The notes under the pieces are model-generated. The model searched no databases, was not told the DNA's origin, and saw only the letters and a list, made by a program, of their open reading frames with translations. Source: a bacterium (GTDB lineage: Bacteria; Patescibacteriota; Doudnabacteria; UBA920; 2-01-FULL-46-14). From it: 64,000 nucleotides of DNA. Shown here one piece after another: positions 1 through 64,000 of the stretch. A program made the translations under genes and the position numbers. How positions within the stretch are numbered: position 1 is the stretch's first letter; every line of letters starts with the position of its first letter. The DNA lies in the NCBI GenBank assembly GCA_030700065.1, contig JAUYKH010000041.1, positions 4,659 to 68,658 on the forward strand, given 5' to 3'.

Positions 1-185
1 ATTTAAAAAATTATTTTGTCATCCTCCCCGAAAACGGCGAAACATTTGATGTCAAAACCCGCTTTGCCAAGTATTTGGAAACTGGCCGGCCGCTTGATGG
101 GGGATTTAGTTATCGCAGCAATAATAATGGTCAATTCTTGACTGCGGAAGAGCTCCAGAAGCTGGTCGAAAATCTTAATTTATGA
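1..185 (+). CDS. 3' end of an upstream gene (partial; C-terminal ~60 aa, stop TGA 183-185), function unknown
   Basis: Open frame from window edge to TGA at 183-185 (..GRPLDGGFSYRSNNNGQFLTAEELQKLVENLNL*), co-directional and 4 nt before the next start. Confidence 0.3.
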   Translation, partial: LKNYFVILPENGETFDVKTRFAKYLETGRPLDGGFSYRSNNNGQFLTAEELQKLVENLNL

Positions 186-189
186 TGCG

Positions 190-1311
190 ATGATCCCATA
201 TAGCCGACAAACAATTGACCAAAGCGATGTCCGGACAGTGCTTTGGGTTTTAAATTCCGAGTATCTTACGCAAGGACCGAAGATTTTGAAGTTCGAAAAA
301 GCCCTCTCCAGAGCCTACGGCGCGCGTTACGCAGTTGCGGTATCAAGCGGCACGGCGGCTCTGCACTTGGCTTATCTGGCGGCAGGTCTCGAGAAGGGGA
401 ATGAGGTAATTACCACTCCGAATACTTTTGCCGCCACTGCGAATATGCTCCTCGCGGTGGGGGCGAAGCCAATCTTTTGCGATATTCGCCAAGACACCTA
501 CAATGTTGACGAAAAGCAGATAGAAAGATTGATCAATAAAAGGACAAAGGCGATAGTGCCGGTTCACTTTGCCGGACAACCTTGCGACATGGATGCTATT
601 TTGCGAATTGCAAGAAAACACAAGCTGATTGTCATTGAGGACGCCTGTCACGCGCTGGGCGCGAGATACAAGAATCGAAAAATAGGCTCTTTAGGTTCGG
701 ATATGAGTGTGTTTAGTTTTCATGCTGTCAAAGCCATTACGACTGGCGAAGGCGGCGCCATTTTGACAGATAACAAAATTTTTTATCAAAAGCTTTTGCT
801 GCAGCGAACCCATGGGATTTCCAAAAATCACCAAGGGAAGAACATAATGACGACCCTCGGCTATAATTACCGGTTGACAGACATACAGGCGGCTCTGGGA
901 ATTTCTCAACTGCAAAAGCTTGATAAGTTTATAAAGATGCGCCGGCAAATATCCACTTGGTATAGGAGTGAACTCAAAGACTTGCAAGCGGTAATTTTGC
1001 CAAAAGAAGTAAAAGGTAACAATTCCGGATGGCATTTGTATGTGATTCTGCTGAAAAATTCGAGCTTGCGCGATTCGCTTTGGTCTTATTTGAGGGGAAA
1101 AGGCATTGGCGCGAATTTTCATTACCCGGCGGTTTACGGCCACCCTTATTATCGAAAAATCGGATATCAAAAAACGAAACTTCCAGTAATGGAGGATTAT
1201 CAACGCTCTTGCCTGACCCTGCCATGCTACCCCGCGCTTTCGCGCCGACAGGTTGGTTTCATCGCCAGGACAATTAAACAGTTTTTCATAAAGCATGGAA
1301 AAGCTCACTGA
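190..1311 (+). CDS. DegT/DnrJ/EryC1/StrS-family PLP-dependent sugar aminotransferase (PseC-like)
   Basis: 373 aa. N-term MIPYSRQTIDQSDV..LTQGPKILKFEKAL and putative PLP-lysine context SFHAVKAITTGEGG are typical of DegT/PseC sugar aminotransferases. Confidence 0.8.
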   Translation: MIPYSRQTIDQSDVRTVLWVLNSEYLTQGPKILKFEKALSRAYGARYAVAVSSGTAALHLAYLAAGLEKGNEVITTPNTFAATANMLLAVGAKPIFCDIRQDTYNVDEKQIERLINKRTKAIVPVHFAGQPCDMDAILRIARKHKLIVIEDACHALGARYKNRKIGSLGSDMSVFSFHAVKAITTGEGGAILTDNKIFYQKLLLQRTHGISKNHQGKNIMTTLGYNYRLTDIQAALGISQLQKLDKFIKMRRQISTWYRSELKDLQAVILPKEVKGNNSGWHLYVILLKNSSLRDSLWSYLRGKGIGANFHYPAVYGHPYYRKIGYQKTKLPVMEDYQRSCLTLPCYPALSRRQVGFIARTIKQFFIKHGKAH

Positions 1312-2311
1312 CGAGTACCCCTACAACAAAAAACATACCCGACATCAAGCCAACCGACTCGCGGAAATTGAGGGTTATCTTTCGGGGTTTTGGAGGCGGC
1401 CCGCTTTGGTTTTGGGTTCCGCGCGAGCGGTAATTTACCACACCGTGAAGCATTTCGGACTTAAACGTCAGGATCACATTCTGGTGCCCGATTTTTTGTG
1501 CCAGTCAATCCTCAATATTTTGAACACCACGAGTTTCCCCGTGAAATACCCGGATGAGCGAACACGAGCTGTGCTGGTTTTTCACCAGTGGGGCTATCCG
1601 CAGAAAATGGATGAGGTGATGGGCGAGGCAAAGAGGCGCGGGTTTATCGTCGTTGAAGATTGCGCGCACGCGTTCGATTCTAAATACAAGGGCCGTTTGG
1701 TGGGAACCTTTGGCGATGCAGCCGTGTTTAGCTTTGCCAAAATGTTTCCGACTTATTTGGGAGGAGTGTTGCTGTCCGAGAATGAGGAGCTAATGAGGCA
1801 TGTTAGTAAGGAGCGGCAGTTGCGCAATAATTTTTCGAATCGTCTGTTCAATTTTTTCGCGTTCAAGATTGCGAAGCGAAGCTTTGAGAAGGGAAAATCA
1901 AGATTTTGGCTCGACCTCATTTACCTCAAGAGCATCCACTATCTAAATGTCGGCAAAAAGGCGTTGGAATTTTTGCCCTCCGACATTACCGCGTTCACGA
2001 GAGGTTTGTCAGCACGCAGAGCAAACTATCTATATCTTCGCGGTGCCATAAGAAGGGAATATCTGATTCCCGATTGGGAGGATGATATTGAAGCTAACCC
2101 AATACTTATGCCGGTATTTTTACCGAGTGAAAAGTTGCCCGCGGCCAGCCAGACGCTTCTCAAGGCGGGGATACTGGCGGAAGTTTTGCATTTTGACGTG
2201 AATCGCAATGTTTTTGCGGCAAATTACCGGAAGTGCTTGGCCATCCCTTGTCATCAGGAAATTGAAAAAGAGCAGCTTTCCTTAATTGCAGAAACAATTA
2301 ACCGCATTTGA
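1295..2311 (+). CDS. Divergent DegT-like aminotransferase-fold protein (paralog A)
   Basis: 338 aa. ILVPDFL..RTRAVLVFHQWGYPQKMDEVM..VVEDCAHAF..FSFAKMFP has the DegT core pattern (ViEDcAha, SF-K lysine). Clearly paralogous to 3046-4044. Confidence 0.5.
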   Translation: MEKLTDEYPYNKKHTRHQANRLAEIEGYLSGFWRRPALVLGSARAVIYHTVKHFGLKRQDHILVPDFLCQSILNILNTTSFPVKYPDERTRAVLVFHQWGYPQKMDEVMGEAKRRGFIVVEDCAHAFDSKYKGRLVGTFGDAAVFSFAKMFPTYLGGVLLSENEELMRHVSKERQLRNNFSNRLFNFFAFKIAKRSFEKGKSRFWLDLIYLKSIHYLNVGKKALEFLPSDITAFTRGLSARRANYLYLRGAIRREYLIPDWEDDIEANPILMPVFLPSEKLPAASQTLLKAGILAEVLHFDVNRNVFAANYRKCLAIPCHQEIEKEQLSLIAETINRI

Positions 2312-3049
2312 ATGGGCAATATTCAATTTTTCAATGAGTTAGCTCGCCGGAAGATTTTGTCCAATGCACGGATGGCCTCGCTGGATTTTGGCGTCTATGA
2401 TCGGACCTTTGCTGATATCGATCGAAAAATTGAATTTCTGCCGGGCGATGTGGTTTTGGATTTGGGCGGAGGGACAGGGCAGATTTCGGGTTTGATCGCC
2501 GGAAAGGCAGGTCGCGTCGTTCTCGCGGACGGGGCCGGGGAAGCACTTCGGGCCGCGCGCGAAATTTTAGCCGATTTGCCGAACCTGTCTTTCGTACACT
2601 TGAATATAGAGCAAAGTCCGTTGGTTTTTGCAAACTCTGCTTTCGATAAGATTATATGTTATAGCGTCGTACATTATTTAAAGGATCAAAGCAGTTTCGC
2701 GGCGCTCATCTCCGAAATGCTAAGGATCGTTAAATCTGAAGGCAAGATTTTTATCGGTGATATTCCGCTTTCCGATAAAGGAAAGCGCTATCTTGACGAA
2801 CGAAAGAAGCATTTTTTTCAAAACTTGTTGGGGAACTTGAAATATTATTTTAGGAAATTTTTGACCGCGTTTTTTTACCGCCTGAAAGGAATTCGCGACA
2901 CACAAGTTTCGGGCGTGGTTTATTCGAAGGACGGTATGGAAGAAGTGCTTAGCCGTATCGGGGGTATAAACTATCGCTTCCTCGAACAGGATGCCTCGCT
3001 TCCCTTCGCCAATTCACGTGAAGATTTGTTGATTATCAAAAAACAATGA
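2312..3049 (+). CDS. Class I SAM-dependent methyltransferase
   Basis: 245 aa with motif I VLDLGGGTGQISGLIA and downstream acidic/hydrophobic methyltransferase motifs. Confidence 0.6.
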   Translation: MGNIQFFNELARRKILSNARMASLDFGVYDRTFADIDRKIEFLPGDVVLDLGGGTGQISGLIAGKAGRVVLADGAGEALRAAREILADLPNLSFVHLNIEQSPLVFANSAFDKIICYSVVHYLKDQSSFAALISEMLRIVKSEGKIFIGDIPLSDKGKRYLDERKKHFFQNLLGNLKYYFRKFLTAFFYRLKGIRDTQVSGVVYSKDGMEEVLSRIGGINYRFLEQDASLPFANSREDLLIIKKQ

Positions 3050-4044
3050 TTTATGAGGTGGAACAACCTAATTTTTTGGATCTTTTGGGCTTTGCGAGGC
3101 CGCGACCCAACAACCCCGATCTCCTAAAGGGGATTACTCTTGTCGGGTCAGGGAAAGGCGCCTTGGCTTTGGTCTTGAGGCACTTGAAAGAACGAGGGGT
3201 TATCAGAAACAAATTGGACGAGATACTTGTTCCAGATTGGCTGGGGTATTGGGTGTATAACCAAATTCAACCCTACGCTTTTCCGGCCAAGCGTTTGTCA
3301 GATCGCACGCGGGCGATATTGGTGTATCATCAATACGGTTTTCCGCAGGACATGGACAAAATAATGGCAACAGCTAGAGAAAAAAATTTGGTCGTCATTG
3401 AAGATTGCGCGCATGCGGTTTTTTCCCATTACCGGGGAAGGCGTTTGGGCTTCATTGGCGATTATTCGATATTTAGCTTTTCCAAGTGGGCGTTTTGTTA
3501 CGCCCTCGGCGGAGTACGGGGAAATGATGAATTTGAGGAATTTGCCAAAGAGGCAATAGGGAATACCGCCTTCGGATTGACAATGTTCAAGGATAGCGCG
3601 AAATGGTTTTATGAAAAAAGCAGACACTCCAAATATGCGAATTATTTGATTCAGATGTCTTATGCCCTCTATGGGCAGGCCCTCAAACCGGGGGCAGCCG
3701 CAGTCCGCCTTTTGAAGGCCAAACTGGAAGCGGAGATTAATTTGCGGCAAAAACGCTACCAGGAGTTCCGTCGAGCAACCGATTCGTCAGGTCTGTGCGA
3801 CCGTTTGGAAAAGGATGGGGTAACGCCTTATGTCATCCCGATACGAGTAAGGTTGGATCGGCAGGAATCCGTCGTCAGCGCGTTGGCCGTAGCCGGCATA
3901 GAATCCGGGATTTATCAATTTGACGCAAACCGCAATTTATTGGCGCCAAATTATATCTCGACCGTTTGGATTCCCTGCCACGGTGGAATATCGGAAAATG
4001 CATTTGCACAAATCATTGAAATTGTAAAAAAAAACAATGAATGA
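3046..4044 (+). CDS. Divergent DegT-like aminotransferase-fold protein (paralog B)
   Basis: 332 aa. ILVPDWL..RTRAILVYHQYGFPQDMDKIM..VIEDCAHAV..FSFSKWAF is collinear with paralog A. Confidence 0.5.
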   Translation: MIYEVEQPNFLDLLGFARPRPNNPDLLKGITLVGSGKGALALVLRHLKERGVIRNKLDEILVPDWLGYWVYNQIQPYAFPAKRLSDRTRAILVYHQYGFPQDMDKIMATAREKNLVVIEDCAHAVFSHYRGRRLGFIGDYSIFSFSKWAFCYALGGVRGNDEFEEFAKEAIGNTAFGLTMFKDSAKWFYEKSRHSKYANYLIQMSYALYGQALKPGAAAVRLLKAKLEAEINLRQKRYQEFRRATDSSGLCDRLEKDGVTPYVIPIRVRLDRQESVVSALAVAGIESGIYQFDANRNLLAPNYISTVWIPCHGGISENAFAQIIEIVKKNNE

Positions 4045-5080
4045 TTTTCGGACAATTTCAATCGAAACTAGCCCGCAGGAGTTCACTGATGTATGGGTGA
4101 AGTTCCAGGCTACGCACGAAACAAGTCCTTACTATCTGCCCACGACCTTGGAATATTTTCGCGCCTACTCCGGGAAGCGTCTTGCGGCAGAACGAAGTTT
4201 TGTCGTGGTTAGGGGGGATGAACCGGTGGCATTAGCCTTCGTTCCGATTGAAGAGGTGAAGGGGAAAAGGAGCATCAGCATCGGACAATATTTTACCCTT
4301 GCTCCTCTCTGGGAGCCTCTAAAAAATCTTTTGGGTTTTGTTATGGCTGAAATTGACCGTATCGCGACAGAAACTAAAGCCGCGAAAGCAATGTTTCGCA
4401 TCGACCTTTTGCAGCACAAACAATATCCCTATAATTTTTTATTGAACTACGATTATTTAAACACCTCACTTTTGGGATATTTGGTTGACTGTGGGAGTCC
4501 GTCCTGGCGGCGCAACCACGAGCGCGCGATTCGAAAAATTTCTTCTAATCCCGATTATTCAGTTTATATTATGGATCAAACCAATAAAGACTATGTTGTT
4601 CACGAACATTACCGCCAATTGCATCACAAAGCCGCAGGCAAGGTAACTCGGAGCAAGGAAAGTTTTGATTTGCAGTATCGGATGCTTGAAGAAGGAAATG
4701 CGATTTTGGTTGGCCTTAAACACAAAGATCGATTTATTGCGTTTACTTACTTTATGTTTTATAAAAACGGCGCTATCTCTTTTTCTGCCGCAGATGATCC
4801 CGAATATAACGAGTTGCCATTGTATCACATTATCAATGCCGAAGGATTAAAGTATTTGCAAAAGCATGGGGTTTTAGAAATGGACATGGGTCAGCCGCTT
4901 AATATCTCAAACCAGCCCTTTAATTTTCCCGATCAAAAACAGAAAAATATCACGCTTTTCAAAACCGGCTTCGAGGGGCGGTTTATGAATGAATTTCGCG
5001 CAATTAAGTATTTCACCAAAGAAACGTTTTTAGAGGACCAGCAAAATTTTTCCAAAAGGTATCAAGAGGCATTGTCATGA
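4037..5080 (+). CDS. FemAB/BioF2-like GNAT-fold acyltransferase (putative)
   Basis: 347 aa, about twice GNAT length. The C-terminal half (ILVGLKHKDRFIAFTYFMFYKNGAISFSAADDPEY) resembles the Acetyltransf_6/FemAB family. Call made by pattern only. Confidence 0.4.
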   Translation: MNDFRTISIETSPQEFTDVWVKFQATHETSPYYLPTTLEYFRAYSGKRLAAERSFVVVRGDEPVALAFVPIEEVKGKRSISIGQYFTLAPLWEPLKNLLGFVMAEIDRIATETKAAKAMFRIDLLQHKQYPYNFLLNYDYLNTSLLGYLVDCGSPSWRRNHERAIRKISSNPDYSVYIMDQTNKDYVVHEHYRQLHHKAAGKVTRSKESFDLQYRMLEEGNAILVGLKHKDRFIAFTYFMFYKNGAISFSAADDPEYNELPLYHIINAEGLKYLQKHGVLEMDMGQPLNISNQPFNFPDQKQKNITLFKTGFEGRFMNEFRAIKYFTKETFLEDQQNFSKRYQEALS

Positions 5081-6024
5081 ACAAAAATACCCCAATTTTA
5101 ATAATAGGTTTTGGTTCAATCGGGCGCAGGCACTACGCGAATTTGTTGAAACTAGGTTATAAGAATGTCTGGGTTTATGATATTAATCAGAGACGAATTA
5201 AGAATTACGAATTAAGAATTACGAAATTGAGTAAGTCGAACCTGCAAAATTTCAAAATAGTATTTGTCTGTTCGCCGAACCACCTGCATTTAAAACATGC
5301 CCTCGCGGCCGTAAAGGCCGGATGTGATCTGTTCATTGAAAAACCGCTGTCGCATAATTTGAAAGGGGTTGCGTGGTTAAGCAAACTGGCACGGAAAAAT
5401 AGGTTAATCAATATGGTTGCGTGTAATATGCGTTTTCATCCGGCTCTCGAGTTTGTCAAAAAATGTTTACAAACTCGAAAACTTGGGAAAATTTATAGCA
5501 TAGCTCACGAATGCGGGCATTATTTACCATTTTGGCGAAAGGCAGAGGATTATCGAAAAAATTACGCAGCCAAAAAATCAACCGGCGGGGGAATTATTCT
5601 GGATGACGTTCACGAATTCGATCTGCTTTTCTGGCTAAACAACTTTTCAGCAGTGAAAAAACGATTTTTGATTTTTGATCACATTTCAGATTTGCGGATT
5701 GAAACCGAGGACATGAGTTTGGCTGGTTACGAGTTTGATAATAAAGTTTTTGGTTTGGTAAAGAGCGATTACCTGCAGAAGTATTACAGTCGAAGCGTAA
5801 AAATTGTCGGTGAAAAAGGTAACTTGATTTGGGATTACAAGGAAAATATCGTTTGGTTTGCTGACGAAAAAAGAAAAAACAAGTTATTGACAATCAAGAA
5901 TTACGATTCAAACGAGATGTATGTCCGCGAGCTAGAATATTTTTTGAACAGCGTACGTACTCGAAAAAAAACCGAAAACGATATAGCCCATGCCCGCACA
6001 GTCCTTAAAAATTGTTTGCCATGA
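5077..6024 (+). CDS. Gfo/Idh/MocA-family NAD(P)-dependent oxidoreductase
   Basis: N-terminal Rossmann ILIIGFGSIGRRHYANL and VFVCSPNHLHLKHALAAVKAGCDLFIEKPL pattern. Confidence 0.6.
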   Translation: MNKNTPILIIGFGSIGRRHYANLLKLGYKNVWVYDINQRRIKNYELRITKLSKSNLQNFKIVFVCSPNHLHLKHALAAVKAGCDLFIEKPLSHNLKGVAWLSKLARKNRLINMVACNMRFHPALEFVKKCLQTRKLGKIYSIAHECGHYLPFWRKAEDYRKNYAAKKSTGGGIILDDVHEFDLLFWLNNFSAVKKRFLIFDHISDLRIETEDMSLAGYEFDNKVFGLVKSDYLQKYYSRSVKIVGEKGNLIWDYKENIVWFADEKRKNKLLTIKNYDSNEMYVRELEYFLNSVRTRKKTENDIAHARTVLKNCLP

Positions 6025-6770
6025 CTAAAACACTTTGTATAATCCAAGCCAGAATGAGTTCCACGCGGCTGCCCGGTAAGGTTTTGAAAGAAGTTAGCGG
6101 GGCAAGTCTTATTGAACATGAAATTCGCAAGCTCAAAATGGCTCGTTTGATTGATAAAATTGTCCTGGCCACGACCACTGGTTCAGAAGACGACAGGCTG
6201 GTGGGTGCGTGCCGCCGGCTGGAAATTGATTGTTTTCGCGGCAGCAAAGATGACGTTTTGGGTAGGTACCTTAAATGTGCGAAGCAGTTTCCAGAGTATG
6301 ACGTAATCATTCGGGCCACTGGCGACTGCCCCCTTATCGATCCTGGTGTCGCAGATAATACAATATTTTTTTTCAAAAGCAATAATTACGATTATGTGAG
6401 CAATTCTAACCCACCGACTTTCCCAGATGGAATGGATATCGAAGTTTTTAGCAGGCAATCTCTTGAAAAAGCCGACCGCGAGGCACAGAAGACGGCCGAG
6501 CGAGAACACGTGACTCTCTATATCAGAGAAAGCGGAAAATTTAAAATCGGCAACTTTATCGGGGATAAAGATTATTCCAAGTACCGCTTGACGGTCGACA
6601 ATCCCGAGGATTTTGAAGTTATAAAGGCTGTGATTGAGAATTTCAACCCCGATTCGACCTTTCTGGATTATATTGATTTTCTTGAAGGGCATCCGGACAT
6701 CATGGCCAAGAACATGTCCATTAAAAGAAATGAGGGCTTAATCAAATCGTTAAATAAAGAGAAAATATGA
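6012..6770 (+). CDS. Cytidylyltransferase (SpsF / acylneuraminate cytidylyltransferase-like, CTP_transf_3)
   Basis: MTKTLCIIQARMSSTRLPGKVLKEVSGASLI..ATGDCPLIDP is the classic SpsF/PseF-type N-terminus. Confidence 0.65.
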   Translation: MFAMTKTLCIIQARMSSTRLPGKVLKEVSGASLIEHEIRKLKMARLIDKIVLATTTGSEDDRLVGACRRLEIDCFRGSKDDVLGRYLKCAKQFPEYDVIIRATGDCPLIDPGVADNTIFFFKSNNYDYVSNSNPPTFPDGMDIEVFSRQSLEKADREAQKTAEREHVTLYIRESGKFKIGNFIGDKDYSKYRLTVDNPEDFEVIKAVIENFNPDSTFLDYIDFLEGHPDIMAKNMSIKRNEGLIKSLNKEKI

Positions 6771-8053
6771 AGCGATTCAAGAAAAGCAATAAATTTTTCA
6801 AAAAAGTCAGCCGAGTGATTCCACTTGCGTCTCAAACCTTTAGTAAGAGTTATTTGCAGTTTATCAAGGGGCAAGCGCCTCTGTTCTTGGAGCGCGGGGC
6901 GGGAGCGCGAGTTTGGGATATTGATGGCCATGAGTATATAGATTTTATCAACGGGCTTTTGTCAGTAATTTTGGGTTATCGCTACCCGGCAGTGGACAAA
7001 GCGATTAAAAAGCAGTTGGAACGCGGAATCAGTTTATCCCTTTCCTCGCCCTTGGAATACGAACTGGCCGAGCTTCTAAAAAAACATATCCCATGTGCGG
7101 AAATGGTGCGTTTTGGGAAAAATGGTTCAGATGTAACGAGTGGCGCCGTCCGGTTGGCCCGGGCGGTCACAAAGCGCGACCACATTATAGTTTGTGGTTA
7201 TCACGGGTGGCATGATTGGTATATCGGTTCGACCACGAGACATTTGGGAGTTCCAGAGAGCACTCGGAAGCTTACCCATAAGTTTGTCTATAATAATATT
7301 GACTCACTTGAAAAAATATTGAAGAGATACAAAGGCCAGGTTGCGGCAGTGATCATGGAGCCGATGAGCTATGAAGAACCAAAAGATAACTTCTTGCAAA
7401 AGGTAAAAAAAATCACGCATGAGCATGGGGCTTTGCTTATTTTTGACGAGGTCATCACTGGTTTTCACTTCAGTCTAGGGGGAGCTCAAAAATATTATGG
7501 CGTCACTCCGGATTTGGCCGCCTTTGGCAAGGCCATGGCCAATGGTATGCCGATCGCCGCTTTGGTGGGGCGGCGCAAATACATGCAAAAAGTCGGAGAC
7601 ATATTCTACTCATTTACGTTCGGCGGGGAAGCGCTATCTTTGGCCGCAGCCATTGCCACAATTAAGGAAATGGAGCGTCGAAATGTGATCGGGTATCTTT
7701 GGCGCCTCGGGAAATACTTGCAGGACAACACCAGGGGACTGCTTGCAAAATATGGTCTGGACGTCATCATCAAGGTTGAAGGAAAGCCCTTTTGGCAGGT
7801 GTTTATTATCTCCCAGCATAAAAAATACTCTGGCTTAGAGATTAAAAGCTTCATTCAGCAAGAAGTCTTACAGGCGGGTTTCTTGTGGTATGGACAGCAT
7901 AATATGAGCTTTAGTCATACTCGCCGTGATATTGATAAGCTTTTGGTTGCGTATGATGATATTTTTGGCCGATTGAAAGAATATCTGGAAAGCGACAAGT
8001 TGAGAAGACATCTGAAGGGGAAGCCTATTACGAATATTTTTAAAGTAAGATGA
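6767..8053 (+). CDS. Class III (GSA-aminomutase-like) PLP aminotransferase
   Basis: 428 aa: GKNGSDVTSGAVRLARA..FDEVITGFHF..AAFGKAMANGMPIAALVG is the HemL-like aminotransferase class-III pattern often paired with SpsF-type genes. Confidence 0.7.
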   Translation: MKRFKKSNKFFKKVSRVIPLASQTFSKSYLQFIKGQAPLFLERGAGARVWDIDGHEYIDFINGLLSVILGYRYPAVDKAIKKQLERGISLSLSSPLEYELAELLKKHIPCAEMVRFGKNGSDVTSGAVRLARAVTKRDHIIVCGYHGWHDWYIGSTTRHLGVPESTRKLTHKFVYNNIDSLEKILKRYKGQVAAVIMEPMSYEEPKDNFLQKVKKITHEHGALLIFDEVITGFHFSLGGAQKYYGVTPDLAAFGKAMANGMPIAALVGRRKYMQKVGDIFYSFTFGGEALSLAAAIATIKEMERRNVIGYLWRLGKYLQDNTRGLLAKYGLDVIIKVEGKPFWQVFIISQHKKYSGLEIKSFIQQEVLQAGFLWYGQHNMSFSHTRRDIDKLLVAYDDIFGRLKEYLESDKLRRHLKGKPITNIFKVR

Positions 8054-8670
8054 AAAATTTACAAGGAAAAGTTATTGTTTTCATTCTGGGCGGGTGGATA
8101 AAAAAAGAGCCGGATGGAACCTGGCATACAGTGGAGTTCGAGGAAGACGCGGAAGAAGTCAGTGGTTTTGGGGGCCGATTGCGGGTTCTGGCTGCGAAGT
8201 ACCTTCTAGACGAGCATCCGGATTATTGGGTCGTGCCTTCGGGTAGTAAAGGGAAATTTGAAAAAATTGAGGATGCACCGACCCTGGCAGAATTAATGAA
8301 AAAGGAGCTTATACAGCTTGGGGTAGGTGAGGCAAAAATCATCAAGGAGGAGAAGGCGGGAACGACTCATCAGGAATTGCAGGAACTTAAAAAAATAGTG
8401 CGCGAATTTGGAGTCAAAAAAGCAATTGTTTTGTCTAATCGCTATCATTTGGCCAGGGTAGAAGCATTTGTCGAAAAAGATGTGGAGTTAAGAGAGCTTG
8501 TTCAACGAAGTATCCTTGAATTTCAGGAGGCAGAAGAGGTGGTATTGAGGCATGACGAGGCATGGGGTCAGAGGATAAAGGATGCCTATGAAAGTGAAAA
8601 AATGAAATCGATTATTGCTAGTGAAAACGAGGGTATAGAGCAGATAAAAAACAGCACTTATAAATACTAA
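8050..8670 (+). CDS. DUF218 (YdcF/SanA-like) domain protein
   Basis: ILGGW..GGRLRVLAAKYLL..VVPSGSKG..APTLAELMKKELIQLGV..AGTTHQELQEL..KKAIVLSNRYHLAR matches the DUF218 motif arrangement. Confidence 0.45.
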   Translation: MKNLQGKVIVFILGGWIKKEPDGTWHTVEFEEDAEEVSGFGGRLRVLAAKYLLDEHPDYWVVPSGSKGKFEKIEDAPTLAELMKKELIQLGVGEAKIIKEEKAGTTHQELQELKKIVREFGVKKAIVLSNRYHLARVEAFVEKDVELRELVQRSILEFQEAEEVVLRHDEAWGQRIKDAYESEKMKSIIASENEGIEQIKNSTYKY

Positions 8671-8676
8671 TCTGTT

Positions 8677-9426
8677 ATGAACAGTCAGGCTAAAAATTTA
8701 CTAATTATTTTCGGAACCTCTGGCGGATTAGGTCGGGCAATTTATGATCATGCCGCGCAATTTCCCGAGAATGATTTTTTGGTCGTAAATCGGAAGGCAT
8801 TGAAGCTTGATCACAAAAATACGGTTTCGGTCCAATTAGATTTGTCCAAAATTTTATCCGCAAGCGAACTGGCTGAATTATTTAGGAAGATTAAGGTTGA
8901 CGGTTACAATAATATTTTTCTGATTAACAACGCGGGGACGATACAGCCGATCAAGCCCCTGGGCCGAATCCAGCACGAAGATATCTTTAAAGCATCTTAT
9001 GTTAATTATTTAAATTACGCGGCAATTATTAACGCGTTTATCAAGTCGTTTGGCAAACTCCCTGGGCAAAAGAGGGTTGTGAATATTACTTCCGGCTCTG
9101 CCGTGTCTCCGCAGTATGGGATTTCGTTATATTGCAGTGCCAAGGCCGCCCTGGAAATGTTGACCATGAGCGTTTACAAGGAACAAGAAATTTTACACGA
9201 GATCAAAATTATGGCGATAAGACCCGGTGCGATGAATACTGCCATGCAGCAGTCAATCAGACAGAGCTCCGCAGAGGACTTTAAGGCGGTTGCACACAGC
9301 AAACAACTATTTGAAGATGACAGGCTGTGTCCGCCAGAAGACGTAGCAAAACGTATTTACAAAGTTTTGTTTGACGATAAGTATTGGTCAAAACCAATTT
9401 TAGAGATAAGCGAGGTAACATTATGA
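8677..9426 (+). CDS. Short-chain dehydrogenase/reductase (SDR)
   Basis: FGTSGGLGRAI Rossmann, NNAG, and catalytic YCSAKAAL (YxxxK). Confidence 0.65.
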   Translation: MNSQAKNLLIIFGTSGGLGRAIYDHAAQFPENDFLVVNRKALKLDHKNTVSVQLDLSKILSASELAELFRKIKVDGYNNIFLINNAGTIQPIKPLGRIQHEDIFKASYVNYLNYAAIINAFIKSFGKLPGQKRVVNITSGSAVSPQYGISLYCSAKAALEMLTMSVYKEQEILHEIKIMAIRPGAMNTAMQQSIRQSSAEDFKAVAHSKQLFEDDRLCPPEDVAKRIYKVLFDDKYWSKPILEISEVTL

Positions 9427-10433
9427 ATGTTTTGGTAACAGCTATTGGGGGCGATTTGGGGCAGGGGGTCTTGAAATCTCTCCGATTATTAAAGTATAAA
9501 CCGAGAATTGTGGGTACAGACATTACCCCAACCGCACCCGGTTTGTTTTTGGCGGACAAGGGGTATGTCGTCGAGCCGGTTACTAATGAAAAAAAGTTTC
9601 TGTGGCAGATTGTCAAAATTTGTCGGAAGGAAAAGATTGACATTGTTTTCGTCTGTTTTGAGAAGGAACAGTTTTTAATTGCCGCTCACCTCGGCGACTT
9701 GGCCCTACAAACTAAAGCTTATTTTTTGGTGCAGCCGTATTCAGTGCTGAAAATGTGCCAAAATAAATTAAAGCTTTATCGTTTTTTGGCAAGACACGGG
9801 GTCAGGATTCCCGCGACCGCCGCCACAAAACCGGAAGCCGGAAAACTCATTCGAAAATTTGCTTTTCCCCTGGTGATTAAATCCCGAAGAGGAAGTGGTT
9901 CGCGGAGTTTTCGGCTCATAAACAGCAAGCGGGAGTTTGGGTGGTGGTGGCGAAATACTGAATATCCGATACTGCAAGAGCATATCGCCAATAGAAATGG
10001 TGACGAATTTACGGTCGGAGTTTTCTTGGACAAGAAAGCTAGGGCGTTAGGCAGCATTGCCATGAAGCGCGAGCTTAAAGGCGGCGTAACCATTCATGCT
10101 ATTGTTGATGAATTTCCCAGGATTGAGGCGTTGGCCGCCGGAACCGCCGAAGCAATCGGGGCGATCGGCCCTTGCAACGTGCAAATCAGAATGGATAAAA
10201 ACAACCAGCCGTGTATTATCGAAGTCAATGCCAGGATTTCAGGGACTGCGATATTTCGATCCAAGCTTGGATTTAATGAGGCCGGGGCGGCGATTGATTA
10301 TTTTATGTTCAATAAAAGGCCGCAGCTTCGAACCAGAAAGGCAGTTGTTATGAAAATTTGGGATGAGCTCATTATTGATCCAAAGAAGTATGAATTCTTA
10401 AAAAGACGCGGCTACCTAAGCGCCGGCAAATAG
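9423..10433 (+). CDS. ATP-grasp domain protein
   Basis: MNVLVTAIGGDLGQG..; LVIKSRRGSGSRSF; C-terminal IEVNARISG pattern typical of ATP-grasp ligases. ATG at 9423 is preceded by GAGGT. The ORF-track start at 9384 is in the same frame. Confidence 0.55.
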   Translation: MNVLVTAIGGDLGQGVLKSLRLLKYKPRIVGTDITPTAPGLFLADKGYVVEPVTNEKKFLWQIVKICRKEKIDIVFVCFEKEQFLIAAHLGDLALQTKAYFLVQPYSVLKMCQNKLKLYRFLARHGVRIPATAATKPEAGKLIRKFAFPLVIKSRRGSGSRSFRLINSKREFGWWWRNTEYPILQEHIANRNGDEFTVGVFLDKKARALGSIAMKRELKGGVTIHAIVDEFPRIEALAAGTAEAIGAIGPCNVQIRMDKNNQPCIIEVNARISGTAIFRSKLGFNEAGAAIDYFMFNKRPQLRTRKAVVMKIWDELIIDPKKYEFLKRRGYLSAGK

Positions 10434-10434
10434 C

Positions 10435-11115
10435 ATGAAAAAACTTCTTGTCTTTGATTGCTACCAAACCCTAATTTATAAACCGGGTCTCGGAACGGCC
10501 CTGCAAAAATTCCTGGCTAAAGAGTTAAAAGCCCAGGTATCTTTGAAGCACATAAATTTGGCTTTTAAAATAATGTATAATCGGCATAAATTCCAGCACG
10601 CAAAATTTAGCACCGAAAAACAACGAAGGAATTATTACCGCGGATATAATCAATATCTCCTGAACACCCTGGGCCTTGATATTTCCATCCCGGTGGCCGA
10701 CAGATTAAATAAAGTTTTATCCCGGGTGCCCTACGTTAGTTATCCAGACGTGATCTCGACCCTCCAATATTTGAAATCGCGACATTACCAGTTGGGGTTG
10801 CTGGCGAATTGGACAAGCCAACTCGAGCAAGTATTGAGCAGGATAAAACTTACGAAATATTTTGATTTCGTGTTTGCTTCTCACAATTTGGGGGTTCAAA
10901 AGCCGGACCCAAGGTTTTTTACCAAGGCTTTACGCAGGCACAGAAAAAAATACGATAAAGTTTACTACGTTGGGGACGATTATGATCTTGATGTTATACC
11001 GGCCAGAAGGGCGAAATTAATACCCGTTTTGATTGATCGCGAGAATAATTATCCGACACAAACAGACTGTACAAAGGTGAAAACCCTGCGAAGCTTAATT
11101 CATATCATTAATTAG
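10435..11115 (+). CDS. HAD-superfamily hydrolase (haloacid-dehalogenase-like, DxYxT motif I)
   Basis: Motif I VFDCYQTL, a DxYxT variant as in L-2-haloacid dehalogenase-like HADs, and motif IV VGDDYDLDV. Confidence 0.5.
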   Translation: MKKLLVFDCYQTLIYKPGLGTALQKFLAKELKAQVSLKHINLAFKIMYNRHKFQHAKFSTEKQRRNYYRGYNQYLLNTLGLDISIPVADRLNKVLSRVPYVSYPDVISTLQYLKSRHYQLGLLANWTSQLEQVLSRIKLTKYFDFVFASHNLGVQKPDPRFFTKALRRHRKKYDKVYYVGDDYDLDVIPARRAKLIPVLIDRENNYPTQTDCTKVKTLRSLIHIIN

Positions 11116-11124
11116 ATAAATTCC

Positions 11125-12177
11125 ATGGAAATGACAATCGGCAATAAAAAGATCGGGCATGATTTTCCTACGTTTGTCGTCGCGGAAATGTCGGGTAATC
11201 ACAACCAAGATATTAACAGGGCGTATCAAATTATTGACGCGGCCGCCGAAGCCGGAGCAGATGCCATTAAGCTCCAAACTTATACTGCTGACACAATCAC
11301 GATTGATTCTGATGAGGCGCCTTTTCGTCTCGGTGCCGATGTTAATGAAGCGTGGGCCGGACAGACATTATATAAATTGTATCAACAGGCTTTCACTCCT
11401 TGGGGGTGGCAACCTAAACTTAAAGAATATGCAGAAAAGAAAGGCCTGATTTGTTTCTCAACGCCCTTTGACGAAACATCGGTAGACTTTCTGGAAAACC
11501 TGAATGTCCCGGCATACAAAGTTGCATCTTTTGAGTTGGTTGATATTCCACTTTTGAAAAAGATCGGGCAGACAAAAAAACCGGTGATTATATCCCGGGG
11601 CATGGCTTCACTCGAAGAAATTGAACTAGCGGTGGAAACTCTCAAAAAGGCCGGAACGTCTGGGGTAGCGGTTTTGCACTGTGTGAGTGCTTATCCAGCG
11701 CGGCCAGATCAGATGAACCTCGCAACAATTCCTGATTTGGCAAAAAGATTTGATGTGATTCCTGGCCTCTCCGACCACACTTTAGGTATTACCGTCCCAA
11801 TTGCGGCAGTGACTTTAGGGGCGAAAATAATAGAAAAGCACTTTACCTTGGCTCGCGCTGATGGGGGGCCGGATGCCTCATTTTCTTTGGAACCTAAAGA
11901 ATTGAAGGAGTTGGTGGATGCCATCAGGGACATAGAAAAGGCCGTGGGTAAACCGACTTATGGGGCTTCGGGCGGTGAATCAGAATACTTAAAGTATAGG
12001 CGTTCATTGTTTGCGGTAGCAGATATCAAGAAAGGCGAAGCGTTTACCAAAGATAACATTCGTTCGATTCGGCCCGGTTTCGGTCTGCCGCCAAAATATT
12101 TTGAACAAATAATTGGGAAAAAAGCGAAACAAGACATCAAACGAGGAACACCTTTGGGTTGGGAGATGATCAAGTGA
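11125..12177 (+). CDS. N-acetylneuraminate/pseudaminate/legionaminate-type synthase (NeuB family) #1
   Basis: FVVAEMSGNHNQDINRAYQIIDAAAEAGADAIKLQTY..LHCVSAYPA..GLSDHTLG plus a C-terminal SAF/antifreeze-like tail. This is the hallmark NeuB TIM-barrel pattern. Confidence 0.8.
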   Translation: MEMTIGNKKIGHDFPTFVVAEMSGNHNQDINRAYQIIDAAAEAGADAIKLQTYTADTITIDSDEAPFRLGADVNEAWAGQTLYKLYQQAFTPWGWQPKLKEYAEKKGLICFSTPFDETSVDFLENLNVPAYKVASFELVDIPLLKKIGQTKKPVIISRGMASLEEIELAVETLKKAGTSGVAVLHCVSAYPARPDQMNLATIPDLAKRFDVIPGLSDHTLGITVPIAAVTLGAKIIEKHFTLARADGGPDASFSLEPKELKELVDAIRDIEKAVGKPTYGASGGESEYLKYRRSLFAVADIKKGEAFTKDNIRSIRPGFGLPPKYFEQIIGKKAKQDIKRGTPLGWEMIK

Positions 12178-12251
12178 ATTGCTCCTTGTTGAGAGCGGGC
12201 GAACAGAGTAAAATGTATAGACGAATAAATTAATTTTTTGAAGAAAAAACT

Positions 12252-13364
12252 ATGAAGTGGACACGAACAATCTCATTCAAACCTGAAAAAATCCAGCAAG
12301 AAGCCTGGACTTTCGAAGATGGGAACGAAACAAAAAAATATTCAGTCGAAGTGACTTTGGGTAAGCCGATTGATATTTTGTCCCTTAAAATGAGCAGGGT
12401 TGAGGATTTTAAATCCAAGGTTGAGACTGTGAAGGCTTCGCGGACTGAAGTTTACGCAAATCCTGTCAACCTGGAAGAGGTCAAGAATTGTCCGATATGC
12501 CAAAACCCGTCTGACCGATTGAGGCAGATCCTCAATATATATGGCGCCGTTTACACTTCCTGCGAGAAATGTTTCCATTGCTACGCCCTTTCTAAGCCCA
12601 CGGACGCGTACCTCGCGAGTTTTTACAAAACGAACGATTCTTACCAAAGCACATATGCCGACAAAAATACTCAAAAGCAGCGTCTGGAATGGATCTCCAA
12701 ACCCAAGGCAGAATACGTACTAAATGAATATAAAAAGCGATACGGCAGATTGCCCAAAAAAGTTCTTGATATTGGCGCGGGAAGCGGGCATTTCGTTTAC
12801 CAATTGAGACAAATGGGAATAGATTGCGATGGAGTTGAGATCAGCGAGTCAGGAATCGCTTTCGCGAAAGAAGTTTTTGGCGTCGAACTTTTGAACATTG
12901 ATTTTTTGAAGGAAGCGGATAAATTTGAATGCGACATTGTAACATTTTGGGGACTGATCGAACACGTGAGCAAACCTGTCGAGATGCTCGCGGCTGCGAG
13001 GCGCGCGCTTGGCCCAGACGGCATGGTTGTCGCCGAAGTACCGCGGTTTGAGAGTCTTAGCACAGCAGTACATCGGGCCTTTCCCGATTCAGTAATCAGA
13101 CATTTGGATCCCATGGATCATAATCAGTGTTTTTCAGATTCGTCACTGGCAACTGCTTTTGTTTTGAGCGGTTTGGATATTGTTTCTGCGTGGTATTTTG
13201 GCATGGATGCCTATGAGTTCATATCGCAATTGGCGTACCGTGCGCAAGAAGACAAAGTCATCAAGGTCGCTGGCGAAAAAATTCCTGTGTTTCAGGAGCA
13301 AATCGACCTTGGCCGTCTTTCAGATTTCGTTCTATTTATTGGTATCCCTTCAAAGAAACAATAG
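12252..13364 (+). CDS. Class I SAM-dependent methyltransferase with N-terminal Cys4 zinc-ribbon
   Basis: CPICQN..CEKCFHCY Zn-ribbon, then VLDIGAGSGHFVYQL motif I. Architecture resembles sugar C-/O-methyltransferases (TylC3-like). Confidence 0.55.
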   Translation: MKWTRTISFKPEKIQQEAWTFEDGNETKKYSVEVTLGKPIDILSLKMSRVEDFKSKVETVKASRTEVYANPVNLEEVKNCPICQNPSDRLRQILNIYGAVYTSCEKCFHCYALSKPTDAYLASFYKTNDSYQSTYADKNTQKQRLEWISKPKAEYVLNEYKKRYGRLPKKVLDIGAGSGHFVYQLRQMGIDCDGVEISESGIAFAKEVFGVELLNIDFLKEADKFECDIVTFWGLIEHVSKPVEMLAAARRALGPDGMVVAEVPRFESLSTAVHRAFPDSVIRHLDPMDHNQCFSDSSLATAFVLSGLDIVSAWYFGMDAYEFISQLAYRAQEDKVIKVAGEKIPVFQEQIDLGRLSDFVLFIGIPSKKQ

Positions 13365-13370
13365 TTATTT

Positions 13371-15800
13371 ATGCCTGCAAACAATAAAAAAAGAAAAGCG
13401 ATTATTTTAGGAGCCGGCCCTTTAGGTTTGGTGACCGCGTGGAAACTCCTGGAAAACGGCTGGAAGGTTGAGATTTACGAGAAGCAGAATATGGTTGGCG
13501 GCTTGTGCCGCACGTGGAGGTGGCGGGATTTCCTGGTTGATACCGGCCCGCATATATACCACACTCCAGACCCCCAGCTGGCGAAATTTTGGGAAGCGGA
13601 GTTTGGTGATCTTATGCTGAAGGGAGAATTTTGGTGTAAGAACGTGCGCGGTGATCAATTCGAAGAATATTGGGATTACCCTCTGTCCTGGGAAAGCATA
13701 TCGCGGTATCCGCTTAAGCTTAAGGAAAAAGTCTTGAAAGAATTGCAGGAACGCTCCGAGGAGTCCAAAGTCAAAGCAAGAAATTATACGCAATATATGG
13801 AGGCTCAAGTTGGTCCGACACTGCGTGAAATGTTTTTCAAATCGTATCCCGAAAAAATTTGGGGTATCACAACCGATGAAATGACGCCTGGCTGGGCGCC
13901 AAAACGCATTGAATTTCGGCAGAAAGTAACCCCTTTTTATCACAATCAATGGAACGCGGTCGGCAAATTCGGAACGGGATGCGTCTATGAACGAATTAAG
14001 GAAAAAATTGATTCGTTGGGCGGGAAGGTTTATTTAGGCGCGCAGGTGACCAACATAGTTCCAGAGGGCGGTGGGCGGCTGAAACGGATAACCTTCGCCG
14101 ATCGAGAGGCTGTCGAGATTGGACCGGATGACGTTGTCATCTCCAGTCTGCCAATTACCCTAACCGCCAGATTTTTTGGACATGAAAGCTCGCTGCGCTT
14201 CCGCGGCATTACTTCCGTGTATCTGGCCTACAAAAAAGAGTCGATCCTCCCAAAAGGGATTCATTGGCTCTATTATGGCTCCCCGAATGTTGATTTTAAC
14301 CGCATTACCGAACCCAAAAAACTCTCTCCTTACGTCGCGCCTACGGGCGAGACTTATCTCACTGTGGAAATTACCATGAGCCCCGGGGATGAAATCGACC
14401 GCATGGATCCGCAGGAGTTGTCAGGGCGCGTGGCCGCTCAAGTGGAAAAAGCCGGTCTGGCCCGAAAAGAGGAAGTGATTGACTCGAGCGTGAATAAGGA
14501 AAGGTTTGTCTATCCCTTGCAGTACGCGGGATATCAGGAAGAACTGGCAAAAACACGCGCTGTTGTTTCCAAATATCAGCAGCTGTTTTCCATCGGCACT
14601 GGCGGGGATTTTAGTTACGCTGATAGTCAAATTCTTTTTCATAAGGCATTTGATACGGTCTCCATTCTATGCGGAAAAGATTCGTCTTATACCCAGGTGA
14701 TTCGCCAGACTCCGCAAATTAGTTTCAACCAGATAGTTCGAATGGGTGAACGTAAAGTTGGTGATGGCGAGCAGCCCTATATCATCGCCGAAGCGGGACT
14801 CAATCACAACGGGAGCCTCGATCTGGCCAAACAGCTGGTTGACGCGGCCGCGAAAACCGGCGCGGATGCTGTAAAGTTTCAAACGTTTCAGGCGAAAAAT
14901 CGAATTTCCAGGAAAGTGAAGGCCGTCAAATATGCTGAAACAGTCATTGGCACGGAAGAGACGCTTTACGAGATGTTTGACCGATTGGCCATGTCGTTTG
15001 AGGACCAGAAACAACTGTTTGCTTACGCCAAGGATAGGGGAATCGAGGTTTTTTCGACCCCCTTTGACGAGGAAAGTGTGGATTTTCTCGAGTCGGTCGG
15101 CGTGAGGTTTTATAAAATTGCCTCAATGGATCTCGTCAATTTACCCTTGATTGAGCGCGCGGCAAAAACTGGCAAACCGATTATTCTTTCGACCGGGATG
15201 TCGACGCTTGGGCAAATAGAAGAGGCGGTCGAGGTCGTACAGAAAGCCGGTAACCCGAATTTGGTGCTTTTGCATTGCAATTCATCGTACCCGGCCGCGC
15301 CCGAGGAGATGAACCTCAATGTTATCAAGACCTTAAAGCAAGCGTTCGGGGTACCGGTGGGGCTTTCTGACCATACTTTGGGTTTAACAGTTTCCCAGAC
15401 TGCTTTAGCGATTGGAGCCAACATGATCGAGAGACATTTTACCCTGGATCGGACGTTTGAGGGACCAGACCACATTCTTTCGTCCGAGCCTCAAGAGTTT
15501 GCCGAGCTTGTGAGATTGTCCAAAAACACCCCCCCGATCAAATTGACAAAACAGATTTCCCAAATCCTTGGCGATGGAGTGAAGCGGATTCAGCCGAGCG
15601 AATACTCAACACTCAACACCCAGCGCAAGAGTCTGTATGCCGCGGCGGATATAGAGACTGGCGAGCCAATTACCAAAGAGAAGATTATTATTAAAGGCCC
15701 GGGCGGGGGACTGCTGCCAAAGTATTTGGATATGGTCGTGGGGCGCGTCGCCCGCAAACGCATCGAGAGCGATTATCCGATTACTTGGGAAGTTATTTAA
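13371..15800 (+). CDS. Fusion protein: N-terminal FAD/NAD(P)-binding amine-oxidase/UDP-galactopyranose-mutase-like oxidoreductase + C-terminal NeuB-family synthase #2
   Basis: 809-aa continuous ORF. N-term ILGAGPLGLVTAWKLLENGWKVEIYEKQNMVGGLCRT is a dinucleotide-binding fold. From about aa 440, YIIAEAGLNHNGSLDLAKQLVDAAAKTGADAVKFQTF..LHCNSSYPA..GLSDHTLG is a full NeuB domain. Confidence 0.7.
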   Translation: MPANNKKRKAIILGAGPLGLVTAWKLLENGWKVEIYEKQNMVGGLCRTWRWRDFLVDTGPHIYHTPDPQLAKFWEAEFGDLMLKGEFWCKNVRGDQFEEYWDYPLSWESISRYPLKLKEKVLKELQERSEESKVKARNYTQYMEAQVGPTLREMFFKSYPEKIWGITTDEMTPGWAPKRIEFRQKVTPFYHNQWNAVGKFGTGCVYERIKEKIDSLGGKVYLGAQVTNIVPEGGGRLKRITFADREAVEIGPDDVVISSLPITLTARFFGHESSLRFRGITSVYLAYKKESILPKGIHWLYYGSPNVDFNRITEPKKLSPYVAPTGETYLTVEITMSPGDEIDRMDPQELSGRVAAQVEKAGLARKEEVIDSSVNKERFVYPLQYAGYQEELAKTRAVVSKYQQLFSIGTGGDFSYADSQILFHKAFDTVSILCGKDSSYTQVIRQTPQISFNQIVRMGERKVGDGEQPYIIAEAGLNHNGSLDLAKQLVDAAAKTGADAVKFQTFQAKNRISRKVKAVKYAETVIGTEETLYEMFDRLAMSFEDQKQLFAYAKDRGIEVFSTPFDEESVDFLESVGVRFYKIASMDLVNLPLIERAAKTGKPIILSTGMSTLGQIEEAVEVVQKAGNPNLVLLHCNSSYPAAPEEMNLNVIKTLKQAFGVPVGLSDHTLGLTVSQTALAIGANMIERHFTLDRTFEGPDHILSSEPQEFAELVRLSKNTPPIKLTKQISQILGDGVKRIQPSEYSTLNTQRKSLYAAADIETGEPITKEKIIIKGPGGGLLPKYLDMVVGRVARKRIESDYPITWEVI

Positions 15801-15809
15801 GGAGAAAAC

Positions 15810-16577
15810 ATGATGAATTTAAAGGATAAAAAAGTTTTGATCACAGGGGCGGCGGGTCAGCTCGGCAGACAATACTGTCAGGCTTTTGCGCAAGCCGGAG
15901 CCGTTGTGATCGCGTCCGATATTGATCTTGAAGCCTGTCAGGAAATCCCGGGTCAGCTCGAGGGGGGTATCGCAAAGCATTATGCCTTGGCATGTGATGT
16001 CGCAGATCCGTCGTCAGTCGAAGCGGCTTTTGCTGAAATTACGAGCCGGTTTGGCTCGCTCGACGTGCTCATCAATAACGCGGGCATCGGCGTATTCGAG
16101 CCTTGGCTTGAGCGGAAGTTTGAGGATTTTATGAAGGTGTTTCGAGTAAACGCGGGCGGGACCTTTCTGTGCACGAAAGCCGCCAGTGTGCTGATGCGCG
16201 ATTCGAAAACCAAGGGGTCTATCATCAATATCGGCTCGATTTACGGTTTGGGAAGCAGTGATCCGAGGATATACGGCGACACGCCCCGGATGAACTCTGA
16301 ATGCTACACCGGGTCAAAAGCAGCCGTTATCGCCATGACCAAATATTTTGCCATCCACTTGGCGCCATATGGTATTCGAGTGAACTGTATTAGCCCGGGT
16401 GGGGTTTTCAACCGGCAAGGCAGTTATTTTGTGGAGCAGTACAGCAATCGCACGCCGATGGGGCGCATGGCGAACGAGGATGAACTGCCAGCTACTGCCG
16501 TATTTTTGGCGTCAGATGGAGCTTCATACATCACCGGACAAAATATAGCGGTTGACGGGGGTTGGACTGCGTGGTGA
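15810..16577 (+). CDS. Short-chain dehydrogenase/reductase (SDR)
   Basis: VLITGAAGQLGRQY, NNAG, YTGSKAAV. Confidence 0.7.
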   Translation: MMNLKDKKVLITGAAGQLGRQYCQAFAQAGAVVIASDIDLEACQEIPGQLEGGIAKHYALACDVADPSSVEAAFAEITSRFGSLDVLINNAGIGVFEPWLERKFEDFMKVFRVNAGGTFLCTKAASVLMRDSKTKGSIINIGSIYGLGSSDPRIYGDTPRMNSECYTGSKAAVIAMTKYFAIHLAPYGIRVNCISPGGVFNRQGSYFVEQYSNRTPMGRMANEDELPATAVFLASDGASYITGQNIAVDGGWTAW

Positions 16578-16595
16578 AAATAATTAGCTAAAAGT

Positions 16596-17744
16596 ATGGA
16601 ACAGGAAATACAATATTTAGAAGCGTGGCTCAAGGAGGCGGAGCTACTGGCCAGAAAAATTAGAAATCAGGCTGATCGGAAGAATGGCATGGCGGTTTTT
16701 ACTATTTCCGCCACGGTCAAGGCCCAGGATAAAAGAAAACCCTTTTTGACGCCTTTGCGGGAAATTACGCATGGGTCTGTCGGAGGGTCGCTCGTATTTT
16801 CTCAAACACAGGCCGCTCTGCTTTGTAAACAAATCGACGGCATCGTAGATTGGATTTTGGTTGATGCCGAAAAAAAGATTCCGATCAGTTTTGGCTACAA
16901 TAAAGAAATTTTGTCGCACTTTAAGCTTCAGCTTTTGGGGCGCAAGGTCGGATATTCCCGCGAGCATATCGAGATGGGGAATCTAAGCGCGGTATGCGCC
17001 CTATATGTCAAGCAAAGCGATTTGCACGAATTTAAGGCCAATGACATTACTGTTGATTCCGTATGGCACGCGCTCTCCCACGCGAAGGGGATACTAAGCG
17101 GAAAAAAGATCGCGATTATCGGCGCCGGCAACATTGGGTTCAAGCTGGCACAACGACTCGTCGAGAGTGGGTGCAGTGTTGATCTAGTGCGCCGTGATGC
17201 GACCCGCGGAACATTGATGGCGGATCTTATCAATGCGGTCAAGCCGAAATCTACGCTGGCCGTGGCGCATTACAATCCTGATCCGCTGCAGGCGTCCGTG
17301 TTTTCCGACGCGATAATCGGCTGCACCAACGGGGTGCCGGTGATTACATGGGAGATGATGCGGGCCATGCGTCCTGATGGGGTTGTCATTGATGTCGGGA
17401 AAGGAACGATCCATGGTGATGCCTTGAGAAAGGGATTAGAGGATGGTGTAAAAATTATCCGCACGGATGTAGCACCGGGAATAGACGGGTTGATTGCCAC
17501 CATTCGAAGCACAAAAAATTTAATGGCTAATGTGATGGGCCGGAAGCTTTTGGGTGATGTGAATGTGGTGTCCGGCGGTTTTATGGGATTGGACGGTGAT
17601 GTCGTCGTAGACAATTATGAGCATCCAACTTATGTCATCGGTATTTCGGACGGTAACGGCGATATCAAGAAAGATTATCCCGAGGCAGACGCCGTGCGAA
17701 TCGACGCGGTAAAAAAATTTATTGGCGTGGAAAAGCAACTATGA
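16596..17744 (+). CDS. NAD(P)-binding Rossmann-fold dehydrogenase (AlaDH/PNT- or shikimate-DH-like C-terminal domain), function unknown
   Basis: GKKIAIIGAGNIGFKLAQRLVESGCSVDLVRRD and IIGCTNGVPVITWEMMRAMRPDGVVIDVGKGTI resemble the AlaDH/PNT C-domain pattern. Confidence 0.35.
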   Translation: MEQEIQYLEAWLKEAELLARKIRNQADRKNGMAVFTISATVKAQDKRKPFLTPLREITHGSVGGSLVFSQTQAALLCKQIDGIVDWILVDAEKKIPISFGYNKEILSHFKLQLLGRKVGYSREHIEMGNLSAVCALYVKQSDLHEFKANDITVDSVWHALSHAKGILSGKKIAIIGAGNIGFKLAQRLVESGCSVDLVRRDATRGTLMADLINAVKPKSTLAVAHYNPDPLQASVFSDAIIGCTNGVPVITWEMMRAMRPDGVVIDVGKGTIHGDALRKGLEDGVKIIRTDVAPGIDGLIATIRSTKNLMANVMGRKLLGDVNVVSGGFMGLDGDVVVDNYEHPTYVIGISDGNGDIKKDYPEADAVRIDAVKKFIGVEKQL

Positions 17745-18427
17745 AAATCTATACTGTTATCCCGGCTCGTTCCGGCAGCAAAAGCATACCAAAAAAGAAT
17801 ATTCGACCGCTGAACGGTAAGCCCCTTTTGCAGTATTCGGTTGAATATTCCCTGCAGTGCCCGCTCGTGTCGCGCACGGTTGTCTCCACGGACTCTGAAG
17901 AGTTTGCCCAAGTTGCCAGAAGCTGCGGGGCGGATGTTCCCTTTATTCGGCCGGCGGAATTCGCGCAGGACGATACGCAGGATTATCCGGTAATGCGGCA
18001 TGCTCTCGACACCCTCGAGTCTATATACAAAGAACAAATAGACGTGCTGGTTTTGCTCCGTCCGACCTCGCCATTTCGTCCGCCAAAGTTAATCGAACGG
18101 GCGGTGGAATTGTTGCAGAAGCATCCGGAAGCTACATCGGTCAGGGCAGTTACTAGGTCTACAGAGCACCCTTACAGGCAATGGGTTATAGAAGAGCCTT
18201 TTATGATTGGATTCGCGAGAGACGTGCACGAGCCTTACAATATTCCCCGTCAAAAATTGCCGAAGGTTCTTTTCCAAACCGGCGATTTGGAAATGGTGAC
18301 TAGGTCAACACTGCTTAGCGGTTCGGTTTCGGGAGATCATGTTTTGCCGCTTTACATCGCTCCGGAAGAGATGCTGGATCTCGACACTTTTTCAGACTGG
18401 GAGGAAGCAGAGAGGAGACAAACCTAA
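17741..18427 (+). CDS. Acylneuraminate cytidylyltransferase (CMP-nonulosonic acid synthetase, NeuA-like) #1
   Basis: MKIYTVIPARSGSKSIPKKNIRPLNGKPLL..VLLRPTSPFR is the classic CMP-NeuAc synthetase N-terminus. Confidence 0.75.
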   Translation: MKIYTVIPARSGSKSIPKKNIRPLNGKPLLQYSVEYSLQCPLVSRTVVSTDSEEFAQVARSCGADVPFIRPAEFAQDDTQDYPVMRHALDTLESIYKEQIDVLVLLRPTSPFRPPKLIERAVELLQKHPEATSVRAVTRSTEHPYRQWVIEEPFMIGFARDVHEPYNIPRQKLPKVLFQTGDLEMVTRSTLLSGSVSGDHVLPLYIAPEEMLDLDTFSDWEEAERRQT

Positions 18428-18428
18428 A

Positions 18429-19328
18429 ATGCGCACCGCGGCGGATCTTTTTCTCGGAACAGTTAAATTAGGAGTACCGGAATACGGCTTCTCTTCGACT
18501 GCTCCGGTAGTCAGCTTTGACGCCCAGCAATTTTTGTGCGAGGCAGTCAAATTAGGAATCAGCCGTTTTGATACGTCCCCTCGTTATGGCAATAGCGAGG
18601 AGGTAATCGGCCAATATATAGGGCAAGCTTCTTCTAAACCATTCGTTGCTTCAAAAATTGACAATCTTGCCCCGAACAATTCAGACACACCAGGGTTGAT
18701 GGAAAAGAGTGTGAATGATTCGTTGGCCAAACTCCACCTTTCTACTCTCGATATTTGTTATTTGCATCAAAACGAGATGGAAATTATCAGCGACCCGTAC
18801 ATCCATCAAGGACTTTCGTTGTTAAAGGAGAAGGGGCTCGTACGACAAGCGGGGGCATCGGTTTACAGCAAAGAAGAATGCTCGTACGCCGTAGATTGCG
18901 GAATTTTTGACGTAATCCAGGCCCCTGTTAGCGTTTTTGATCTTGGGTTTTACAATGACTTCGTTCTTAACAAAAACCCCCCTGTGACCTTGATTGCCCG
19001 TTCTTTGCTTCTGCAAGGCATTCTGGTTAATCGAAGACAAATCAAGGGACAGATCAAACAATCCGACGCTGTGCTTCAATATCTCGATAATTTGGATCAG
19101 CTCGCAAAAGAAGCTGACATGTCAACCCTTGATATGGCACTTGCCTTTGTCTATGGGCTCTCCGGAATCGATTATTACATTATTGGAACCACATCGCTCG
19201 AAAATCTGAAACATAACATTGAATGCTTGAAGCTTGAATTACCGCGGCATATTATAAGTGAAATTAAAGTATTGGCGGGTACTCCGAAACAATGGACTAA
19301 TCCCCGCAATTGGAGTTTAAATGGATAA
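18429..19328 (+). CDS. Aldo/keto reductase family oxidoreductase
   Basis: ..FDTSPRYGNSEEVIG.. and the AKR barrel pattern. ATG at 18429 lies 2 nt after the upstream stop, and the longer in-frame 18339 start would overlap neuA. Confidence 0.55.
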   Translation: MRTAADLFLGTVKLGVPEYGFSSTAPVVSFDAQQFLCEAVKLGISRFDTSPRYGNSEEVIGQYIGQASSKPFVASKIDNLAPNNSDTPGLMEKSVNDSLAKLHLSTLDICYLHQNEMEIISDPYIHQGLSLLKEKGLVRQAGASVYSKEECSYAVDCGIFDVIQAPVSVFDLGFYNDFVLNKNPPVTLIARSLLLQGILVNRRQIKGQIKQSDAVLQYLDNLDQLAKEADMSTLDMALAFVYGLSGIDYYIIGTTSLENLKHNIECLKLELPRHIISEIKVLAGTPKQWTNPRNWSLNG

Positions 19329-20829
19329 ATTTATAGGTAAAAGAATATTGATTTTTCAACAGCGAAGCTGGGGCATCGGCATTGGTCATTTTTTGGCGCA
19401 AAAACTCAAGAGAGAAGGTTGTCGTCTTGCCGCCATAACCTTTAAAAAGTCTACCCAAGATTTTGTGGCGGGTCAACGGGAGGTAGAATACGAGCTTGTA
19501 ATCAATGATGACGAGGTATTGGGGAATTCTCGAGCCTATTTGGCAGGTCAAGATTATTCCCTCGGAGAGATTTGTCGGGATTTGGGGGTGGAAACAATTT
19601 GGCCGCTCGTTCAGAGCATGAGAAATCTTGTGAGATCTTATGGAGAAAAATACTACTACAGTTTTAAGCAGAATGTTCCTGACGAAGAAATTGAGCTTTA
19701 CATCAAAGCCGTTTATAAGTATATACGAGTGATTTTTGAACAATTCAATCCCGACCTTATCCTAAGTCCAAATTTTGTCGCGCTACCTTTTATTATGATG
19801 AATCTTTACGCTGCTCGGCGGAACGTGAAAATGATTGCCGTTACCGACGCAAAAATTAAGGGTATGTTTATGTTCAGCTACAGTTACCGCGATGATGACG
19901 GCCCGCTATTTACCAGACTGGCGGAGTTAAACATCGAAAAAGAAGAAAGCCCAAATAAAGAAAGAGCCAGACAATACATCGCCGAGTTCAGGCAGAAATT
20001 CAAAAATCCCGATCACTTGAATGTCCAGGATAAACCCATCTCACCTTACAAAACTTTACGCCACGAGCTTTCGCCCTATTACCACAGTTTACTTTGGCTA
20101 ATAAAAAAACCGCGGCACGATCTTAAGAACCTTGGCGTAATTATGGACTACCGTCCTCCCCGGATCATTTTGCGCGATCATTATATGCACAAGCGGTATA
20201 AAAGGTTTGCCCAGAATTTCTCCTATTTTCCCTTTGACCGTCTTCGAAAGTTTGTGTATTTTCCTCTGCAGTTTCAGCCCGAGGCCTCGATAGACGTCAT
20301 TGCGCCGTATTTCAGCAACCAAATTGAAACAGCCCGGCTGGTTGCAATGGCCTTGCCGGATGATTATACCCTGGTCGCAAAGGATCACCCTTCGATGGTT
20401 GGTTTGCACTCCCCGGGTTATTTGGAAAAAATTGTACGAACGCCTAATGTGAAATTGATTGATCACCGTCTTGGCAGCGAACAAATTTTGAAAAAAGCCG
20501 ATTTGGTGGTTAGTCCGAACAGCACCACATTGGCAGAGGCCGCGTTTTATAACAAGCCGGCGATCCAGCTCGGGGATTTGGGAATTACTCTTTGTCTTCC
20601 AAATGTTTTTAGGCATACGGATTTTACCACCTTGTCGTCAAAGATCCGAGATGTACTGAAAATTGATTTGCACACATTAGAGTATGAGCGTCTGCTTCAA
20701 AATTTTGTGGCCGCGGTCTACGACACAGGGTTTGATTTTAACTACACCAAGGCATGGGCGAAGGGCTTGAAAGGCGGAGGGGAAGAGCTTTGGCAAATTT
20801 ATAAGAAGGAGATTGAAAGGAACTTATGA
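19321..20829 (+). CDS. Capsule-polysaccharide-biosynthesis (KpsS/KpsC-like, Capsule_synth) family putative glycosyltransferase
   Basis: FVYFPLQFQPEASIDV..VAKDHPSMVG..ADLVVSPNSTTLAEAAFYNKPAIQLGD resembles retaining KpsS/KpsC-type (beta-Kdo-like) transferases. Pattern only. Confidence 0.4.
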   Translation: MDKFIGKRILIFQQRSWGIGIGHFLAQKLKREGCRLAAITFKKSTQDFVAGQREVEYELVINDDEVLGNSRAYLAGQDYSLGEICRDLGVETIWPLVQSMRNLVRSYGEKYYYSFKQNVPDEEIELYIKAVYKYIRVIFEQFNPDLILSPNFVALPFIMMNLYAARRNVKMIAVTDAKIKGMFMFSYSYRDDDGPLFTRLAELNIEKEESPNKERARQYIAEFRQKFKNPDHLNVQDKPISPYKTLRHELSPYYHSLLWLIKKPRHDLKNLGVIMDYRPPRIILRDHYMHKRYKRFAQNFSYFPFDRLRKFVYFPLQFQPEASIDVIAPYFSNQIETARLVAMALPDDYTLVAKDHPSMVGLHSPGYLEKIVRTPNVKLIDHRLGSEQILKKADLVVSPNSTTLAEAAFYNKPAIQLGDLGITLCLPNVFRHTDFTTLSSKIRDVLKIDLHTLEYERLLQNFVAAVYDTGFDFNYTKAWAKGLKGGGEELWQIYKKEIERNL

Positions 20830-22583
20830 ATACGAAAAATTCAAAAACCTATATTGGCATCAATGCTGAACCCGTGGATCCGTCAGTGGCCATAGTGCGA
20901 GACGGGAAAGTGTTGGCGTTCGCGGAAGAAGAGCGTTTTATCCGCTATAAACATGCCCTGAAGGTATACCCGATTCGGGCTTTGCGGTATTGTCTGAAGC
21001 AGACTGGCATATCCCTTCAAGATGTATCAGGCGTGGGAATTGCCTGGGACGTTGAAGCTTATTCGGACGGAAGATTGCGGGAATTTTTTGACAACATGGC
21101 TAAAACTTTGCCTGTGGACAAGGGAACTAAGGCCTGGCAGAATTACATGATCTCAACTCATAATTTCGAAGGCATCAAGAACGTCCATGTAAGGAATTGG
21201 CGGAAAATGGCCGGCGACATCAATATGCCAAAAATTCTATCATTTCCCCATCATTATACCCATGCCTTTCATGCTTATATGCAATCAGGCTTTGACAAGG
21301 CTGTTTGTCTGACAATAGACGGCTCGGGCGATAAGCACTGCACTGTGGTGTGGCGCTGTGAAGGCGACAAGATAGAACCTTTGCGCGAAATCACGATGCC
21401 CTATTCCTTGGGTTGGTTATATGGCGCGATAACCGAATATCTGGGTTTCAAATCCAAAGATGGGGAATATAAAGTGATGGGATTCGGGGCATATGGCGAA
21501 GCTGATCCGGAATTATTACGGAAGTTTGAACAGATTATCTCGGTCGCAGGGGACGGAGTGGAATACCGCCTGAATTCCCGATACATTCATTATGGCCAGC
21601 ATTCTTACTCGGATAGATTCACCGACGAGCTAGTAACTCTTTTTGGGAAACCTCCTCGCTTGCCGGACGAAGAAATCAATCATTGGCACGAAAATTTAGC
21701 TTTTGTGCTGCAAAAAAAACTGGAGGAGGCGGCAGTTCGGCTTGTGCATTGGGGGATTTCCAAAACGGGCATTCAAAACGTCTGCGTTGGCGGCGGCGTT
21801 GGGCACAATATTAAAATGAACAATGCTATTTTTGCCCTGCCGGAAGTTGAGTCGATATTCGTCCATCCCTTGTGCAGTGATTTGGGCGGCGCGGCCGGCG
21901 CAGCTTTGGCGGCTTGTTTTAATGAAACAGGCATCCGACCCGAAAAATTGGAAACCTTAGCTCTGGGACCAGAATTCTCTGACCAGGAAATTGAGGAAAT
22001 GCTAAAAATCGTCCGCGTGCCGTACGAAAAATTTGATGATATTTGCGCACCTGTCTCAAAAGAACTGGCGCGCGGCCGAGTTGTGGGGTGGTTTCAGGGC
22101 CGTATGGAAGCCGGTCCCCGCGCTTTGGGACAGCGCAGCATCTTGGCTGATCCCCGCGATGTAAAAAGTCGCGACAGAGTGAATGGAGTGGTCAAATTTA
22201 GGGAATACTGGCGGCCATTTTGTCCCTCCCTCACCTTGGAGTCCATGGAACATTACTTTGATAAGTATACAGAGGCTCCTTTTATGAATCTGGCATTTGT
22301 TGCCAATGAAAGATTAAAAAAAGAAGCGCCCGCTGTCGTGCACATTGACGGCACAGCGCGAGTGCAGACTGTCAGGCCCGACCACAATCCGCTTTTCCAC
22401 CGGCTACTCAAGACTTTTGAGAAAGAGTCAGGGGTGCCCGTGCTCCTTAATACCTCGTTTAACGTAAAAGGCGAGCCGATCGTTTGTACCCCCCAAGATG
22501 CCTTGCGCACCTTCTGGTCCACCGGACTTGACGCGCTCGCGATTGGCAGTTATTTCATTAACAAACATAACCGAAATCAATAG
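20826..22583 (+). CDS. NodU/CmcH-family carbamoyltransferase
   Basis: YIGINAEPVDPSVAIVRDGKVLAFAEEERFIRYKHA.. N-terminus with ~585 aa length and a C-terminal YrdC-like region. Confidence 0.75.
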   Translation: MNTKNSKTYIGINAEPVDPSVAIVRDGKVLAFAEEERFIRYKHALKVYPIRALRYCLKQTGISLQDVSGVGIAWDVEAYSDGRLREFFDNMAKTLPVDKGTKAWQNYMISTHNFEGIKNVHVRNWRKMAGDINMPKILSFPHHYTHAFHAYMQSGFDKAVCLTIDGSGDKHCTVVWRCEGDKIEPLREITMPYSLGWLYGAITEYLGFKSKDGEYKVMGFGAYGEADPELLRKFEQIISVAGDGVEYRLNSRYIHYGQHSYSDRFTDELVTLFGKPPRLPDEEINHWHENLAFVLQKKLEEAAVRLVHWGISKTGIQNVCVGGGVGHNIKMNNAIFALPEVESIFVHPLCSDLGGAAGAALAACFNETGIRPEKLETLALGPEFSDQEIEEMLKIVRVPYEKFDDICAPVSKELARGRVVGWFQGRMEAGPRALGQRSILADPRDVKSRDRVNGVVKFREYWRPFCPSLTLESMEHYFDKYTEAPFMNLAFVANERLKKEAPAVVHIDGTARVQTVRPDHNPLFHRLLKTFEKESGVPVLLNTSFNVKGEPIVCTPQDALRTFWSTGLDALAIGSYFINKHNRNQ

Positions 22584-22585
22584 GT

Positions 22586-23374
22586 ATGTTCGAACAAAAG
22601 CTCAACATCAGTTGCATTATCCCTACCTGCGATCGATCGGAGTATTTAAGAGAAGCATTGGATTCCGTTCTGAAGCAGACTTATGAGCCCTATGAGATAA
22701 TCGTGATAAATAACGGCAAGGATAAGGTTCACCTTTCATCAGAGTTAGCAGACAAAGTTCAGGTATACGACATTATTCCTTATGCCGGCGTGGCTCAAGC
22801 CAGAAATTTTGGGGCGAGCATGGCGACGGGTCATTACCTTGCTTTTTTGGACGATGATTGTCAGTGGGGAGAAAAATATTTGGAAAATATCGTCCCGGTT
22901 TTATTCAAAGGAATCGACTGCGTGTTGAGCGGTCAGTATGTAGTGGAAAACGGCAAGTTTAAACCGCTTCGAATCCCGGTCGGGCAGCTTCGGCAGGAAG
23001 TGTTGTTGGTCCAAAACCCCGGTGCTGGAGGCCCGAACGTTGTCATTTCAAAAGATCTTTTTTTCCGCGTTCGGGGTTATGACCCCAAACTCCCGCCGTC
23101 CGAGGATAAAGCCATGATATTGGAGGTTTTGCGAACTGGAACGGAAGTTTCCTTATTGCCGGAGAACAAGGTGATAATCGGGGTCAATGAAGGGCAAACA
23201 CTTTCGACTAATTATACAAAATTCATTGAAGGGGTTTTTCAGTTCACTCGCAAATATCGTTTTCTGATGAACCGCGAACAATATTTTTTCAATCGATGGA
23301 AGATCGCAAAATCCCGCCTGGCGAAATTATTTTGGGCGGTGCAGTATAGGGTAGCCAGATTTTTAAGGGTTTAA
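22586..23374 (+). CDS. Family 2 glycosyltransferase
   Basis: SCIIPTCDRSEYLREALDSVLKQTY..IIVINNG..AFLDDDC (DxD). Confidence 0.65.
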   Translation: MFEQKLNISCIIPTCDRSEYLREALDSVLKQTYEPYEIIVINNGKDKVHLSSELADKVQVYDIIPYAGVAQARNFGASMATGHYLAFLDDDCQWGEKYLENIVPVLFKGIDCVLSGQYVVENGKFKPLRIPVGQLRQEVLLVQNPGAGGPNVVISKDLFFRVRGYDPKLPPSEDKAMILEVLRTGTEVSLLPENKVIIGVNEGQTLSTNYTKFIEGVFQFTRKYRFLMNREQYFFNRWKIAKSRLAKLFWAVQYRVARFLRV

Positions 23375-23379
23375 TTTTT

Positions 23380-26130
23380 ATGGATTTTTATAGCAAAAAA
23401 TCAATCAAAATAATAGTGACCCTTGGTCCCGCCACCAGAACCGAGGCTGATTTGCGTCAAATCAAGGCGCGCGGGGTTGATTTTGTCCGCATCAATATGT
23501 CTCATTCCACCCTGGAAGATTTAAAGTATTTTATCGGTCTCGCGAAAAAAGTTGATATCCCGTTTATCATTGATACTGAAGGGTCCCAGGTGCGAACCGG
23601 TGAGTTGGCAGAAAATTCGATTGAGCTTGCTGAAAACGGCGAAGTCAAAATTTTTGCATACCCGAAGATTGGCGGGCCGCGGGAAATTGCGCTCAAACCC
23701 GCGTACATTCTACCCCTGCTCGAAAAAGGTGACATCCTGCATGTGGATTTTGAGAGTGCGATTTTGCGTGTCACAGACACTTCGACTCTTCCTCGGGGGT
23801 TTGTCCGAGCAAGAGCCATCAGCGCCGGCAGGGTTGGACGAAATAAAGCCGTAGTAATTGATTCTGTCATGCCCAAACTTCTCAATCTGCCGCCATTATC
23901 CAGCAAGGATTACGAATCAATCAGAATTGGCCTTCAGGAGGGGATAGGGCATGTGGGCGCTTCGTTTATGCGTTCAGCTGATTTTGTTGAGGAGGTACGC
24001 AAAGCAAGCCGGGACAAAATGCAGATCATTTCCAAAATTGAGTGCGTGGACGCGCTTAACAATCTTGGGGAAATTATCCAAGCGTCCGATTATTTGCTTT
24101 TGGACCGCGGTGATTTGAGCAAAGAGGTCCCGATCGAGAAAATTCCATTTTTGCAAAAACATATTATCAACGAGGCGCGCACTTTGGGCAAAGGCGTGTT
24201 TGTCGCCACAAACTTTTTGGAATCAATGGTCGCAAACAAGCGGCCGACCCGCGCGGAGGTGAGTGATGTTATAAACACAATTTTGGACGGGGTGTATGGC
24301 GTGGTGCTTTCGTCCGAGACAGCCATTGGCCGCTATCCCATCCGGAGTATCAACATGATGAACAAACTCATCGCAGAGGGGGAAGGAATGGTAGGCCATC
24401 AGGTGAATGGATTGTCAGATATTGGCCAAAGCAACCTCATACTCCCGCACGGGGGAAAACTGATTGATCGAGTTTTGAGGGAAATTCCCGAGTTTGACTT
24501 TCGCAACATGCCAAAGATTCAAATTGATGACGAGACTTATATGGATCTGGAACAAATCGCTCAAGGAACCTTTAGCCCGCTGGAGGGATTTATGTCCAAA
24601 GAGGAAGTACAAAGCGTGCTCGACCACACGCGTCTGCCAAGCGGAACCATCTGGCCTCTTCCCATTGTTTTGAGCGTTCCCAGCGAGCGAGCGGATAGCA
24701 TTGAAGCCGGACAAACAGTGGTTTTGACGGATCAGACCAGTCAGCCAGTGGCGCTACTGCACGTGGATGATAAGTACCAGTTTGGTTTGAGCGAGTTTGC
24801 GAAAAAATTATATGAAACAGAAAATTTGGAGCATCCGGGAGTTAGAAGGGTGACAAATTATCATCCTTGGTTTCTCGGCGGAAAAATTGATCTCATCAGA
24901 AGGCGGCCTTCGGATCACAAGGAATACGAGCTGACCCCGCGGCAGGCCAGACGTCTCTTTGCCGAACGCGGATGGCGGAGGATTGTCGGATTTCACACCC
25001 GAAATGTCATTCATCGCAGTCACGAGTTCATTCAACTCGCTGCCATGGACCGTGCTTCGGCTGACGGGCTTTTTGTCCATCCCGTGGTCGGCAAAAAAAA
25101 ACCGGGAGATTTTCATGCCGGATACATTATTCGAGCTTACGAAACAATGATGGAAAAATTTTATCCCAAGGACAGCGTGGTTTTGGGAACCTTCGCCACT
25201 TATTCCCGTTACGCCGGACCGCGCGAAGCGCTCTTTACGGCCATTTGCCGGCAAAATTTCGGCTGCAGTCATTTTATTGTAGGTCGGGACCATACCGGCG
25301 TAGGAAATTTTTACCATCCAAAGGCCAGTCACGAAATTTTTGACAAGTTTCCGGAACTTGAAATTATTCCTATCAGATTTGATAAAGTCTTTTATTCAAA
25401 AAAATTGCAAGACCACGTCCACGAGCCAGATGACCTGGGTCACGCGGAAGATGATAAGCTGCATATAAGCGGAACTGATGCGCGAAAACTTTTTGAAAAA
25501 GGCGAAGCCCCGCCGGAGTGGTTCATGCGCCCCGAGATTTCGCAAATAATTTTGGATGCAATAAATCAGGGCGAAGAAGTATTTGTTAAGGACGATCGGC
25601 CGAGCGGGTGCGTATTATGGTTCACGGGGCTTTCCGGTTCGGGCAAGACTACTGTCGCGGACCATTTGAAAGAAAAATTAGAGGTTAGAGGTTACACAGC
25701 GAAAATTTTGGACGGCGATGCCGTCAGGGCGACTCTACACAAAAATTTGGGTTTTACTCGCGAGGATATCAGGAAAAACAATGAAACCATAACGCGTTTA
25801 GCGAAGCAGGAGAGTCAAAAGCACGATTTTGTCTTGGTTCCGGTTATTTCTCCTTACGCAGAGGATCGGCAGATGGCGCGTGAGATAATGGGAAAGAATT
25901 TTTTTCTAGTCTATGCCGACTGTCCGCTTGAGGAATGTATTAAGCGAGACACGAAGGGTCTGTATCGGCGCGCGAGAGCGGGCGAGATCGAAAATCTTAT
26001 TGGTTTTTCAGAAACTAACCCTTATGAAGCGCCACAGGATTCTGATGTGACAATCAGCGCGCACCTGGAAAACCCCGAGCAAAGCTTAAAGAAGGTTTGG
26101 CAGTTTCTTAAAAGCAGGAGATTTGTATGA
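23380..26130 (+). CDS. Tri-domain fusion: pyruvate-kinase-like catalytic domain + ATP sulfurylase (sulfate adenylyltransferase) + APS kinase
   Basis: aa 1-330 carry PK barrel/A-domain signatures (IVTLGPATRT, RINMSHS, IIDTEGSQVRTG, ISKIE, LLLDRGDLSKEV, ATNFLESMVANKRPTRAEVSDV, VVLSSETAIG). The middle domain has IVGFHTRNVIHRSHE and HPVVGKKKPGDF of ATP sulfurylase. The C-terminal domain has WFTGLSGSGKTTVA of APS kinase. It is one 916-aa ORF. Confidence 0.75.
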   Translation: MDFYSKKSIKIIVTLGPATRTEADLRQIKARGVDFVRINMSHSTLEDLKYFIGLAKKVDIPFIIDTEGSQVRTGELAENSIELAENGEVKIFAYPKIGGPREIALKPAYILPLLEKGDILHVDFESAILRVTDTSTLPRGFVRARAISAGRVGRNKAVVIDSVMPKLLNLPPLSSKDYESIRIGLQEGIGHVGASFMRSADFVEEVRKASRDKMQIISKIECVDALNNLGEIIQASDYLLLDRGDLSKEVPIEKIPFLQKHIINEARTLGKGVFVATNFLESMVANKRPTRAEVSDVINTILDGVYGVVLSSETAIGRYPIRSINMMNKLIAEGEGMVGHQVNGLSDIGQSNLILPHGGKLIDRVLREIPEFDFRNMPKIQIDDETYMDLEQIAQGTFSPLEGFMSKEEVQSVLDHTRLPSGTIWPLPIVLSVPSERADSIEAGQTVVLTDQTSQPVALLHVDDKYQFGLSEFAKKLYETENLEHPGVRRVTNYHPWFLGGKIDLIRRRPSDHKEYELTPRQARRLFAERGWRRIVGFHTRNVIHRSHEFIQLAAMDRASADGLFVHPVVGKKKPGDFHAGYIIRAYETMMEKFYPKDSVVLGTFATYSRYAGPREALFTAICRQNFGCSHFIVGRDHTGVGNFYHPKASHEIFDKFPELEIIPIRFDKVFYSKKLQDHVHEPDDLGHAEDDKLHISGTDARKLFEKGEAPPEWFMRPEISQIILDAINQGEEVFVKDDRPSGCVLWFTGLSGSGKTTVADHLKEKLEVRGYTAKILDGDAVRATLHKNLGFTREDIRKNNETITRLAKQESQKHDFVLVPVISPYAEDRQMAREIMGKNFFLVYADCPLEECIKRDTKGLYRRARAGEIENLIGFSETNPYEAPQDSDVTISAHLENPEQSLKKVWQFLKSRRFV

Positions 26131-26948
26131 TAAAATTTTGGGACGAAACCAATTTGGCGATTGAGGCGGCCAGGGCGGCTGGCAAGAAAATTTTGCAGGT
26201 GTATCAAACTGATTTCAAGACAGAACGAAAGGCTGACTATGAACCGATAACTTTGGCGGACCGGACAAGTCAAAAGACAATTCTTGAAGTTTTGGGTTCC
26301 TCTCATCTGCCGGTCCTTTCCGAAGAGCAGGAGGACGATTTATTACGTTTGAAGCAGGAACGCGTGTGGATTGTGGATCCTCTGGATGGGACAGCTGATT
26401 TCGTGGCTCGGACTGATGAATTTTGCGTAATGATTGCATTGGTAGAGAGTCAGATTTCCATACTCGGAGTAATTTATGAGCCGACTAATGATACTTTGTT
26501 TGTGGCCCAAAAGGGGGAAGGGGCGTATATCTGCAAGAATGGTCATTGGGAAAGACTGCGGGTGAGCAATGTACAGGGTCTTGACCAAATTCGGGCGGTC
26601 ATGAGCAGAAATCATTTGTTGGAAGAAGAAAAGGACATTCTGGCAAAAATAGGAGTTAAAAACTTTGTCCAAATGGGCAGTGCGGGACTGAAGGCCGCGG
26701 GGATTGCGGAAGGACGGTTTGATTTGTATTTCACGATGACAAACAAAATAAAACAATGGGATACAGCCGCGGCAAATTGTCTAATAAACGAGGCGGGCGG
26801 AAAAATAACAGATCTCGCGGGCAAAGACCTTATCTATAATATGGAAGATGTTTATCACAGAGATGGTATTTTGATGAGCAATGGAAAGATTCACGGGGAA
26901 GTGCTCAAGATTTATAGGGGTTTCAAAAATAAGCAATCAAATAATTAA
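26127..26948 (+). CDS. Inositol-monophosphatase-family protein (CysQ-like 3'(2'),5'-bisphosphate nucleotidase, putative)
   Basis: WIVDPLDGTADF motif of the IMPase/CysQ family. CysQ role is inferred from adjacency to the PAPS synthase. Confidence 0.55.
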   Translation: MIKFWDETNLAIEAARAAGKKILQVYQTDFKTERKADYEPITLADRTSQKTILEVLGSSHLPVLSEEQEDDLLRLKQERVWIVDPLDGTADFVARTDEFCVMIALVESQISILGVIYEPTNDTLFVAQKGEGAYICKNGHWERLRVSNVQGLDQIRAVMSRNHLLEEEKDILAKIGVKNFVQMGSAGLKAAGIAEGRFDLYFTMTNKIKQWDTAAANCLINEAGGKITDLAGKDLIYNMEDVYHRDGILMSNGKIHGEVLKIYRGFKNKQSNN

Positions 26949-26965
26949 CTTTCTAAAAATCGTTT

Positions 26966-27940
26966 ATGTTGGAACAATTCACTGACAAATTAAGAGGGAA
27001 AAGGATATTAGTCACCGGGGGTGCCGGGTTTTTGGGTTCGCACTTATGCGGAAGACTTCTCGCACATGGAGCAAAAGTGATCTGTTTTGATGATTTGAGC
27101 ACGGGGACAAGGGAAAACATTAACGAATATCTCGGTAGGGACGAATTTGCCTTCGTTACTGGCGATGCAAATAAATTTGCCGATCTTTCGAACGTTTTTG
27201 ACGCAGAGAAGATTGACTATGTTTTTCACTACGCCGCACGGGTTGGCGTAAAACGCACTACAGAACAGCCCCTCGAGGTCCTGGAAGACGTGGAAGGTAT
27301 AAAAAATGTGTTGCATCTTTCCAATAAGCATAACGTCGAAAAGGTTATCTTTTCTTCTTCGTCGGAAGTGTACGGCGAGCCGGTCGAGTTTCCAGAACGG
27401 GAGAACGGTCACGTTAACCCCAAACTCCCATATGCTTCAGTTAAACACATTGGCGAGAAATTCATGGAGTCTTACCACAAAGTCCACGGCCTGCGGACCT
27501 GTTCACTTCGCTTCTTCAATATTTATGGGCCCAAGCAAGACTCCTCGGCTTACGGTTTTGTGGTAGGGATATTTATCAAACAGGCGCTTTCTGGTGGCCC
27601 CTTGACCGTGCTCGGCGACGGGACGCAGACGCGGGATTTTGTGTTCGTGGATGACAATATCAACAGTTCCATTCTCGCCTTGCTCACGAACGCAACCGAT
27701 GGGCATGTGGTCAATATCGGCACTGGCCGTCCCATGACCATCTTGGATATGGCCGAGCTTGTAATCAAAGTCACCGGCAAAGATGTAAAGATTGAATTTT
27801 TGCCTTTCCGCGAGGGTGAAATCAGACATCGCTTCCCCGACGTGAGCAAAATGCGCAGCCTCCTGGGTTACAGGCCGATGCACACGATCGAGGAAGGCGT
27901 TCGTAAAACCATGGAGTGGTATCAGGGGCGATTATCGTAA
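26966..27940 (+). CDS. NAD-dependent epimerase/dehydratase (extended SDR; UDP-sugar 4-epimerase/decarboxylase-like)
   Basis: ILVTGGAGFLGSHLCGRLL and catalytic YASVKHIGEK. Confidence 0.7.
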   Translation: MLEQFTDKLRGKRILVTGGAGFLGSHLCGRLLAHGAKVICFDDLSTGTRENINEYLGRDEFAFVTGDANKFADLSNVFDAEKIDYVFHYAARVGVKRTTEQPLEVLEDVEGIKNVLHLSNKHNVEKVIFSSSSEVYGEPVEFPERENGHVNPKLPYASVKHIGEKFMESYHKVHGLRTCSLRFFNIYGPKQDSSAYGFVVGIFIKQALSGGPLTVLGDGTQTRDFVFVDDNINSSILALLTNATDGHVVNIGTGRPMTILDMAELVIKVTGKDVKIEFLPFREGEIRHRFPDVSKMRSLLGYRPMHTIEEGVRKTMEWYQGRLS

Positions 27941-27951
27941 TTTTAGAAGCC

Positions 27952-29253
27952 ATGTTATTTCGAAAGTTGAAAAATAAATTTCGCTCAAGTATTGTCCCCT
28001 TCTTTATCAAGTTGAGCGTTGCATTGAACTGGCCGCGGCTAACCGCCTGGATTTTGGTCGCGGTTGTTCAGCAGATGAACGAGGGCGGAGAATATAGCGT
28101 GCTGTGTCTGCGACGGAGTGTTTTTATGGACGATATCCAGGCAATGATTCGCTATAGTGGTCGCATTCGGTATTTTGCGATTGAGAGAATGCATTTTACC
28201 ATAATCCTCACCCATTTTTTGTCCAAGGACGAGCAGAGAGCGATTACCGAGAACAATTATCACACACATCCAATTGGGCTCGAGGGAAAAAAGAAATACT
28301 ATGAGTATCTGGGACAAGTACTTCCGATTTTACAAAAAAAGATCGGCTTTCAAGCCATTTTCTCGGGAAATTTTGGATACGTTCAGCAACAGGAGCTGAT
28401 GCAGCTTTGCAAAGACTCAAATATTCCCTTCATAGTTTTTCACAAGGAAGGGCTGATTGCCGGATTTTTTGAGGGGGCGAACGAAATGTACCAGGGACGC
28501 AAGTTCGTGGGCGATAGGTTGCTCATCTACAACGAGAAAATAACCCGGGCATTATTGGATAAAGTATCCGAGTTAACTCCGGAAAAAATCCGTTTAGTCG
28601 GGGTGCCGCGACTTGATCGTTACAAGGAGCCGTTTTACATCCCTCGACGCGCACAAATAGTTTTTTTCTCCTTTTACATAAAAAATTGGATGCCGAAAAT
28701 CATCCATGACGAAAAAAAATATGAAGCAGCCGAAGAGCGGGCATTGTCTTTTCACCGGTGGATTTTAAATTTTGCCAAAAAACATCCAGAGTTTGATGTG
28801 ATTTTAAAAACGAAGGCCGCTGATTTTTACTTGGAATACGCAAAAAAAATATTCGCCGACCCCTCACTACTGAAATTGCCGAACTTAACGGTAAGAAATT
28901 ATGGGGATCCTGTCGAACTGATCAAACAGTCGAGGGCGGTCTTGGGCTACAATTCAATGGCATTAATTGAAGCGCTCATCGCCGGTAAACCGATTTTTTC
29001 ACCTTTTTTTGGGGATTTGGCTGGTCCAGGGAAAGCTTGGGACTATTTTAGCAATTATCCGGAATTGATTAATTATATAAAAACTGAGGATGACCTGGAA
29101 ATGCTTCTTGACCTGGAACGGTTTACGCCTCACGATCAGAAGCTGGTCACGGAGTTTGTCGAGCAGTTTGCCTATCGCCCCGATGGTCAGGCGAGCTTTC
29201 GGGCGGAGCAGGAAGTAATCAACGTTATCGAGGAGTACGCCAATGCCGGTTAA
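27952..29253 (+). CDS. Putative GT-B-like glycosyl/glycerophosphotransferase (TagF-like), start uncertain
   Basis: LVGVPRLDRY and GYNSMALIEALIAGKPIF resemble the Glyphos_transf/GT-B C-terminal pattern. ATG 27952 follows the upstream stop, and an alternative ATG lies at 28126. Confidence 0.3.
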   Translation: MLFRKLKNKFRSSIVPFFIKLSVALNWPRLTAWILVAVVQQMNEGGEYSVLCLRRSVFMDDIQAMIRYSGRIRYFAIERMHFTIILTHFLSKDEQRAITENNYHTHPIGLEGKKKYYEYLGQVLPILQKKIGFQAIFSGNFGYVQQQELMQLCKDSNIPFIVFHKEGLIAGFFEGANEMYQGRKFVGDRLLIYNEKITRALLDKVSELTPEKIRLVGVPRLDRYKEPFYIPRRAQIVFFSFYIKNWMPKIIHDEKKYEAAEERALSFHRWILNFAKKHPEFDVILKTKAADFYLEYAKKIFADPSLLKLPNLTVRNYGDPVELIKQSRAVLGYNSMALIEALIAGKPIFSPFFGDLAGPGKAWDYFSNYPELINYIKTEDDLEMLLDLERFTPHDQKLVTEFVEQFAYRPDGQASFRAEQEVINVIEEYANAG

Positions 29254-29959
29254 TAAAGTCAAATTTGCAGCGTTTAGCCCAGAAGTGGTAGAAATTCACG
29301 AAATGTTTCGCGCGCAGCCAGCGTCGGAGCATATCGCAAAACCGCCGACGCTTGAAGCATTATTTCAGGTGTGCCAGGCGAATGATTTAAAGCGAGTTTT
29401 GGAACTGGGCGGGGGTTTGGGGACAATTAGCCGTCTTTTGCTAAAATATTCCAACGCGCAACTTGATATTTACGAGCATGATGTCTATTTTCGGGATCGC
29501 CTGCGCGAAAATCTCGCCGAATTTACCGGTCGGTATCAAATTTTATCAGATTATAGAACACTACCTCCGCACCGCGACTACGATTTGGTTGTGGTGGACG
29601 GGGGGCATAGCCGCAAAGATGCCCCGGGCGAGGCGAGCGGTTTCAATGCCGCGATTTGGTTTTATTTGAATTATTTGCAATCAGCGCCATTAGTGTATGT
29701 CGAAGGGAAGCGCCATATTCAAAGACTTTGGGCCAGAAAAGCGATTGCCAAACGGTATATCTACTCTCTTCAGCGTTTTGCTGATACAGAATATTTAGGC
29801 GAGCTTGCAAGTGGGGGAGTTCTCATCCACAAAGTGCGAAGTGCTATCTTTCCACGGCGATTGCTCAATTTCATTTTTTGGGAAATAATCGAGGGGAATA
29901 CAGTTCGCAACCATCTATCATTTCGACTGCGGAAATTAACGGACAGGTTTAAAATATGA
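29243..29959 (+). CDS. Class I SAM-dependent O-methyltransferase (family-3/CmcI-like)
   Basis: VLELGGGLGTISRLL motif I and DLVVVDGGH, typical of Methyltransf_24-type enzymes. Confidence 0.5.
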   Translation: MPVNKVKFAAFSPEVVEIHEMFRAQPASEHIAKPPTLEALFQVCQANDLKRVLELGGGLGTISRLLLKYSNAQLDIYEHDVYFRDRLRENLAEFTGRYQILSDYRTLPPHRDYDLVVVDGGHSRKDAPGEASGFNAAIWFYLNYLQSAPLVYVEGKRHIQRLWARKAIAKRYIYSLQRFADTEYLGELASGGVLIHKVRSAIFPRRLLNFIFWEIIEGNTVRNHLSFRLRKLTDRFKI

Positions 29960-30861
29960 CCAAAGTAAGTTTGGTTTGTTATCATTACCTGGCTCGCCAT
30001 GACGAATTCGCAAAAATTCGAGGCCATTCGAAACTGCAATTTCAGGAGCACCTTGATTATTACAGGAAAAATTTTCATTTTGTTTCAGTGAGCGAGCTTT
30101 TAACCGGACTGACCGAAAGCCAGCGGACAAATTTGTTAATCACCTTTGATGATGGACTCAAGGAGCACATTCAAACTTTTGCCCCGCTCCTGGAACAGCA
30201 TGGAATTAGTGGCGTCTTTAGCGTGCCTTCGTGCATTTTGCGCGGCGAGCCGGCCAATCCGCAGATTACTCGATTCGCGGAAAGTTATTACGGGGAGGAT
30301 GAATTCTATAATTTAGTTTCCGCGGAAATCACGTCCGTTTTTCCCGATCATAGCTTTCTGCTTGAGGAAAAAATATCAAATAAAACGTTGTTCAAATGGA
30401 AGCTCCCTATCCAAATGGCTAGACAAATTCTGCTAAATCTGTATAATAAATATTTACTGCCGAAGTTTCCGGACTTTATGCAGAGGATTTATCTGAGTGA
30501 AAATGATATAAAACAAATGCGCGCTTCCGGCCATGTTATTGCTGTCCATTCCGATACTCATCCGGTTATTAGTCGAATCAAAAAAGAAGATCAGGAGCTT
30601 TTGTCTCAACAGATAATTTTTCCCAAAAGGGAATTAGAAAAGCTATTGGGCGAAGAAGTGAATATATTTACCTATCCTCACGGACAGAAAGAAGAAATTT
30701 TTAGTGATCCCGCAGTACTGCAGGACGCAGGATATAAATTTGTTTTTACCACCTTTCAAGACAATACCAGCTTTAATCCATTGTCGGTTGGCCGCTACCA
30801 GTCGTTTGTGGCTGACACAATTCAATCATTAAGCGACAATATCTGGACCTACACAATATGA
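29956..30861 (+). CDS. Polysaccharide deacetylase (NodB/CE4 family)
   Basis: LITFDDGLKEH and IAVHSDTHP metal-binding motifs of CE4 deacetylases. Confidence 0.55.
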   Translation: MTKVSLVCYHYLARHDEFAKIRGHSKLQFQEHLDYYRKNFHFVSVSELLTGLTESQRTNLLITFDDGLKEHIQTFAPLLEQHGISGVFSVPSCILRGEPANPQITRFAESYYGEDEFYNLVSAEITSVFPDHSFLLEEKISNKTLFKWKLPIQMARQILLNLYNKYLLPKFPDFMQRIYLSENDIKQMRASGHVIAVHSDTHPVISRIKKEDQELLSQQIIFPKRELEKLLGEEVNIFTYPHGQKEEIFSDPAVLQDAGYKFVFTTFQDNTSFNPLSVGRYQSFVADTIQSLSDNIWTYTI

Positions 30862-31973
30862 AAGTCAAAATTTTCGGAGCGGGATCAATTGGAAATCACC
30901 TTACCCAGGCCTCAAGGCGGAAGGGGTGGGATGTCACGGTCGTGGATATTGATCCGGCCGCGCTCAAGCGCATGAAAGAAGAGATTTATCCAAAGCGATA
31001 CGGTAGTTGGGACCCGCAAATCAAACTGATGACCCCCGAAGAGGCACCAAAGGGAGGATTTGACGTCATCATGGTAGGTACGCCGCCGCCGGCCAGACTG
31101 AAAGTCGCCATGGAGGCTTTGGAGGGAAAACCTAGAGTTTTACAGCTTGAAAAGCCCTACTTCGTCCCCATGCTAGATGAAAGCCTGAAACGTGAAAACC
31201 AAGAGTTTATGGAGAAGGCAAAATCTTTGGGCATAAAAGTAGTGGTTGGGTACGAATACGCTCTTGGAGAGAGCGCAAAAAAGGCGTTAGATTTTATTTC
31301 GGATAAGGGTTTTGGAAAAATCCGGGTTTTGGAAGTTGCCGTGCGGGAGGAATGGAGCGGGGCATTGGCTGCCCATCCATGGCTCAAAGGGCCGGCTGAT
31401 ACCTATCTTGGTTTTTGGCAGAAAGGGGGAGGCGCGTTAAGCGAGCATTCGCATGCTATACACTACTGGCAACATTTCGCCAGTCACTTAGGTCTGGGAA
31501 CGATTGATGAAGTTTCTGCATCAATGAGAATGGTAAAAGACGCGTTGTTAGATTACGACGAATTAACATATTTGAACATAAAAACTGACCAGAGTTTTAC
31601 CGGCACGATTGTTCAGGATGTGGTAACCGATCCTCCGTATCTGTCTTTGTTTATTCAAAGAGAGAAGGCCTTTGTTAAATGGCTGCGACGGTCTGTTCCG
31701 GGCAAAGGAAATGTCGAGACAATCACGTATGGGAAAAAAGACGAGAATGGTTGGCTGGTCACGACAGAAGATATCCCCGTCGCGAGACCGGACGACTTTT
31801 ACCCAGAGATAAACCATATTGCTGATCTGCTCGAGGAAAAAGTGAAAATTGAGGATTCCCCGATTCGTTTGGAGATGGGTGCACACGTAACCGCGGTAGT
31901 GACGGCAGCACACGAGTCTCGGCTGAACAATGGAAAATTTATTAAAGTAACAAAATATGCCGGTTATCGATAA
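30858..31973 (+). CDS. NAD(P)-binding oxidoreductase (Gfo/Idh/MocA-like N-terminus)
   Basis: MKVKIFGAGSIGNHLTQASRRKGWDVTVVDID Rossmann fold. Confidence 0.45.
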   Translation: MKVKIFGAGSIGNHLTQASRRKGWDVTVVDIDPAALKRMKEEIYPKRYGSWDPQIKLMTPEEAPKGGFDVIMVGTPPPARLKVAMEALEGKPRVLQLEKPYFVPMLDESLKRENQEFMEKAKSLGIKVVVGYEYALGESAKKALDFISDKGFGKIRVLEVAVREEWSGALAAHPWLKGPADTYLGFWQKGGGALSEHSHAIHYWQHFASHLGLGTIDEVSASMRMVKDALLDYDELTYLNIKTDQSFTGTIVQDVVTDPPYLSLFIQREKAFVKWLRRSVPGKGNVETITYGKKDENGWLVTTEDIPVARPDDFYPEINHIADLLEEKVKIEDSPIRLEMGAHVTAVVTAAHESRLNNGKFIKVTKYAGYR

Positions 31974-32649
31974 AAAAATACTTGCGATCATCCCGGCCCG
32001 CGGCGGATCCAAAGGCTTGCCGGGCAAAAATATAAAATTGTTGGTGGGTAAACCGCTCATCGCTTATTCAATTGAAGCGGCAAAAAAATCAAAGCACGTT
32101 GATCGTGTAATCGTGACCAGCGACGACAAGAATATTTTGGAAACTTCTGCACCATTTGGGGCTGAACTTATCCAAAGACCCGCAGAGCTGGCGCTTGATG
32201 AAACCAAGATGCCTCCAGTAATCCAACATGTTATTGACACATTAAAAACAAAGGATAATTATCGACCGGATATTGTTTTGCTTTTGCAGCCAACGTGTCC
32301 ATTGCGCACGAGCAAGCATATAGATGAGGCCATCGAGCATTTTTCGGCCAATGATTTTGACAGCCTCCTAAGCGTTCTGGTTTTATACAAGCAGCAGTTT
32401 GTGGTCGAGAATGAAAAATACTTGCAGCCGCTTCTGAAGGAAAGGCCAAACCGGCAGGACAGAAAGCCGGTGATATTGGAAAATGGCGTGATTTATTTGA
32501 CCATGATAAATCTGATGGAGCAGGGGACAATAGTGGGTGGAAAGATAGGTTATTATCCGATGCATATCGCTGATTCGCCAAACATTGACGACCAGGAAGA
32601 TTTTTTGTTTGCCGAAAGATTGATAAAAGGATCGCGTGACCATGAATAA
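31957..32649 (+). CDS. neuA: Acylneuraminate cytidylyltransferase (NeuA-like) #2
   Basis: ILAIIPARGGSKGLPGKNIKLLVGKPLIAYSIEAA..LLQPTCPLR. Confidence 0.75.
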   Translation: MPVIDKKILAIIPARGGSKGLPGKNIKLLVGKPLIAYSIEAAKKSKHVDRVIVTSDDKNILETSAPFGAELIQRPAELALDETKMPPVIQHVIDTLKTKDNYRPDIVLLLQPTCPLRTSKHIDEAIEHFSANDFDSLLSVLVLYKQQFVVENEKYLQPLLKERPNRQDRKPVILENGVIYLTMINLMEQGTIVGGKIGYYPMHIADSPNIDDQEDFLFAERLIKGSRDHE

Positions 32650-33730
32650 AGAAATCAAAATTGGACGAGTGGTTATTGGAGAGCAATATCCGTTTGTAGT
32701 CATTCCCGAGGCGGGCGATAATCACCACGGCAGCCTCGCCTCCGCCAAAGAGATTGCCCATGCCGCGCTTGAGGCCGGATCCAAGATTATTAAATTTCAA
32801 CTGCACTTGCCGGACGAGGAGATGGATCGAGAGGGCATGCGTCAAACGTCCTCGGAGATGTTTAAGAAATGGGGCGATTTGTACGGCTTTATTCAGAAAA
32901 ATCAGTTGTCTGTCGAAGATCACTCGGAACTTATCCGTTACTGCGAAAAGATCGGCATCCAGTATTTTTGCACACCTTTCTCGGCGAAGGCGGCACAAAT
33001 ACTAACAGAAATTGGCGGTGATGCCGCGTTCAAAATTGGTTCTGGAGAAACCGAAGATCTGCCAATGATTGAGGAGGTCGCTGCTTTGGGTAAGCCGATG
33101 ATGGTTTCCACTGGAATGAGCACTTATGAGGAGATTGATTTAACAGTCGCTGCTATTAAGCAGAAAAATATCCCGTTTTCGTTGGCGCATTGCATATCGT
33201 CCTATCCACCAAAGTCCCTTTCTGAACTTCACCTGGGAGTCATCAGAGAGCTTGGAGCGCGCTACGATACAGTTGTCGGTTTTTCGGATCATACGCCGCC
33301 CGAAGGGCTGGTAATCGAGGGAGGAAAGCCAATTTCAGAAGAGGCAATTTTGTTCGGCGCGATGGGCGCAGGTGCCAGATATCTAGAGAAACATTTTACT
33401 GTCGATAGAAAAGGAAAAGACGCGGATAGCTGGTTTTCTCATGATCCGCAGACCCTCAAAGATCTTATAAATACTGCCGCCGAACTTGATAAGGCGATGG
33501 ATAATAAGCGGGAGGTGTTTGAAGAGGAAAAAGGCGTCTGGATTTGGGCCAAGCGGAGCCTGGTCGCGGCCGAAGATATTCCGGCCGGAGCGAAGATTAC
33601 CCGAGAAATGCTCAAAAGCAAACGTCCGGGAACAGGAATTAGGTCCAAAGATTATCACTCGATTTTGGGGAAAATTGTTAAACACAACATCGCCAAGGAT
33701 AAAATATTACTGTTAACTGATTTAGAATGA
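32636..33730 (+). CDS. neuB: NeuB-family sialic-acid-type synthase #3
   Basis: FVVIPEAGDNHHGSLASAKEIAHAALEAGSKIIKFQLH..AHCISSYPP..GFSDHTPP plus SAF tail. Confidence 0.8.
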   Translation: MTMNKEIKIGRVVIGEQYPFVVIPEAGDNHHGSLASAKEIAHAALEAGSKIIKFQLHLPDEEMDREGMRQTSSEMFKKWGDLYGFIQKNQLSVEDHSELIRYCEKIGIQYFCTPFSAKAAQILTEIGGDAAFKIGSGETEDLPMIEEVAALGKPMMVSTGMSTYEEIDLTVAAIKQKNIPFSLAHCISSYPPKSLSELHLGVIRELGARYDTVVGFSDHTPPEGLVIEGGKPISEEAILFGAMGAGARYLEKHFTVDRKGKDADSWFSHDPQTLKDLINTAAELDKAMDNKREVFEEEKGVWIWAKRSLVAAEDIPAGAKITREMLKSKRPGTGIRSKDYHSILGKIVKHNIAKDKILLLTDLE

Positions 33731-34881
33731 GAAAAATTTGCGCAATCACGGCAAACCGGGCGGATTTCAGCCGGATGGAAACCGCGCTGCGGGAAATAAA
33801 AAAGCATAAAGATCTCGAGCTGCAGCTGGTCGTCATGGGATCTCACCTTTTGTACGATACCGGCAACACGATCGAAGAGATCAGGCAAAAGGGGTTTGGT
33901 GTTGACCGGACTATTTATATGGAAGTGAGCGGCAGCAATCCTTCGACAATGAGCAAATCAGTGGGGCTCGCGATTATCGAACTCTCCTCGGTCTTGGATA
34001 ATTTAAAACCTGATCTGGTTTTGGTTCCAGTGGATCGTTTTGAGTCCCTCGCCATGGGGGTGGCGGCGTCTCTGATGAATTTGCCTATCGCACACATTCA
34101 GGGCGGCGAGATTACTGGCACGATCGATGAGAGCATTAGGCATGCTCTAACCAAGTTGTCGCATATTCATTTTCCGGCCACTGAACTCTCCCGTCAGCGA
34201 ATTATCCGGATGGGGGAGCCGGAAGACCTGGTGTTCAATGTCGGGTGTCCGGGGACTGATTTATTGCTTGAGGCGCCGGTTTTGAACGCCAAGCAGACGA
34301 TTGAGTTGCTTAACCAGGATCTTGCCAATCCGCTCGATCCCGAGAGACCTTTTATATTGATGGTGCAGCATCCAGTGACAACGGAGTTTGGAAGTGCCAC
34401 TAAAGAGATTACGGAATCAATGGAGGCCATGTCCGAGTTTGAAGAGCAGATCATTATTCTCTGGCCGAATATTGACGCGGGAGCGGATGAATTGTCCAGG
34501 GTCCTGCGAAAATATACAATTTTTGCGAAAAACGGAAAAGGAATGAGGATTTTTAAACATTGGCCGACCGAAACTTTCGCCAATATCATGCGTAATGCGG
34601 TCTGCCAGGTAGGAAATTCCTCGAGCGGGATCAGGGAATCGTGTTATTTCGGCACCCCGGTAGTGAATGTTGGCTCGCGCCAACAGGATCGGGAAAGGGG
34701 GAAAAACGTGATGGATGTAGGGTATGATCGTCGCGAGATCGCCGCGGCTGTCCGCCAGCAAATCAAACACGGGAAGTATAAGATGGAGGCAATATATGGC
34801 GATGGCACAGCCGGGAGACAAATTGCCGATATTTTGGCATCCATAAAAATTCCAAGCGTACAAAAGAGGATCAGATACTAG
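33727..34881 (+). CDS. neuC: UDP-N-acetylglucosamine 2-epimerase (hydrolysing; NeuC-like)
   Basis: MRKICAITANRADFSRMETALREI..LVVMGSHLL..HIQGGEITGTIDESIRHALTKLSHIHF is the Epimerase_2 pattern. Confidence 0.8.
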   Translation: MRKICAITANRADFSRMETALREIKKHKDLELQLVVMGSHLLYDTGNTIEEIRQKGFGVDRTIYMEVSGSNPSTMSKSVGLAIIELSSVLDNLKPDLVLVPVDRFESLAMGVAASLMNLPIAHIQGGEITGTIDESIRHALTKLSHIHFPATELSRQRIIRMGEPEDLVFNVGCPGTDLLLEAPVLNAKQTIELLNQDLANPLDPERPFILMVQHPVTTEFGSATKEITESMEAMSEFEEQIIILWPNIDAGADELSRVLRKYTIFAKNGKGMRIFKHWPTETFANIMRNAVCQVGNSSSGIRESCYFGTPVVNVGSRQQDRERGKNVMDVGYDRREIAAAVRQQIKHGKYKMEAIYGDGTAGRQIADILASIKIPSVQKRIRY

Positions 34882-34883
34882 AT

Positions 34884-35807
34884 ATGTCTAAAAGCAAGGG
34901 TCCGGATTTTTTGATAGTCGGGTTGGAAAGAAGCGGAACAAGCTGGGTTTCGGCCCTGCTGAATAGTCATCCGGAGATTGCCTGCATCCCCCCGATGCCG
35001 TTTCGCAAGGAGTCGGGAGAATTTAGAGAAATCGGGGAGATTCATTTGTTTAATACGCTCGCGAGTCTAGAAGTTGGAACAACAGACAAATTTACACGGC
35101 CGGTCGCCAACTACAAAACGACTGATATCAAAATATTCGCAGATTTTGCTGACCTGGAAGGAAAAATTCCCAAAGAGGAGCTGTATAATACATTTATTGA
35201 GCGGTACAACGAGCTTTGCGAATCTTATCGGAAAGGCAAGAAACTTGTGGGAGAGTCTACGCCGGCCTATGTCTTTCACCTTAATTTTATTGACCGATTT
35301 TATCCCGGGATTAAAAAACTTTGCATCATCCGCGATCCCAAAGACAAAGTCGTCTCCTGGCATTTCAATCTTGTGAGAAAAGGGCGGAAACAGGAAGACG
35401 AAAAAATTTCCGATGAATTTATCAAGGAATATTGCGAGACGAGGATTGCCAAAGAATATCAGGCCTTGCTGGATTACCAGGGGCAGATTCACTGTTTTAC
35501 TTACGAAGCCCTGACACACAACCCCCGCAAGGTTGTATCGGGAGTTTTGCGGCACCTTGAAGTAAATGACGACATTGCGCTTACTGACCAAATGGTCAAA
35601 GAAGCATCGTTTGAAAATTTAACCGCAAAGGACAGCGGAAGGGGTAGACAGCAAGGCGAGCAATCTCTAAAAAGTCATTTCCGCAAAGGCATTATTGGAG
35701 ACTGGAAAACCCATCTAACCAATACCCAGATCCATTATATCGAGGGCGAGACCCTACAACTTCGGAAAGAGGTCTTCGAAAAGTACCGCGTCGATCCAAT
35801 CGAATAA
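34884..35807 (+). CDS. PAPS-dependent sulfotransferase
   Basis: 5'-PSB motif LERSGTSW and 3'-PB motif RDPKDKVVSWHF. Confidence 0.65.
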   Translation: MSKSKGPDFLIVGLERSGTSWVSALLNSHPEIACIPPMPFRKESGEFREIGEIHLFNTLASLEVGTTDKFTRPVANYKTTDIKIFADFADLEGKIPKEELYNTFIERYNELCESYRKGKKLVGESTPAYVFHLNFIDRFYPGIKKLCIIRDPKDKVVSWHFNLVRKGRKQEDEKISDEFIKEYCETRIAKEYQALLDYQGQIHCFTYEALTHNPRKVVSGVLRHLEVNDDIALTDQMVKEASFENLTAKDSGRGRQQGEQSLKSHFRKGIIGDWKTHLTNTQIHYIEGETLQLRKEVFEKYRVDPIE

Positions 35808-35820
35808 TTAACCCGAATTC

Positions 35821-36696
35821 ATGTCGAAATTTTTATTTGAGTTTGAAATGCTCGAGGCTTGTCCGGTTTGCGAAAGCCGGGTGATGGTTCCCAATGGCCG
35901 CATCAGCTGGCTGGAGAACGATTTTTGGTATGTGGTCTGTCCCGGATGCGGGCTCAAATATATGAATCCTCGGCCCACAACGCAGTCTTACCGCGATTTT
36001 TATCGGGATTATTTCTGGCAGCAAAAAATTCGAAATGCCGGTTTCCGCGAAGCTGGCCAGACTTGGCAGGGGAAGCCGCAGGAATGGCACAACGAGGAGC
36101 CGTGGAAACCTGAAGATGGGAGAAAAATTTTTATGGACAAATTCAGGAAGGTAAGAGTAGATGCCATTTCTGGCGTTCTGCAAAAATGTATTAATTTGGG
36201 GAAGGACTCCCTGATTCTTGAGGTGGGATGTGGTTTCCCGGCGACCCTGGAAGCACTGCGCGACAAATACGATGCGCAGGTTTATGCTATTGAGCCGTCG
36301 GAAGATGCAAGGCAGATAATCGGAGAAAAAAATATCGAGCTTCTAGGATCTTACGCCGAAGAGCTCCGGGACTTGGCCGCAGGGGACTTACGGTTTGACG
36401 CGATCATCTTTTCTCATGTTCTTGAAAACGCCACTGATCCCTTGCAGGTTATTCGGTGGGCAAATTCATGCCTTTCCGCCAATGGCGTCATTTATATTCA
36501 AACTCCAAATTTGCTAGTATTTGATCAGATGAATCCTTATCATCCTTTCATTTTCTCCAGAAATTCGCTCCGAGTACTCATAGAGAAAGCCGGTCTTGTT
36601 TACGAACCCGTTTCACAGCCAATAGACAAAATGTTGACCGTAATATGTTCTAAAAAACGACAATCCAATTGGCGTATCAATCCGGATGGAAAATAG
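35821..36696 (+). CDS. Class I SAM-dependent methyltransferase with N-terminal Cys4 zinc-ribbon
   Basis: CPVCESR..CPGCG then LEVGCGFPATLEAL motif I. Same architecture as 12252-13364. Confidence 0.55.
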   Translation: MSKFLFEFEMLEACPVCESRVMVPNGRISWLENDFWYVVCPGCGLKYMNPRPTTQSYRDFYRDYFWQQKIRNAGFREAGQTWQGKPQEWHNEEPWKPEDGRKIFMDKFRKVRVDAISGVLQKCINLGKDSLILEVGCGFPATLEALRDKYDAQVYAIEPSEDARQIIGEKNIELLGSYAEELRDLAAGDLRFDAIIFSHVLENATDPLQVIRWANSCLSANGVIYIQTPNLLVFDQMNPYHPFIFSRNSLRVLIEKAGLVYEPVSQPIDKMLTVICSKKRQSNWRINPDGK

Positions 36697-36715
36697 GTTA
36701 TCCACAAGGCCTAAA

Positions 36716-36744
36716 TTGACATATTAAAAAAAATATCATAAACT
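36716..36744 (+). promoter_or_regulatory. Sigma70-like promoter (TTGACA-N17-TAAACT) in the AT-rich gap before the repeat-protein genes
   Basis: TTGACA 36716-36721, 17-nt spacer, TAAACT 36739-36744. The 121-nt intergenic gap is AT-rich. Confidence 0.35.
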
Positions 36745-36817
36745 AATGCTGGATGTTTTTCCATCTATATTTGAAACCAAAATTTGAAAAAATAATTAAA
36801 GTTTTATTAAACAAAAT

Positions 36818-37474
36818 ATGCATAATGCAAGGCAAGTTTTACAAGGTTACTTCGGTCCAAAATATCCCATTGCTGTCGGCGTTTTGACAGCTTTAATTTT
36901 GTCCCCGTTGATTGTGATTTTTATTAGCGCGGCCGTGGCCGTTACCACTGTCAGCACGGACGTCGTAACCGGCGGAAATCTCCAGGCCTCCTCCACCCTT
37001 TTGGTTACTGGTGATGTTTTAACTTATGGCAATAGCACTTTTGGCAATGCCGCCACAGATATCAATCTATTTACCGGTACGCTTCAGGCCACCACAACCG
37101 CTTTGTTTACCGCCGGGATTACGACCTATGGAAATTCAATTTTTGGAGACACCAATGCCGACACAAATACGTTCGCCGGCAACATCACTTTGGAAAATTC
37201 GGAGACACTCGGCAACGCGACGAATAACAATATTTTCTTGGGTGCCAATACCATTTCGCTCGCCACCACGACTGCGACAACCACTGGATCAGTGTGGGTT
37301 TCAGCGAAAGGCGGCATTACCACGACGACCTTGCAGGTTAACGGGAATATTGAGGGCAATGCAGGCGGCGCTACAAGGGGGAGCTGTCTTCAACTTTGGC
37401 AGGAGGATGTGATTTACCGCATCTATGTTGTTGAAGCGAATGCGCTTATGGTTGAGGCCGGAACCTGTCAGTAG
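36818..37474 (+). CDS. Membrane-anchored Thr/Gly/Asn-rich repeat protein (putative surface protein)
   Basis: N-terminal hydrophobic anchor, then periodic T-x-Y-G-N-S-x-F-G-N/D repeats (LTYGNSTFGNAATD, TTYGNSIFGDTNAD). Composition is very high in Thr/Ser/Asn/Gly. Confidence 0.5.
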   Translation: MHNARQVLQGYFGPKYPIAVGVLTALILSPLIVIFISAAVAVTTVSTDVVTGGNLQASSTLLVTGDVLTYGNSTFGNAATDINLFTGTLQATTTALFTAGITTYGNSIFGDTNADTNTFAGNITLENSETLGNATNNNIFLGANTISLATTTATTTGSVWVSAKGGITTTTLQVNGNIEGNAGGATRGSCLQLWQEDVIYRIYVVEANALMVEAGTCQ

Positions 37475-37509
37475 TCCTCGATTCAGCACGATTAAATTAG
37501 CGAAAGCAG

Positions 37510-38769
37510 ATGCTGAAACAAAAAGTTTTTTTAGGGAAAGTCGCTTTAGCAATTTTGATTGTTTGGGGTGCTTTTTTTTCAAGCACGCCGAATGTCGCGG
37601 CAGTAGAATCAGATGTGCTGTTTGATACAGATACACCGATTGCTCTGACCCTCGAAGGGAGAACCAGGACATTTCTGGTGGGGGACGGCTCGAGGGCGGT
37701 AAGTATTCAGGTTGGCGCCAGCAGTATTACTGTCATAGTGGGAACTGCCGGAGAGGGTGAAGACAGTGATACTTTTACCCTGCAGAACAACGCTTCTACG
37801 CCGGCGATGAATTTCTTGATCAACAGCGCGTATGATCCAGTGACTACTTGCAGTGGGGGTTTTGGTTCAGTAAGCCTATCCAATACGGCCACCACCACCT
37901 ATATTATTGCTCCCCAGCCAGACAATCTTTGCGAGACTGGCGCCAGCGGCTCGAGTTCTGGAGGAGGCGGTGGTGGGGGCGGTGGTGTGACCACTCCGAC
38001 CACCCCGACGGTTCCCGCGGAAACTCCCTCTGTGACGGCTCCAGTTGCCGGAGCTCATCCGAACGGCACTTTGATTTTGGATAACGGTACAATTTACCTC
38101 GTGGTTGAGGGCAAAAAGCGCGGGTTTCGGAACCCCGAAGAGTATTTTTCGCACGGTTATAAATTTGCCCAAGCGGTCGCGGCCAATGATGCCGATCGCA
38201 GCTTGTCGGACAGTGACGAGCCGATTGAAAAGGCTCTTGACGGCACGCTGGCGCTGGATAAGACCGACAACCGGACGATTTATATGATTGCCGGCGGACA
38301 GAAGCGCGGGTTCACCTCTGCCGAGGTTTTTCACGCCTTAGGCTACCAGTTTAACCAGGCCGTGCCGATTGATCTGGGCGATTATCCGGCTGGCGATCCT
38401 ATAACTGGCGAATCCACCACCCATCCCAACGGCGCTCTGCTTTTGGACAAAAATGACGGCCGCACTGTTTGGTGGGTCCTAAACGGTCAGCGCCAAGGAT
38501 TTCAGTCGGCCGAGGTATTCTTCACCTATGGATTCTCGTTTGGCAAAATTGTCCCTGCCACTGATGCGGATATGGCTTTGGCAGAAGGCGCTTTGGTTAA
38601 ATTCCGCGACGGCACCATCGTGGCCGACGGCAGCGATTATTATCTTATTTCCGAAGGGAAAAAACGGAAGTTCGTGAATCTTGAGGCAATGCAAAACTTG
38701 GGCTATCAGATGACGAATGCGATTGCGGCATCGCTTGGCGCTTACAAGGTTGGCGACGATATCAACTAA
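37510..38769 (+). CDS. Secreted protein with Gly8/Thr-Pro linker and four tandem ~55-aa G-x-K-R-G-F repeat domains
   Basis: Signal-like N-terminus, then GGGGGGGGVTTPTTPTVP linker. Four repeats follow: GTLILDNGTIYLVVEGKKRGF.., GTLALDKTDNRTIYMIAGGQKRGF.., GALLLDKNDGRTVWWVLNGQRQGF.., GTIVADGSDYYLISEGKKRKF.. Confidence 0.55.
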   Translation: MLKQKVFLGKVALAILIVWGAFFSSTPNVAAVESDVLFDTDTPIALTLEGRTRTFLVGDGSRAVSIQVGASSITVIVGTAGEGEDSDTFTLQNNASTPAMNFLINSAYDPVTTCSGGFGSVSLSNTATTTYIIAPQPDNLCETGASGSSSGGGGGGGGGVTTPTTPTVPAETPSVTAPVAGAHPNGTLILDNGTIYLVVEGKKRGFRNPEEYFSHGYKFAQAVAANDADRSLSDSDEPIEKALDGTLALDKTDNRTIYMIAGGQKRGFTSAEVFHALGYQFNQAVPIDLGDYPAGDPITGESTTHPNGALLLDKNDGRTVWWVLNGQRQGFQSAEVFFTYGFSFGKIVPATDADMALAEGALVKFRDGTIVADGSDYYLISEGKKRKFVNLEAMQNLGYQMTNAIAASLGAYKVGDDIN

Positions 38770-38796
38770 AATAATTATTTTTTTCGCTATCTAAAA

Positions 38797-38828
38797 TTTT
38801 CCCGCTTATGAGCGGGGAAATTTTATTT
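38797..38828 (+). terminator. Rho-independent terminator
   Basis: TTTTCCCGCT-TATG-AGCGGGGAAA hairpin followed by TTTTATTT. Confidence 0.5.
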
Positions 38829-38836
38829 GATATATA

Positions 38837-41092
38837 ATGAACGAGATGATCACAGCTTTTGAAACAAATATTGGGTACAAATTTCTACGCGTGATTTTAT
38901 ACGCGCTCCTTTTGACGCCTTTATGGATTTGGAGCGGTTTTTTGTTTCCTTTTATTACGACCAAAGCTTTATACTTCCGCCTGTTGGTGGAACTGGCGCT
39001 AATAATTTATATTCCACTCGCCTTGAAATATCCCCAGCTTAGGCCACGCTGGAATTGGCTCACCGGCAGCGTTTGGATTTATATAGGCGCAATTTTTTTT
39101 ACCAGCCTTGTTGGGCTTGATTTCAATCATAGTTTTTGGGGGACAGTCGAGCGCGGTGAAGGCATTATCACGCTGCTTCACTTTGCCGCCTATTTTACGA
39201 TTCTGCCCACGGTTTTTCGGACCACCACCGATTGGTATCGTTATCTATTTTCTGCTGTGCTGGTCACACTGGCCGTGGCCGTCTATGGGCTGGCTCAATT
39301 GCTGAATCTTCCCTTTACCGTTGAAACTGGAGGGGGGACGAGAATTTCCGGCACCATCGGCAACGCCGCTTTTTTTGCCGCTTTTCTTGTTTTTGGCATC
39401 TTTCTGTCGCTTTATTTGCTCAAACTGACCCCGTCGGGCGGCAAACGGTTGTTTTTGAAGTCAATATTCGTTTTCGAGTTAATTATGCTTTTTCAGTCGC
39501 AAACTCGGGGAGCCCTGGTGGGCATAGCAGTGGCTTTTGTTCTATACTTCGCTGTCAATTTTTTCCTTATCCATGGTAAGCGAGCGAGAATTATTCACGC
39601 CAGTCTGTTGGCCCTGCTGATTTTAGGCTCTGTTTTGATCTATACAAATCGAGGTAGCGAATGGGTAAAGGGAAATGCTACTTTGCGCCGCATGGCAACT
39701 ATTTCTTTAAGCGATGTTACCACCCAGTCTCGCCTGGACACCTGGAGCGCGTCCTGGAAAGGGTGGAAAGAGAGATTTTGGGGCGGGTATGGCTACGAGA
39801 ATTACGATATAGCTTTCAACAAACATTTTCCGGCTAGAATTTTCAAGGATCAAGGCAGCCAAATTTGGTTTGACCGGGCGCATAACGTCGTCCTGGATAT
39901 CGGCGTTACTTCAGGAATTTTCGGACTCCTGGCCTATTTGGGGATTTTTGGCGTGGCCGTCGCGGGCCTTTATCGCCTTTTTCGATTAAAGGCGGAAGAA
40001 GTGAAACCCCAGCAGAGCGTAATTTTAGCCCTTCTGCTTCTGGCTTACTTTCTGCAAAATTTATTTCTATTCGATACCCACGCCACTTATCTAATGTTTT
40101 TTGTCGCGCTGGCACACGTCGTATTTTTACAGGAAAAATATTTTTTTGCTGAAGATACGCGAATAATTCCAGCAGACAACCGCCGGTTTGTGGTCGCGGC
40201 CGGGTCTATCTTTGGCTTAGCCATACTTGTCGGAGCATATTTCATCAATCTAAAACCCGCAATGGCGAATATTGCCTCAATCAAGGCCATCACCGCCTCA
40301 AGGACCGGCAATTTCGAGCAGGCGAAAGTGTTATTCGAGCAATCACTTTCTTACGGCACATATATGGACCAGGAGATCAGAGAGAGGCTGGTTGATTATC
40401 TGCAAATAACCATTGGCTCGAACAGATCTCAAGAAGAAAAACAAGAAATTTATCAGTTCGTTTTGCAGGAGCTCAAAAAAAGCATTGAGGAGTCGCCGCA
40501 CGACGCCAAAAATTATCTATATTTGATCACTGTTTTAAACCGTTACTCTTCGCAGGTGCCCGCCAATTATGATCGGGTGATGGCGTTGGGTGAAAAAGCC
40601 CTTGAGCTTTCGCCGACCCGCCCGCAAATTTATTTTGAATTAGGATGGTCGTCATTGGCCCAGCATTATTATGATACGGGACTGGGATATTTCCTTACTG
40701 CGATTGACCTAAATCCCTATCCAAAGGAGTCACATTTGAATTTTATAACCGCTGCAATTATTGCCGGCCGCGAGGATCTGGCCGAACAACAAAAAGAAGT
40801 TTTAACCCAAAAAATCGGATACCCGTTGACTGCTGTTGATTATGATGCAATTGGTAAAGCCTACATTGCAGCGAAAAATTACACAAAAGCCGCCGAGAGC
40901 TACGGCGAAGCTACGGCTCTGGATCCTGCGAATTTTGAATATTTGGTGAGGTTGGCTGCCATTTACGGCGAGCTATGCGAACAAGAAAAAGCCGCTTCCG
41001 CGGTCTACAAGGCCATTGATTTGAACCAATCTTTCATCAAGGAGGGGAGAAATTTCTTGACCCAGGTCGAAAACAAATGCGACAAGCAGTAG
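38837..41092 (+). CDS. O-antigen-ligase/Wzy_C-family polytopic membrane protein with C-terminal TPR repeats (candidate O-oligosaccharyltransferase or ligase)
   Basis: About 10 predicted TM helices, a Wzy_C-like loop (QSQTRGALVGIAVAF), and a C-terminal ~300 aa of TPR-like helical repeats. Confidence 0.6.
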   Translation: MNEMITAFETNIGYKFLRVILYALLLTPLWIWSGFLFPFITTKALYFRLLVELALIIYIPLALKYPQLRPRWNWLTGSVWIYIGAIFFTSLVGLDFNHSFWGTVERGEGIITLLHFAAYFTILPTVFRTTTDWYRYLFSAVLVTLAVAVYGLAQLLNLPFTVETGGGTRISGTIGNAAFFAAFLVFGIFLSLYLLKLTPSGGKRLFLKSIFVFELIMLFQSQTRGALVGIAVAFVLYFAVNFFLIHGKRARIIHASLLALLILGSVLIYTNRGSEWVKGNATLRRMATISLSDVTTQSRLDTWSASWKGWKERFWGGYGYENYDIAFNKHFPARIFKDQGSQIWFDRAHNVVLDIGVTSGIFGLLAYLGIFGVAVAGLYRLFRLKAEEVKPQQSVILALLLLAYFLQNLFLFDTHATYLMFFVALAHVVFLQEKYFFAEDTRIIPADNRRFVVAAGSIFGLAILVGAYFINLKPAMANIASIKAITASRTGNFEQAKVLFEQSLSYGTYMDQEIRERLVDYLQITIGSNRSQEEKQEIYQFVLQELKKSIEESPHDAKNYLYLITVLNRYSSQVPANYDRVMALGEKALELSPTRPQIYFELGWSSLAQHYYDTGLGYFLTAIDLNPYPKESHLNFITAAIIAGREDLAEQQKEVLTQKIGYPLTAVDYDAIGKAYIAAKNYTKAAESYGEATALDPANFEYLVRLAAIYGELCEQEKAASAVYKAIDLNQSFIKEGRNFLTQVENKCDKQ

Positions 41093-41095
41093 GAG

Positions 41096-42472
41096 TCACT
41101 GCCCCTTGCCGGAGAGAATGATGTTGATGGTTTTTAGTATTATGCCGATGTCCAGGGCGAAGGAACGGTTCTTGACGTAAAATAAATCATACTGCAATTT
41201 TTTAAAAGCGTCTTTGGCTGACGCGCCGTACTGGAAATTGATCTGGGCCCAACCGGTGAGACCCGGTTTGACCAAATGCCGCTCGTTGTAGAAGGGGATG
41301 ATTGTAAGCAAATCCTTCACTAATTCCGGCCGCTCGGGTCGAGGTCCCACAAGCGTCATCTCGCCCCGCAGAATATTCCAAAATTGAGGAATTTCATCAA
41401 GCCGCATCTTCCGCAGCATTCGCCCGATTTTTGTTACCCGGGGATCATTATTGGTTGCCCACTGCGGTTTTCCGTCTTTTTCCGCGTCTGCGATCATGCT
41501 CCGAAATTTTATGGCCACAAATCGGCGACTAAGGTGGCCGGTTCGCAGCTGTTTGAAAAAAATCCCCCCCCCATCATTAAATTTGATCAGTAGAACAATC
41601 AGGGGGAACAACGGCAGAGAAGCAACCAGCGCGAGAGACGCAAACAATATGTCAAACAATCTTTTGAAAAATTCATAGACGTCTTTTTCGCTTTCAACCA
41701 GATTTTCCAGAAACCAAATATGGCCGATGGTGGTAACAGGGATTTTGCCGGTTAATTTTTCATAAAAAGCAGGCAAGTCACGGAACTCGAGCCGAAGCGA
41801 GAGGCTTTCGTACAGCTGTTCCACGAATTTTGGAGCGGATCGCGGGTCCAGGGCCGTGACTACTGTACCGATATGGTGTTCCCGCAGAAGTTTTTTTAGA
41901 TCGCCGAAGCCGTTGTAGATGATAATGCCGGGAAAATCATTTTGATCCAGGTAGCCGTCGTGTATTATCGCGGCAATTCGGTAGCCAAGCTGCGGTTTTT
42001 GGTTGATTTCATTGATCAGCTCTTTGGCCTCATCGTTTATCCCCAAAACCAAAACCTTGCGCAGGTGGGTCGGCCGCGAAACAAAACCGTTGTACCAATA
42101 GCGCCACAAGGAGAACAGCACGGTATAAACCGCGATGAAAACAAAAAAGACGGTTTGCGGCTTGATGTCGAAAAGTTTGTCGGTGAGCAGGTAAAAATAG
42201 GCGGTTGCCAAACCATAGTTGATCAGCAGCACCGCGATGATTCGGTTGTAAAAACCAATGTCATTGCGACTCGTTACGATGTCATAAAGCCCGCTGATAT
42301 AAAAAACCAGAAGCCAAACAGCAAACAAGACAGTAAACGGCGAGAGGTTTTGGAGCCAATTGTCTCGACTGGGCAATTCCCAATAGCGGATGAGCAGGGT
42401 CAGCCATAACGCGGAAAACAGCAGCAAGATATCCCCCGCGACGAGCATTATTTTTTTGAACCGATTAGGCAT
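41096..42472 (-). CDS. Initiating phosphoglycosyltransferase (bacterial sugar transferase, WbaP/PssY-like)
   Basis: C-terminal KRLFDILFASLALVASLPLF..RFVAIKFRSM..DEIPQFWNILRGEMTLVGPRPERPE is the Bac_transf signature. ATG 42472 (MPNRFKK..) is chosen, and the ORF track extends in frame to a TTG at 42538. Confidence 0.7.
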   Translation of the reverse strand: MPNRFKKIMLVAGDILLLFSALWLTLLIRYWELPSRDNWLQNLSPFTVLFAVWLLVFYISGLYDIVTSRNDIGFYNRIIAVLLINYGLATAYFYLLTDKLFDIKPQTVFFVFIAVYTVLFSLWRYWYNGFVSRPTHLRKVLVLGINDEAKELINEINQKPQLGYRIAAIIHDGYLDQNDFPGIIIYNGFGDLKKLLREHHIGTVVTALDPRSAPKFVEQLYESLSLRLEFRDLPAFYEKLTGKIPVTTIGHIWFLENLVESEKDVYEFFKRLFDILFASLALVASLPLFPLIVLLIKFNDGGGIFFKQLRTGHLSRRFVAIKFRSMIADAEKDGKPQWATNNDPRVTKIGRMLRKMRLDEIPQFWNILRGEMTLVGPRPERPELVKDLLTIIPFYNERHLVKPGLTGWAQINFQYGASAKDAFKKLQYDLFYVKNRSFALDIGIILKTINIILSGKGQ

Positions 42473-42560
42473 TATGCAGGGGATTATAGCAAAAATCCGG
42501 CATATTGCATAGATTTTGGAATTTGAAAAAAAGTCCAAAAAATGATATAATATTAATAAT

Positions 42561-42618
42561 CCGAATCCACTAATGTATCCGAATGCCCCTAATGATTCGG
42601 AGCATTAGGATGGATTCG
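42561..42618. promoter_or_regulatory. Nested inverted repeats (CCGAAT/ATTCGG and CTAATG/CATTAG half-sites) in the divergent promoter region
   Basis: CCGAATCCACTAATG ... CATTAGGATGGATTCG outer imperfect inverted repeat. Inner CCGAATG..CTAATGATTCGG..CATTAGG gives mutually exclusive hairpins or a repeated operator. TATAAT at 42632-42637 is immediately downstream. Confidence 0.3.
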
Positions 42619-42652
42619 TAGATTGGGATTATATAATAGAAACAAAACTAAA

Positions 42653-44407
42653 ATGGCGTTGGCATCAACAGATCTGAAAAAAATATTGGTCGACCAAAAA
42701 GTTATTCAAGCGGAGGATTTTGAAAAATTGGAAAAAGAGGCGAAGGATAAGAAACAAACCGTCGCCAATTATTTGGTGTTCCGCAAAATCATCCCCGAGG
42801 ATCGCCTGGCCAAATTGGTGAGTGATTTTTTGGATGTCCCGGCGATTGATCTCACAAGCTCGGAAATTCCCCAAGACGTGCTCAAGGTCATTCCCGAGCC
42901 GATTGCCCGCCGTCATCAGGTCGTGGCTTTCAAGAAGAAAGGCAACGAACTCGATTTGGCGATGACTGACCCGGAGGATTTGCAGACGAGAGAATTCGTG
43001 AAAAAGAAAACCGGATTTGTCATCAAGCCCTTTTTGGCGACCAAAACCAGTATGGATTACGCGTTGTCGCAATACCACGGCAATTTGAAGGCGGAATTTG
43101 AGAATATCCTGACATCCAAAAAAGAAGGCAAGGGAGGCAGCGTCAAGACTGGGGAAACCGAAGGGGCGGATCTGGCAAAAATGGCGGAAGAGATCCCTGT
43201 CGTCAGAGTGGTTGACACACTCTTGGAGTACTCGATTTTTGAGGGGGCGTCGGATATTCATATCGAACCGCAGGAAAAAGAGGTGATGGTCCGTTATCGC
43301 ATTGATGGAATATTACACGACGCAATGACTCTGCCGAAGGTCATTCAACTCGCGGTCGTGGCGAGGATCAAAGTGCTTTCCAATTTGAAAATTGACGAAC
43401 ACCGCCTGCCCCAGGACGGCAGATTCAAACTGCAGACCGATGAGTATAACATTTCGTTTCGCGTCTCAACTATTCCGATCTTCGACGGAGAGAAGGTGGT
43501 GTTGCGGCTCCTGGACGAGGGGGCAAAGGCCCTGACATTCGAAGAACTCGGGTTTGCCCGGACTTCCCTTGAGGTAATCAAAAGGAATTTGGGCCGCCCC
43601 CACGGAATGACTCTCATTACTGGTCCGACCGGCTCTGGAAAATCAACAACCTTGTACACGATATTGACGAAGTTAAACGTCAAAGGTGTCAATATCAGCA
43701 CGATCGAGGACCCGATTGAATATCGTATTCCGTTCATAAACCAAATGCAGGTGAACCCCAAAATCGGACTTACTTTCGCGGTCGGTCTTCGCGCGCTTTT
43801 GCGGCAGGACCCGAATATTATAATGATCGGTGAAATTCGGGATTTAGAGACATCGGAGGAAGCCATCCATGCGGCAATGACCGGGCACATTGTGCTCTCC
43901 ACATTGCATACGAACAATGCGGCCGGTGCCATTCCCCGCCTGCTGGACATGGGGGTGGAACCTTACCTGATCGCTTCCACTCTGAATACCGTCATCGGCC
44001 AGCGTTTGGTCAGGAAGATTTGTGAGCATTGCAAAAAGTCAGTTTTGCTTTCCGAAAAAGAGGCGAAGAGTTTGTCGCAGGATTTTGACCTGGAAAATCT
44101 TTTGGAAGTGATGAAGCGGGAACAGGTTTTGGACAAGAAGCTCAAGCATATTGAAGACGTGGAATTTTTTGAGGGGGAAGGCTGCGAGAAATGCGGCCGC
44201 ACGGGGTATAAAGGCCGGATGGGCATCTATGAGACTTTGGATATTACTGAAAATATCGCGAAATTGATCATGGGCAGGATGACCACCGCTCAAATACAGG
44301 GGCAGGGCGTCAATGAAGGAATGGTGTTGATGTGGCAGGACGGGTTTATCAAGGCTCATACCGGACTGACTACGATTTCCGAAGTTTTAAGAGTCAGCAA
44401 GGAGTAA
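42653..44407 (+). CDS. pilB: Type IV pilus assembly ATPase PilB (GspE family)
   Basis: N-terminal GspE_N domain, Walker A GPTGSGKSTT, Asp/His boxes, and the tetracysteine CEHC..CEKC motif. ATG 42653 is preferred over the upstream TTG. Confidence 0.8.
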   Translation: MALASTDLKKILVDQKVIQAEDFEKLEKEAKDKKQTVANYLVFRKIIPEDRLAKLVSDFLDVPAIDLTSSEIPQDVLKVIPEPIARRHQVVAFKKKGNELDLAMTDPEDLQTREFVKKKTGFVIKPFLATKTSMDYALSQYHGNLKAEFENILTSKKEGKGGSVKTGETEGADLAKMAEEIPVVRVVDTLLEYSIFEGASDIHIEPQEKEVMVRYRIDGILHDAMTLPKVIQLAVVARIKVLSNLKIDEHRLPQDGRFKLQTDEYNISFRVSTIPIFDGEKVVLRLLDEGAKALTFEELGFARTSLEVIKRNLGRPHGMTLITGPTGSGKSTTLYTILTKLNVKGVNISTIEDPIEYRIPFINQMQVNPKIGLTFAVGLRALLRQDPNIIMIGEIRDLETSEEAIHAAMTGHIVLSTLHTNNAAGAIPRLLDMGVEPYLIASTLNTVIGQRLVRKICEHCKKSVLLSEKEAKSLSQDFDLENLLEVMKREQVLDKKLKHIEDVEFFEGEGCEKCGRTGYKGRMGIYETLDITENIAKLIMGRMTTAQIQGQGVNEGMVLMWQDGFIKAHTGLTTISEVLRVSKE

Positions 44408-44411
44408 CTAC

Positions 44412-45626
44412 ATTCCAGAATTTACTTACACCGCAAAAGACAGGGATGGGAAAACAGTAACCGATACGATTCAATCGGCTTCACGAGAATTATTGGGCCA
44501 AACTTTGAGAACCCAGGGACTTTTACCGACTTCTATTCGGGAAAAAGGGACTCGCGTGTCCCCCATCAGTTTTTTGAAGAATTTTTTAGGACACGTCTCC
44601 CTGCTGGAAAAATTAACTTTCATAAACAATTTGGCCGTGACAATAAGGGCGGGGTTGCCCGTATCGAAAGCGCTCAATGTATTGACCAAGCAGATGCCGA
44701 ACCATTATTTTCGAAAGATCATCGGGGAGATTGCGCATAATGTGGAGGAAGGCAAGACACTTTCGGAAAGCATGGCTCCTTACAAAAATGTCTTTACTCC
44801 GATAGTGGTGAATATGGTCAAGGTGGGGGAGGAAAGCGGCGAGTTGGATAAAACGCTCGAGTATCTCGGCAAACAGGTGGCCAGGGATTACAACCTCATC
44901 CGGAGGACGAGAAGCGCCTTGATTTATCCCGCGGTAGTTGGAGTTGCGCTTGTTGTCATCGGCTACATTATGTTTGCCTTTGTCTTGCCGAAATTGACCG
45001 CCACTTTTAAGGCGTTTGACACTGATTTACCCTTTTTGACAGTGACCATCATCAAGATAGTGGATATTGTTTCGCATTATTCAATTTTGATTTTGGTAAT
45101 GGCGGTAGGGGCGGTTTTTGCGTTTTTGTACTGGCGCAAAACTTCGAACGGGCGTATTATACTGCACCGCATCGTCTTTGCCATCCCAATCGTTAGGATA
45201 TTGGTCAAGAAAATAAATATGGCGCGTTTTACTATCATCTTCAGCGGCCTGATGCGTTCGGGAATGCCAATCGTGGAAGCCCTTCGCATCACCGCGAATA
45301 CCATGACCAATTTGTACTACCAGAGAGCCTTGTCTGACGTATCCGAAAAAGTGAAGGTCGGGGTGGATCTCGTCGTTGCTTTGGAAAAATACCCGAAACT
45401 ATTCACGCCGATGGTTACCGAGATGATTCAGGTCGGAGAGGAGTCCGGCACTATGGAAAAAGTCCTGGGAGAAGTCGCCAACTTTTATGAAGCGGACATT
45501 GATGATACCATGAAAAATTTATCATCGATTGTTGAGCCGGTTTTGGTCATGGTTATCGGCGCGGTCGTGGGAGTCCTGGCCGTCGGACTTATCTTGCCGA
45601 TTTATAGCATTGGGCAGAACATATGA
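44412..45626 (+). CDS. pilC: Type IV pilus platform protein PilC (GspF family), apparent ATT start
   Basis: Two GspF repeats. The conserved N-terminus IPEFTYTAKDRDGKTVTDTIQSASRELLGQTLRTQGLLP lies upstream of the first ATG/TTG/GTG in frame. AAGGAG (44399-44404) sits 7 nt before ATT 44412. Confidence 0.65.
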   Translation: MPEFTYTAKDRDGKTVTDTIQSASRELLGQTLRTQGLLPTSIREKGTRVSPISFLKNFLGHVSLLEKLTFINNLAVTIRAGLPVSKALNVLTKQMPNHYFRKIIGEIAHNVEEGKTLSESMAPYKNVFTPIVVNMVKVGEESGELDKTLEYLGKQVARDYNLIRRTRSALIYPAVVGVALVVIGYIMFAFVLPKLTATFKAFDTDLPFLTVTIIKIVDIVSHYSILILVMAVGAVFAFLYWRKTSNGRIILHRIVFAIPIVRILVKKINMARFTIIFSGLMRSGMPIVEALRITANTMTNLYYQRALSDVSEKVKVGVDLVVALEKYPKLFTPMVTEMIQVGEESGTMEKVLGEVANFYEADIDDTMKNLSSIVEPVLVMVIGAVVGVLAVGLILPIYSIGQNI

Positions 45627-46006
45627 AAAAAAACGGGTTCACAATCATCGAGACAACGATTGCCTTGCTTCTGGTCATGGTGACTATAACTATCTTTGGG
45701 GTCGCACTATCGAGTTTGCCTTTAACGAGAACTGCGCGCAATCAGAACATTGCCTATCACATCGCGGTAAAAAAAATGGAAGAGCTCCGGGATACGCAAT
45801 TTGCGTCTCTGCCCGCAAACTCGACCTTTGCGGACCCCGGACTTGCCAATTTAAGTAACCCCTCCGCAGACTTTACTATTGAAGACTACGCGGGAAGCAG
45901 TCAGATAAAGACAGCGACTGTGACGGTGCAGTGGCAGGAAGAAAGCCATACCCGTGAGGTTGTTTTGGAAACATTGATGAGCGATCATGGCTTGAATAGA
46001 CCATGA
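45623..46006 (+). CDS. Prepilin-type (type IV pilin/pseudopilin) protein
   Basis: MKKNGFTIIETTIALLLVMV has the class III signal with the G-FTxIE cleavage/methylation motif. ATGA overlap with the pilC stop. Confidence 0.6.
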   Translation: MKKNGFTIIETTIALLLVMVTITIFGVALSSLPLTRTARNQNIAYHIAVKKMEELRDTQFASLPANSTFADPGLANLSNPSADFTIEDYAGSSQIKTATVTVQWQEESHTREVVLETLMSDHGLNRP

Positions 46007-46641
46007 AGGAGGGGGTTTACCCAGCACCACTTTTGTATATTATGTTTATTTTTTATAAAAAAAGAATAGGATTATTTATAAAAAGTGGTGTTGGGTTTAC
46101 GTTGGCGGAGATCCTGGTCGTGATTGCGCTTTTAGTCATTCTGATCACAATCGGCGTGCAAATTTTTCTTTATAATAACCGGTTCTACGAAAATCAGGCC
46201 GGAGAGATATTTTCAATCACCGCGACCCGCGAAACGGCGGACCGAATAAATGAGTACGCTCGCGCGGCCGTGGCTTTGGAAAACACACATCTCTACGGTT
46301 CAACAACCTACGCGACGGACGCGCAAACCGTGATCTTCAGAATTCCCGGAATAGACGCGGCCGGCCAGACAATCAGCGGAGTTTATGACTACGCGATTAT
46401 GGGACCCAACCCTTCCGATACAAAGCGCTTGGAATTGATCGTTGATTCGCCTGATCCGGCGAGCGTGCGCGAGCCGCGCCTCCTACTTCTGACCGACAAG
46501 CTGACGAGCATTGCTTTTACTTATGACAATGCCGACCCCGCCCTGGTAAGAAAAGTGGATTACGAGATTATCGTTACGCACACGGGCCGAACCCCGGCTT
46601 CGGAGCAGATTTTCGGGTCGGCAACTTTAAGAAATAAATAA
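46003..46641 (+). CDS. Prepilin-type protein with unusually long leader
   Basis: ..KSGVGFTLAEILVVIALLVIL prepilin motif. ATGA-coupled start 46003 gives a 31-aa leader, and an alternative ATG at 46042 gives 18 aa. Confidence 0.5.
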   Translation: MKEGVYPAPLLYIMFIFYKKRIGLFIKSGVGFTLAEILVVIALLVILITIGVQIFLYNNRFYENQAGEIFSITATRETADRINEYARAAVALENTHLYGSTTYATDAQTVIFRIPGIDAAGQTISGVYDYAIMGPNPSDTKRLELIVDSPDPASVREPRLLLLTDKLTSIAFTYDNADPALVRKVDYEIIVTHTGRTPASEQIFGSATLRNK

Positions 46642-46645
46642 TAAT

Positions 46646-47995
46646 ATGAAACAAAAAAATCAAACCGGCCAAGCCTTAATCATTTCCGTATTGTTTTTGG
46701 TAGTCGTGCTGGTATTGGTCAGCAGTTTGCTGGATTTCGTGGGGTTGAACGTTCGCGGCACAAGAGGCGCGGTGGCAAGAGAGCAGGCGCTGCAGCTCGC
46801 CGAGGCCGGGATTGACAAGGCCGTCTGGCAGCTCAACCAGACAGCCGGGAGCTATATTGGGGAAACCGGCACGGCCCTGTCAACCGGAGTATTTGATGTC
46901 AATGTCGCGACCATCTCCGCTGTTTTGAGGGAGATCACCGCGACTGGCTACGTTCCGGATAAAATCAATACGATCGCAACCAAACAAATCAAGGTTCGGG
47001 CCACAATCGAAACCACGGGGGCAAGTTTTTTCTACGGGATTCAGGTAGGCGAGGGTGGCTTGGTGATGGGCAACAACACTTTTGTTGATGGAAACGTGTA
47101 CAGCAACGGCATCATTGACGGCGATAGCGGCGCGATTATCACGGGCGACGCTTTTTCTGCCGGCCCTTTGGGGCGCATTTTTGACCGATTACAAGTAAGC
47201 GGTCATGCCCATGCCAACCGGATTGATACAAATGTGACCATAGGAGGCAACGCTTATGGGCAAACCATGAACCAGGTTACTGTTGCCGGGAATGTCTATA
47301 CCAACTCGATGAGCAATTGCAGCGTCGATGGGGACGCTTTTTACACCACGCGTGTCTCCTGCACTGTTGGAGGGACTTCGAACACGCCATATTTGGGAGC
47401 GGCGGATCCGCCGATGGAGACCATGCCTCTCTCTGATGAGCAGATCGCGGAGTGGAAATCGCAGGCCGAGGCGGGCGGGACGATTATTGGGGATCTGAAT
47501 GTGCTGAATGGTTCTCAACAAAATTTGGGGCCCAAGAAAATTACTGGAAATATGCTTGTCGATAATAATGCGCGGTTGACAATCACCGGGAAAATCTGGG
47601 TTCAGGGCAATATCATATTTTCCAATAACGCGATTATTGAGCTTCATCCATCCTACGGCGACTTGAGCGAGGCCATTATTGCCGATGGTTTGGCAGACGT
47701 GGTAAATAACGTGGTGTTCCAGAGGGCCGGGCCGGCGAGTTATATCTTGATGGTCACAACTTCAGCCGATCTGAACGCTTTCGATATCAACAACAATGCC
47801 GACACGCTTATTGCGTACGCCGCGAATGGCGGAATTAATATCGCCAATAACGCCAACTTGCGCGAAGTGACGGGTTGGCGAGTGAATTTGGCGAATAATG
47901 CGTCAATCACTTACGAAACCGGACTGGCCAGCCTTTTATTCTCGTCCGGGCCAGGCGCGTCATGGACTATTCTGCGCGGGACATGGCGCGAATGA
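46646..47995 (+). CDS. PilX-N-like minor pilin / pilus-associated protein with Gly/Asn-rich beta-helix-like C-terminal region
   Basis: MKQKNQTGQALIISVLFLVVVLVLV is a PilX_N-type N-terminus. It is followed by degenerate G-N/D-x-repeat stretches (GNNTFVDGNVYSNGIIDGDSGAIITGDAF..). Confidence 0.45.
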   Translation: MKQKNQTGQALIISVLFLVVVLVLVSSLLDFVGLNVRGTRGAVAREQALQLAEAGIDKAVWQLNQTAGSYIGETGTALSTGVFDVNVATISAVLREITATGYVPDKINTIATKQIKVRATIETTGASFFYGIQVGEGGLVMGNNTFVDGNVYSNGIIDGDSGAIITGDAFSAGPLGRIFDRLQVSGHAHANRIDTNVTIGGNAYGQTMNQVTVAGNVYTNSMSNCSVDGDAFYTTRVSCTVGGTSNTPYLGAADPPMETMPLSDEQIAEWKSQAEAGGTIIGDLNVLNGSQQNLGPKKITGNMLVDNNARLTITGKIWVQGNIIFSNNAIIELHPSYGDLSEAIIADGLADVVNNVVFQRAGPASYILMVTTSADLNAFDINNNADTLIAYAANGGINIANNANLREVTGWRVNLANNASITYETGLASLLFSSGPGASWTILRGTWRE

Positions 47996-50495
47996 ATTTT
48001 TTGAACTGGTTGCCGCGGTCAGCGTAGTCTCTGAACATCCCGAAACTCGCCGAGGCCGGGGAGAGCAGACAAATTTTGCCCCGCGGGGTCACTTTGAACG
48101 CAATCGCGACCGCCTTTTTCATGGATGAGACGGCATATTTTTTTGTTTTCAACTTCGTTTTCTTGTCCAAAGCATTCCATATCTTATCGCCAGTGGCAGG
48201 AAATAGAACAAGTGACCGAAGCTGCGATGTTTTAATACGAGATGCAAGCTTCGCAAAAGACAGCCCTCGGTCAAATCCGCCGGCAATAAGTGTTGATACA
48301 TCATCACCCAAAACGTCCAGCGCGCGAATTGTCGCCACAGGGACAGTGGCCAGCGAATCATTGTAAAATTTAATTCCTCGAAATCTGCCGACGTATTCGA
48401 GCCGGTGCGGAAGGGTTTTAAATTTCCTGATAGCCTCCAAAGACAGCCGCGGGGCGATTTTGAAAAGTTTCGCTACCGCCATCGCGGCGGCCACGGCTTC
48501 GGGCGGAATGAGTTTGGGAAGATATTGAGCTTTGGACTCAATGACCCGAACTTTTTTGCTGCGGCTTTTCGAAGCAATTTGCGCCGGAATTTTATTTTTG
48601 GGATTAAAAACAACCGCATCGTCGCTGTTTTGGTGTTGGATAATCCTGCTTTTCGCCCAGGCGTATTTCGCAAAGCTCCCGTGATGGTCCAGATGTTCGG
48701 GAACAATATTCAGTATCACGGCCACGTGCGGGCTGTATCTGATATCCTCCAATTGCTGGCTTGAAAGTTCCATCACAAACAGGGTTTGATCGGTCGCACC
48801 CTCTAGATAATCAAGCGCGGGTTTGCCAATATTGCCGACCAATCTAACGTCTCGATATTTTTGCTTCAAGATCGAGTAGATGAGCGAGGACGTCGTGCTT
48901 TTGCCTTTGGTTCCGGTGATGCCGATAATTTTCCCAGGCGCGTTTGCGAAAAATAGATTCGTGGCCGTGGTCACGTCTTTGCCGCGCAGTTGCGGCAAGC
49001 CAGGCTTGATTCCAGGCGAGCGGATAATCATATCGTAGTTCGCAATGGAATCAAGGTAATTCTTGTTTATTTTTTTATCAGCAATGCCCATTGTGAGGTG
49101 CGGATAGTGTTTTTTCAAATACTTGAGGGTGCTTTGTCCCTCGCGGCCAAAACCCAGGATTAAAATCGAGGGACGCGCAACGGCTCGAAGTCTGCGTTCA
49201 TATTCCGCCGGCAGGAAATGATTTTTATTCCAGGAGCCCAGAACTTTATTATTTATATCCTTGTGTTTAACGAGTTCAAGTGCGAGCCTTATCTCTTCTC
49301 TCGTTGCCACGCACTCGAACGGCTTAATACCAGTTCCTGTCATTTGACGAATATATTTTTTTATTTGAGCGTTTCGGAGGAGATCACTGCCAAAGATTTC
49401 TATCATCTTTGATTTCGGCAAAAACGGCGCCAAAAGAAGATAAGATGACGCGCATTTGGCGCAGTGACCGCACCAGGTATTGGTTTTTTGTCCGACATTG
49501 CAACTGCGAAACGCGAGGCGATGCCTTGTAAAGTGCGAAAAAAGCTGGCTGATTTGTATTTCATAAAGCGGCCGCAAGAAACTGAAGTAATATATATTAA
49601 AATATTTATTTAAATAAGTATTAGAATATTCGCGAAACAGCTTTTCAAACGCAAAAGATTTGGAATACTGATGATTGATTTTTTTGCCTTTGTAAACGAC
49701 GTTTTCCTCATCGGCGCTTCGTTCATTGGAAGCAATAACGTTTTTGTAGCCGTGAATCGCGGCGGCCAGAGCTCCCAAGAAAGCCAGGTACGCGGAAAAA
49801 GGCGTATGGCCGTTGAGGTAGCCGGACTTATTGAGTTTGAGCAACTTGGAATCAATTGTCCTTTTAACATTGATAATGTTTTTATACCCGGCAATGCGAG
49901 CGTTTTCAATGGCGGGCTTCACGTTCCCCAAGACCATCACAGCTTGGCGTTTGTTGAGACCTTTTAGAATTTCTAATGTTACAGCCGAATCTTTTCCTCC
50001 GCCGGCCAAGATAAGATCGCCTTCGGCGATCTTAGAATGTAGAATATGGAATGTAGAATGTTGGGAAGAAACAATGCGGACGAAATCGGGTGTAGTGAAG
50101 TCTATTTTATTCTGATAGAAAAATTCACCCAGGCCGTTTAATAGGAGGTTTTTCCACCAGGTGATCTGCGCGTTGTTTAATTTTCCAGCCTTGATAACAA
50201 TCTCCCTCGGACACGCCGCTTTCCAGTAACTGATTAGTTCAATTAACCCAAGATTAAATACCAAGTTTCTAATTGAACTTGTCATCCCCGACCCGGTCGG
50301 GGATCCACTTGTCGGTATTACAATTTCCGGCCGAAAAACAATATCCGGTTCAAGCACAAACCGGAATTTAATATGTAGGTTGCGACCCAGTTGGCGGATA
50401 TCGAAAGATTCGTAAACCAACCGCGGATGTTTCTTGCGAAGCTCGGAGAGCGTCATAATAATTATGATTTTACCATAAAAATTGTTATTCCGCAC
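47967..50495 (-). CDS. murD: Fusion ORF: N-terminal PP-loop (SGGKDS-type) ATP-pyrophosphatase-like domain + C-terminal UDP-N-acetylmuramoylalanine--D-glutamate ligase MurD
   Basis: 842-aa continuous ORF with a GTG start. N-terminal LAGGGKDSAV PP-loop plus CGHCAKC cysteines. The C-terminal half carries ILGFGREGQS, GITGTKGKSTT and the MurD-type ending ASFGMFRDYADRGNQF. No plausible internal start separates the two halves. Confidence 0.65.
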   Translation of the reverse strand: MRNNNFYGKIIIIMTLSELRKKHPRLVYESFDIRQLGRNLHIKFRFVLEPDIVFRPEIVIPTSGSPTGSGMTSSIRNLVFNLGLIELISYWKAACPREIVIKAGKLNNAQITWWKNLLLNGLGEFFYQNKIDFTTPDFVRIVSSQHSTFHILHSKIAEGDLILAGGGKDSAVTLEILKGLNKRQAVMVLGNVKPAIENARIAGYKNIINVKRTIDSKLLKLNKSGYLNGHTPFSAYLAFLGALAAAIHGYKNVIASNERSADEENVVYKGKKINHQYSKSFAFEKLFREYSNTYLNKYFNIYYFSFLRPLYEIQISQLFSHFTRHRLAFRSCNVGQKTNTWCGHCAKCASSYLLLAPFLPKSKMIEIFGSDLLRNAQIKKYIRQMTGTGIKPFECVATREEIRLALELVKHKDINNKVLGSWNKNHFLPAEYERRLRAVARPSILILGFGREGQSTLKYLKKHYPHLTMGIADKKINKNYLDSIANYDMIIRSPGIKPGLPQLRGKDVTTATNLFFANAPGKIIGITGTKGKSTTSSLIYSILKQKYRDVRLVGNIGKPALDYLEGATDQTLFVMELSSQQLEDIRYSPHVAVILNIVPEHLDHHGSFAKYAWAKSRIIQHQNSDDAVVFNPKNKIPAQIASKSRSKKVRVIESKAQYLPKLIPPEAVAAAMAVAKLFKIAPRLSLEAIRKFKTLPHRLEYVGRFRGIKFYNDSLATVPVATIRALDVLGDDVSTLIAGGFDRGLSFAKLASRIKTSQLRSLVLFPATGDKIWNALDKKTKLKTKKYAVSSMKKAVAIAFKVTPRGKICLLSPASASFGMFRDYADRGNQFKKFIRAMSRAE

Positions 50496-50547
50496 TTGGG
50501 CGAATGATTTGTTTTTGTTATAATGCCTAAAGGGATTGGTGCTTTTG

Positions 50548-50619
50548 GCCCTCGTGGTGAAATGGATATCACAACAGGCTTCGGACCTGTGGGTGGGGGT
50601 TCGATTCCCTCCGAGGGCA
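50548..50619 (+). tRNA. tRNA-Arg (anticodon TCG)
   Basis: Manual cloverleaf: acceptor GCCCTCG/CGAGGGC, D-stem GTGA/TCAC, anticodon stem ACAGG/CCTGT with loop CTTCGGA, T-loop TTCGATT, discriminator A. No CCA encoded. Confidence 0.7.
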
Positions 50620-50627
50620 TTGATAAT

Positions 50628-50837
50628 ATGTTAGAGGAAAAAGACAAAATTTACGGGGCGGAGGACTTGGCGAAGTTTTTCGGCGTTACCCAAAAAACCA
50701 TTTGGGAATGGTGCAAAAAAGGCAAATTGCCCGCGTTTAAGATCGGCAAGGAATGGAAGGTCAGGGTGAGCGATCTGAATAAGACGATCACCGGGAAAAT
50801 AAGTGCGCATAAAGAAAAAGGGACCCCGTTGTTTTAA
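50628..50837 (+). CDS. Excisionase-family helix-turn-helix DNA-binding protein
   Basis: LAKFFGVTQKTIWEWCKKGKLPAFKIGKEWKV is the excisionase/MerR-like HTH pattern. The gene starts immediately after tRNA-Arg. Confidence 0.45.
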   Translation: MLEEKDKIYGAEDLAKFFGVTQKTIWEWCKKGKLPAFKIGKEWKVRVSDLNKTITGKISAHKEKGTPLF

Positions 50838-50921
50838 TGTTCAATTCTCAATTTACAATTTTCAATGAATTTTCAATGTTACAATTATTTAATGTTTGAA
50901 AATTGGTAATTGGAAATTATT

Positions 50922-51962
50922 ATGTCTGTTTACTTCTTCTATGGGCAAGACACGTTCAGTCTTCTCGAGGAGCTCAAGGAATTCAAAGACAAATGGCGTG
51001 TTGATCACCCCAATGCCGGCATGGAAGAACTGCGCGTGGAAAGCAATTCGTCTGATCAGGAATTGCGCATGCGGCTTCGGGAACATCTGGAAAACCAGGG
51101 GCTTTTCGCGAACGAAAAGCTGATTATTATCCATGATTGCATAGATCGCCTAAGCAAACTTTCATCTACCGAAAGGTATATTTTGGACGTGTTGAACAAT
51201 CCGCCTCGTTCTACGGCGCTCATTTTTGTCGAAACCGAGGGGGTCGACAAGAGGCGAACCGCATTCAAGAAACTGAAAAAGGCGGCAACCGTCAGGGAGT
51301 TTGCGCCTCTGGCAAGGGCGAATTTGGAAACCTGGATAAAAAACAGACTGGAAAAACAGCGCGTGAAAATGGAAAAGTCGGCCATCGCCAAATTTTTGGA
51401 TTTGCTTCAGACCGATGATGAAGAAGAAATTTATAATCTTTGGCAGATCGTTTCAGAGCTTGAAAAGCTGATACTGTATTCGGGCGGGAAAAATATTGCC
51501 GAAGGTGACGTGACAAAATTGGTCGCTCCGAATATTTCCCAAAATGTTTTCGCGCTTACCAATCTCTTCGCGGAAGGGGATTCCGCTCAAGCGATCGCGC
51601 TTTTGGATGATCTGGTGGGGCGCGGCCAAATCGCCGAAGAGCGCAACCAATCCATTGCCATTGTCGGGGCGCTGGCTTCGCAAATTCGTTCCCTGCTTCT
51701 GGTGAAGGACCTGGAAGATCAGGGCCCTGCGGAAATTGCAAAAATATTGGACTGGAAAGAGGGGAGGGTGTGGATCAATCTCAAGCTGGCGAAAAAATTT
51801 ACGAAGGCCATCCTGGTTAAATCCCTTGAGGATTTGCGCGCGATTGATTTCCGGCTTAAAACGTCCGAGGAGCCCCCGAAACTTTTATTAAGTCTGTTTA
51901 TTCAAAAAGTGAGTTCGACGACCCGAGCGGATAAGGCATTCTTGCCGGCCTTAAAAATTTGA
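50922..51962 (+). CDS. holA: DNA polymerase III delta subunit (HolA-like)
   Basis: MSVYFFYGQDTFSLLEELKEF.. N-terminus and overall helical-domain pattern of holA. ATG 50922 is preferred over the upstream TTG. Confidence 0.55.
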   Translation: MSVYFFYGQDTFSLLEELKEFKDKWRVDHPNAGMEELRVESNSSDQELRMRLREHLENQGLFANEKLIIIHDCIDRLSKLSSTERYILDVLNNPPRSTALIFVETEGVDKRRTAFKKLKKAATVREFAPLARANLETWIKNRLEKQRVKMEKSAIAKFLDLLQTDDEEEIYNLWQIVSELEKLILYSGGKNIAEGDVTKLVAPNISQNVFALTNLFAEGDSAQAIALLDDLVGRGQIAEERNQSIAIVGALASQIRSLLLVKDLEDQGPAEIAKILDWKEGRVWINLKLAKKFTKAILVKSLEDLRAIDFRLKTSEEPPKLLLSLFIQKVSSTTRADKAFLPALKI

Positions 51963-51996
51963 GGTATATTTAAGGCAAGATATTTAATTTATTACC

Positions 51997-52500
51997 ATGA
52001 AAAATATATTGATTGCGGCGGGAATAATTTTGGCAGTCGGGCTGGGCGTTTGGTATTACGGCAACCGCGCGGAGGATACGGTTCCCAATGAAGACATGCA
52101 GGCAGATAACACGGATAATACCGATCAAACGAATGAAGACGCGGATAGTCCCGCGAACATTCCGCCAGCTGCAGATAACGGGCAGTCAAATAATCCACCC
52201 CCGCAGGAGGATGAAAAACCGGCCTTCGCGGCCGCCATTACCAATACGGAAGATGGATTTTCCCCCTCCTCTGTGACAATCAAAGTCGGCGATACGGTGA
52301 AATGGATAAATCAAGCCGGCGGAAATATGTGGGTTGCCTCTGCGCCCCACCCGGTACACACTGATTATCCGGAGTTCGATCAAAAAAGAGGCGTAGGCAC
52401 GGGCGGAGAATACACCTTTACCTTTACCAAAGCGGGCAACTGGAAATACCACGACCATTTGAATCCCCAGCATTTTGGGGTGGTAAACGTGACTCAATAA
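51997..52500 (+). CDS. Membrane-anchored cupredoxin-like domain protein lacking the Cys copper ligand
   Basis: N-terminal TM, D/N/Q/P-rich linker, and C-terminal VTIKVGDTVKWINQ..YHDHLNPQHFGVVNV plastocyanin-like pattern with no Cys. Confidence 0.35.
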   Translation: MKNILIAAGIILAVGLGVWYYGNRAEDTVPNEDMQADNTDNTDQTNEDADSPANIPPAADNGQSNNPPPQEDEKPAFAAAITNTEDGFSPSSVTIKVGDTVKWINQAGGNMWVASAPHPVHTDYPEFDQKRGVGTGGEYTFTFTKAGNWKYHDHLNPQHFGVVNVTQ

Positions 52501-52516
52501 GTGAATGCTCGTGATT

Positions 52517-53494
52517 TTAGTTCCGCGTGATGATAAAGATCAAATATGCCAGATAGCCGGCGGTGAGCAGAAATCCTTCTGATCGCCGGATGATTTTCCC
52601 CGTGAGGCTGACGAAAAACAGCATGAGGGAAAAAGCGATCATCACCCAGGCGTCGGCAAACCATTCGGTTTTGAACGGGACTGGGCTGATGACGGCATTG
52701 ATGCCGAGAATAAAAAAAGTATTGAAGATGTTACTGCCGACGATATTGCCGACTGCGATGTCGGCTTCTTTTTTGAAGGCGGCGGCAATGGATGTCGCCA
52801 GCTCGGGAAGCGATGTGCCAACTCCGACAATAGTGAGTCCAATCAAGATTTCCGATACGCCCAGAGAGCGGGCAAGCGCGGCGGCTTGGCCCACCACCAT
52901 CTGTCCTCCAACGACCACTCCAACCAGTCCGCCGAGTATGAAAAGAATCGCCCGCGTCCAGGTTTTGCCGCTTTGTTTGTACTCCCGGGCAAATTCTTCT
53001 TCCAGCACGACTTCCCGTTGAGCAAACACAGTTTTTGTAAGGTAATATAGGAAGATGGCAAAGAACAGAAGGAGGGTCAACCCATCGGCGCGGGACAGCT
53101 CGCTGGTCGTTTGCCCGGTCAATGCCTGGTCGGCTATTAGGATTAGAAAAGCGACCGCCGAGAGCGTCATAAACGGGATCTCACGGCTGATCAACACTTT
53201 TTTTATCACAAGCGGCGTAAGCAGGGCCGAAATTCCGACAATGAGCCCAATGTTCGCGATATTACTACCGATGATGTTTCCAAGTCCGAGATCAGATGTC
53301 CCAGGGTGGAGTGCGGAAATGACGTTTACTGCCAGTTCCGGCGAAGAGGTGCCAAAAGCGACAATGGTGAGTCCGATGATGAGCGGTGAAATCCGCAGCT
53401 TTTCGGCAGTGACGACCGCGCCGTCAACCAGAATACCGGCGCCTTTTATCAGAATCGCAAAGCCAAGGATTAGCAGAAGCAGTGTTGTGATCAT
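52517..53494 (-). CDS. CaCA-family cation/Ca2+ antiporter (YrbG-like)
   Basis: Two alpha-repeats with GNIIGSNIANIGLIVG / GNIVGSNIFNTFFILG. Confidence 0.7.
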   Translation of the reverse strand: MITTLLLLILGFAILIKGAGILVDGAVVTAEKLRISPLIIGLTIVAFGTSSPELAVNVISALHPGTSDLGLGNIIGSNIANIGLIVGISALLTPLVIKKVLISREIPFMTLSAVAFLILIADQALTGQTTSELSRADGLTLLLFFAIFLYYLTKTVFAQREVVLEEEFAREYKQSGKTWTRAILFILGGLVGVVVGGQMVVGQAAALARSLGVSEILIGLTIVGVGTSLPELATSIAAAFKKEADIAVGNIVGSNIFNTFFILGINAVISPVPFKTEWFADAWVMIAFSLMLFFVSLTGKIIRRSEGFLLTAGYLAYLIFIITRN

Positions 53495-53498
53495 AGGC

Positions 53499-54353
53499 TT
53501 ATCGCGGCGCTTTGTGCCAGACCCGTTGCGGGAAGGGAATCTCTATGCCTTCACGATCAAAGGCAATTTTGAGTCTTTTGCGCAGTTCGCCCGAGACGTC
53601 CCACTGGCGAATCGGTTTTGTCTCTCCCAAAATTTTGATAATTATGGCTGATTCGCCAAAATCGTCCACTCGCAGAAACTGCGGGGGTTTGACAATGTCT
53701 TTTTTCCATGCCGGATCTTTTGCCAGATCGTTGCCGACGCGGTTTACCACGGCGATGACTTTCTCGAGATTAGAGGAGTAGGCAACACCGACATTCATAT
53801 TGACGCGCGCGTAGTATTTGGACAGGTTGGAAACTTTTTTAATTTCGCCGTGCGGCACGTGGTGCACTGTGCCGTCCAAGTCTCGCAGAGTTGTCATGCG
53901 CAAACTAATGTCTTCCACGAGCCCGCAGGTTCCGTCAAAACACACCACGTCACCCACGCGGTATTGGTTTTCCATGATTATGAATACACCCGAGATAAGG
54001 TCGCGGATAAGATATTGTCCGCCAAAACCGAAAGCCAGGCCTGCGATGCCCGCTGCCGCCAGCAGAGGACCGATCTCCACTCCGACTTCGGATAATATCG
54101 TCAGGCCGGCGACTATCCACAGAAGGACCAGAAGCGTGCCGTTGGCAATGCGGATTAGCGTGTCTTCTCTTTGTTTTTCCGACTCTTTGGAAATAAAGTG
54201 GTCGGTCGTTACAGCCTTTCTTATGAATGTTTCTATAAACCGGCCGCCAAATTTTTTGATAACCAAAGCGAGGATAAGGACTCCCAAAATTGGCAGGCCG
54301 TGGAATACAAGCCACCCAGATAAGGAAGAATAGATGGTTGAAACGGTTTCCAT
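53499..54353 (-). CDS. Small-conductance mechanosensitive channel (MscS family)
   Basis: TM3-like segment plus FIIMENQYRVGDVVCFDGTCGLVEDISLRMTTLRDLDGTVHHVPHGEIK beta-domain pattern. Confidence 0.7.
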   Translation of the reverse strand: METVSTIYSSLSGWLVFHGLPILGVLILALVIKKFGGRFIETFIRKAVTTDHFISKESEKQREDTLIRIANGTLLVLLWIVAGLTILSEVGVEIGPLLAAAGIAGLAFGFGGQYLIRDLISGVFIIMENQYRVGDVVCFDGTCGLVEDISLRMTTLRDLDGTVHHVPHGEIKKVSNLSKYYARVNMNVGVAYSSNLEKVIAVVNRVGNDLAKDPAWKKDIVKPPQFLRVDDFGESAIIIKILGETKPIRQWDVSGELRKRLKIAFDREGIEIPFPQRVWHKAPR

Positions 54354-54400
54354 AGTTTTTGCGTTTTAATTCTCTTGTTTCAGATTAGCACGTATATATT

Positions 54401-54429
54401 TTGACGCAAGGCGCATAAACGTGTATAAT
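54401..54429 (+). promoter_or_regulatory. Near-consensus sigma70 promoter TTGACG-N17-TATAAT
   Basis: TTGACG 54401-54406, 17-nt spacer, TATAAT 54424-54429, upstream of the small membrane-protein gene. Confidence 0.45.
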
Positions 54430-54514
54430 TATATATGTATGGCACAGCATACATTTACCAGTACCAGCTCTTCACAACCTTCTGTGCAAGGGCTTTATTA
54501 TTTAAGTAGCAAAT

Positions 54515-54829
54515 ATGGACAATTCCAAATTGGTTTCCCGGTCTCTGCTTCACGCATTAGGCGTATTGGTTTACGTTTCAGCTGTGGCCTGGATAATGAC
54601 GAACGGCGACCGGCTCTTTGGCCGCGTGGAGGATACAATTTTTGGCCCAATGGTGTTTCTGCTTCTCTTTGTAATATCGGCTACCGTCGTCGGTTCACTC
54701 GTCTTAGCAAAACCAACAATGCTATATCTTGCCGGCCAAAAAGAAGAAGCAATCAAATTTTTCACGTATACTGTTGGGTGGTTGGTAGGAATAACAGTTT
54801 TGCTTATTGCGCTTTTGGCCACCCGTTGA
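54515..54829 (+). CDS. Small 3-TM membrane protein, unknown function
   Basis: ATG start 86 nt downstream of the promoter, with three hydrophobic segments. Preferred over the overlapping out-of-frame 54421-54858 ORF. Confidence 0.4.
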   Translation: MDNSKLVSRSLLHALGVLVYVSAVAWIMTNGDRLFGRVEDTIFGPMVFLLLFVISATVVGSLVLAKPTMLYLAGQKEEAIKFFTYTVGWLVGITVLLIALLATR

Positions 54830-55121
54830 CTTTTTGTACGAAATTTGCTATTAATTAATTGGATTATGATCCCGTCTGACACAGCAGACGAACGCTCTTA
54901 CGCAAAGCTGTGTAAGAGATTTTTGTTAGAGTGCTCGCAAACGTTTCGCTATTGATGGTCTTCTTACAAATTTTTATTTGAGCTGATTGGGCTTCTGCTT
55001 GAGTTCCCCAAAAGGGTCCCAAAAAATCGCGCAGCGGTTTTTGGGGAAGAGGGGGATTCGAGCGGAAGTTGCAGAGAACTCGCTTGCGAGTTTGCGTAAA
55101 CCGCAGCTCCGAATCATCCGA

Positions 55122-55196
55122 GGTGCCTGTAGTTCAATGGCCTGCCCGCCATCGCAAGCATGAGCTTGCTCAGGCGTTGCGGGCGGGTAGAACGCC
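55122..55196 (+). pseudogene. 5' fragment of tRNA-His (G-1, acceptor, D-arm; 28 nt) interrupted in the D-loop by a 47-nt GC-rich hairpin insert
   Basis: GGTGCCTGTAGTTCAATGG (55122-55140) + insert 55141-55187 (CCTGCCCGCCATCGCAAGCATGAGCTTGCTCAGGCGTTGCGGGCGGG) + TAGAACGCC (55188-55196). Identical to positions -1..28 of the intact tRNA-His 250 nt downstream. Confidence 0.45.
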
Positions 55197-55203
55197 TAAA
55201 ATC

Positions 55204-55440
55204 ATGTATTATACTTACGTTTTGGTAAGTAAAAAAGACGAGAAACAATATATTGGTTGGACCGATGATTTAAGACACCGAGTTGATCAGCACAATAAAG
55301 GATTGGTGAATGCGACCAAGAATAGAAGGCCTTTAACCCTGGAATATTATGAGGCCTGCAGGAGTAAAAGCAAAGCCATTGCTCGAGAAAAGTATTTCAA
55401 AACAGGGTTTGGCAGACGTTATTTGAAAAATCGGTTTTAA
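55204..55440 (+). CDS. GIY-YIG nuclease-family protein (UPF0213/YhbQ-like, 78 aa)
   Basis: MYYTYVLVSKKDEKQYIGWTDDLRHRVDQHNKG..EYYE..AIAREKYFK has GIY-YIG motifs. The in-frame N-terminal extension of the ORF track overlaps the tRNA fragment and is rejected. Confidence 0.65.
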   Translation: MYYTYVLVSKKDEKQYIGWTDDLRHRVDQHNKGLVNATKNRRPLTLEYYEACRSKSKAIAREKYFKTGFGRRYLKNRF

Positions 55441-55443
55441 TAT

Positions 55444-55518
55444 GGTGCCTGTAGTTCAATGGTAGAACGCCGCTCTGTGGCAGCGGTCACGAGGGTCCGA
55501 TTCCCTTCAGGCACCCCA
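55444..55518 (+). tRNA. tRNA-His (anticodon GTG) with genomically encoded G-1 and 3' CCA
   Basis: 8-bp acceptor G(-1)GTGCCTG/CAGGCACC, D-stem GTTC/GAAC, anticodon stem CCGCT/AGCGG with loop CTGTGGC, T-arm GAGGG-TCCGATT-CCCTT, then CCA. Confidence 0.75.
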
Positions 55519-55580
55519 CCAAGAAGGCATACCCAGTATTGACCGAAGTGCCTAAATAGATAGATTAGTTTAGCCAGACA

Positions 55581-55607
55581 AAAAATCGCCGAAAGGGCGG
55601 TTTTTTG
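55581..55607 (+). terminator. Rho-independent terminator (A-tract/hairpin/T-tract), simple member of a repeat family
   Basis: AAAAAATCGCC-GAAAG-GGCGGTTTTTTG. Confidence 0.5.
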
Positions 55608-55620
55608 TTATGGTGTAGAT

Positions 55621-56013
55621 ATGGAGAGTTACCAGAACGAACAGCAGAAACTATACCTTGAAGAACTGAAAGAGGTTTCTAAAAGGCGTAGTTTGAGAAA
55701 TGTTACTTTGCTTTCTGCTATGATAGAAGCACATATTTTTTCTTTGGCAAAAACATTTTTAGAGAAAAAAGGCGTTATTTATAGCCCATCAGAATTCGAC
55801 GAATATAGGATGTCAATAAACATTTTAAAATCTAATAATTTATTATCTCCAGACGAGTTAAGAGATGTTAATGAATTTCGTAGGTACAGAAAAGAGATTT
55901 TTCATAACCTATTTAAAGGAAAGCTAACCCGGGCTGGTTTGAACGACAACATTAATAAAGCTTGGACGATTGGTAAGAAGGTTGTTAAAAAATTGTCTCT
56001 TAAACAATTGTAA
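55621..56013 (+). CDS. Hypothetical alpha-helical protein with HEPN-like Rx4H motif
   Basis: 130 aa with ..EFRRYRKEIFHN.. (R-x4-H) near the C-terminus. Weak call. Confidence 0.35.
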   Translation: MESYQNEQQKLYLEELKEVSKRRSLRNVTLLSAMIEAHIFSLAKTFLEKKGVIYSPSEFDEYRMSINILKSNNLLSPDELRDVNEFRRYRKEIFHNLFKGKLTRAGLNDNINKAWTIGKKVVKKLSLKQL

Positions 56014-56056
56014 GAGTTTTATTTTTTGTTATGATAAACCCCGACCGGGGATATCA

Positions 56057-56410
56057 ATGATTTATTTAATAATAATTGGAATAATCGTTGTTTGGTCCAT
56101 AATTGCGTGGGCTGTTAGCAAATATAGGCAAGGAATACGCGACCGCGCCGCCCATGCCGTTTTAGATGACTTCAATTTTGAAGCCGAGAAACAAGAAATT
56201 CTCAATTTGGTTCCCGGCATCCTTCCCGCACCTCTACTTAATAAAGTGACTCATCAAAAGGAATTAGAAATTTACGCGCTTCGGAAAGAATACGAAAAGC
56301 AGTTTTGTCCTCGCGATCACGGCATTATGGTCCGTCGAGTTGGACACTATGGAACATTTTGGGGATGTGGTAATTATCCGAGATGCACATATACTAAGAA
56401 TAAATTGTAG
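56057..56410 (+). CDS. Membrane-anchored protein with C-terminal topoisomerase-type C4 zinc-ribbon
   Basis: MIYLIIIGIIVVWSIIAWAV TM helix. C-terminal CPRDHGIMVRRVGHYGTFWGCGNYPRCTYT matches the zf-C4_Topoisom pattern. Confidence 0.5.
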   Translation: MIYLIIIGIIVVWSIIAWAVSKYRQGIRDRAAHAVLDDFNFEAEKQEILNLVPGILPAPLLNKVTHQKELEIYALRKEYEKQFCPRDHGIMVRRVGHYGTFWGCGNYPRCTYTKNKL

Positions 56411-56412
56411 AC

Positions 56413-57531
56413 ATGGGATATTTTGAAACAAAAAAAGCAGATTTAGAAAATTTGATCGCCACTATCAGTAAAGAGAAGGCTGCTTTTGAGCAGGTCTTAA
56501 AAAGCGAAGTTGTATCGCTTGAAGATAAGATTTCTTGGTTTGAAAAATTGAAAGAGGGTGTTCAACAAATGGCTAAGGAGCGACAAGTTGGTTTTCCGTG
56601 GCTAGCAGAGGCCTACAAGGAGTTGTTTAAAATGCGCGATGAGGTTCTGGTTAAATACCTTAAGAATAAAAAACATGCTGCTATCCAAGCCAGTGAAGTT
56701 GTGAGAGAACAAGGCCGTTTGCGGCGTGAGGCGGTTAAAGAGGCAAAGATCGCCCAATACCTGGTCCAATACTATGAATCAATGGCCCCGTTCCTTCTAG
56801 ACTTTAAAGAGGAAGTCGATGTACCGACAGAAGAGGATCGGAAGTTGTTAGAGGAATATTCAGTCGAAGAAAAGCAGGATGAAGTTATTAGCTTTCTTGC
56901 AAAAGAAGAGTACAGAAAATTGCCAAGTGTAGAAAGAAATCAAATGGCACTCGACCGTTTTTGGAAGCGCCCGAAATCAAAGTGGTTAATTGGGCGGCTA
57001 TACGAGAGGTATGTTGGGTATCTTTATGAAGAGCAGGGTTATAACGTCGACTATATAGGCATTTTTAGAGGTTTTGAAGATTTGGGACGCGATTTAATTT
57101 GTAAAAAAGGGAATGAATTTATTATTATCCAATGCAAAAATTGGGCGCAGTTCAGAACGATATATGAAAAGCACATCTTCCAGTTCTTTGGGACAGTTTT
57201 TCAATATAAAGATGAAAATCCTGATAGACTCGTTAAGTCAATATTCTACACTGCCACGTCGCTTTCTGACCTTGCACGAAGATTTGCGAAAGAACTCGGC
57301 ATCGGCTTAATGGAAAATTTCAAATTGGATCAGCAGTACCCTTGTATCAAATGTAATATCTCCAAGGTCGATGGTACAAAAATATACCATCTTCCTTTTG
57401 ATCAGCAATATGATAAGACCAAGATTGAAGTTAAACGGGGAGAGTTTTATTGCAAAACCGCAAAAGAAGCCGAAGATAAAGGATTCAGGAGGGCGTTCCG
57501 ATATAAAGGTCTATCCAAGTCGAAAACGTAA
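56413..57531 (+). CDS. Restriction-endonuclease-fold (Mrr_cat, PD-(D/E)xK) nuclease-domain protein with N-terminal coiled-coil region
   Basis: YLYEEQGYNVDYIGIFRGFEDLGRDLICKKGNEFIIIQCKNWAQ is the Mrr_cat-type D..(E/Q)CK core. The N-terminal 200 aa are charged and helical. Confidence 0.55.
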   Translation: MGYFETKKADLENLIATISKEKAAFEQVLKSEVVSLEDKISWFEKLKEGVQQMAKERQVGFPWLAEAYKELFKMRDEVLVKYLKNKKHAAIQASEVVREQGRLRREAVKEAKIAQYLVQYYESMAPFLLDFKEEVDVPTEEDRKLLEEYSVEEKQDEVISFLAKEEYRKLPSVERNQMALDRFWKRPKSKWLIGRLYERYVGYLYEEQGYNVDYIGIFRGFEDLGRDLICKKGNEFIIIQCKNWAQFRTIYEKHIFQFFGTVFQYKDENPDRLVKSIFYTATSLSDLARRFAKELGIGLMENFKLDQQYPCIKCNISKVDGTKIYHLPFDQQYDKTKIEVKRGEFYCKTAKEAEDKGFRRAFRYKGLSKSKT

Positions 57532-57778
57532 GTAGCGTGAGTGAAAAGGGTGCCATAGTTCTTCTGGGGAGTCAAAATTGAGACACTAAAACACACCCTT
57601 AAGGACTGTCTCATTTGTCTCGCCCCAGTAGTAGAACAAGTTCACTACGGGGTAAATTTCTGCTAAAATGAGATGGACTGAAGTGCGTTAAAAAGTGCCG
57701 CCAAAGACTCCCAGAAAAGCCCTCAACCGTCTCACTCCGGCCGGTTCTAAACGGAGTTGGCACCCCACACCCAAGCCA

Positions 57779-58156
57779 ATGACAATGATCGATTCTGAAC
57801 AAATAATAAGTGAATATGGCATAGTTATGGAATTGACCTCAGGCTATTCGGCGACTTCAGAGAGGTTTCTGCCACACCCCAAAGACCAAATTAAGGCCGC
57901 CATTTTATCTGCACTTAATAGAGAAAAAGATGTAAAACAGCTTGATGCTTTAATCTCTGGATACGTCCGACTCGCAGCTTTTTTGTCTGATGAAGATGCG
58001 ATAGTCGTGAGAAGATTTGAGGATTTTGTACGTGATAAGGCAGATAATCAATCAAAATATCCAGGGGACGCTACTTTACAAGCTAAGTACTCTCAAATCC
58101 AAAATAATATCGCTAAAGAAATGGAAAAACTAAGCAAGGAAATCGGCATTTCTTAG
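57779..58156 (+). CDS. Hypothetical protein
   Basis: ATG 57779 (MTMIDSEQ..). The ORF track begins at an in-frame GTG at 57695 with a Pro/Lys-rich extension. No recognisable domain. Confidence 0.35.
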   Translation: MTMIDSEQIISEYGIVMELTSGYSATSERFLPHPKDQIKAAILSALNREKDVKQLDALISGYVRLAAFLSDEDAIVVRRFEDFVRDKADNQSKYPGDATLQAKYSQIQNNIAKEMEKLSKEIGIS

Positions 58157-58174
58157 GATGGGAGATATTTCATT

Positions 58175-58345
58175 ATGAGTTATTATTTTATTTGTACATG
58201 TAAAGAAACTTCACATCACCATAAAGGTAAGTGTAAGGACCTCGCTGATACTAATCGAGGCAAATGCCAGACGTGCAAAGATTTTGAACGAGGGTCAAAC
58301 CGAAATGCGAAAATGCATAATCCGATTTCTATTCCAAATAATTAA
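58175..58345 (+). CDS. Candidate small Cys-rich protein (56 aa), below the ORF-track cutoff
   Basis: GGAG 8 nt upstream of the ATG. MSYYFICTCKETSHHHKGKCKD..GKCQTCKDFERG has 6 Cys. Confidence 0.25.
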   Translation: MSYYFICTCKETSHHHKGKCKDLADTNRGKCQTCKDFERGSNRNAKMHNPISIPNN

Positions 58346-58568
58346 TACCATGGTTCAAGAATGCAGTTCTAATACTCCACACTATGCGACCCAGTTAAAT
58401 TTAATTACTTGACCATATGCGTATCAAGAGCAGAAGCGAAGTGAGTATCATTCACTTGCCCAGCAAAGAACATTAGCCCGTCTCGTTTCGGCTTCGCCGA
58501 GGTGGACGAAAGCTGGTAATTCGCTAGAATTGCGTAAATACGCCACCCGGCTGGCGTATTTAGCTCTC

Positions 58569-58590
58569 GGAACAATTCCATGGAATTGTT
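58569..58590. repeat. Perfect 22-bp palindrome GAACAATTCCATGGAATTGTTC (copy 1 of a repeated palindromic element)
   Basis: Self-complementary, and its core AACAATTCCATGGAATTGTT recurs at 59992-60019. Confidence 0.6.
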
Positions 58591-58614
58591 CAATGACTCA
58601 ATATGTGAGCCGTT

Positions 58615-58667
58615 GGGAAATCGCCTAAGGGTCGGAGATCGCGAGCGTAGTCGAGTGGGCGGTTTTT
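58615..58667 (+). repeat. Expanded-loop terminator-like repeat (AAATCGCC..TAGTCGAGTGGGCGGTTTTTT), copy A
   Basis: AAATCGCC..GGCGGTTTTTT outer stem enclosing ~35 nt (..GGTCGGAG..TAGTCGAGT). A near-identical copy lies at 60718-60770. Confidence 0.5.
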
Positions 58668-58682
58668 TGGTATACTTTTTGT

Positions 58683-59414
58683 ATGAAATCACATGATGCT
58701 TTTGGTAAATACCTTCTTTACCAATACAAAAATTTGCCAAATAAGATAAATGAAATCGTTGAAAGAGACGACGGTTTTATCGAGGGCAGTTCTTATTCAG
58801 ACAGGTACTTTGAAGATTATCCAAAGTGGTCAGAAAAAGAAAAAAAAGCTATTGCGCTGGCACGAGGTAGGGTTTTAGACATAGGGTGCGGCGCGGGCAG
58901 ACATTCGCTATATCTGCAACGAAAAGGTTTTGATGTAACAGGGATTGATAATTCTCCTGGGGCCATCAAAGTTTGTAAATTAAGAGGGCTGAAAAAAACA
59001 AGGCTGCTATCTGTTGAACAGATAGGTAATTTCAAGCCCGACTCGTTTGATACCATCATGATGATGGGTAATAATTTTGGGTTATTTGGTAGCTCGCGGA
59101 AGGCCAAAACTCTTCTGGGAAAGTTATCCAAAATAACTTCTCGCCATGCGAAAATTATTGCCGAAAATAGAAATCCTTACAGGACCAATAGAAAAGTTCA
59201 TCTTTCGTACCATGAATTCAATAGAAAGAGAGGGCGTCTGGCCGGGCAACTAAAATTAAGAGTAATATTTAATAAGATAATCGGCGATTGGTTTGATTAT
59301 TTGTTTGTTTCCCCTCAAGAAATGAGAAAGATACTGAATGGTACTGGATGGAAAATTAAAAGGATAATTTCTGAAAAAAGTCCTGATTACATTGTGGTGA
59401 TTGAAAAGTTATAG
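58683..59414 (+). CDS. Class I SAM-dependent methyltransferase
   Basis: VLDIGCGAGRHSLYLQRKGFDVTGIDNS motif I. Confidence 0.6.
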   Translation: MKSHDAFGKYLLYQYKNLPNKINEIVERDDGFIEGSSYSDRYFEDYPKWSEKEKKAIALARGRVLDIGCGAGRHSLYLQRKGFDVTGIDNSPGAIKVCKLRGLKKTRLLSVEQIGNFKPDSFDTIMMMGNNFGLFGSSRKAKTLLGKLSKITSRHAKIIAENRNPYRTNRKVHLSYHEFNRKRGRLAGQLKLRVIFNKIIGDWFDYLFVSPQEMRKILNGTGWKIKRIISEKSPDYIVVIEKL

Positions 59415-59492
59415 ATGGTTCTAGTTTCAACATCCTGCACCACCTGTCCTCCGAAGTTTTTAACGTAGTATGGCCGCGCCCCCAAGAAAATT

Positions 59493-59855
59493 ATGACAAA
59501 ACGAATTGACAAAAGGTTTGCGTATCAAAAAATGGGGTTTCACGAAAGTATTGTGCCGCAAGTTTTTGATGGGAAAATAAGTACTTGGAGATTAAGAGAC
59601 CACAAATTAAGAAAAGGCGATGTTGTGGCTTTTGAAAACAGTCAAACGGGAGAAATCTTCGGCTTCGGAAAGATAACCAAAGTCGTCAAAATAACCGTCG
59701 GACAGATAGACTTAAAGGACGAAACTCACTATAAAACATATAAAAATAGACAAGAACTCATAGGAGCATTCAAGCGTCATAATCCTACTTATAAAGTTAA
59801 CAATCATACACCAGTTTTTGCCTATACATACAAGTTCATAAAAATAAAACTATGA
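59493..59855 (+). CDS. ASCH (PUA-like) domain protein
   Basis: ..WRLRDHKLRKGDVVAFENSQTGEIFGFGKIT.. resembles the ASCH beta-barrel pattern. Confidence 0.45.
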   Translation: MTKRIDKRFAYQKMGFHESIVPQVFDGKISTWRLRDHKLRKGDVVAFENSQTGEIFGFGKITKVVKITVGQIDLKDETHYKTYKNRQELIGAFKRHNPTYKVNNHTPVFAYTYKFIKIKL

Positions 59856-59879
59856 ACGAAACCCAAAAACTCAATGGTT

Positions 59880-60050
59880 ATCCAGCGAAGATGTTAGGGC
59901 AGAAGTTGAAATAAAGTAAGTTCTAATCCTGTTCCCGCCAGAGGCGGGCAGGCACGAATCCGCCCCGGGCAAACGGCTCAGCCGTTGAGCCGTTCAACAA
60001 TTCCATGGAATTGTTGAACCAGCCCTACCGAGGACGGACCTCGTTTTTTG
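59880..60050 (+). ncRNA. Candidate structured non-coding element ending in an intrinsic terminator
   Basis: About 170 nt with no ORF. Stable hairpins CCCGCC-AGAG-GCGGG, AACGGCTCAGCCGTT and tandem AGCCGTT are present. It also holds the 28-bp perfect palindrome GTTCAACAATTCCATGGAATTGTTGAAC (59992-60019) and terminator CGAGG-ACGGA-CCTCG+T6 (60029-60050). Confidence 0.3.
59992..60019. repeat. Perfect 28-bp palindrome GTTCAACAATTCCATGGAATTGTTGAAC (copy 2)
   Basis: Shares a 20-bp core with 58569-58590. Confidence 0.6.
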
Positions 60051-60137
60051 TTTGTGGAAAACTGTCTCAAGGCTCGGTGGTATCGTTAGTCAAAACGACT
60101 TTGACAAAACAATCGGATAGATTAAGATAGACTCATT

Positions 60138-60314
60138 ATGCATATTCTAAAATGCGACAACTGTAGAAAAGAGATTAAAAATCGGGAACAGAGGGTTGTG
60201 GCTGGTTTGGGATGGAACGAAAAGGAATTATGTTTGGACTGCGGTCGGCCAGTCAAAAATTTTTTACTGAAGAAAAAATTGATCAGCGCAGAGGAGTTTG
60301 CCAAGCTCAAATAG
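60138..60314 (+). CDS. Candidate small zinc-ribbon protein (58 aa), below the ORF-track cutoff
   Basis: MHILKCDNCRKEI..LCLDCGRPVK has a CxxC..CxxC pair. More plausible than the overlapping antisense 60122-60361 ORF. Confidence 0.25.
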   Translation: MHILKCDNCRKEIKNREQRVVAGLGWNEKELCLDCGRPVKNFLLKKKLISAEEFAKLK

Positions 60315-60407
60315 CCTTGATCAAAACAGTAGCCGCGCGCATTCATTGACCCGGGGTGCACAACCCCGAAATTGACAAAATATTCAGAAGAAATTAGAGT
60401 AAAAGAT

Positions 60408-60677
60408 ATGAGTGATAATCATTTGAAACAATCTGTAACGAAGGAGTATTTAGGCGAATTCACGGAAAAGGTGCTTTTGCCTGCAATTGCGGAATTATTA
60501 AAGCCGTTGCAGGATGATATAGAGGCTTTGTCTGCCAAAGTCACGACCCATCTAGAGCTCTCCGACAAGCGCTATCTGCAACTAAAAAACAGGGAAAAAC
60601 TTTTAGCCAAATGGATCAAGCAGATTGCGGACAAAACCGGAGTCAGCATTGATCTTGCGGAACTTGAAAAATTTTAG
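60408..60677 (+). CDS. Hypothetical protein (89 aa)
   Basis: ATG 60408 is preceded by TTGACA-N17-TAGAGT. The ORF track starts at an in-frame TTG at 60372. Confidence 0.35.
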   Translation: MSDNHLKQSVTKEYLGEFTEKVLLPAIAELLKPLQDDIEALSAKVTTHLELSDKRYLQLKNREKLLAKWIKQIADKTGVSIDLAELEKF

Positions 60678-60717
60678 AGCGAGTCCATTTGAGGTTTGAA
60701 AACCGTAGGGAACTATT

Positions 60718-60770
60718 AAATCGCCCAAAAGGTCGTAGGCCCCGAGGATTAGTCGAGTGGGCGGTTTTTG
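60718..60770 (+). repeat. Expanded-loop terminator-like repeat, copy B
   Basis: AAATCGCCC AAAAGGTCGTAGGCCCCGAGGATTAGTCGAGT GGGCGGTTTTT is collinear with copy A. Confidence 0.5.
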
Positions 60771-60892
60771 TTCTTTCTTTTTTTATGCTAAACTATATCT
60801 AGGGGGCAGTCCCGACTCGCCCCAAAAAATATTAGAGTTGAGAAATAGTCGAGCTTAACCTTTATTTTAGCTAGTTTTACTTTTTAATAAAC

Positions 60893-61096
60893 ATGTCTAT
60901 GAATGGTGTAGTCAAGAAAAAGACTGACAAGGGTTTTGGATTCATAACCGTTGAAGGTCAGGAAAAGGATTTGTTTTTCCACAGCAAATCCCTCGTCGAC
61001 ATCACATTCGACGAGCTCAACGAGGGCGACAATGTCACCTTTGATGTTGAGGAATCGCCAAAAGGACCAAACGCGGTCAACGTAAAGCGCGTTTAA
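60893..61096 (+). CDS. cspA: Cold-shock protein (CspA family)
   Basis: GVVKKKTDKGFGFITVEGQEKDLFFHSKSL gives the RNP1 KGFGFI and RNP2 motifs. 67 aa. Confidence 0.85.
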   Translation: MSMNGVVKKKTDKGFGFITVEGQEKDLFFHSKSLVDITFDELNEGDNVTFDVEESPKGPNAVNVKRV

Positions 61097-61105
61097 GACC
61101 CTTTT

Positions 61106-61136
61106 CCAAAAAATCGCCCAAAGGGCGATTTTTTGT
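61106..61136 (+). terminator. Rho-independent terminator (simple member of the AAATCGCC..GGCGATTTTT family)
   Basis: AAAAAATCGCCC-AAA-GGGCGATTTTTTG. Confidence 0.55.
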
Positions 61137-61148
61137 TATAATTCGGCT

Positions 61149-62432
61149 ATGAGAATCTCAACTGAACCGCAAAACAGTTTCAACAACTTGGGGATAGCCC
61201 CCAAGCTTTTGGAAATCCTGACAAATTTGAAATTTATTCACCCCACGCCGATCCAGCAGCGTTCAATTCCCATTGCCATCGAAGGAAAGGACCTCATGGG
61301 GATCGCCCAGACGGGGACTGGGAAAACTTTGGCGTTTGGCGTACCTATGATTCAAAGGCTCGCTCAAAGCGGCGGGAAGATGAGAGGGCTGATAATCCTG
61401 CCGACCAGGGAGTTGGCTTTGCAGGTGGATGAAACGCTTCGAAAAGTTGGTGTTACCTTGGGCCTGAAGACCGCTGTTCTGATCGGCGGGCAGGCAATGG
61501 GGCAACAGCTCAAGGCGCTGCGGCAAAAACCGCATATCCTCGTTGCCACTCCTGGCCGGCTCATCGATCATCTGGAAAGCAGAACGGTTGATTTGTCGAA
61601 CGTGGGCATTCTGGTTTTGGACGAAGCGGACCGCATGCTGGATATGGGGTTTGCGCCCCAGATTAGAAAAATTCTCCAGCGGCTTCCGGCACACCGGCAA
61701 ACCATGCTCTTCTCCGCGACCATGCCGGACGAGATTGTAAAAATAGCGAAATCGTATATGAATTTTCCATTAAGCGTAGAGGTCGCCCCATCCGGTACGG
61801 CAGTTCATACTGTAACCCAAGAAGTTTTTTTTGTTGACCGCGAAGCCAAACCCCAAATGTTGCAATCGGTACTCGAAGATTATAAAGGGAGCGTTCTGAT
61901 TTTTTGCCGCACCAAATATGGTGCTAAAAAAATAACCCAAACCGTGCGAAACACCGGACACACGGCCGCCGAAATCCACTCCAACCGTTCATTGAATCAA
62001 AGACTGCAGGCGTTGGATGGATTCAAAATCGGCAAATATAGAGTCCTGGTGGCTACGGACATAGCCGCGCGGGGAATTGACGTCAGCGGCATCGAATTGG
62101 TGATCAACTATGATCTGCCGGCCACGGCCGAGGATTACGTCCACCGCATCGGCCGCACCGGCCGGGCGGGCCTTTCCGGACATGCCATTTCATTCGCGAT
62201 GCCTGATCAAAGGCGCGAGGTCAAAAATATCGAACGGCTGATCCGTAAAACCCTGCCTGTTTCAGTGGCTTCGACCAAGCCCGGTTACGCGCCCGCGCGC
62301 CGGCCGCAGTTTCAGCAACGGCGCCCAAAACCTTTTCACGGCCAATCCCGGCCGCCCCGCGGACGGGACAGGTCAAATTTCAAAAGCGACCGTGGTTATT
62401 TTATGTCCCGTCGCCACCGAACCAATCGCTAA
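61149..62432 (+). CDS. DEAD-box ATP-dependent RNA helicase
   Basis: Q-motif, AQTGTGKT, VLDEADRML, SAT, HRIGRTGRAG, and an Arg-rich C-terminal tail. Confidence 0.85.
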   Translation: MRISTEPQNSFNNLGIAPKLLEILTNLKFIHPTPIQQRSIPIAIEGKDLMGIAQTGTGKTLAFGVPMIQRLAQSGGKMRGLIILPTRELALQVDETLRKVGVTLGLKTAVLIGGQAMGQQLKALRQKPHILVATPGRLIDHLESRTVDLSNVGILVLDEADRMLDMGFAPQIRKILQRLPAHRQTMLFSATMPDEIVKIAKSYMNFPLSVEVAPSGTAVHTVTQEVFFVDREAKPQMLQSVLEDYKGSVLIFCRTKYGAKKITQTVRNTGHTAAEIHSNRSLNQRLQALDGFKIGKYRVLVATDIAARGIDVSGIELVINYDLPATAEDYVHRIGRTGRAGLSGHAISFAMPDQRREVKNIERLIRKTLPVSVASTKPGYAPARRPQFQQRRPKPFHGQSRPPRGRDRSNFKSDRGYFMSRRHRTNR

Positions 62433-62441
62433 AGTTCCTGC

Positions 62442-62855
62442 TTGCCCCATAGCCATATGAACGGATACATAGACAACATCGAAAAAATTACCTTGGAGAA
62501 CGAAAATTTCCGCAAAGTACTCTATACTGCCAAGCACAGTCAATTAGTTGTCATGAGCCTCAAGCCAGGCGAGGAGATAGGGGAGGAGATACACGATCTC
62601 GATCAATTTTTGCGCATTGAATCTGGAAATGGAAGAGCCGTGCTTGACGGGAAAGAAACTCCGATCAGCGACGGGACGGCGATTATCGTGCCCGCGGGAA
62701 CAAGGCACAATATAATAAACACGTCATCAAGCGACCGGTTGAAACTTTATACTATTTACAGTCCGCCGAACCATCGGGACGGCACTGTTCATGTTATAAA
62801 AGCGGATGCCGAAGCAGATGACGAACATTTTGACGGGCACACAACCGAATCCTAG
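62442..62855 (+). CDS. Cupin-domain protein
   Basis: Two-motif cupin pattern (GEEIGEEIHDLDQF .. GTAIIVPAGTRHNI). Confidence 0.55.
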   Translation: MPHSHMNGYIDNIEKITLENENFRKVLYTAKHSQLVVMSLKPGEEIGEEIHDLDQFLRIESGNGRAVLDGKETPISDGTAIIVPAGTRHNIINTSSSDRLKLYTIYSPPNHRDGTVHVIKADAEADDEHFDGHTTES

Positions 62856-62974
62856 TTATAAGTTCCCGCACCCTCAAAAAGAAAACGTCCGGGCATGAAA
62901 AAGCATTTTTTGCTATAATAACATCGCAAAACATGGCAGGGCCGGCCACGAGGCCTACAATTAATTTTAAATTT

Positions 62975-63748
62975 ATGAAACAAAAAACGATTGCCGAACT
63001 ATTTGACCTAAGCGGCAAAACCGCGGTCGTAACCGGAGGAGCGATGGGCATCGGCTACGGCATAGTGAAACGTCTGGCCGAGGCGGGTGCCAACATCGTC
63101 ATCGCGGATATGGCGGAGGCGGAGGGGATGCGTAGGGCGAAGGAGTTGAAGAGCGCAATTTTCGTCAAAACCGATGTGAGTTCTGAAAGCGACGTCAAAA
63201 GGCTGATTTCCGAAACCACTACAAAATTCGGCGGCTTGGATATTTTCGTGAATAACGCCGGGATTTATCCGCCAAAACCGGTTTTGGAGATGGGCCTTGA
63301 TCTCTGGGAAAAAATTCAGGCCGTGAATCTGCGCGGCGTTTTTCTCTGCAGCCGGGAAGCCGCCAAGATAATGATAGAAGGGGGCGGGGGCAGTATTATC
63401 AATATCGGTTCGATAGATTCTCTGCATCCCAGCATGGTTGGTCTGGCCGCTTACGACGCGTCCAAACACGGGGTCTGGGGGTTTACCAAGAACTTCGCTT
63501 TGGAATTGGCGAAAAATCGGATACGGGTCAATGCGATCGCTCCGGGCGGAATTTCGACGGAGGGGGTAGCCGACATGATGAAAGGCGCCGCGAAGGAGAC
63601 GCTCAAGGAGTTTGAAGCCAAAGTTCCCCTGGGCCGATTCGGCCAGCCGGATGATATTGCGACCGTGGCGCTGTTTTTGGCCAGTGGCGCGTCCGCTTAT
63701 ATGACCGGTTCGATGGTCGTGGTCGACGGCGGCGTTCTTCTTCGGTGA
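62975..63748 (+). CDS. SDR-family oxidoreductase (3-oxoacyl-ACP-reductase-like)
   Basis: GKTAVVTGGAMGIGYG, NNAGI, YDASKHGV. ATG 62975 is preferred over the in-frame 62933. Confidence 0.75.
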   Translation: MKQKTIAELFDLSGKTAVVTGGAMGIGYGIVKRLAEAGANIVIADMAEAEGMRRAKELKSAIFVKTDVSSESDVKRLISETTTKFGGLDIFVNNAGIYPPKPVLEMGLDLWEKIQAVNLRGVFLCSREAAKIMIEGGGGSIINIGSIDSLHPSMVGLAAYDASKHGVWGFTKNFALELAKNRIRVNAIAPGGISTEGVADMMKGAAKETLKEFEAKVPLGRFGQPDDIATVALFLASGASAYMTGSMVVVDGGVLLR

Positions 63749-63774
63749 TTTGACGGATTATTAAGCGAATAACT

Positions 63775-63960
63775 ATGAAAACTTATAAATTTTCGTGGGG
63801 CGTGGTCTTGCTCATCGGGATCGCGCTGTGGGTTTTCGAAAGCCTGGCCAAGCTGCTCGGGCTCGTGCTTGTCGTCTTGAGCATCATCTCTCTGTTTCAA
63901 AACAGAGACAAAGTCCACGTGAGCGTGGACGCGAATAAAAAAGACGAGTCAAGCTTTTGA
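63775..63960 (+). CDS. Small 2-TM membrane protein
   Basis: 61 aa with two hydrophobic helices. Followed by a GC hairpin (GGCCGC..GGGCGG) at the window edge. Confidence 0.35.
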   Translation: MKTYKFSWGVVLLIGIALWVFESLAKLLGLVLVVLSIISLFQNRDKVHVSVDANKKDESSF

Positions 63961-64000
63961 TTATTTAATTTGCAAAAAGGCCGCTTTCTGAAGGGCGGTT

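Follow-up and report, generated by a model that had tools for sequence, protein, structure and literature searches.

The window, by which we mean the whole 64-kb stretch of DNA that was analysed, contains an intact tRNA-His gene preceded on the same strand by a truncated copy of its own 5′ end; the truncated copy is interrupted by a GC-rich palindrome and followed by a small GIY-YIG nuclease gene (Table 1). The original prediction had described an exact repeat of tRNA-His nucleotides -1 to 28 that is split in the D-loop by a 47-nt hairpin insert, with a GIY-YIG ORF 7 nt past the fragment and then the full tRNA-His. Direct reading and a repeat finder confirmed these coordinates, with identity to the tRNA at 19/19 positions for the left part of the fragment (A) and 9/9 for the right part (B). 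A and B are contiguous in tRNA coordinates and together run from G-1 to nucleotide 27 of tRNA-His (28 nt), the palindrome (H) splitting the copy after the GG of the D-loop. The 19-mer of A occurs exactly twice in the 64 kb, where none is expected from 100 shuffles, and the 47-nt H occurs once in the window. As ssDNA, each strand of H folds into a hairpin (-16.3 and -14.5 kcal/mol; z -3.8 and -2.6). The whole unit measures ~320 bp.

Table 1. Features of the tRNA-His locus in the window
Feature	Position	Strand	Basis or remark
A: truncated left copy of tRNA-His, G-1 to D-loop GG, 19 nt	55122..55140	+	identical to 55444-55462
H: 47-nt GC-rich imperfect palindrome	55141..55187	.	arms CCTGCCCGC / GCGGGCGGG, inner stem GCAAGC/GCTTGC
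B: truncated tRNA-His copy resumed, TAGAACGCC, D-stem 3′ strand into anticodon stem	55188..55196	+	identical to 55463-55471
s: spacer TAAAATC, 7 nt, ahead of the ATG	55197..55203	+	direct reading
Stand-alone GIY-YIG nuclease gene, Slx1/UPF0213 type, 78 aa, stop included	55204..55440	+	PF01541
Gap TAT, 3 nt, stop codon to G-1	55441..55443	+	direct reading
Intact tRNA-His(GTG), encoded G-1 and CCA, functional target copy	55444..55518	+	ARAGORN; Rfam RF00005, 61.6 bits
Terminator-like hairpin and T tract	55578..55608	+	inverted repeat; weak Rfam hits IS128 and AgrB cover only the terminator-type stem-loop

ARAGORN called tRNA-His(GTG) at 55445-55518; G-1 at 55444 faces C73 at 55515, and the CCA at 55516-55518 is encoded, as had been predicted. 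The upstream fragment was called neither a tRNA nor a member of another RNA family by ARAGORN or Rfam, which reported only 55445-55518. Rfam searches of the window and of the orthologous loci L081 and L083, at gathering and at permissive thresholds, returned tRNAs and terminator-like noise only. A longer recognised ncRNA that might have included the fragment was therefore not found, since Rfam placed no family there besides the downstream tRNA. The hairpin and T tract beyond the tRNA are the probable end of a transcription unit comprising fragment, ORF and tRNA. On the other side, the hairpins that had been named between 54830 and 55121 are present, and 54895-54918 with its T tract forms a terminator-like site that probably belongs to the upstream gene; the ~290 nt upstream of the fragment are mostly outside the element. 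When the 300 nt upstream were compared between the window and L081, a global alignment was uninformative and a local comparison gave one shared 53-nt motif only.

GIY-YIG genes are often intron-encoded and tRNA genes are classic integration sites, which might point to the remnant of a group I intron or intron-encoded homing endonuclease, or to an integrase-type island at tRNA-His; an assembly artefact might also produce such a repeat. The protein does match TIGR01453 (E 0.0016), but with 18.6 bits against a cut-off of 56 and over the GIY-YIG motif only, and between 54700 and 55700 no Rfam intron or other RNA family appeared at E<=10 beyond tRNA/terminator-like noise, the downstream tRNA being uninterrupted. 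Consistent with the earlier remark that the pattern is unlike the product of a tyrosine integrase, the window holds no integrase (the neighbouring ORFs tested are not integrases) and no second tRNA-His 3′ end with <=3 mismatches. Assembly duplication of the 28 nt is excluded because the same layout is present in >50 independent assemblies, including the tRNA-His loci L081 and L083. We regard this group of explanations as exceedingly improbable.

The nuclease

The 78-aa protein matches the Pfam GIY-YIG family (PF01541) with E 3.6e-16 over residues 1-71, and residues Y5, Y16, G18, R26, H30 and E62 are invariant in 40 sequences, which makes the GIY-YIG catalytic set complete; mean column identity is 68%. 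Its AF2 model (pLDDT 96.9) has a beta-beta-alpha-beta-alpha-alpha order. Profile searches matched 1zg2 (5.6e-8), 1ywl (7e-7) and SLX1 7wme (0.006), and Foldseek gave TMq values of 0.69-0.72 (rmsd 2.0-2.2) for 1zg2 and Slx1 but only 0.47-0.52 for I-TevI, the nearest folds being UPF0213 BH0048 and Slx1. Judged by sequence and fold, the protein is a member of the GIY-YIG superfamily from the minimal Slx1/UPF0213 branch, in line with the YhbQ-like assignment made at the outset, and the nuclease is of the structure-specific Slx1/UPF0213 type rather than an I-TevI-type homing enzyme. I-TevI/Seg-type C-terminal DNA-binding modules are absent; according to Pfam and AF2, all 78 aa are catalytic domain. 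Membership in this family predicts cleavage of branched, flap or cruciform DNA.

A look-up of the window's own protein by exact sequence returned no record. Searches with the 78-aa protein returned 757 homologues at E<=1e-5, and the family comprises 687 clusters (50% identity, E<=1e-10). Between the window and L081 the ORF differs at 11, 8 and 35 of 79 first, second and third codon positions, respectively, and dN << dS, showing that it is under purifying selection. A neighbour-joining tree of 80-odd proteins and nearest-neighbour comparisons were star-like, with no donor-recipient pairs. Viral contigs, phage records and plasmid records searched for the protein were essentially empty, and the element is chromosomal, neither phage nor plasmid. 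Prokaryotic stand-alone Slx1-like GIY-YIG proteins were described as a family and catalogued in 2006 with "function unknown", and a TrmH-GIY-YIG fusion led the authors to propose an RNA role for them (PMC1564403). The observations below now attach a concrete genomic behaviour to this family.

Recurrence at tRNA and protein genes

Other copies of the 47-nt insert and other GIY-YIG/tRNA pairings were sought in relatives, as had been suggested, and many were found. Among 86 homologous ORF copies, 65 have the layout of the window, in which a conserved palindrome interrupts a 5′ tRNA fragment and the ORF and an intact tRNA follow in that order. H lies within the 5′ end of the sole tRNA copy in 9/86, and the ORF lies within H in 6-7/86. 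A same-strand tRNA starts between -40 and +160 nt from the ORF end in 67 of the 82 copies with sufficient downstream sequence, compared with 0/82 on the opposite strand; a first count, which misses ORFs running into the tRNA, had placed the tRNA start <=20 nt past the stop in 44/86. The tRNAs targeted represent 13 isotypes, and in every case ORF and target gene point the same way. Truncated fragments 5′ of the ORF could be parsed at 51 loci, where 37 are identical to their tRNA and B has a median length of 8 nt (0-15); the spacer from B to the ATG has a median of 11 nt and is not conserved among loci. Insertion points in tRNAs cluster at D-arm junctions (after nucleotides 9, 12-13 and 17-21), and others fall in T-loops, in anticodon loops (L120, L115) and in the apical loop of H itself.

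Protein genes are targeted by the same logic. The N-terminus of an epimerase is the target in L013, L040, L048 and L140, and C-terminal ends are the targets in L105 and L121/L141; mirror-image cases at 3′ ends also occur. In L067, the element sits inside a GxxExxY-type gene without duplication. The two target copies in L140, L137, L099 and L083 derive from different functional genes, so local duplication is not the whole story. The two copies in L140 differ at synonymous positions only, which refutes tandem duplication followed by pseudogene decay for that locus.

These data bear on the two origins that the original prediction had offered for the fragment. The first, a GIY-YIG-associated insertion into, or homing to, tRNA-His that duplicated part of the target, gains support from the recurrence of the layout at 13 isotypes and at protein genes. 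The second is a decayed tandem tRNA-His duplication that received a hairpin by chance and has an unrelated GIY-YIG gene between its copies. Tandem tRNA genes are common and the fragment is a perfect copy of its neighbour, both of which such decay would accommodate. However, the fragment stops at nucleotide 27 and the 3′ part has left no trace, and the conserved hairpin, the constant co-orientation and the return of the three-part layout with a homologous ORF and hairpin at 13 isotypes would go unexplained. We consider decay of this kind very improbable.

The partner tRNA varies among the closest relatives of the window (His, Lys-UUU and Lys-CUU, in a poorly resolved tree). Its closest tRNA-His relatives, L081 and L083, have the same tRNA-His site occupied, and no empty allele of the window's own locus was recovered among close relatives. 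Copy number also varies: some loci carry arrays, with decayed older units on the upstream side of newer ones (L016, L034, L026, L066), L087 has two units where L095 has one, and the ORF of L096 is reduced to its last 15 codons.

The palindromic partner

The arms of H read CCYGCCYGC / GCRGGCRGG in all copies and thus have the form of terminal inverted repeats (TIRs); across the family, H is GC-rich and 32-62 bp long. A member of the H family lies 6-62 nt 5′ of the ATG (median ~19 nt) in 65 of the 86 ORF copies. The exact 41-nt core was found on 61 metagenome contigs, and ~27 of these copies have no adjoining ORF, so that dispersed, non-autonomous copies are present, as in a MITE. Orientation is evenly divided (33:32), and at the orthologous loci L081 and L083, H is the reverse complement of that in the window, with 45/47 and 46/47 positions identical. 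Compared with L081, the window differs at 2/47 positions in H and 1/28 in the left tRNA copy, against 35/79 (~44%) at ORF third positions (binomial P 1e-9 and 2e-6, respectively). H is homogenised within a locus. We conclude that the 47-nt insert is not incidental: the nuclease gene has in it a palindromic partner that is conserved, is present in many copies and flips in orientation.

Target-site duplication around H is absent in the tRNA fragments, where A and B are contiguous. Repeats of 7-8 bp flank H in two intergenic cases only (L088, L118) and may be due to chance. In L036, a second hairpin family is flanked by a 4-nt repeat.

We considered whether the nuclease gene and H could be two unrelated elements: the ORF would be a free-standing homing endonuclease gene of the ordinary kind, whose insertion duplicates a long and variable part of the target, and H an independent MITE mobilised by other means, found in truncated copies by survivorship because D-arm insertions elsewhere are lethal. 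Such independence would fit the solo H copies far from any ORF, the MITE-like occurrence of H in either orientation, the presence of several different or nested H copies in single fragments (L086, L045, L079, L119) and the identical H cores that adjoin ORFs only 57-74% identical to the window's protein. It fits poorly with the absence, among the 86 ORF copies, of any with an upstream truncated copy clearly lacking H (0/86), and with the short median distance from H to the ATG. In addition, no other candidate transposase lies beside solo H copies, and at 6-7 loci the ORF lies precisely at the apical loop of H, bounded by two half-palindromes (TIR-flanked ORFs were seen in L040, L048, L051, L062, L065, L067 and L075). 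We therefore think two separate elements unlikely.

Alternatively, protein and hairpin could form a host-function cassette that serves expression of the tRNA operon, as a leader hairpin, processing signal or RNA nuclease, and is kept by selection, the fragments being old duplications. The strong conservation of the protein (its column identity and dN << dS), its strict co-orientation with and adjacency to tRNA genes, the conserved H and left fragment that the window shares with L081, and the TrmH fusion behind the earlier RNA-role proposal (PMC1564403) would all be in keeping with a host function. Against it, the partner tRNA changes among close relatives (with the caveat on tree resolution given above), protein genes and non-essential genes are also targeted, as in L067 with no duplication, and H is present in either orientation, whereas an RNA signal containing G-U pairs should work less well in one of them. 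The tandem arrays, ORFs in decay and differences in copy number are, moreover, typical of selfish DNA. We judge a host-function cassette to be decidedly unlikely.

Proposed mode of insertion and known systems

Our preferred explanation, to which we assign a probability of about 70%, is that fragment, hairpin and nuclease gene are one copy of a selfish nuclease-plus-palindrome element that is widespread in Patescibacteria (CPR). On our best reading, the element's insertion sites are the ends of essential genes, those for tRNAs included, and an intact copy of the gene remains alongside; its mobility we infer from its distribution only. At such an insertion, the 5′ end of the target (28 nt here) would be doubled, the upstream copy being truncated and split by H, the nuclease gene lying at the junction and the downstream copy remaining functional. 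The ORF has no recognisable promoter and would probably be transcribed from that of its target, with RNase P probably freeing the ORF transcript from the tRNA. The nuclease, having no DNA-binding domain, probably reads DNA shape, as presented by H when extruded as a hairpin or cruciform and by stem-loops in tRNA genes; repair of breaks at such shapes probably copies H, together with the ORF, from another copy. The survivors would be those insertions that leave the gene intact, through partial duplication of the gene end or, alternatively, where the GGG(C) end of H rebuilds the 5′ end of tRNA-Lys. Homologous recombination or homing could then carry an established unit into the corresponding gene of related genomes, and units could stack as arrays upstream of a tRNA.

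Several simpler schemes were tried and rejected. Simple target duplication by a staggered cut is contradicted by the position of H inside one copy instead of between copies; an IS-circle junction by the order of the arms, since H has the left one before the right; and RNA-mediated duplication from a transcription start by the protein-gene cases, which begin at the ATG. None of the models that we tried fits all layouts, and we can name no single DNA transaction that would place H in the truncated copy and the bare CDS at the junction with the target-derived B between them.

A more far-reaching possibility, which we hold only tentatively and would rather bet against, is that prokaryotes have a DNA transposon or homing system of a new kind, in which the 78-aa structure-specific nuclease takes its specificity from DNA or RNA shape together with base pairing. 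A-H-B would pair with the intact target to give a three-way junction, the nuclease would cut it, and the break would be repaired from the element, so that the flanks of H act as a copyable guide. Guidance by pairing would explain why H and the left tRNA fragment have changed far less than expected under neutrality, why some fragments accompany the element into a diverged orthologue, how H is homogenised within a locus and how any gene end could become a target. With a shape-specific mini-nuclease and a palindrome, and possibly target-derived flanks, the question of how sites are found is directly testable in vitro.

If our preferred explanation of a single selfish element is right, a very small (~320-bp) element would employ an enzyme type not listed among bacterial transposases, and mobile DNA would have a non-lethal way of inhabiting essential single-copy genes in streamlined genomes. 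The element would also explain why CPR assemblies contain truncated tRNAs, broken contigs and "GIY-YIG" gene calls that are too long.

No published description of the element was found in open-access text, and the systems closest to it each share some of its features. REP/REPIN sequences with RAYT likewise combine dispersed short GC-rich hairpin repeats, many of them without an ORF, with a small nuclease gene that they flank, but RAYT is a Y1 HUH enzyme rather than a GIY-YIG nuclease, and REPINs are extragenic, with no targeting of gene ends and no partial gene duplication. Tyrosine-integrase islands also target tRNA genes and preserve the tRNA by partial duplication. In those islands the 3′ part is duplicated and attL/attR enclose kilobases, whereas in the present case it is the 5′ part that occurs twice, in a unit of ~320 bp that has no integrase.

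Mobile endonuclease ORFs of fungal mitochondria, such as the GIY-YIG ORF at Allomyces atp6, carry a replacement piece of the gene they invade: the endonuclease lies at the end of an essential gene, the duplicated end keeps that gene intact and the displaced pseudo-fragment stays behind. These cases concern 3′ ends of organellar protein genes, are not known to have a hairpin element and involve larger enzymes. The resemblance is seen in L140 and L137, where the two target copies come from different functional genes; our element differs in that mostly tRNA 5′ ends are targeted and H invariably interrupts the displaced fragment.

Phage T4 SegB offers a precedent for a selfish GIY-YIG gene that lies between or beside tRNA genes and is inherited with flanking tRNA sequence (PMC2330249). 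SegB-type enzymes, however, exceed 200 aa, have DNA-binding domains and recognise sequence, and their genes reside in phage genomes with neither partial target duplication nor a palindromic partner, whereas the present nuclease is a chromosomal 78-aa protein of Slx1/UPF0213 type in CPR bacteria. The same bacteria carry GIY-YIG ORFs in rRNA genes, within insertions that belong to neither the group I nor the group II introns and are mostly located at the tip or base of an rRNA stem-loop; the paper describing them regards these ORFs as rare and outside homing, and presents no palindrome, tRNA targets or target duplication (PMC11270868). These rRNA-gene insertions are plausibly the form with the ORF inside H of the same or a related element.

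The tRNA-His locus and its recurrence

The original prediction described a split duplication of the 5' part of tRNA-His, with a GC-rich hairpin (H) between its left piece (A) and its continuing piece (B), followed after 7 nt by a GIY-YIG ORF and then by the full tRNA-His with G-1 and an encoded CCA. Every descriptive element of that account proved correct, because direct reading of positions 54600-55900, ARAGORN, Rfam, and the domain search agree. A and B together comprise 28 nt, G-1 through nt 27 of tRNA-His, and are identical to the intact gene at 28/28 positions; G-1 of the intact gene lies 3 nt past the ORF stop codon. The 19-mer GGTGCCTGTAGTTCAATGG occurs twice in the 64 kb and not at all in shuffles. 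H is present as a single copy in the window, and each of its strands can fold into a hairpin. Given the perfect left copy and the intact ORF, the locus is a well-preserved member of a large, apparently undescribed family.

Parts of the element in order, in general form and at the window's locus
Part	General form	Window position	Strand	In the window
X'	First part; 0-20 nt of tRNA leader
A	tRNA 5' end, ending within the acceptor or D-arm	55122-55140	+	GGTGCCTGTAGTTCAATGG; second copy 55444-55462
H	Palindrome, arms CCYGCCYGC / GCRGGCRGG	55141-55187		47-nt GC-rich imperfect palindrome between both tRNA pieces
B	Next 0-15 nt of tRNA, contiguous with A	55188-55196	+	TAGAACGCC; second copy 55463-55471
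s	Short unconserved spacer
ORF	GIY-YIG gene, after s	55204-55440	+	78 aa, full GIY-YIG domain; start 7 nt past B
X'	Leader repeated, between ORF and intact tRNA
Intact tRNA	Last part; functional copy	55445-55518	+	tRNA-His(GTG); ARAGORN; Rfam 61.6 bits; CCA encoded

Close relatives of the ORF number in the hundreds; almost all measure 78-80 aa and almost all come from Patescibacteria (CPR). We fetched 80 genome loci and scanned them for tRNAs (L-numbers below denote loci). Downstream sequence was sufficient for 82 ORF copies, of which 67 were followed by a same-strand tRNA starting at -40 to +160 nt, usually after a gap of 0-20 nt, and none by an opposite-strand tRNA; 13 isotypes were represented. 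When the 115 nt upstream of each ATG were set against the downstream tRNA, the window's architecture was seen repeatedly. In 51 loci parsed automatically for part lengths and H position, H (32-62 nt) broke the tRNA copy after one of nt 3-21, most often 9, 12-13, or 17-21, positions at the borders and in the loop of the D hairpin; A was identical to its tRNA in 37, and median lengths were 8 nt for B, 1 nt for X', and 11 nt for s. The target-derived B always stands between H and the bare coding sequence. Two of the closest relatives, L081 and L083 (82% and 74% aa identity to the window protein), occupy tRNA-His and carry H at the point seen in the window; L082 (76%) occupies tRNA-Lys(UUU), and its H differs from the window's by a single base. 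In L016, L026, and L066, units form arrays whose older decayed members lie upstream.

These comparative loci support a GIY-YIG-associated insertion or homing event into tRNA-His with partial target duplication, as had been proposed. The alternative offered with it, a decayed tandem tRNA, is not supported, and neither is an assembly artefact, since the same architecture recurs at other loci. Rfam assigns no family to the fragment or to the preceding 290 nt, and an intron is not supported; nor is an integrase island, with no repeat of the tRNA-His 3' end present in the window.

Layouts and target genes

Among 86 ORF copies, 65 have the window's layout (type II), nine are type III, and six or seven are type I. 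Type III is found at tRNA-Lys genes starting with GGGC and runs ORF, ~25 nt, GGGC, H, and remainder of the tRNA, without duplication; the tRNA 5' end is regenerated by the GGG(C) that terminates H. In type I (L040, L048, L051, L062, L065, L067, and L075), the ORF lies exactly in the apical loop of H and is flanked by two half-palindromes, as in a TIR transposon. Protein genes are also targets, via both type I and type II copies. At NAD-epimerase genes (L013, L040, L048, and L140), the part affected encodes the N-terminal GGAGFIGS, with the truncated copy upstream and the intact gene downstream, as at tRNAs. The target in L065 has a glycosyltransferase-like start, and that in L067 is a non-essential GxxExxY-type gene without any duplication. 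Mirror images exist: L115 has an intact tRNA-Leu, then the ORF, then a 3' fragment whose anticodon loop contains H; L120/L124 have T-loop fragments downstream of an intact tRNA-Leu; and in L121/L141 and L105, C-terminal ends of protein genes are duplicated. The general rule is that the ORF lies at the junction of an intact gene and a truncated gene-end copy, with H within the truncated copy. A host function in tRNA operons is very hard to credit, being difficult to square with target switching and protein-gene targets as well as with the arrays, the decay, and the orientation-free H.

The palindrome, the nuclease, and selection

A metagenome scan for other copies of the insert found the exact 41-nt core of the window's H in 61 contigs. 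A GIY-YIG ORF lay no more than ~40 nt away from ~35 copies; ~27 were solo, mostly in truncated gene-end copies of the same kind. Some of these are deletion derivatives, since L096 retains only the last 15 ORF codons beside H. L087 carries two tandem A-H-B-s units and L095 one in otherwise identical sequence, and intergenic H copies in L088 and L118 are flanked by 7-8-bp repeats. A free-standing endonuclease gene accompanied by an unrelated MITE, one whose insertions persist only where the fragment is already dead, is an improbable explanation: no ORF copy has an H-free fragment, and the ORF-inside-H form exists.

H is oriented 33 versus 32 times relative to the ORF and is flipped in place between orthologous insertions. 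The window's H matches that of L081 at 45/47 positions as reverse complement and 35/47 directly; flipped comparisons give 46/47 for the window versus L083 and 38/40 for L002 versus L023. The arms have a 4-nt period, and covariation at T3/A45 and T7/A49 fits helices shifted by 4 nt with a 4-nt tail left. Because the palindrome is orientation-free and sequence-conserved, this pattern favours a role for H at the DNA level, as a hairpin, cruciform, or protein site, over a role in RNA.

The family profile matches the UPF0213 proteins BH0048 and EF2693 (solved) and an SLX1 homologue. The AlphaFold model, which is confident (pLDDT 96.9), is nearest to BH0048 and to the Slx1 nuclease domains (TMq 0.69-0.72, rmsd about 2 A) and clearly more distant from I-TevI; 78 aa leaves no space for a DNA-binding domain. 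PMC6902002 and PMC9071465 describe Slx1-type enzymes as cutting branched DNA near the branch point, and by analogy the window nuclease may do likewise. A 2006 superfamily survey listed prokaryotic stand-alone Slx1-like proteins without assigned function (PMC1564403). The family comprises 687 clusters at 50% identity (E<=1e-10) and is essentially absent from the viral contigs, phage records, and plasmids searched.

Members also occur in MAGs not labelled CPR (L067 and L075, titled Desulfobacterales/Desulfobacteraceae; L077, Sedimentisphaerales; L070, Margulisiibacteriota), reflecting either binning error or true spread past Patescibacteria; numerous further MAGs titled uncultured Gammaproteobacteria or Bdellovibrionales seem to be CPR genomes that were mislabelled automatically. 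Many contigs (L007, L029, L037, L038, L090, and L093) end inside the element or just past it, probably because short-read assembly fails at the repeated tRNA piece and the multi-copy hairpin. In gene calls, the ORF is often given a start too far upstream, so that the fragment is included and the product reaches 100-125 aa.

Between the window and L081, the 79 codons of the ORF differ at 11, 8, and 35 first, second, and third positions and at 9/20 fourfold sites, so that the protein is under purifying selection and neutral divergence is about 44%. H differs at only 2/47 positions (binomial P ~1e-9) and the left tRNA copy at 1/28 (P ~2e-6). The two tandem units of L034 differ at 43/79 third positions of their ORFs, whereas their 67-nt A-H-B modules are identical and have deviations from the tRNA in common. 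H and the sequence directly beside it are thus either under strong constraint or copied anew time and again, with gene conversion around H as one possibility; either would suit a cis-acting recombination-initiation site.

Proposed mechanism, related systems, and neighbouring sequences

Our model builds on the conserved nuclease gene and palindrome, the varied gene-end targets, co-orientation, arrays, solo derivatives, and flipped H. The ORF is strictly co-oriented with its target gene, no recognisable promoter for it was found in the window, and extended -10 boxes lie directly upstream of the left copy in many loci. The ORF would be transcribed from the target's promoter, and RNase P would separate its mRNA from the tRNA. 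Insertions are found in the D-arm, anticodon loop, and T-loop, in L075 at a terminator-like hairpin, and at the tip of H; the nuclease would recognise shape, namely the H hairpin or cruciform and tRNA-gene stem-loops. Breaks would be repaired by copying another element copy, and selection would retain only products with an intact essential gene, whether through partial duplication or, at tRNA-Lys, through the regenerating GGGC. Ordinary homologous recombination could then carry the element to the corresponding gene of related genomes. In several loci, the two gene copies derive from different functional genes: those of L140 differ only at synonymous third positions, those of L137 are two distinct tRNA-Leu(CAG) sequences, and B of L083 has GCC as in the window's tRNA versus ACT in its own. 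Because these copies differ in origin, a piece of the target travels with the element. Formally, all layouts correspond to "ends-in" (Campbell-type) integration of an X'A-H-B-s-ORF segment.

Organellar endonuclease ORFs bring a replacement gene end and, like REPIN/RAYT hairpin repeats, are among the closest systems. T4 SegB, a free-standing GIY-YIG homing gene in a tRNA cluster (PMC2330249), is another, as are the GIY-YIG-encoding, non-intron insertions of CPR rRNA genes (PMC11270868), which may be the ORF-inside-H form. In none of these does a minimal Slx1-type nuclease occur together with a flipping palindrome and duplicated gene ends, and we found no published account of the architecture in open-access papers and bioRxiv. 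We class the element with selfish nuclease genes or TIR elements; its targeting principle has a modest chance of being novel.

Most of the ~290 nt preceding the fragment lie outside the element. At 54874-54928, 45 nt past the stop of an upstream 104-aa membrane-protein ORF, is a terminator-like double hairpin (GTCTG-ACACAG-CAGAC and CTCTTAC...GTAAGAG with a T tract), without an Rfam match. L081 retains it at 213-265, where the stem has changed in a compensatory way to GCATG/CATGC. The loop of the first hairpin, ACACAG, could pair with CTGTGT of the second, so the motif might conceivably work as a terminator/antiterminator switch. The ~190 ORF-free nt at 54930-55121 contain long hairpins (CCCCAAAAGGG... 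and AACTCG-CTTG-CGAGTT) whose sequence is not conserved in L081, which has other long hairpins at the same place; they may be the unit's promoter/leader region or remnants of other palindromic elements. Three ORFs at 55621-57531 follow directly on the tRNA-His terminator and may form a small defence or mobile island: one of 130 aa had no Pfam match, one of 146 aa has a topoisomerase-type zinc ribbon, and the 372-aa product weakly matches an Mrr-like restriction nuclease.

In L036 (767-1440), a single tRNA-Lys is preceded by two distinct, nested GIY-YIG ORFs. The second comes from another subfamily, and its small hairpin, CCCCGATTAAATCGGGG, is a different one that lies between copies of the 4-nt repeat TCAA; the gene-end strategy therefore seems common to several nuclease/hairpin families. 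L018 (428-502) has a second tRNA-Ala(GGC) downstream of the intact one, still called by ARAGORN, with a divergent 5' end and yet another small hairpin in its D-loop. The tRNA-Asn/tRNA-Lys genes after the element in L031 (~2740-2900), L071 (~2790-2900), and L103 were missed by ARAGORN and appear interrupted in the anticodon loop, which fits the group I introns reported in Patescibacteria tRNA genes (PMC13011429). In L132 (1400-1700), an H copy lies inside a minus-strand tRNA-like gene with a further ~100-nt insertion between T-arm and D-arm.

Follow-up and report, generated by a model that had tools for sequence, protein, structure and literature searches.

A recurrent anchor-nuclease gene pair beside tRNA-His in a Patescibacteria genome: a candidate membrane-tethered DNA endonuclease

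Genes and features of the tRNA-adjacent patch

We analyzed a window of 64,000 nucleotides (the whole stretch of DNA under study), in which the first-pass annotation had described three co-directional genes immediately after tRNA-His and its terminator. The tRNA, a terminator-like hairpin and three co-directional ORFs downstream of this hairpin were all located (Table 1). The tRNA-His gene is the sole match of an Rfam scan of the 54-62 kb part of the window and marks the left edge of a low-GC patch, in which GC content is 0.36-0.44 versus 0.48-0.55 in the flanks; it lies outside the nuclease system. A second copy of the hairpin, 31/33 identical, is present at 61107-61139. In the ORF list, gene 2 spanned 55970-56410, and its start was corrected to the ATG at 56057 on the basis of homologs (P0123-P0126) and of gene calls on the identical contig. 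Judging by their homologs, which each of them has (14 for gene 1, at least 30 for gene 2 and more than 3354 for gene 3), genes 1, 2 and 3 are genuine genes and chance ORFs are excluded.

Table 1. Positions of the features in the window and the evidence for each
Feature	Position	Strand	Basis or remark
tRNA-His (GTG)	55445..55518	+	ARAGORN; Rfam tRNA 61.6 bits
Terminator-like hairpin 3' of tRNA-His	55579..55611	+	Sequence; direct-repeat family D1
Gene 1, minimal stand-alone HEPN-fold protein, 130 aa, Rx4H at R90/H95	55621..56013	+	
Promoter-like site, extended -10 TGTTATGAT	56008..56035	+	Gene 1-gene 2 spacer; consensus scan
Gene 2, predicted membrane anchor protein, 117 aa	56057..56410	+	Start from homologs and gene calls
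Gene 2 residues 2-21, predicted transmembrane helix	56060..56119	+	Kyte-Doolittle (KD) 19-residue mean 2.72
Gene 2 residues 84-115, topoisomerase-I-type zinc ribbon	56306..56401	+	Pfam PF01396
Gene 3, putative nuclease subunit, 372 aa	56413..57531	+	2 nt after gene 2 stop
Gene 3 residues 1-55, variable N-terminal helix, split form only	56413..56577	+	Pairwise identity
Gene 3 residues 56-190, conserved helical region (GFPWLA...KKHPA...YYE..PFL)	56578..56982	+	
Gene 3 residues 191-300, PD-(D/E)xK (Mrr_cat) nuclease domain	56983..57312	+	Invariant residues; Foldseek
Gene 3 residues 311-361, sunset-like C-terminal domain (IKCN...IYHLPFDQQYD...EAE..GFRRA)	57343..57495	+	

The promoter-like site between genes 1 and 2 agrees with the consensus at 9/12 positions and includes the TG, as a consensus match only. 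Its presence in this spacer suggests that genes 2 and 3 may form a transcription unit of their own, separate from gene 1. The repeated TTTTTTGTTATGRT motif (repeat family D2) also occurs 5' of gene 1 and of the helicase gene. To see whether the islet is an insertion, relatives of the DEAD-box helicase next to it were compared; the closest of them reach 58-67% identity, and synteny is absent. Among these helicase relatives, the cold-shock gene and the DEAD-box helicase form a native pair; in one of them, a GIY-YIG gene is located immediately 5' of the helicase.

Gene 1 had been described as a helical, HEPN-like protein with an Rx4H motif, and its predicted structure agrees with this description. 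The AF2 model (pLDDT 92.7) is all-helical and has the helical-bundle fold of HEPN proteins, while R90-x4-H95 is nearly invariant in 15 sequences of the family (R90 and H95 are each conserved in at least 90%) and reads RNxxxH in most relatives. Profile searches had also been suggested as a check on the locus. Matches were obtained for the zf-C4_Topoisom-type ribbon of gene 2 and for Mrr_cat in homologs of gene 3 (see below), but curated HEPN profiles of Pfam and NCBIfam gave zero matches to gene 1, whose only HEPN profile signal is a weak match to the PADLOC CARF_HEPN model (E 0.0078). Gene 1 differs from HEPN-MNT (HepT) toxins and from the HEPN domains of Csm6/Csx1 in lacking a HEPN model match and an antitoxin neighbour, as neither MNT nor any other antitoxin gene adjoins it. 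Moreover, its family, unlike theirs, is very small, with 14 relatives among 1.84 billion representatives.

All three genes had initially been viewed as one system, in which the HEPN protein would cooperate with the anchor and the nuclease. They are indeed co-directional and adjacent in the window, with a 43-nt spacer between genes 1 and 2, and each carries a conflict-type domain. However, a gene 1 homolog was found at 0 of roughly 30 other loci containing the gene 2-gene 3 pair, the sole close homolog of gene 1 is flanked by different, unrelated genes, and the promoter-like site separates gene 1 from the other two. A three-gene system, which we consider extremely improbable, was rejected because gene 1 is absent from the other pair loci, where the pair itself recurs. 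Lack of co-occurrence elsewhere had been named in the first-pass annotation as a refuting result; it applies to the trio but not to the pair. Gene 1 is an unrelated HEPN neighbour, independent of genes 2 and 3.

The anchor protein, the nuclease and their relatives

The assignment of gene 2 as a membrane-anchored protein ending in a topoisomerase-type ribbon was supported by the hydrophobicity of its N-terminal helix and by a Zn_ribbon_Top1 (PF01396) score of 35.7 bits (gathering threshold 32). No charged residues precede the helix and the basic residues K22, R24, R28 and R30 follow it, and therefore an N-out/C-in topology is predicted from the positive-inside rule. An equivalent helix is present in 31/33 gene 2 orthologues at a KD value of at least 1.8, and a conserved juxtamembrane helix (K-H-R-Q-x-I-R-D-x-A-A) was also recognized. 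The putative zinc ligands of the ribbon are C84, D87/H88, C104 and C110; its first knuckle is CPRDH, not CxxC, with D87/H88 in place of the second cysteine. This CP(R/H)DH variant is kept in the three closest homologs, and most orthologues have all four cysteines (CxxC...Cx5C). The Flagellimonas orthologue scores 59.7 bits on Zn_ribbon_Top1. The ribbon is missing from the upstream partners at two loci (L017 and L049), and the partner of some Bacteroidota copies has no ribbon but combines a transmembrane helix with a coiled coil. Proteins of this type are currently labelled 'topoisomerase zinc finger domain protein' in the database.

Gene 3 had been assigned an Mrr_cat domain; this assignment holds, and the catalytic residues are intact. 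E198, D227, Q240 and K242, the predicted catalytic residues, are invariant in sets of 62 and 37 diverse sequences, and the IIIQCK motif corresponds to Q240-x-K242. Residues 170-365 were modelled by AF2 with pLDDT mostly >80 and contain the alpha-beta-beta-beta-alpha-beta core. A Foldseek search with gene 3 retrieved MspJI (E 6e-5), followed by Cdn1, EndoMS, AF1548, Card1/Can2 and Hjc. The gene 3 protein of the window itself scores 20.7 bits against Mrr_cat_2 (threshold 22) and PF04471 is not among its matches; a database protein identical to it has a precomputed PF04471 match, and nine homologs, one of them 60%-identical, score 29-45 bits against Pfam Mrr_cat (threshold 21). Searches by sequence, with a single sequence or a profile, retrieved no relatives of solved structure. 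NCBI names such proteins 'restriction endonuclease'.

Upstream of the catalytic domain, in the N-terminal half of gene 3, AF2 confidence is low (pLDDT <60). K86, P126, D156, Q177 and A179 are invariant in residues 56-190 (62 sequences), a region with zero matches in Pfam, NCBIfam and PDB. Single-gene relatives align to gene 3 only from residue 45-60 on, and residues 1-55 are proposed as a candidate docking helix for gene 2. At the C-terminus, a sunset-like domain missed in the first-pass annotation was observed. NCBIfam NF051437 reaches 26.5 bits (cutoff 27) over residues 312-361, and this is the best-conserved part of gene 3, with block conservation up to 0.91. The same motif also ends thermonuclease-family proteins.

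Homologs of gene 3 occur in 107 genomes from many phyla and in 170 viral contigs. In a genome scan, nearly all loci whose nuclease was at least 56% identical carried a gene 2 partner. About 30 loci have a gene 2 orthologue immediately 5' of the nuclease gene, the gap between stop and start is -4 to +5 nt in 32/36 split loci, and the same two genes recur amid variable surroundings. Among 78 classifiable genomic homologs, 36 are split, with the anchor on a small upstream protein, 32 are fused, the nuclease having its own N-terminal transmembrane helix, and 10 were scored anchor-less, although three of these 10 have a partner just under the hydrophobicity cut-off. On viral contigs, 54/66 unique nuclease proteins have an N-terminal transmembrane helix. 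Overall, a membrane anchor in cis or in trans was found in ~90% of the classifiable relatives and none was detectable in ~10%. The split form has a cultured carrier in Flagellimonas lutimaris A26-3, and cultured carriers of the single-gene form include Nostoc flagelliforme, Arenibacter nanhaiticus and Hymenobacter (on plasmids).

The initial idea that a fusion of zinc ribbon and nuclease has been split over two genes is at odds with the single-gene relatives, which carry the transmembrane helix and no ribbon. Judged from these comparisons, it is the membrane anchor that switches between cis and trans, and the zinc ribbon is an accessory of the split lineage. In pairwise comparisons, identity averages 0.29 in gene 2 and 0.35 in residues 1-55 of gene 3, versus 0.72 and 0.71 in the nuclease and sunset domains, respectively; such rates fit a variable targeting or anchoring part combined with a conserved enzyme.

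Genomic and viral contexts and the proposed function

Neighbouring genes were examined at 19 viral loci (145 ORFs) and included 15 CI-like repressors, five S24 peptidases and several integrases, as well as Cro/CII regulators, anti-repressors and replication proteins. The nuclease gene of predicted temperate phages is situated within the repressor/integrase module: at one locus (L160) it lies 2 nt 3' of a CI-like repressor gene in the same direction, and at another (L141) between ImmA/HTH genes and the integrase. Three different queries found no homologs of the nuclease in 50,697 deposited phage genomes; therefore, the phage link rests on predicted proviruses of IMG/VR.

Neighbours at the genomic loci comprise resolvases, HepT/MNT pairs, Fic, AriA-like ATPases, DpnI with a methylase, and Xre-type HTH genes, and the context of the family as a whole fits a conflict system. 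A tRNA gene lies within about 1 kb at ~8/27 split-type loci, which by a rough estimate is a few-fold over expectation, and tRNA-adjacent variable regions are common for the pair. The tRNAs near other loci are of varied identity (Pro, Gln, Ser, Asn, Thr and Met), some loci are near none, and a conserved linkage to tRNA-His was rejected because the neighbouring tRNAs differ between loci. Of the earlier view of an uncharacterised membrane-associated nuclease in a tRNA-adjacent islet, the membrane-associated nuclease and the accessory patch, which is low in GC, stand, but adjacency to tRNA-His is not conserved.

Several genomic contexts are purely housekeeping, with ndk and rpmB at one locus (L007) as an example. 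At that locus the pair lies ~3.7 kb 3' of comEC and directly after ndk, and many carriers have streamlined genomes. A housekeeping role is conceivable in small-genome bacteria such as Patescibacteria and Pelagibacterales, namely DNA uptake or nucleotide salvage by degradation of competence-imported DNA. The strong sequence conservation would also agree with it: gene 3 is 63-72% identical across Patescibacteria classes, which is unusually high for a defence gene and may reflect either a different, constrained role or recent transfer. However, the family is patchy across phyla, its neighbourhoods are variable and often include mobile elements, copies reside within prophage immunity modules, a cytoplasmic location is predicted for the catalytic domain, and linkage to competence genes is not consistent. 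We consider this role very unlikely.

With moderate confidence, we propose that the products of genes 2 and 3 are the two subunits of a membrane-tethered DNA endonuclease, which attacks incoming DNA. Since its family is found in the immunity region of dormant viruses, the nuclease probably destroys foreign DNA on entry. The product of gene 2 would insert in the N-out/C-in orientation, and its cytoplasmic helix would pair with gene 3 through the variable helix at the N-terminus of the latter. The nuclease, probably a dimer, would be held on the cytoplasmic side of the membrane, at a distance from the chromosome. The AF2 predictions are of single chains, and the pairing of the two proteins is our proposal. 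The zinc ribbon and the sunset domain would bind DNA; topoisomerase I ribbons, to which the gene 2 ribbon is related, bind single-stranded DNA (PMC4678816). DNA crossing the membrane by phage injection, conjugation or uptake would be cut as it enters, so that, in our proposal, the cell or lysogen could be protected without a cognate methylase.

The tight coupling of the two genes, a small fast-evolving partner next to a conserved enzyme, could also point to an abortive-infection or toxin module, in which gene 2 keeps a non-specific nuclease inactive at the membrane until phage-induced membrane damage or loss of gene 2 frees it, leading to degradation of all DNA and cell death. Genes for toxin-antitoxin systems and Xre-type regulators often lie nearby, and SNIPE, the system compared below, is toxic once its transmembrane helix is removed (10.1101/2025.11.03.685801). 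However, the anchor of the fused form cannot dissociate without proteolysis, and the sequences indicate neither a protease site nor a sensor. Such a module seems quite improbable.

Comparison with known systems

The first-pass annotation had suggested defence tools such as PADLOC as a check on the locus, and this check gave no model match for genes 2 and 3. With PADLOC-DB v2.0.0 (2023), neither these two proteins nor ten split and fused homologs had a significant match, and a defence system known to this database was rejected on this result. In addition, literature searches on the sunset domain, Zn_ribbon_Top1, membrane nucleases, Patescibacteria defence and superinfection exclusion yielded no account of the nuclease family.

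Type IV enzymes with Mrr or Mrr_cat domains (PF04471, PF13156) share with gene 3 the catalytic domain family, the D...QxK pattern and the lack of a methylase. The pair might be an ordinary Mrr-like Type IV enzyme that recognizes modified foreign DNA anywhere in the cytoplasm, with an anchor that affects only localisation or stability. Its Mrr_cat catalytic domain, the lack of a consistently adjoining DNA methyltransferase, the NCBI name and weak PADLOC matches (mREase_IV and the Mrr-like domain of ZorD) are in line with such an enzyme. However, gene 3 contains neither Mrr_N nor any other recognised modification-reading domain: the Mrr_N winged helix has no Pfam or NCBIfam match in gene 3, and the N-terminus consists of long helices. 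Compared with Mrr, the family has an extra membrane anchor, a coiled coil, the GFPWLA helical region and the sunset-like C-terminus, and PADLOC Type IV models do not recognise it. Moreover, retention of the anchor in cis or in trans in ~90% of relatives argues that it is essential and not incidental. We regard an ordinary Type IV enzyme as unlikely and favour the membrane-tethered endonuclease.

NERD or Mrr_cat nucleases fused to Zn_ribbon_Top1 (PF01396) combine a PD-(D/E)xK-type nuclease with a ribbon, whereas here the ribbon is on the anchor protein and not on the nuclease. Since the single-gene relatives have no ribbon, the pair is not merely a split version of these fusions. Prophage lysogeny modules are known to carry defence genes, such as rexAB of lambda downstream of cI, and the Sie proteins encoded between integrase and repressor. 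The fused homologs are similarly placed, beside or co-transcribed with a CI-like repressor gene and near an integrase gene; RexAB and the Sie proteins are, to our knowledge, not nucleases, and they are unrelated to the family described here.

A close parallel in layout is SNIPE, in which an N-out transmembrane anchor is joined to a cytoplasmic nuclease and phage DNA is cleaved while it is being injected, a mechanism that has been demonstrated experimentally (10.1101/2025.11.03.685801). Both have a single N-terminal transmembrane anchor, predicted N-out, an elongated helical middle part and a C-terminal cytoplasmic nuclease; both combine a highly variable N-terminal region with a conserved nuclease and have no methylase partner. 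This type of anchor is predicted in trans, on gene 2, for the window and in cis for 32 genomic and 54 viral homologs. The two are not homologous, as SNIPE consists of DUF4041 and a GIY-YIG nuclease, whereas gene 3 and its relatives combine an unassigned helical region with a PD-(D/E)xK nuclease and a sunset-like domain, and DUF4041 had no match in the window proteins (E up to 1) or in nine homologs (E up to 0.01). Another difference is that the anchor in the window is a separate polypeptide, which also bears a zinc ribbon.

More tentatively than for the pair itself, we suggest that the pair and its single-gene relatives could represent a large unrecognised family of membrane-tethered PD-(D/E)xK nucleases and a second, independently evolved form of entry-point immunity, residing in prophage immunity regions and in tRNA-adjacent islets of small-genome bacteria. 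In Patescibacteria, the anchor would have moved to a separate protein that evolves fast, and the zinc ribbon of this protein would sense the incoming strand. Members of the family number in the thousands, in prophage immunity modules as well as in Patescibacteria, and, if our proposal is correct, it would provide a candidate defence system for the latter, whose repertoire is poorly known. So far, SNIPE is the only worked example of discrimination between self and non-self by location, and not by sequence or modification; if a second, unrelated nuclease family shares its layout, the strategy would seem to be a general one.

The three genes beside tRNA-His

Three ORFs in the same direction follow the hairpin downstream of tRNA-His in the window; their functions are read here from sequence, predicted structure and genomic context. 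The best relatives of the window proteins come from Patescibacteria. GC content is 0.36-0.44 from ~55.5 to 61 kb, compared with 0.48-0.55 on both sides. NCBI names the identical proteins hypothetical protein (gene 1), topoisomerase DNA-binding C4 zinc finger domain-containing protein (gene 2) and restriction endonuclease (gene 3).

Features of the locus (window positions)
Feature	Position	Length	Remark
Partial tRNA-His copy	55122-55196		first 28 nt, with G-1 and D-arm
GC-rich hairpin	55141-55186	46 nt	interrupts D-loop of the copy
Exact repeat	55122-55140; 55444-55462	19 nt	
GIY-YIG ORF	55204-55440	78 aa	
tRNA-His (GTG)	55445-55518		
Hairpin flanked by A and T runs	55579-55611		3' of tRNA-His
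Terminator-like repeat	55579-55611; 61107-61139	33 nt	31/33 identical, 5.5 kb apart
Motif TTTTTTGTTATGRT	55600-55614; 56021-56035; 61128-61142		
Gene 1	55621-56013	130 aa	HEPN-like
Gene 2	56057-56410	117 aa	anchor, zinc ribbon
Gene 3	56413-57531	372 aa	nuclease
Sunset-like motif	57346-57495		gene 3 residues 312-361
Inverted repeat	58571-58614; 59972-60015	44 nt	84% complementary
TehB-like methyltransferase gene	58683-59414		SAM-dependent
ORF	59493-59855	120 aa	

For gene 1, a word-indexed search returned one homolog (61% identity) and HMMER, run exhaustively over 1.84 billion representatives, returned 14. R90 and H95, at least 90% conserved in their alignment, form an Rx4H motif (RNxxxH in most members), and AF2 modeled five helices confidently (pLDDT 92.7). 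Foldseek of this model against the PDB gave nothing significant, no curated HEPN profile was matched, and PADLOC yielded just a weak CARF_HEPN match; we accept the label HEPN-like. The first-pass annotation had proposed a single three-gene system. Unrelated genes follow the one close homolog of gene 1, and every other locus with the gene 2-3 pair lacks a gene 1 relative. Therefore, gene 1 is a rare gene, separate from genes 2 and 3.

Homologs and gene calls on an identical contig place the start of gene 2 at 56057, rather than at that of a 146-aa ORF. The proposed transmembrane (TM) helix and topoisomerase-type zinc ribbon were both found: residues 2-21 are strongly hydrophobic, and Zn_ribbon_Top1 scored 35.7 bits (Pfam threshold 32). 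Four basic residues follow the hydrophobic stretch, so an N-out/C-in topology is predicted. The first zinc knuckle reads CPRDH instead of CxxC, a variant kept in the three closest homologs. Using a hydrophobicity window rather than a dedicated predictor, as for all TM calls here, we detected the helix in 31 of 33 orthologues at related loci; the ribbon was likewise present in 31 of 33. Two orthologues (L017 and L049) lack the ribbon and retain the helix and the K-H-R-Q-x-I-R-D-x-A-A and DFDYEKEK motifs. Two size classes occur, ~97-123 aa and ~150 aa, the latter with an additional C-terminal helix.

More than 3354 homologs of gene 3 were identified, the best 120 of which share 63-72% full-length identity with it. 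AF2 modeled residues 170-365 well and the long N-terminal helices poorly; Foldseek matched the model to the nuclease domains of MspJI, Cdn1, EndoMS/NucS, AF1548, Card1/Can2 and Hjc. Loss of the Mrr_cat catalytic residues was checked on alignment: E198, E206, D223, D227, Q240, K242, E252 and Q257 are invariant among 62 sequences (38-100% identity) and again among 37, so that E198, D227, Q240 and K242 are all retained. The window copy falls slightly below the Pfam Mrr_cat_2 threshold, and nine homologs pass Mrr_cat (29-45 bits). Residues 56-190 are helical and conserved and matched no known family. Residues 312-361, the most conserved stretch, scored 26.5 bits against the NCBIfam sunset domain (cutoff 27), for which we found no publication. 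On plasmids (matches H5-H7), the sunset-like motif closes a thermonuclease-family protein and two proteins without functional annotation; it also matches PHROG 21287, annotated as membrane associated protein.

Distribution of the pair and position of the anchor

The gene 2-3 pair recurs in Nomurabacteria, Paceibacterota and other contigs, in differing surroundings and with a 2-nt gap or a 1-4-nt overlap. When one genome per species was scanned, gene 3 relatives were found in 107 genomes, and an upstream partner was present at nearly all loci with at least 56% nuclease identity (80 loci kept). Among 78 classifiable, non-redundant genomic homologs, 36 are split (TM helix supplied by a small upstream protein), 32 are fused (N-terminal TM helix on the nuclease itself) and 10 have no detected anchor, three of these having a zinc-ribbon partner slightly under the hydrophobicity cut-off. 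In some Bacteroidota copies, the partner has a TM helix and a coiled coil without the ribbon. A membrane anchor, whether in cis or in trans, is the constant feature of the nuclease family, and the zinc ribbon is a trait of the split lineage, mostly Patescibacteria. That gene 3 acts as a plain Type IV enzyme appears unlikely.

Across 25 split loci, mean pairwise identity is 29% for gene 2 and 61% for the nuclease. Inside the nuclease, the mean is 35% for residues 1-55 and 71-72% for the catalytic and sunset parts. In single-gene relatives, the alignable region begins only at residue ~45-60 of gene 3. This pattern fits docking of the gene 3 N-terminal helix on gene 2.

Cultured carriers provide useful experimental material: Flagellimonas lutimaris A26-3 (L035 4711-6110) has the split form, with a 95-aa ribbon partner and a nuclease 60% identical, and Hymenobacter plasmid NZ_CP141185.1 (L094) has the single-gene form adjoining a DUF4238 gene. 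Stand-alone copies of the nuclease occur on four Hymenobacter plasmids.

Genomic and viral neighborhoods

Neighbors of 26 split-type loci, called with a simple longest-ORF rule, include Xre-type HTH proteins (4), resolvases (3), AriA/AbiL-like ATPases (3), HepT/MNT pairs (2), Fic (2) and DpnI with a methylase, as well as housekeeping genes. The adjacency to tRNA-His in the window is not conserved: tRNAs of varied identity lie within ~1 kb at ~8 of 27 loci. In two loci of the ~150-aa-partner subtype (L009 5341-7080 and L010 2990-4729), a 67-aa Xre-type HTH gene stops 1 nt before the anchor gene, forming an HTH-anchor-nuclease trio; L010 also has a serine recombinase ~1.4 kb 5' of the HTH gene. 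PADLOC "control protein" models match four such HTH neighbors.

Three queries against 50,697 deposited phage genomes gave zero matches to the nuclease. IMG/VR contains 170 relatives (38-50% identity); an N-terminal TM helix was called in 54 of the 66 unique proteins. At 19 viral loci, with neighbors called by the simple longest-ORF rule as above, CI-like repressors account for 15 of 145 ORFs, accompanied by S24 peptidases, integrases, Cro/CII-type regulators, anti-repressors and replication initiators. In L160, the nuclease gene shares its strand with a CI-like repressor and starts 2 nt 3' of it; in L141, the nuclease gene is located between ImmA/HTH genes and an integrase, and an endolysin follows farther on. 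The repressor/integrase region is the usual place of lysogen-expressed prophage genes that exclude other phages. The putative phage link of the family comes from predicted proviruses.

Several repeats were also observed in the window. The partial tRNA-His copy, the GIY-YIG ORF and the intact tRNA-His gene follow one another, and 55122-55518 resembles a tiny GIY-YIG element inserted at a tRNA gene. Two other GIY-YIG matches in fetched loci have no tRNA nearby, and in one relative of the flanking helicase a GIY-YIG gene lies immediately 5' of the helicase gene. The 33-nt copies flank the low-GC stretch, with no integrase between them in the window; the right-hand one follows a cold-shock gene that in relatives is natively paired with a DEAD-box helicase. 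They may be insertion scars or merely similar terminators. The 44-nt inverted repeat, which includes the 20-nt palindrome AACAATTCCATGGAATTGTT, encloses the methyltransferase gene and the 120-aa ORF. The motif TTTTTTGTTATGRT, similar to an extended -10 promoter element, sits 7-22 nt 5' of three start codons, those of genes 1 and 2 and that of the DEAD-box helicase gene.

Proposed action and comparison with known systems

Most likely, the nuclease would be anchored at the cytoplasmic face of the membrane and cut DNA during entry, the tether preventing it from reaching the chromosome. By analogy with the zinc ribbons of topoisomerase I, which bind single-stranded DNA (PMC4678816), the gene 2 ribbon may contact incoming DNA; we offer this as a lead. 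A role in DNA uptake or salvage is very improbable.

The non-homologous system SNIPE combines an N-out TM helix with a cytoplasmic GIY-YIG nuclease, cuts phage DNA while it is injected and becomes toxic once the helix is deleted (10.1101/2025.11.03.685801); entry-point cutting by a membrane-held nuclease is thus workable. That the gene 2-3 nuclease serves as an abortive-infection toxin, set free from the membrane, seems quite unlikely. A defense-tool check did not assign the pair to a known system, since PADLOC-DB 2023 has no model for gene 2, gene 3 or ten homologs, and we found no description of the nuclease family in the literature. Unlike SNIPE, the family lacks DUF4041 and has another nuclease fold. 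What appears new is the combination of an Mrr-type nuclease with a predicted membrane tether, a layout already known from one unrelated system.

Follow-up and report, generated by a model that had tools for sequence, protein, structure and literature searches.

Why does a short stretch of bacterial DNA carry the same long palindrome twice, once on each side of a methyltransferase gene and its neighbor? The question arises in a 64-kb window (the whole stretch of DNA that was analyzed) from Candidatus Doudnabacteria, a lineage that itself belongs to the Patescibacteria (CPR). In keeping with this placement, the PilB encoded in the window shares 100%, 82%, and 77% identity with proteins from Doudnabacteria. 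Our answer is that the palindromes are quite probably DNA sites for a small regulator of the ArsR family that is conserved in the CPR, and that the pair in the window represents predicted satellite sites of this regulator.

Two long palindromes flank a two-gene unit

The 20-mer AACAATTCCATGGAATTGTT occurs exactly twice in the window, at 58571-58590 and 59996-60015, and no third copy was found there even when up to 3 mismatches were allowed. Two such matches arose in 0 of 100 shuffles of the window. The copies sit in perfect palindromes of 22 bp (58570-58591) and 28 bp (59992-60019), which are the two longest perfect palindromes of the window. The repeat noticed in a preliminary description of this DNA is real; its coordinates for the shorter palindrome (58569-58590) were off by one base. 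Both palindromes fall between open reading frames (ORFs); the gap measures 337 nt around the first (58346-58682) and 282 nt around the second (59856-60137). The sole ORF overlapping these gaps is a TTG-start reading frame on the minus strand (58405-58740).

Site 1 (58565-58596) and site 2 (59990-60021) are predicted instances of the same ~32-bp ArsR-type inverted repeat, with no strand assigned. At site 1, the right flank (CAATGA) equals the family consensus and the left flank agrees with it at position -1 (G) only, and the flanks of site 2 (GTTC...GAAC) represent a C-type variant. A weight matrix for the motif gives site 1 a score of 42.5 bits, compared to a training median of 43.7, and gives site 2 a score of 33.2 bits. 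The matrix (41 bits) revealed no further site in the window, where every other position scores -5.3 or less.

The bracketed genes are both on the plus strand. The first encodes a class I SAM-dependent methyltransferase (TehB/Methyltransf_25-like; 58683-59414), and the second encodes a protein of 120 aa with no family match (59493-59855). An extended -10 element (TGGTATACT, 58668-58676), as read from the sequence, ends only 6 nt ahead of the methyltransferase ATG, and therefore the mRNA is probably leaderless. No adjacent -10 element was found at either palindrome. Both sites are followed by a terminator, and the next predicted promoter is ~100-130 bp away from each; consequently, a classical operator role at this locus stays putative.

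The palindrome belongs to a motif conserved across CPR lineages

The 20-mer forms the center of a longer inverted repeat (~32 bp) of the 12-2-12 type, whose consensus from 141 sites is TTGAACAATTCC-AT-GGAATTGTTCAA. Its information content of ~41 bits, as measured with the weight matrix, is in our judgment more than a typical operator needs. Exact copies of the 20-mer were found in 39 genome stretches, compared to ~0.5 expected by our own estimate. These stretches come nearly all from Patescibacteria, often with several copies per MAG. MAGs of Saccharibacteria (L016 and L018) are among those that carry the system. Absence of the core from relatives had been named at the outset as an observation that would count against a meaningful repeat; instead, the motif is widespread in CPR genomes.

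A few matches outside this group were set aside. Those in Sulfurovum (L012, L034, L038) lie within one conserved ORF and are probably due to chance, as is a match in Holosporaceae (L029) that lies within an ORF and lacks flank symmetry. Spread into archaea was likewise rejected because the "Nanoarchaeota" contigs concerned carry bacterial IF-2.

The central pair of the motif (positions 9/12) is C/A in 67 of the 141 sites, T/G in 39, C/G in 26, and T/A in 9. Most sites therefore have the asymmetric centers CCATAG/CTATGG, the CCATGG center of the window being a minority form, and one clade has GCGC. Palindromy fades past flank position 7 (~16 bp from the dyad) and is near control level beyond that point. 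The symmetry is kept at the DNA level and is the size of a protein footprint. Furthermore, the two sites of one locus usually carry the same flank variants. Orphan copies are intergenic and dispersed, and about one third of them (eleven) lie between convergent genes, where promoter control is impossible. Loci with multiple sites repeat the arrangement seen in the window: a site, one or two genes, and another site.

The motif brackets the gene for a small DNA-binding protein

When 261 site-adjacent proteins were clustered, no conserved regulon emerged, and the regulator was the only recurrent family. All four close site pairs bracket a gene for an HTH_5 protein of ~90 aa. We also sampled 80 loci by protein alone, and the motif lies upstream of 69 of the 83 regulator genes (counted as a site within 250 nt of the gene), downstream of 67, and on both sides of 61. 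Most of the seeming exceptions that lack the motif have a GCGC-centered variant. Many sites are located just past stop codons, and 14 of the 55 sites downstream of the regulator gene fall between convergent genes.

The ArsR/SmtB family binds 12-2-12 inverted repeats at promoters (PMC8790569). Upstream copies of the motif often have this placement. A hexamer that matches at least 5 of the 6 positions of TATAAT lies within 0-3 nt of the core at 31 of 59 upstream copies, compared to 5-8 of ~58 in each of three control classes, and TTGAAC occurs 18 nt upstream of the TATAAT-like hexamer. Promoter overlap, as seen for ArsR/SmtB operators, is thus present at the regulator gene, and it is absent at both sites in the window. 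By prediction, this upstream copy serves the regulator gene as a textbook autoregulatory operator. No regulator gene is present within the 64-kb window.

The regulator is an ArsR/SmtB family member by fold

The bracketed gene encodes a small (~88-95 aa), cysteine-free winged-helix protein of the ArsR/SmtB family that is conserved across Patescibacteria and whose 82 protein clusters form a tight group of their own. Its members match the Pfam models HTH_5 at 37-38 bits (cut-off 22) and HTH_20 at 29-34 bits (cut-off 27). The match to the NCBIfam model HTH_metalloreg is borderline (54-57 bits versus a cut-off of 55), and the match to the NCBIfam SdpR autorepressor model is weak (44 bits, below the cut-off). 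Profile matches to the PDB at ~1e-10 include CzrA, SmtB, HlyU, CadC, and NolR.

An AlphaFold2 model (pLDDT 88) predicts the topology α1-α2-α3-αR-β1-β2-α5, including the position of the C-terminal dimerization helix, with helices at residues 3-14, 17-26, 34-41, 45-57, and 80-89 and strands at residues 61-64 and 71-74. A Foldseek search of the PDB returned HlyU, CzrA, YgaV, NolR, CadC, and SmtB with TM scores of ~0.75 (0.76-0.78 for HlyU). No metal or metalloid sensory site (Cys in α3/α3N, or Asp, His, or Glu in α5) was found in an alignment of 65 proteins, where Cys occurs in three or more sequences at no column and the only conserved His residues belong to the SNH of the recognition helix and the GH of the wing. 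Given that the fold matches and the sensory site is absent, we regard the protein as a member of the family by fold rather than as a classical metalloregulator.

Recognition-helix residues covary with the site

Two residues of the protein vary together with the DNA. The flank base at position -1 tracks residue 46 (K goes with G in 53 cases and T with C in 9, with 3 exceptions) and the center of the site tracks residue 50 (yATr in 137 of 138 sites of N-type regulators, GCGC in 8 of 10 sites of K/Q/R-type regulators), but both covariations are largely clade-level and may therefore have arisen through only a few evolutionary events each. When applied to unseen loci, the residue-50 rule correctly foretold that the bracketing sites would have a GCGC center in 5 of 5 cases. 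Residue 46 is the second residue of the recognition helix and presumably aligns with a DNA-contacting Ser of CzrA.

The core positions are invariant across phylum-level lineages. This invariance, together with the covariation between site and protein, points to purifying selection on binding rather than to recent copying. An operator for a dimeric regulator was among the options first proposed for the palindromes, and this option has gained strong support from the bracketing of the cognate gene (61 of 83), the promoter overlap, and the covariation with the recognition helix.

A model for site recognition and for the pair in the window

We propose that one regulator dimer would place its two recognition helices on the invariant ACAATTC/GAATTGT blocks, whose centers are 11 bp apart, with residue 50 reading the central 4 bp and residue 46 reading the first flanking base. 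The regulator would also control its own gene, where the upstream site provides the -35 element (TTGAAC) and abuts or overlaps the -10 element and a second site comes after the stop codon. In the window, the two satellite sites would bracket the unit formed by the methyltransferase gene and the 120-aa gene, and both could be bound by an N-type (ATSNHL) regulator encoded elsewhere in the genome. Binding might then modulate how transcription enters, leaves, or crosses this unit. Since there is no promoter overlap at either site, the mechanism in the window is likely to be a roadblock or looping rather than promoter occlusion. We infer both this role for the window sites and their binding by an N-type regulator. 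The element as such is of an ordinary kind.

Full-text literature searches returned no description of a CPR transcription factor paired with its binding site, and no mention of this motif or of an ArsR regulon in the CPR. In the literature searched, the regulator and its unusually well-conserved site thus appear to be previously undescribed. The pair would represent a conserved CPR regulator with a precisely defined predicted site that spans phylum-level lineages, and its three specificity classes, tied to two recognition-helix residues, suggest a recognition rule for the ArsR fold. It could also serve as a handle for regulon mapping among mostly uncultivated organisms. The finding that nearly all regulator genes lie between two sites, like the occurrence of orphans between convergent genes, hints at a role beyond simple promoter occlusion. 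For the window, the repeated palindrome can now be read as a predicted protein-binding pair around a methyltransferase unit.

Alternative explanations

Several of these observations would also fit a different function, in which the motif is a ligand-independent boundary marker used throughout the CPR (an insulator, a roadblock, or a looping or nucleoid organizer resembling parS/ParB or NBS/Noc) and not the target of a signal-responsive repressor. The two sites in the window would then insulate the methyltransferase cassette. 

Genes that are bracketed and not merely preceded by sites would be expected of such a marker, as would the 11 orphans and 14 of 55 regulator-downstream sites between convergent genes, the lack of a conserved regulon among the 261 neighbors, a protein without a Cys or His sensory site, a motif of 41 bits, and the location of both window sites at transcription-unit 3' ends, with a terminator following closely. 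We nevertheless consider this reading unlikely. Upstream of its own gene, the regulator has what looks like a textbook autoregulatory operator, and there is no general module of site plus terminator, given that U-tract terminators accompany 10 of 179 sites versus 61 of 586 control positions. Moreover, HlyU, NolR, and PagR also lack metal sites and are ordinary transcription factors.

Mobility, proposed in the preliminary description as a MITE or REP-like element, is very improbable. The motif would be a selfish element with the winged-helix gene as its RAYT-like associate, and the window pair would be the TIRs of a 1.4-kb cassette. No transposase, target-site duplication at the window pair, presence/absence indels, or viral copies were found to support this idea. 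The 90-aa DNA binder has no catalytic domain, and the site is kept at the orthologous position in 95 related-locus comparisons with no clean indel, the apparent absences being projection artifacts or GCGC-center variants. Viral contigs hold no copies of the exact or the general motif, the window holds only two, and the core is invariant across phylum-level lineages and covaries with the protein. These findings stand against a 44-nt, 84% inverted repeat at the ends of the segment with the methyltransferase and 120-aa genes, the flanking of the regulator gene on both sides, the dispersed intergenic orphans, a few copies located in very long palindromes, and the heterogeneous neighbors of the sites.

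We give even less credence to RNA as the functional form, either as 3'UTR or intercistronic hairpins (stabilizers, processing sites, or terminators) or as parts of paralogous small RNAs. The palindromes do form stable hairpins in context (-10.6 and -22.2 kcal/mol; z = -2.7 and -3.2), their surroundings are free of ORFs, rich in hairpins, and closed by terminators, and the frequent location of sites just past stop codons would suit this role. However, G.T and A.C mismatches are equally frequent (186 versus 184 in the flanks overall, 25 versus 19 in downstream sites), and therefore there is no RNA-level constraint of the kind that a preference for G.U over A.C would reveal. The commonest center is non-complementary (67 of 141), palindromy ends at footprint length, upstream copies lie in the promoter and largely before the transcription start, and sites are not enriched beside U-tract terminators. 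The suggestion of paralogous small RNAs fails in particular because similarity between the two window regions is limited to the site and a short hairpin (~30-46 nt), in opposite orientation, and because Rfam searches of the region yielded no match, whether at the gathering score or up to E <= 10. Separately, miRNA-type matches in locus L086 proved to be an artifact of two adjacent palindromes that mimic a long hairpin. Finally, a restriction-like site can be dismissed, since CCATGG is a minority center and one clade has GCGC.

Comparison with known systems

Repressors of the SmtB/CzrA/AztR type share the fold α1-α2-α3-αR-β1-β2-α5 with the CPR regulator, and their operators likewise overlap the regulator's own promoter. 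These operators are also 12-2-12 repeats with a TGAACA-like element, for example AATACCTGAACA-GA-TGTTCAAGTATT (PMC8790569), as in the CPR site. The register differs, with TGAACA placed at the repeat's outer edge in the CPR site and ACAATTC forming the invariant block. In contrast to these repressors, the CPR regulator lacks the α3N cysteine site and the α5 Asp/His metal site, its DNA site is far better conserved (41 bits, spanning phylum-level lineages), its gene is bracketed by two sites, and no metal-resistance genes are nearby.

The closest structural matches to the CPR regulator are non-metal ArsR regulators (HlyU, NolR, PagR, SdpR, and BigR/SqrR), which are also small dimeric winged-helix proteins without classical metal sites. 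HlyU, BigR, and SqrR sense through cysteines, whereas the CPR proteins have none. We know of no operator sequence shared between these regulators and the CPR family.

Two further systems offer parallels to the motif. The CIRCE operator of HrcA is a long, near-perfect inverted repeat that is almost unchanged across phyla, often occurs in more than one copy and within transcribed regions, and has a defined heat-shock regulon. The CPR protein family and sequence are unrelated to it, and no regulon is evident for the CPR motif. In REPtrons, the associated RAYT gene has a REP palindrome on either side, and further copies are scattered as intergenic orphans, frequently between convergent genes, as observed here. 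However, RAYT is a Y1 transposase, whereas the CPR gene encodes a 90-aa winged-helix protein with no catalytic domain, and the CPR motif is low-copy (2 in 64 kb), shows no insertion polymorphism, and covaries with the recognition helix.

Structures and genes around the window sites

As first described, both palindromes lie within non-ORF, hairpin-rich stretches, and these fold better than their shuffles (z = -3.6 for 58425-58565 and z = -3.0 for 59918-59995) and end in T-tracts (58661-58666 and 60044-60049). A short motif common to both regions was also confirmed, as the 8-mer GAGCCGTT (58607-58614 and 59987-59994) rather than a 9-mer. It is part of a companion hairpin. At site 1 this hairpin (GACTCAA-TATG-TGAGCCGTTGG; 58595-58616, plus strand) includes GAGCCGTTGG, which begins 16 nt past the core on the side towards the bracketed genes. 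Its counterpart at site 2 (AACGGCTCA-GCCGT-TGAGCCGTT; 59970-59994, minus strand) is a mirror image that lies 16 nt from the core, again on the inner side, and this mirrored placement produces the 44-nt inverted repeat between the regions. The companion hairpin also follows two sites in L086 and adjoins no other site; it is lineage-specific. Aligned in either orientation, the two regions showed no similarity beyond the site and a 24-nt flank, and blastn searches of both regions against ~125 loci matched the palindrome alone.

The remaining structures are all on the plus strand. A terminator-like long stem followed by a T-tract (AAATCGCC.../...GGGCGGTTT; 58620-58667) lies 29 nt after site 1, and the same module is repeated at 60718-60769 without a site. 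An intrinsic terminator (CGAGG-ACGGA-CCTCG followed by TTTTTT; 60029-60049) follows site 2 at a distance of 13 nt. A cluster of four GC-rich hairpins precedes site 1 (58425-58565) and includes a 28-nt near-palindrome (58535-58562); this cluster and the GC-rich hairpins upstream of site 2 (CTGTTCCCGCCAGAGGCGGGCAGG and its neighbors; 59918-59969) were found in this window alone. Apart from the sites, the structured regions are a mosaic in which a repeated terminator and the lineage-specific companion hairpin occur beside GC-rich hairpins that are unique.

The closest relatives of the methyltransferase (67% identical; L121, L123, L124/L125) have no copy of the motif nearby, even at 5 mismatches. 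In L124, the methyltransferase operon is headed by a gene of a different ArsR subfamily (35% identity).

A repeated palindrome in the window

The 20-mer AACAATTCCATGGAATTGTT occurs twice in the window, at 58571-58590 (site 1) and 59996-60015 (site 2). No further copy was found there with up to 3 mismatches allowed, and two matches were reached in 0 of 100 shuffles. Site 1 forms a perfect palindrome of 22 bp (58570-58591) and site 2 one of 28 bp (59992-60019), which are the longest in the window. The preliminary description of two such palindromes with a common 20-bp core therefore stands, apart from coordinates for the 22-bp palindrome that were one base off. It had also placed them in ORF-free, structured stretches with terminal T-tracts, and indeed the intergenic gaps holding the sites (337 and 282 nt; regions 1 and 2) fold better than shuffled sequence and have T-tracts at their ends. 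A search of the palindrome regions against Rfam gave no match. Two genes lie between the sites: one encodes a class I SAM methyltransferase (58683-59414), and the other is an ORF of 120 aa (59493-59855). The two sites are oppositely oriented, with the 24 nt 3' of copy 1 complementary to the 24 nt 5' of copy 2, and the inverted repeat spanning both measures 44 nt (84%).

The palindrome recurs in CPR genomes and brackets a putative regulator gene

A count of the core across a collection of species-representative genomes, suggested at the outset, revealed that it does recur: the exact 20-mer is present in 39 stretches, against a chance expectation that we put at ~0.5. With few exceptions, these belong to Patescibacteria/CPR MAGs (Kaiserbacteria, Saccharibacteria, Paceibacterota, Falkowbacteria, and Campbellbacteria), and more than one copy is present in several MAGs. 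The CPR origin of the window itself is evident from its PilB, which matches a partial protein from Doudnabacteria with 100% identity; the next named relatives (82% and 77%) are likewise from Doudnabacteria. The non-CPR matches mostly look spurious, and the three in Sulfurovum all fall within one conserved ORF. Four JAUYPG01 contigs labelled Nanoarchaeota (L001, L014, L017, and L024) carry exact sites and look misbinned or mislabelled because L017 encodes a bacterial-type IF-2. A contig labelled Bacteroidaceae (L019) has three sites within 8 kb, and may be a misbinned CPR contig too.

A gene for a protein of ~90 aa lies 14-43 nt from the palindrome in 8 of the 39 loci, and all four close site pairs (326-376 bp apart) bracket such a gene. 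Its product is an ArsR/SmtB-family winged-helix protein (Pfam HTH_5, 37-38 bits) with PDB profile matches to CzrA, SmtB, HlyU, CadC, and NolR at ~1e-10. The AlphaFold2 model (pLDDT 88) has the canonical a1-a2-a3-aR-b1-b2-a5 topology, and Foldseek aligned it to HlyU, CzrA, and NolR with a TM of ~0.75. Its family forms a compact group of 82 protein clusters, and those that carry a name are all from Patescibacteria. Neither a conserved Cys nor an a5 His/Asp cluster is present in this family, and therefore the classical metal sites are absent. A search of the window found no homologue encoded there.

The association was tested independently with 80 metagenome loci fetched by regulator protein alone. 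Among their 83 regulator genes, the core (at most 3 mismatches, within 250 nt) is present 5' of 69, 3' of 67, and on both sides of 61. Most genes apparently lacking it have a variant with a GCGC centre. At two loci of this GCGC class (L130 1269-3008 and L131 2938-4878), the gene after the downstream site encodes a TraG/TrwB-type coupling ATPase (T4SS-DNA_transf / TrwB_AAD_bind), a hint that some members of the system adjoin DNA-transfer genes.

Anatomy and symmetry of the site

The consensus of 141 distinct sites is yCATTG-AACAATTC-(C/T)AT(A/G)-GAATTGTT-CAATGr, with core positions 2-8 essentially invariant. The CCATGG centre of the window sites is a minority form, the majority being asymmetric (CCATAG or CTATGG). 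The motif holds ~41 bits of information and parses as 12-2-12, TTGAACAATTCC-AT-GGAATTGTTCAA, a geometry that it shares with the documented inverted-repeat operators of SmtB/ArsR proteins (PMC8790569). With a weight matrix, site 1 scores 42.5 bits and site 2 reaches 33.2 bits; the rest of the window scores no higher than -5, as in shuffled sequence. Upstream of certain regulator genes there are two or three sites in a row, ~60-140 bp apart (L045 2820-2959, L111 30-222, L086 2768-2927, and L078 1686-1829), which suggests cooperative or multi-dimer binding. A few sites lie inside much longer perfect palindromes (L013 1058-1109, at 52 bp the longest; L019 1490-1531; L018 6354-6393; and L042 ~3298-3337).

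Two paralogous small RNAs had been offered as an alternative, and the symmetry of the flanks bears on this possibility. Mismatches of the G.T and A.C types are equally frequent (186 versus 184), and downstream sites, whose transcribed strand is known, have 25 and 19, respectively. Past flank position 7, complementarity is 2.63 pairs of 8 versus 2.21 in the shuffled control, with a few long outliers; at least 6 extra pairs surround 7 sites, versus 1.6 expected from the control. The paired sites at a locus mostly agree in their flank variants (42/51 at -1, 36/51 at -3, and 41/51 at -4), and thus symmetric variation tracks the locus, hence the protein. Judged from these sequences, symmetry appears to be held at the DNA rather than the RNA level. 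The statistics fit a dimeric DNA-binding protein and speak against an RNA hairpin. Furthermore, the centre is non-complementary in most sites and shared sequence is lacking, so RNA hairpins or small RNAs are disfavoured.

Mobility, as a REP- or MITE-like element, is likewise disfavoured. No catalytic protein or target-site duplication is evident, 95 orthologous comparisons were free of indel polymorphism, and copies are few, with none found in the viral contigs searched. Because the centre varies, a restriction-like site can be excluded.

Evidence for an operator role

The upstream site at regulator genes is often itself the promoter: flank and core together supply TTGAAC, cTATAAT comes 18 nt later, and the ATG lies shortly beyond. 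A TATAAT-like hexamer (at least 5 of 6) lies 0-3 nt past the core at 31 of 59 upstream sites, compared with 8/58, 7/59, and 5/58 in control classes. Autorepressors classically have this layout.

Flank base -1 covaries with the residue that immediately precedes the invariant ATSNHL helix (K-G 53, T-C 9, exceptions 3), which is the second recognition-helix residue in the AlphaFold2 model. The central 4 bp track residue x of S-x-HL: N-type regulators have a yATr centre at 137 of 138 flanking sites, and K/Q/R-type regulators have GCGC at 8 of 10. Applied as a prediction to five K/Q-type regulators whose loci were unseen (P0058, P0060, P0066, P0068, and P0076), the rule succeeded for all five: each has GCGC-centred sites on both sides, at 24-78 nt upstream and at 12-60 nt downstream. 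Both correlations are partly clade-level; even so, they are as direct base readout would predict, and no rival accounts for them. Together with the bracketing of the cognate gene and the promoter overlap, this covariation supports the initial proposal of an operator for a dimeric regulator as the probable identity of the palindrome.

The window copies as predicted satellite sites

The window copies are probably satellite sites of this predicted regulator/site system, located away from the regulator gene, and not promoter-embedded operators. No -10 element was found adjoining either. Site 1 lies 92 nt upstream of the methyltransferase ATG; 29 nt 3' of the site is a long stem that resembles a terminator and has a T-tract (58620-58667), and the methyltransferase has its own extended -10, TGGTATACT (58668-58685 region), at 6 nt from the ATG. 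An intrinsic terminator (60029-60049) comes 13 nt after site 2, and the next predicted promoter is ~100 nt past it. A site followed by a terminator is not a general rule (10/179 sites versus 61/586 random intergenic positions, no enrichment). The arrangement of one or two genes between sites also occurs in loci with several sites, among them L060, L070, and L046.

Of 55 loci, 41 have a co-directional gene downstream of the regulator and 14 have a convergent one, and 11 orphan sites, away from any regulator gene, lie between convergent genes. Given such sites and the window sites without an adjacent promoter, the sites could plausibly do more than occlude promoters, for instance by roadblock, looping, or insulation.

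At the L010 and L026/L040 regulator loci, TAGTAT lies 6-7 nt before the regulator ATG. A -10 only 6-7 nt from the ATG suggests that mRNAs may be leaderless in these lineages and that of the window. Elsewhere, a 64%-identical relative of the methyltransferase (L124/L125 3029-4732) is the third gene of an operon headed by another ArsR-family regulator, which shares 35% identity with the CPR family and is not accompanied by the motif. This operon is a second, independent link between the methyltransferase family and ArsR-type control.

The rest of the structured regions is mosaic in make-up. Region 1 ends in a terminator module of ~50 nt (AAATCGCC...TAGTCGAGTGGGCGGTTTTT) that is repeated without a site at 60718-60769 (20/20 identical between 58648-58667 and 60750-60769); one copy follows site 1 and the other an ORF (60372-60677). 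A simpler relative, AAAATCGCCCAAAGGGCGATTTTTTG (61112-61136), follows a cold-shock-domain gene (60893-61096). A short motif common to both regions had been noted initially; what they share is GAGCCGTT, part of a companion hairpin, G[GA]CTCAA...TGAGCCGTT[GT]G, on the inner side of each window site at 16 nt (58595-58616, plus strand; 59970-59994, minus strand). These copies are mirror-oriented. Among the fetched loci, the hairpin was found beside sites only in L086 (3420-3450 and 4538-4568), where the copies are direct, 36 nt after two sites, and the likeness of the two units extends >100 nt into a GC-rich stretch. The other GC-rich hairpins, at 58425-58565 and at 59918-59969, occur in this window alone. 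Just 5' of site 1 is a near-perfect 28-nt palindrome, TAAATACGCCACCC/GGCTGGCGTATTTA (58535-58562, 13/14 pairs), with no further copies in the window or any fetched locus.

Novelty and other genes in the window

Autoregulators of the ArsR family that act through inverted-repeat operators are a well-known kind of element. The CPR regulator family, its site, and the three specificity classes appear new, and a full-text literature search turned up no account of the motif and none of an ArsR regulon in CPR bacteria.

Two further ORFs in the window have fused domains. A 916-aa ORF (23380-26130, plus strand) combines pyruvate-kinase barrel, PUA_2, ATP-sulfurylase, and APS-kinase domains, an unusual combination within an apparent polysaccharide/sulfation gene cluster. 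An 809-aa ORF (13371-15800, plus strand) joins flavin amine-oxidase, NeuB (sialic/nonulosonic acid synthase), and SAF domains.
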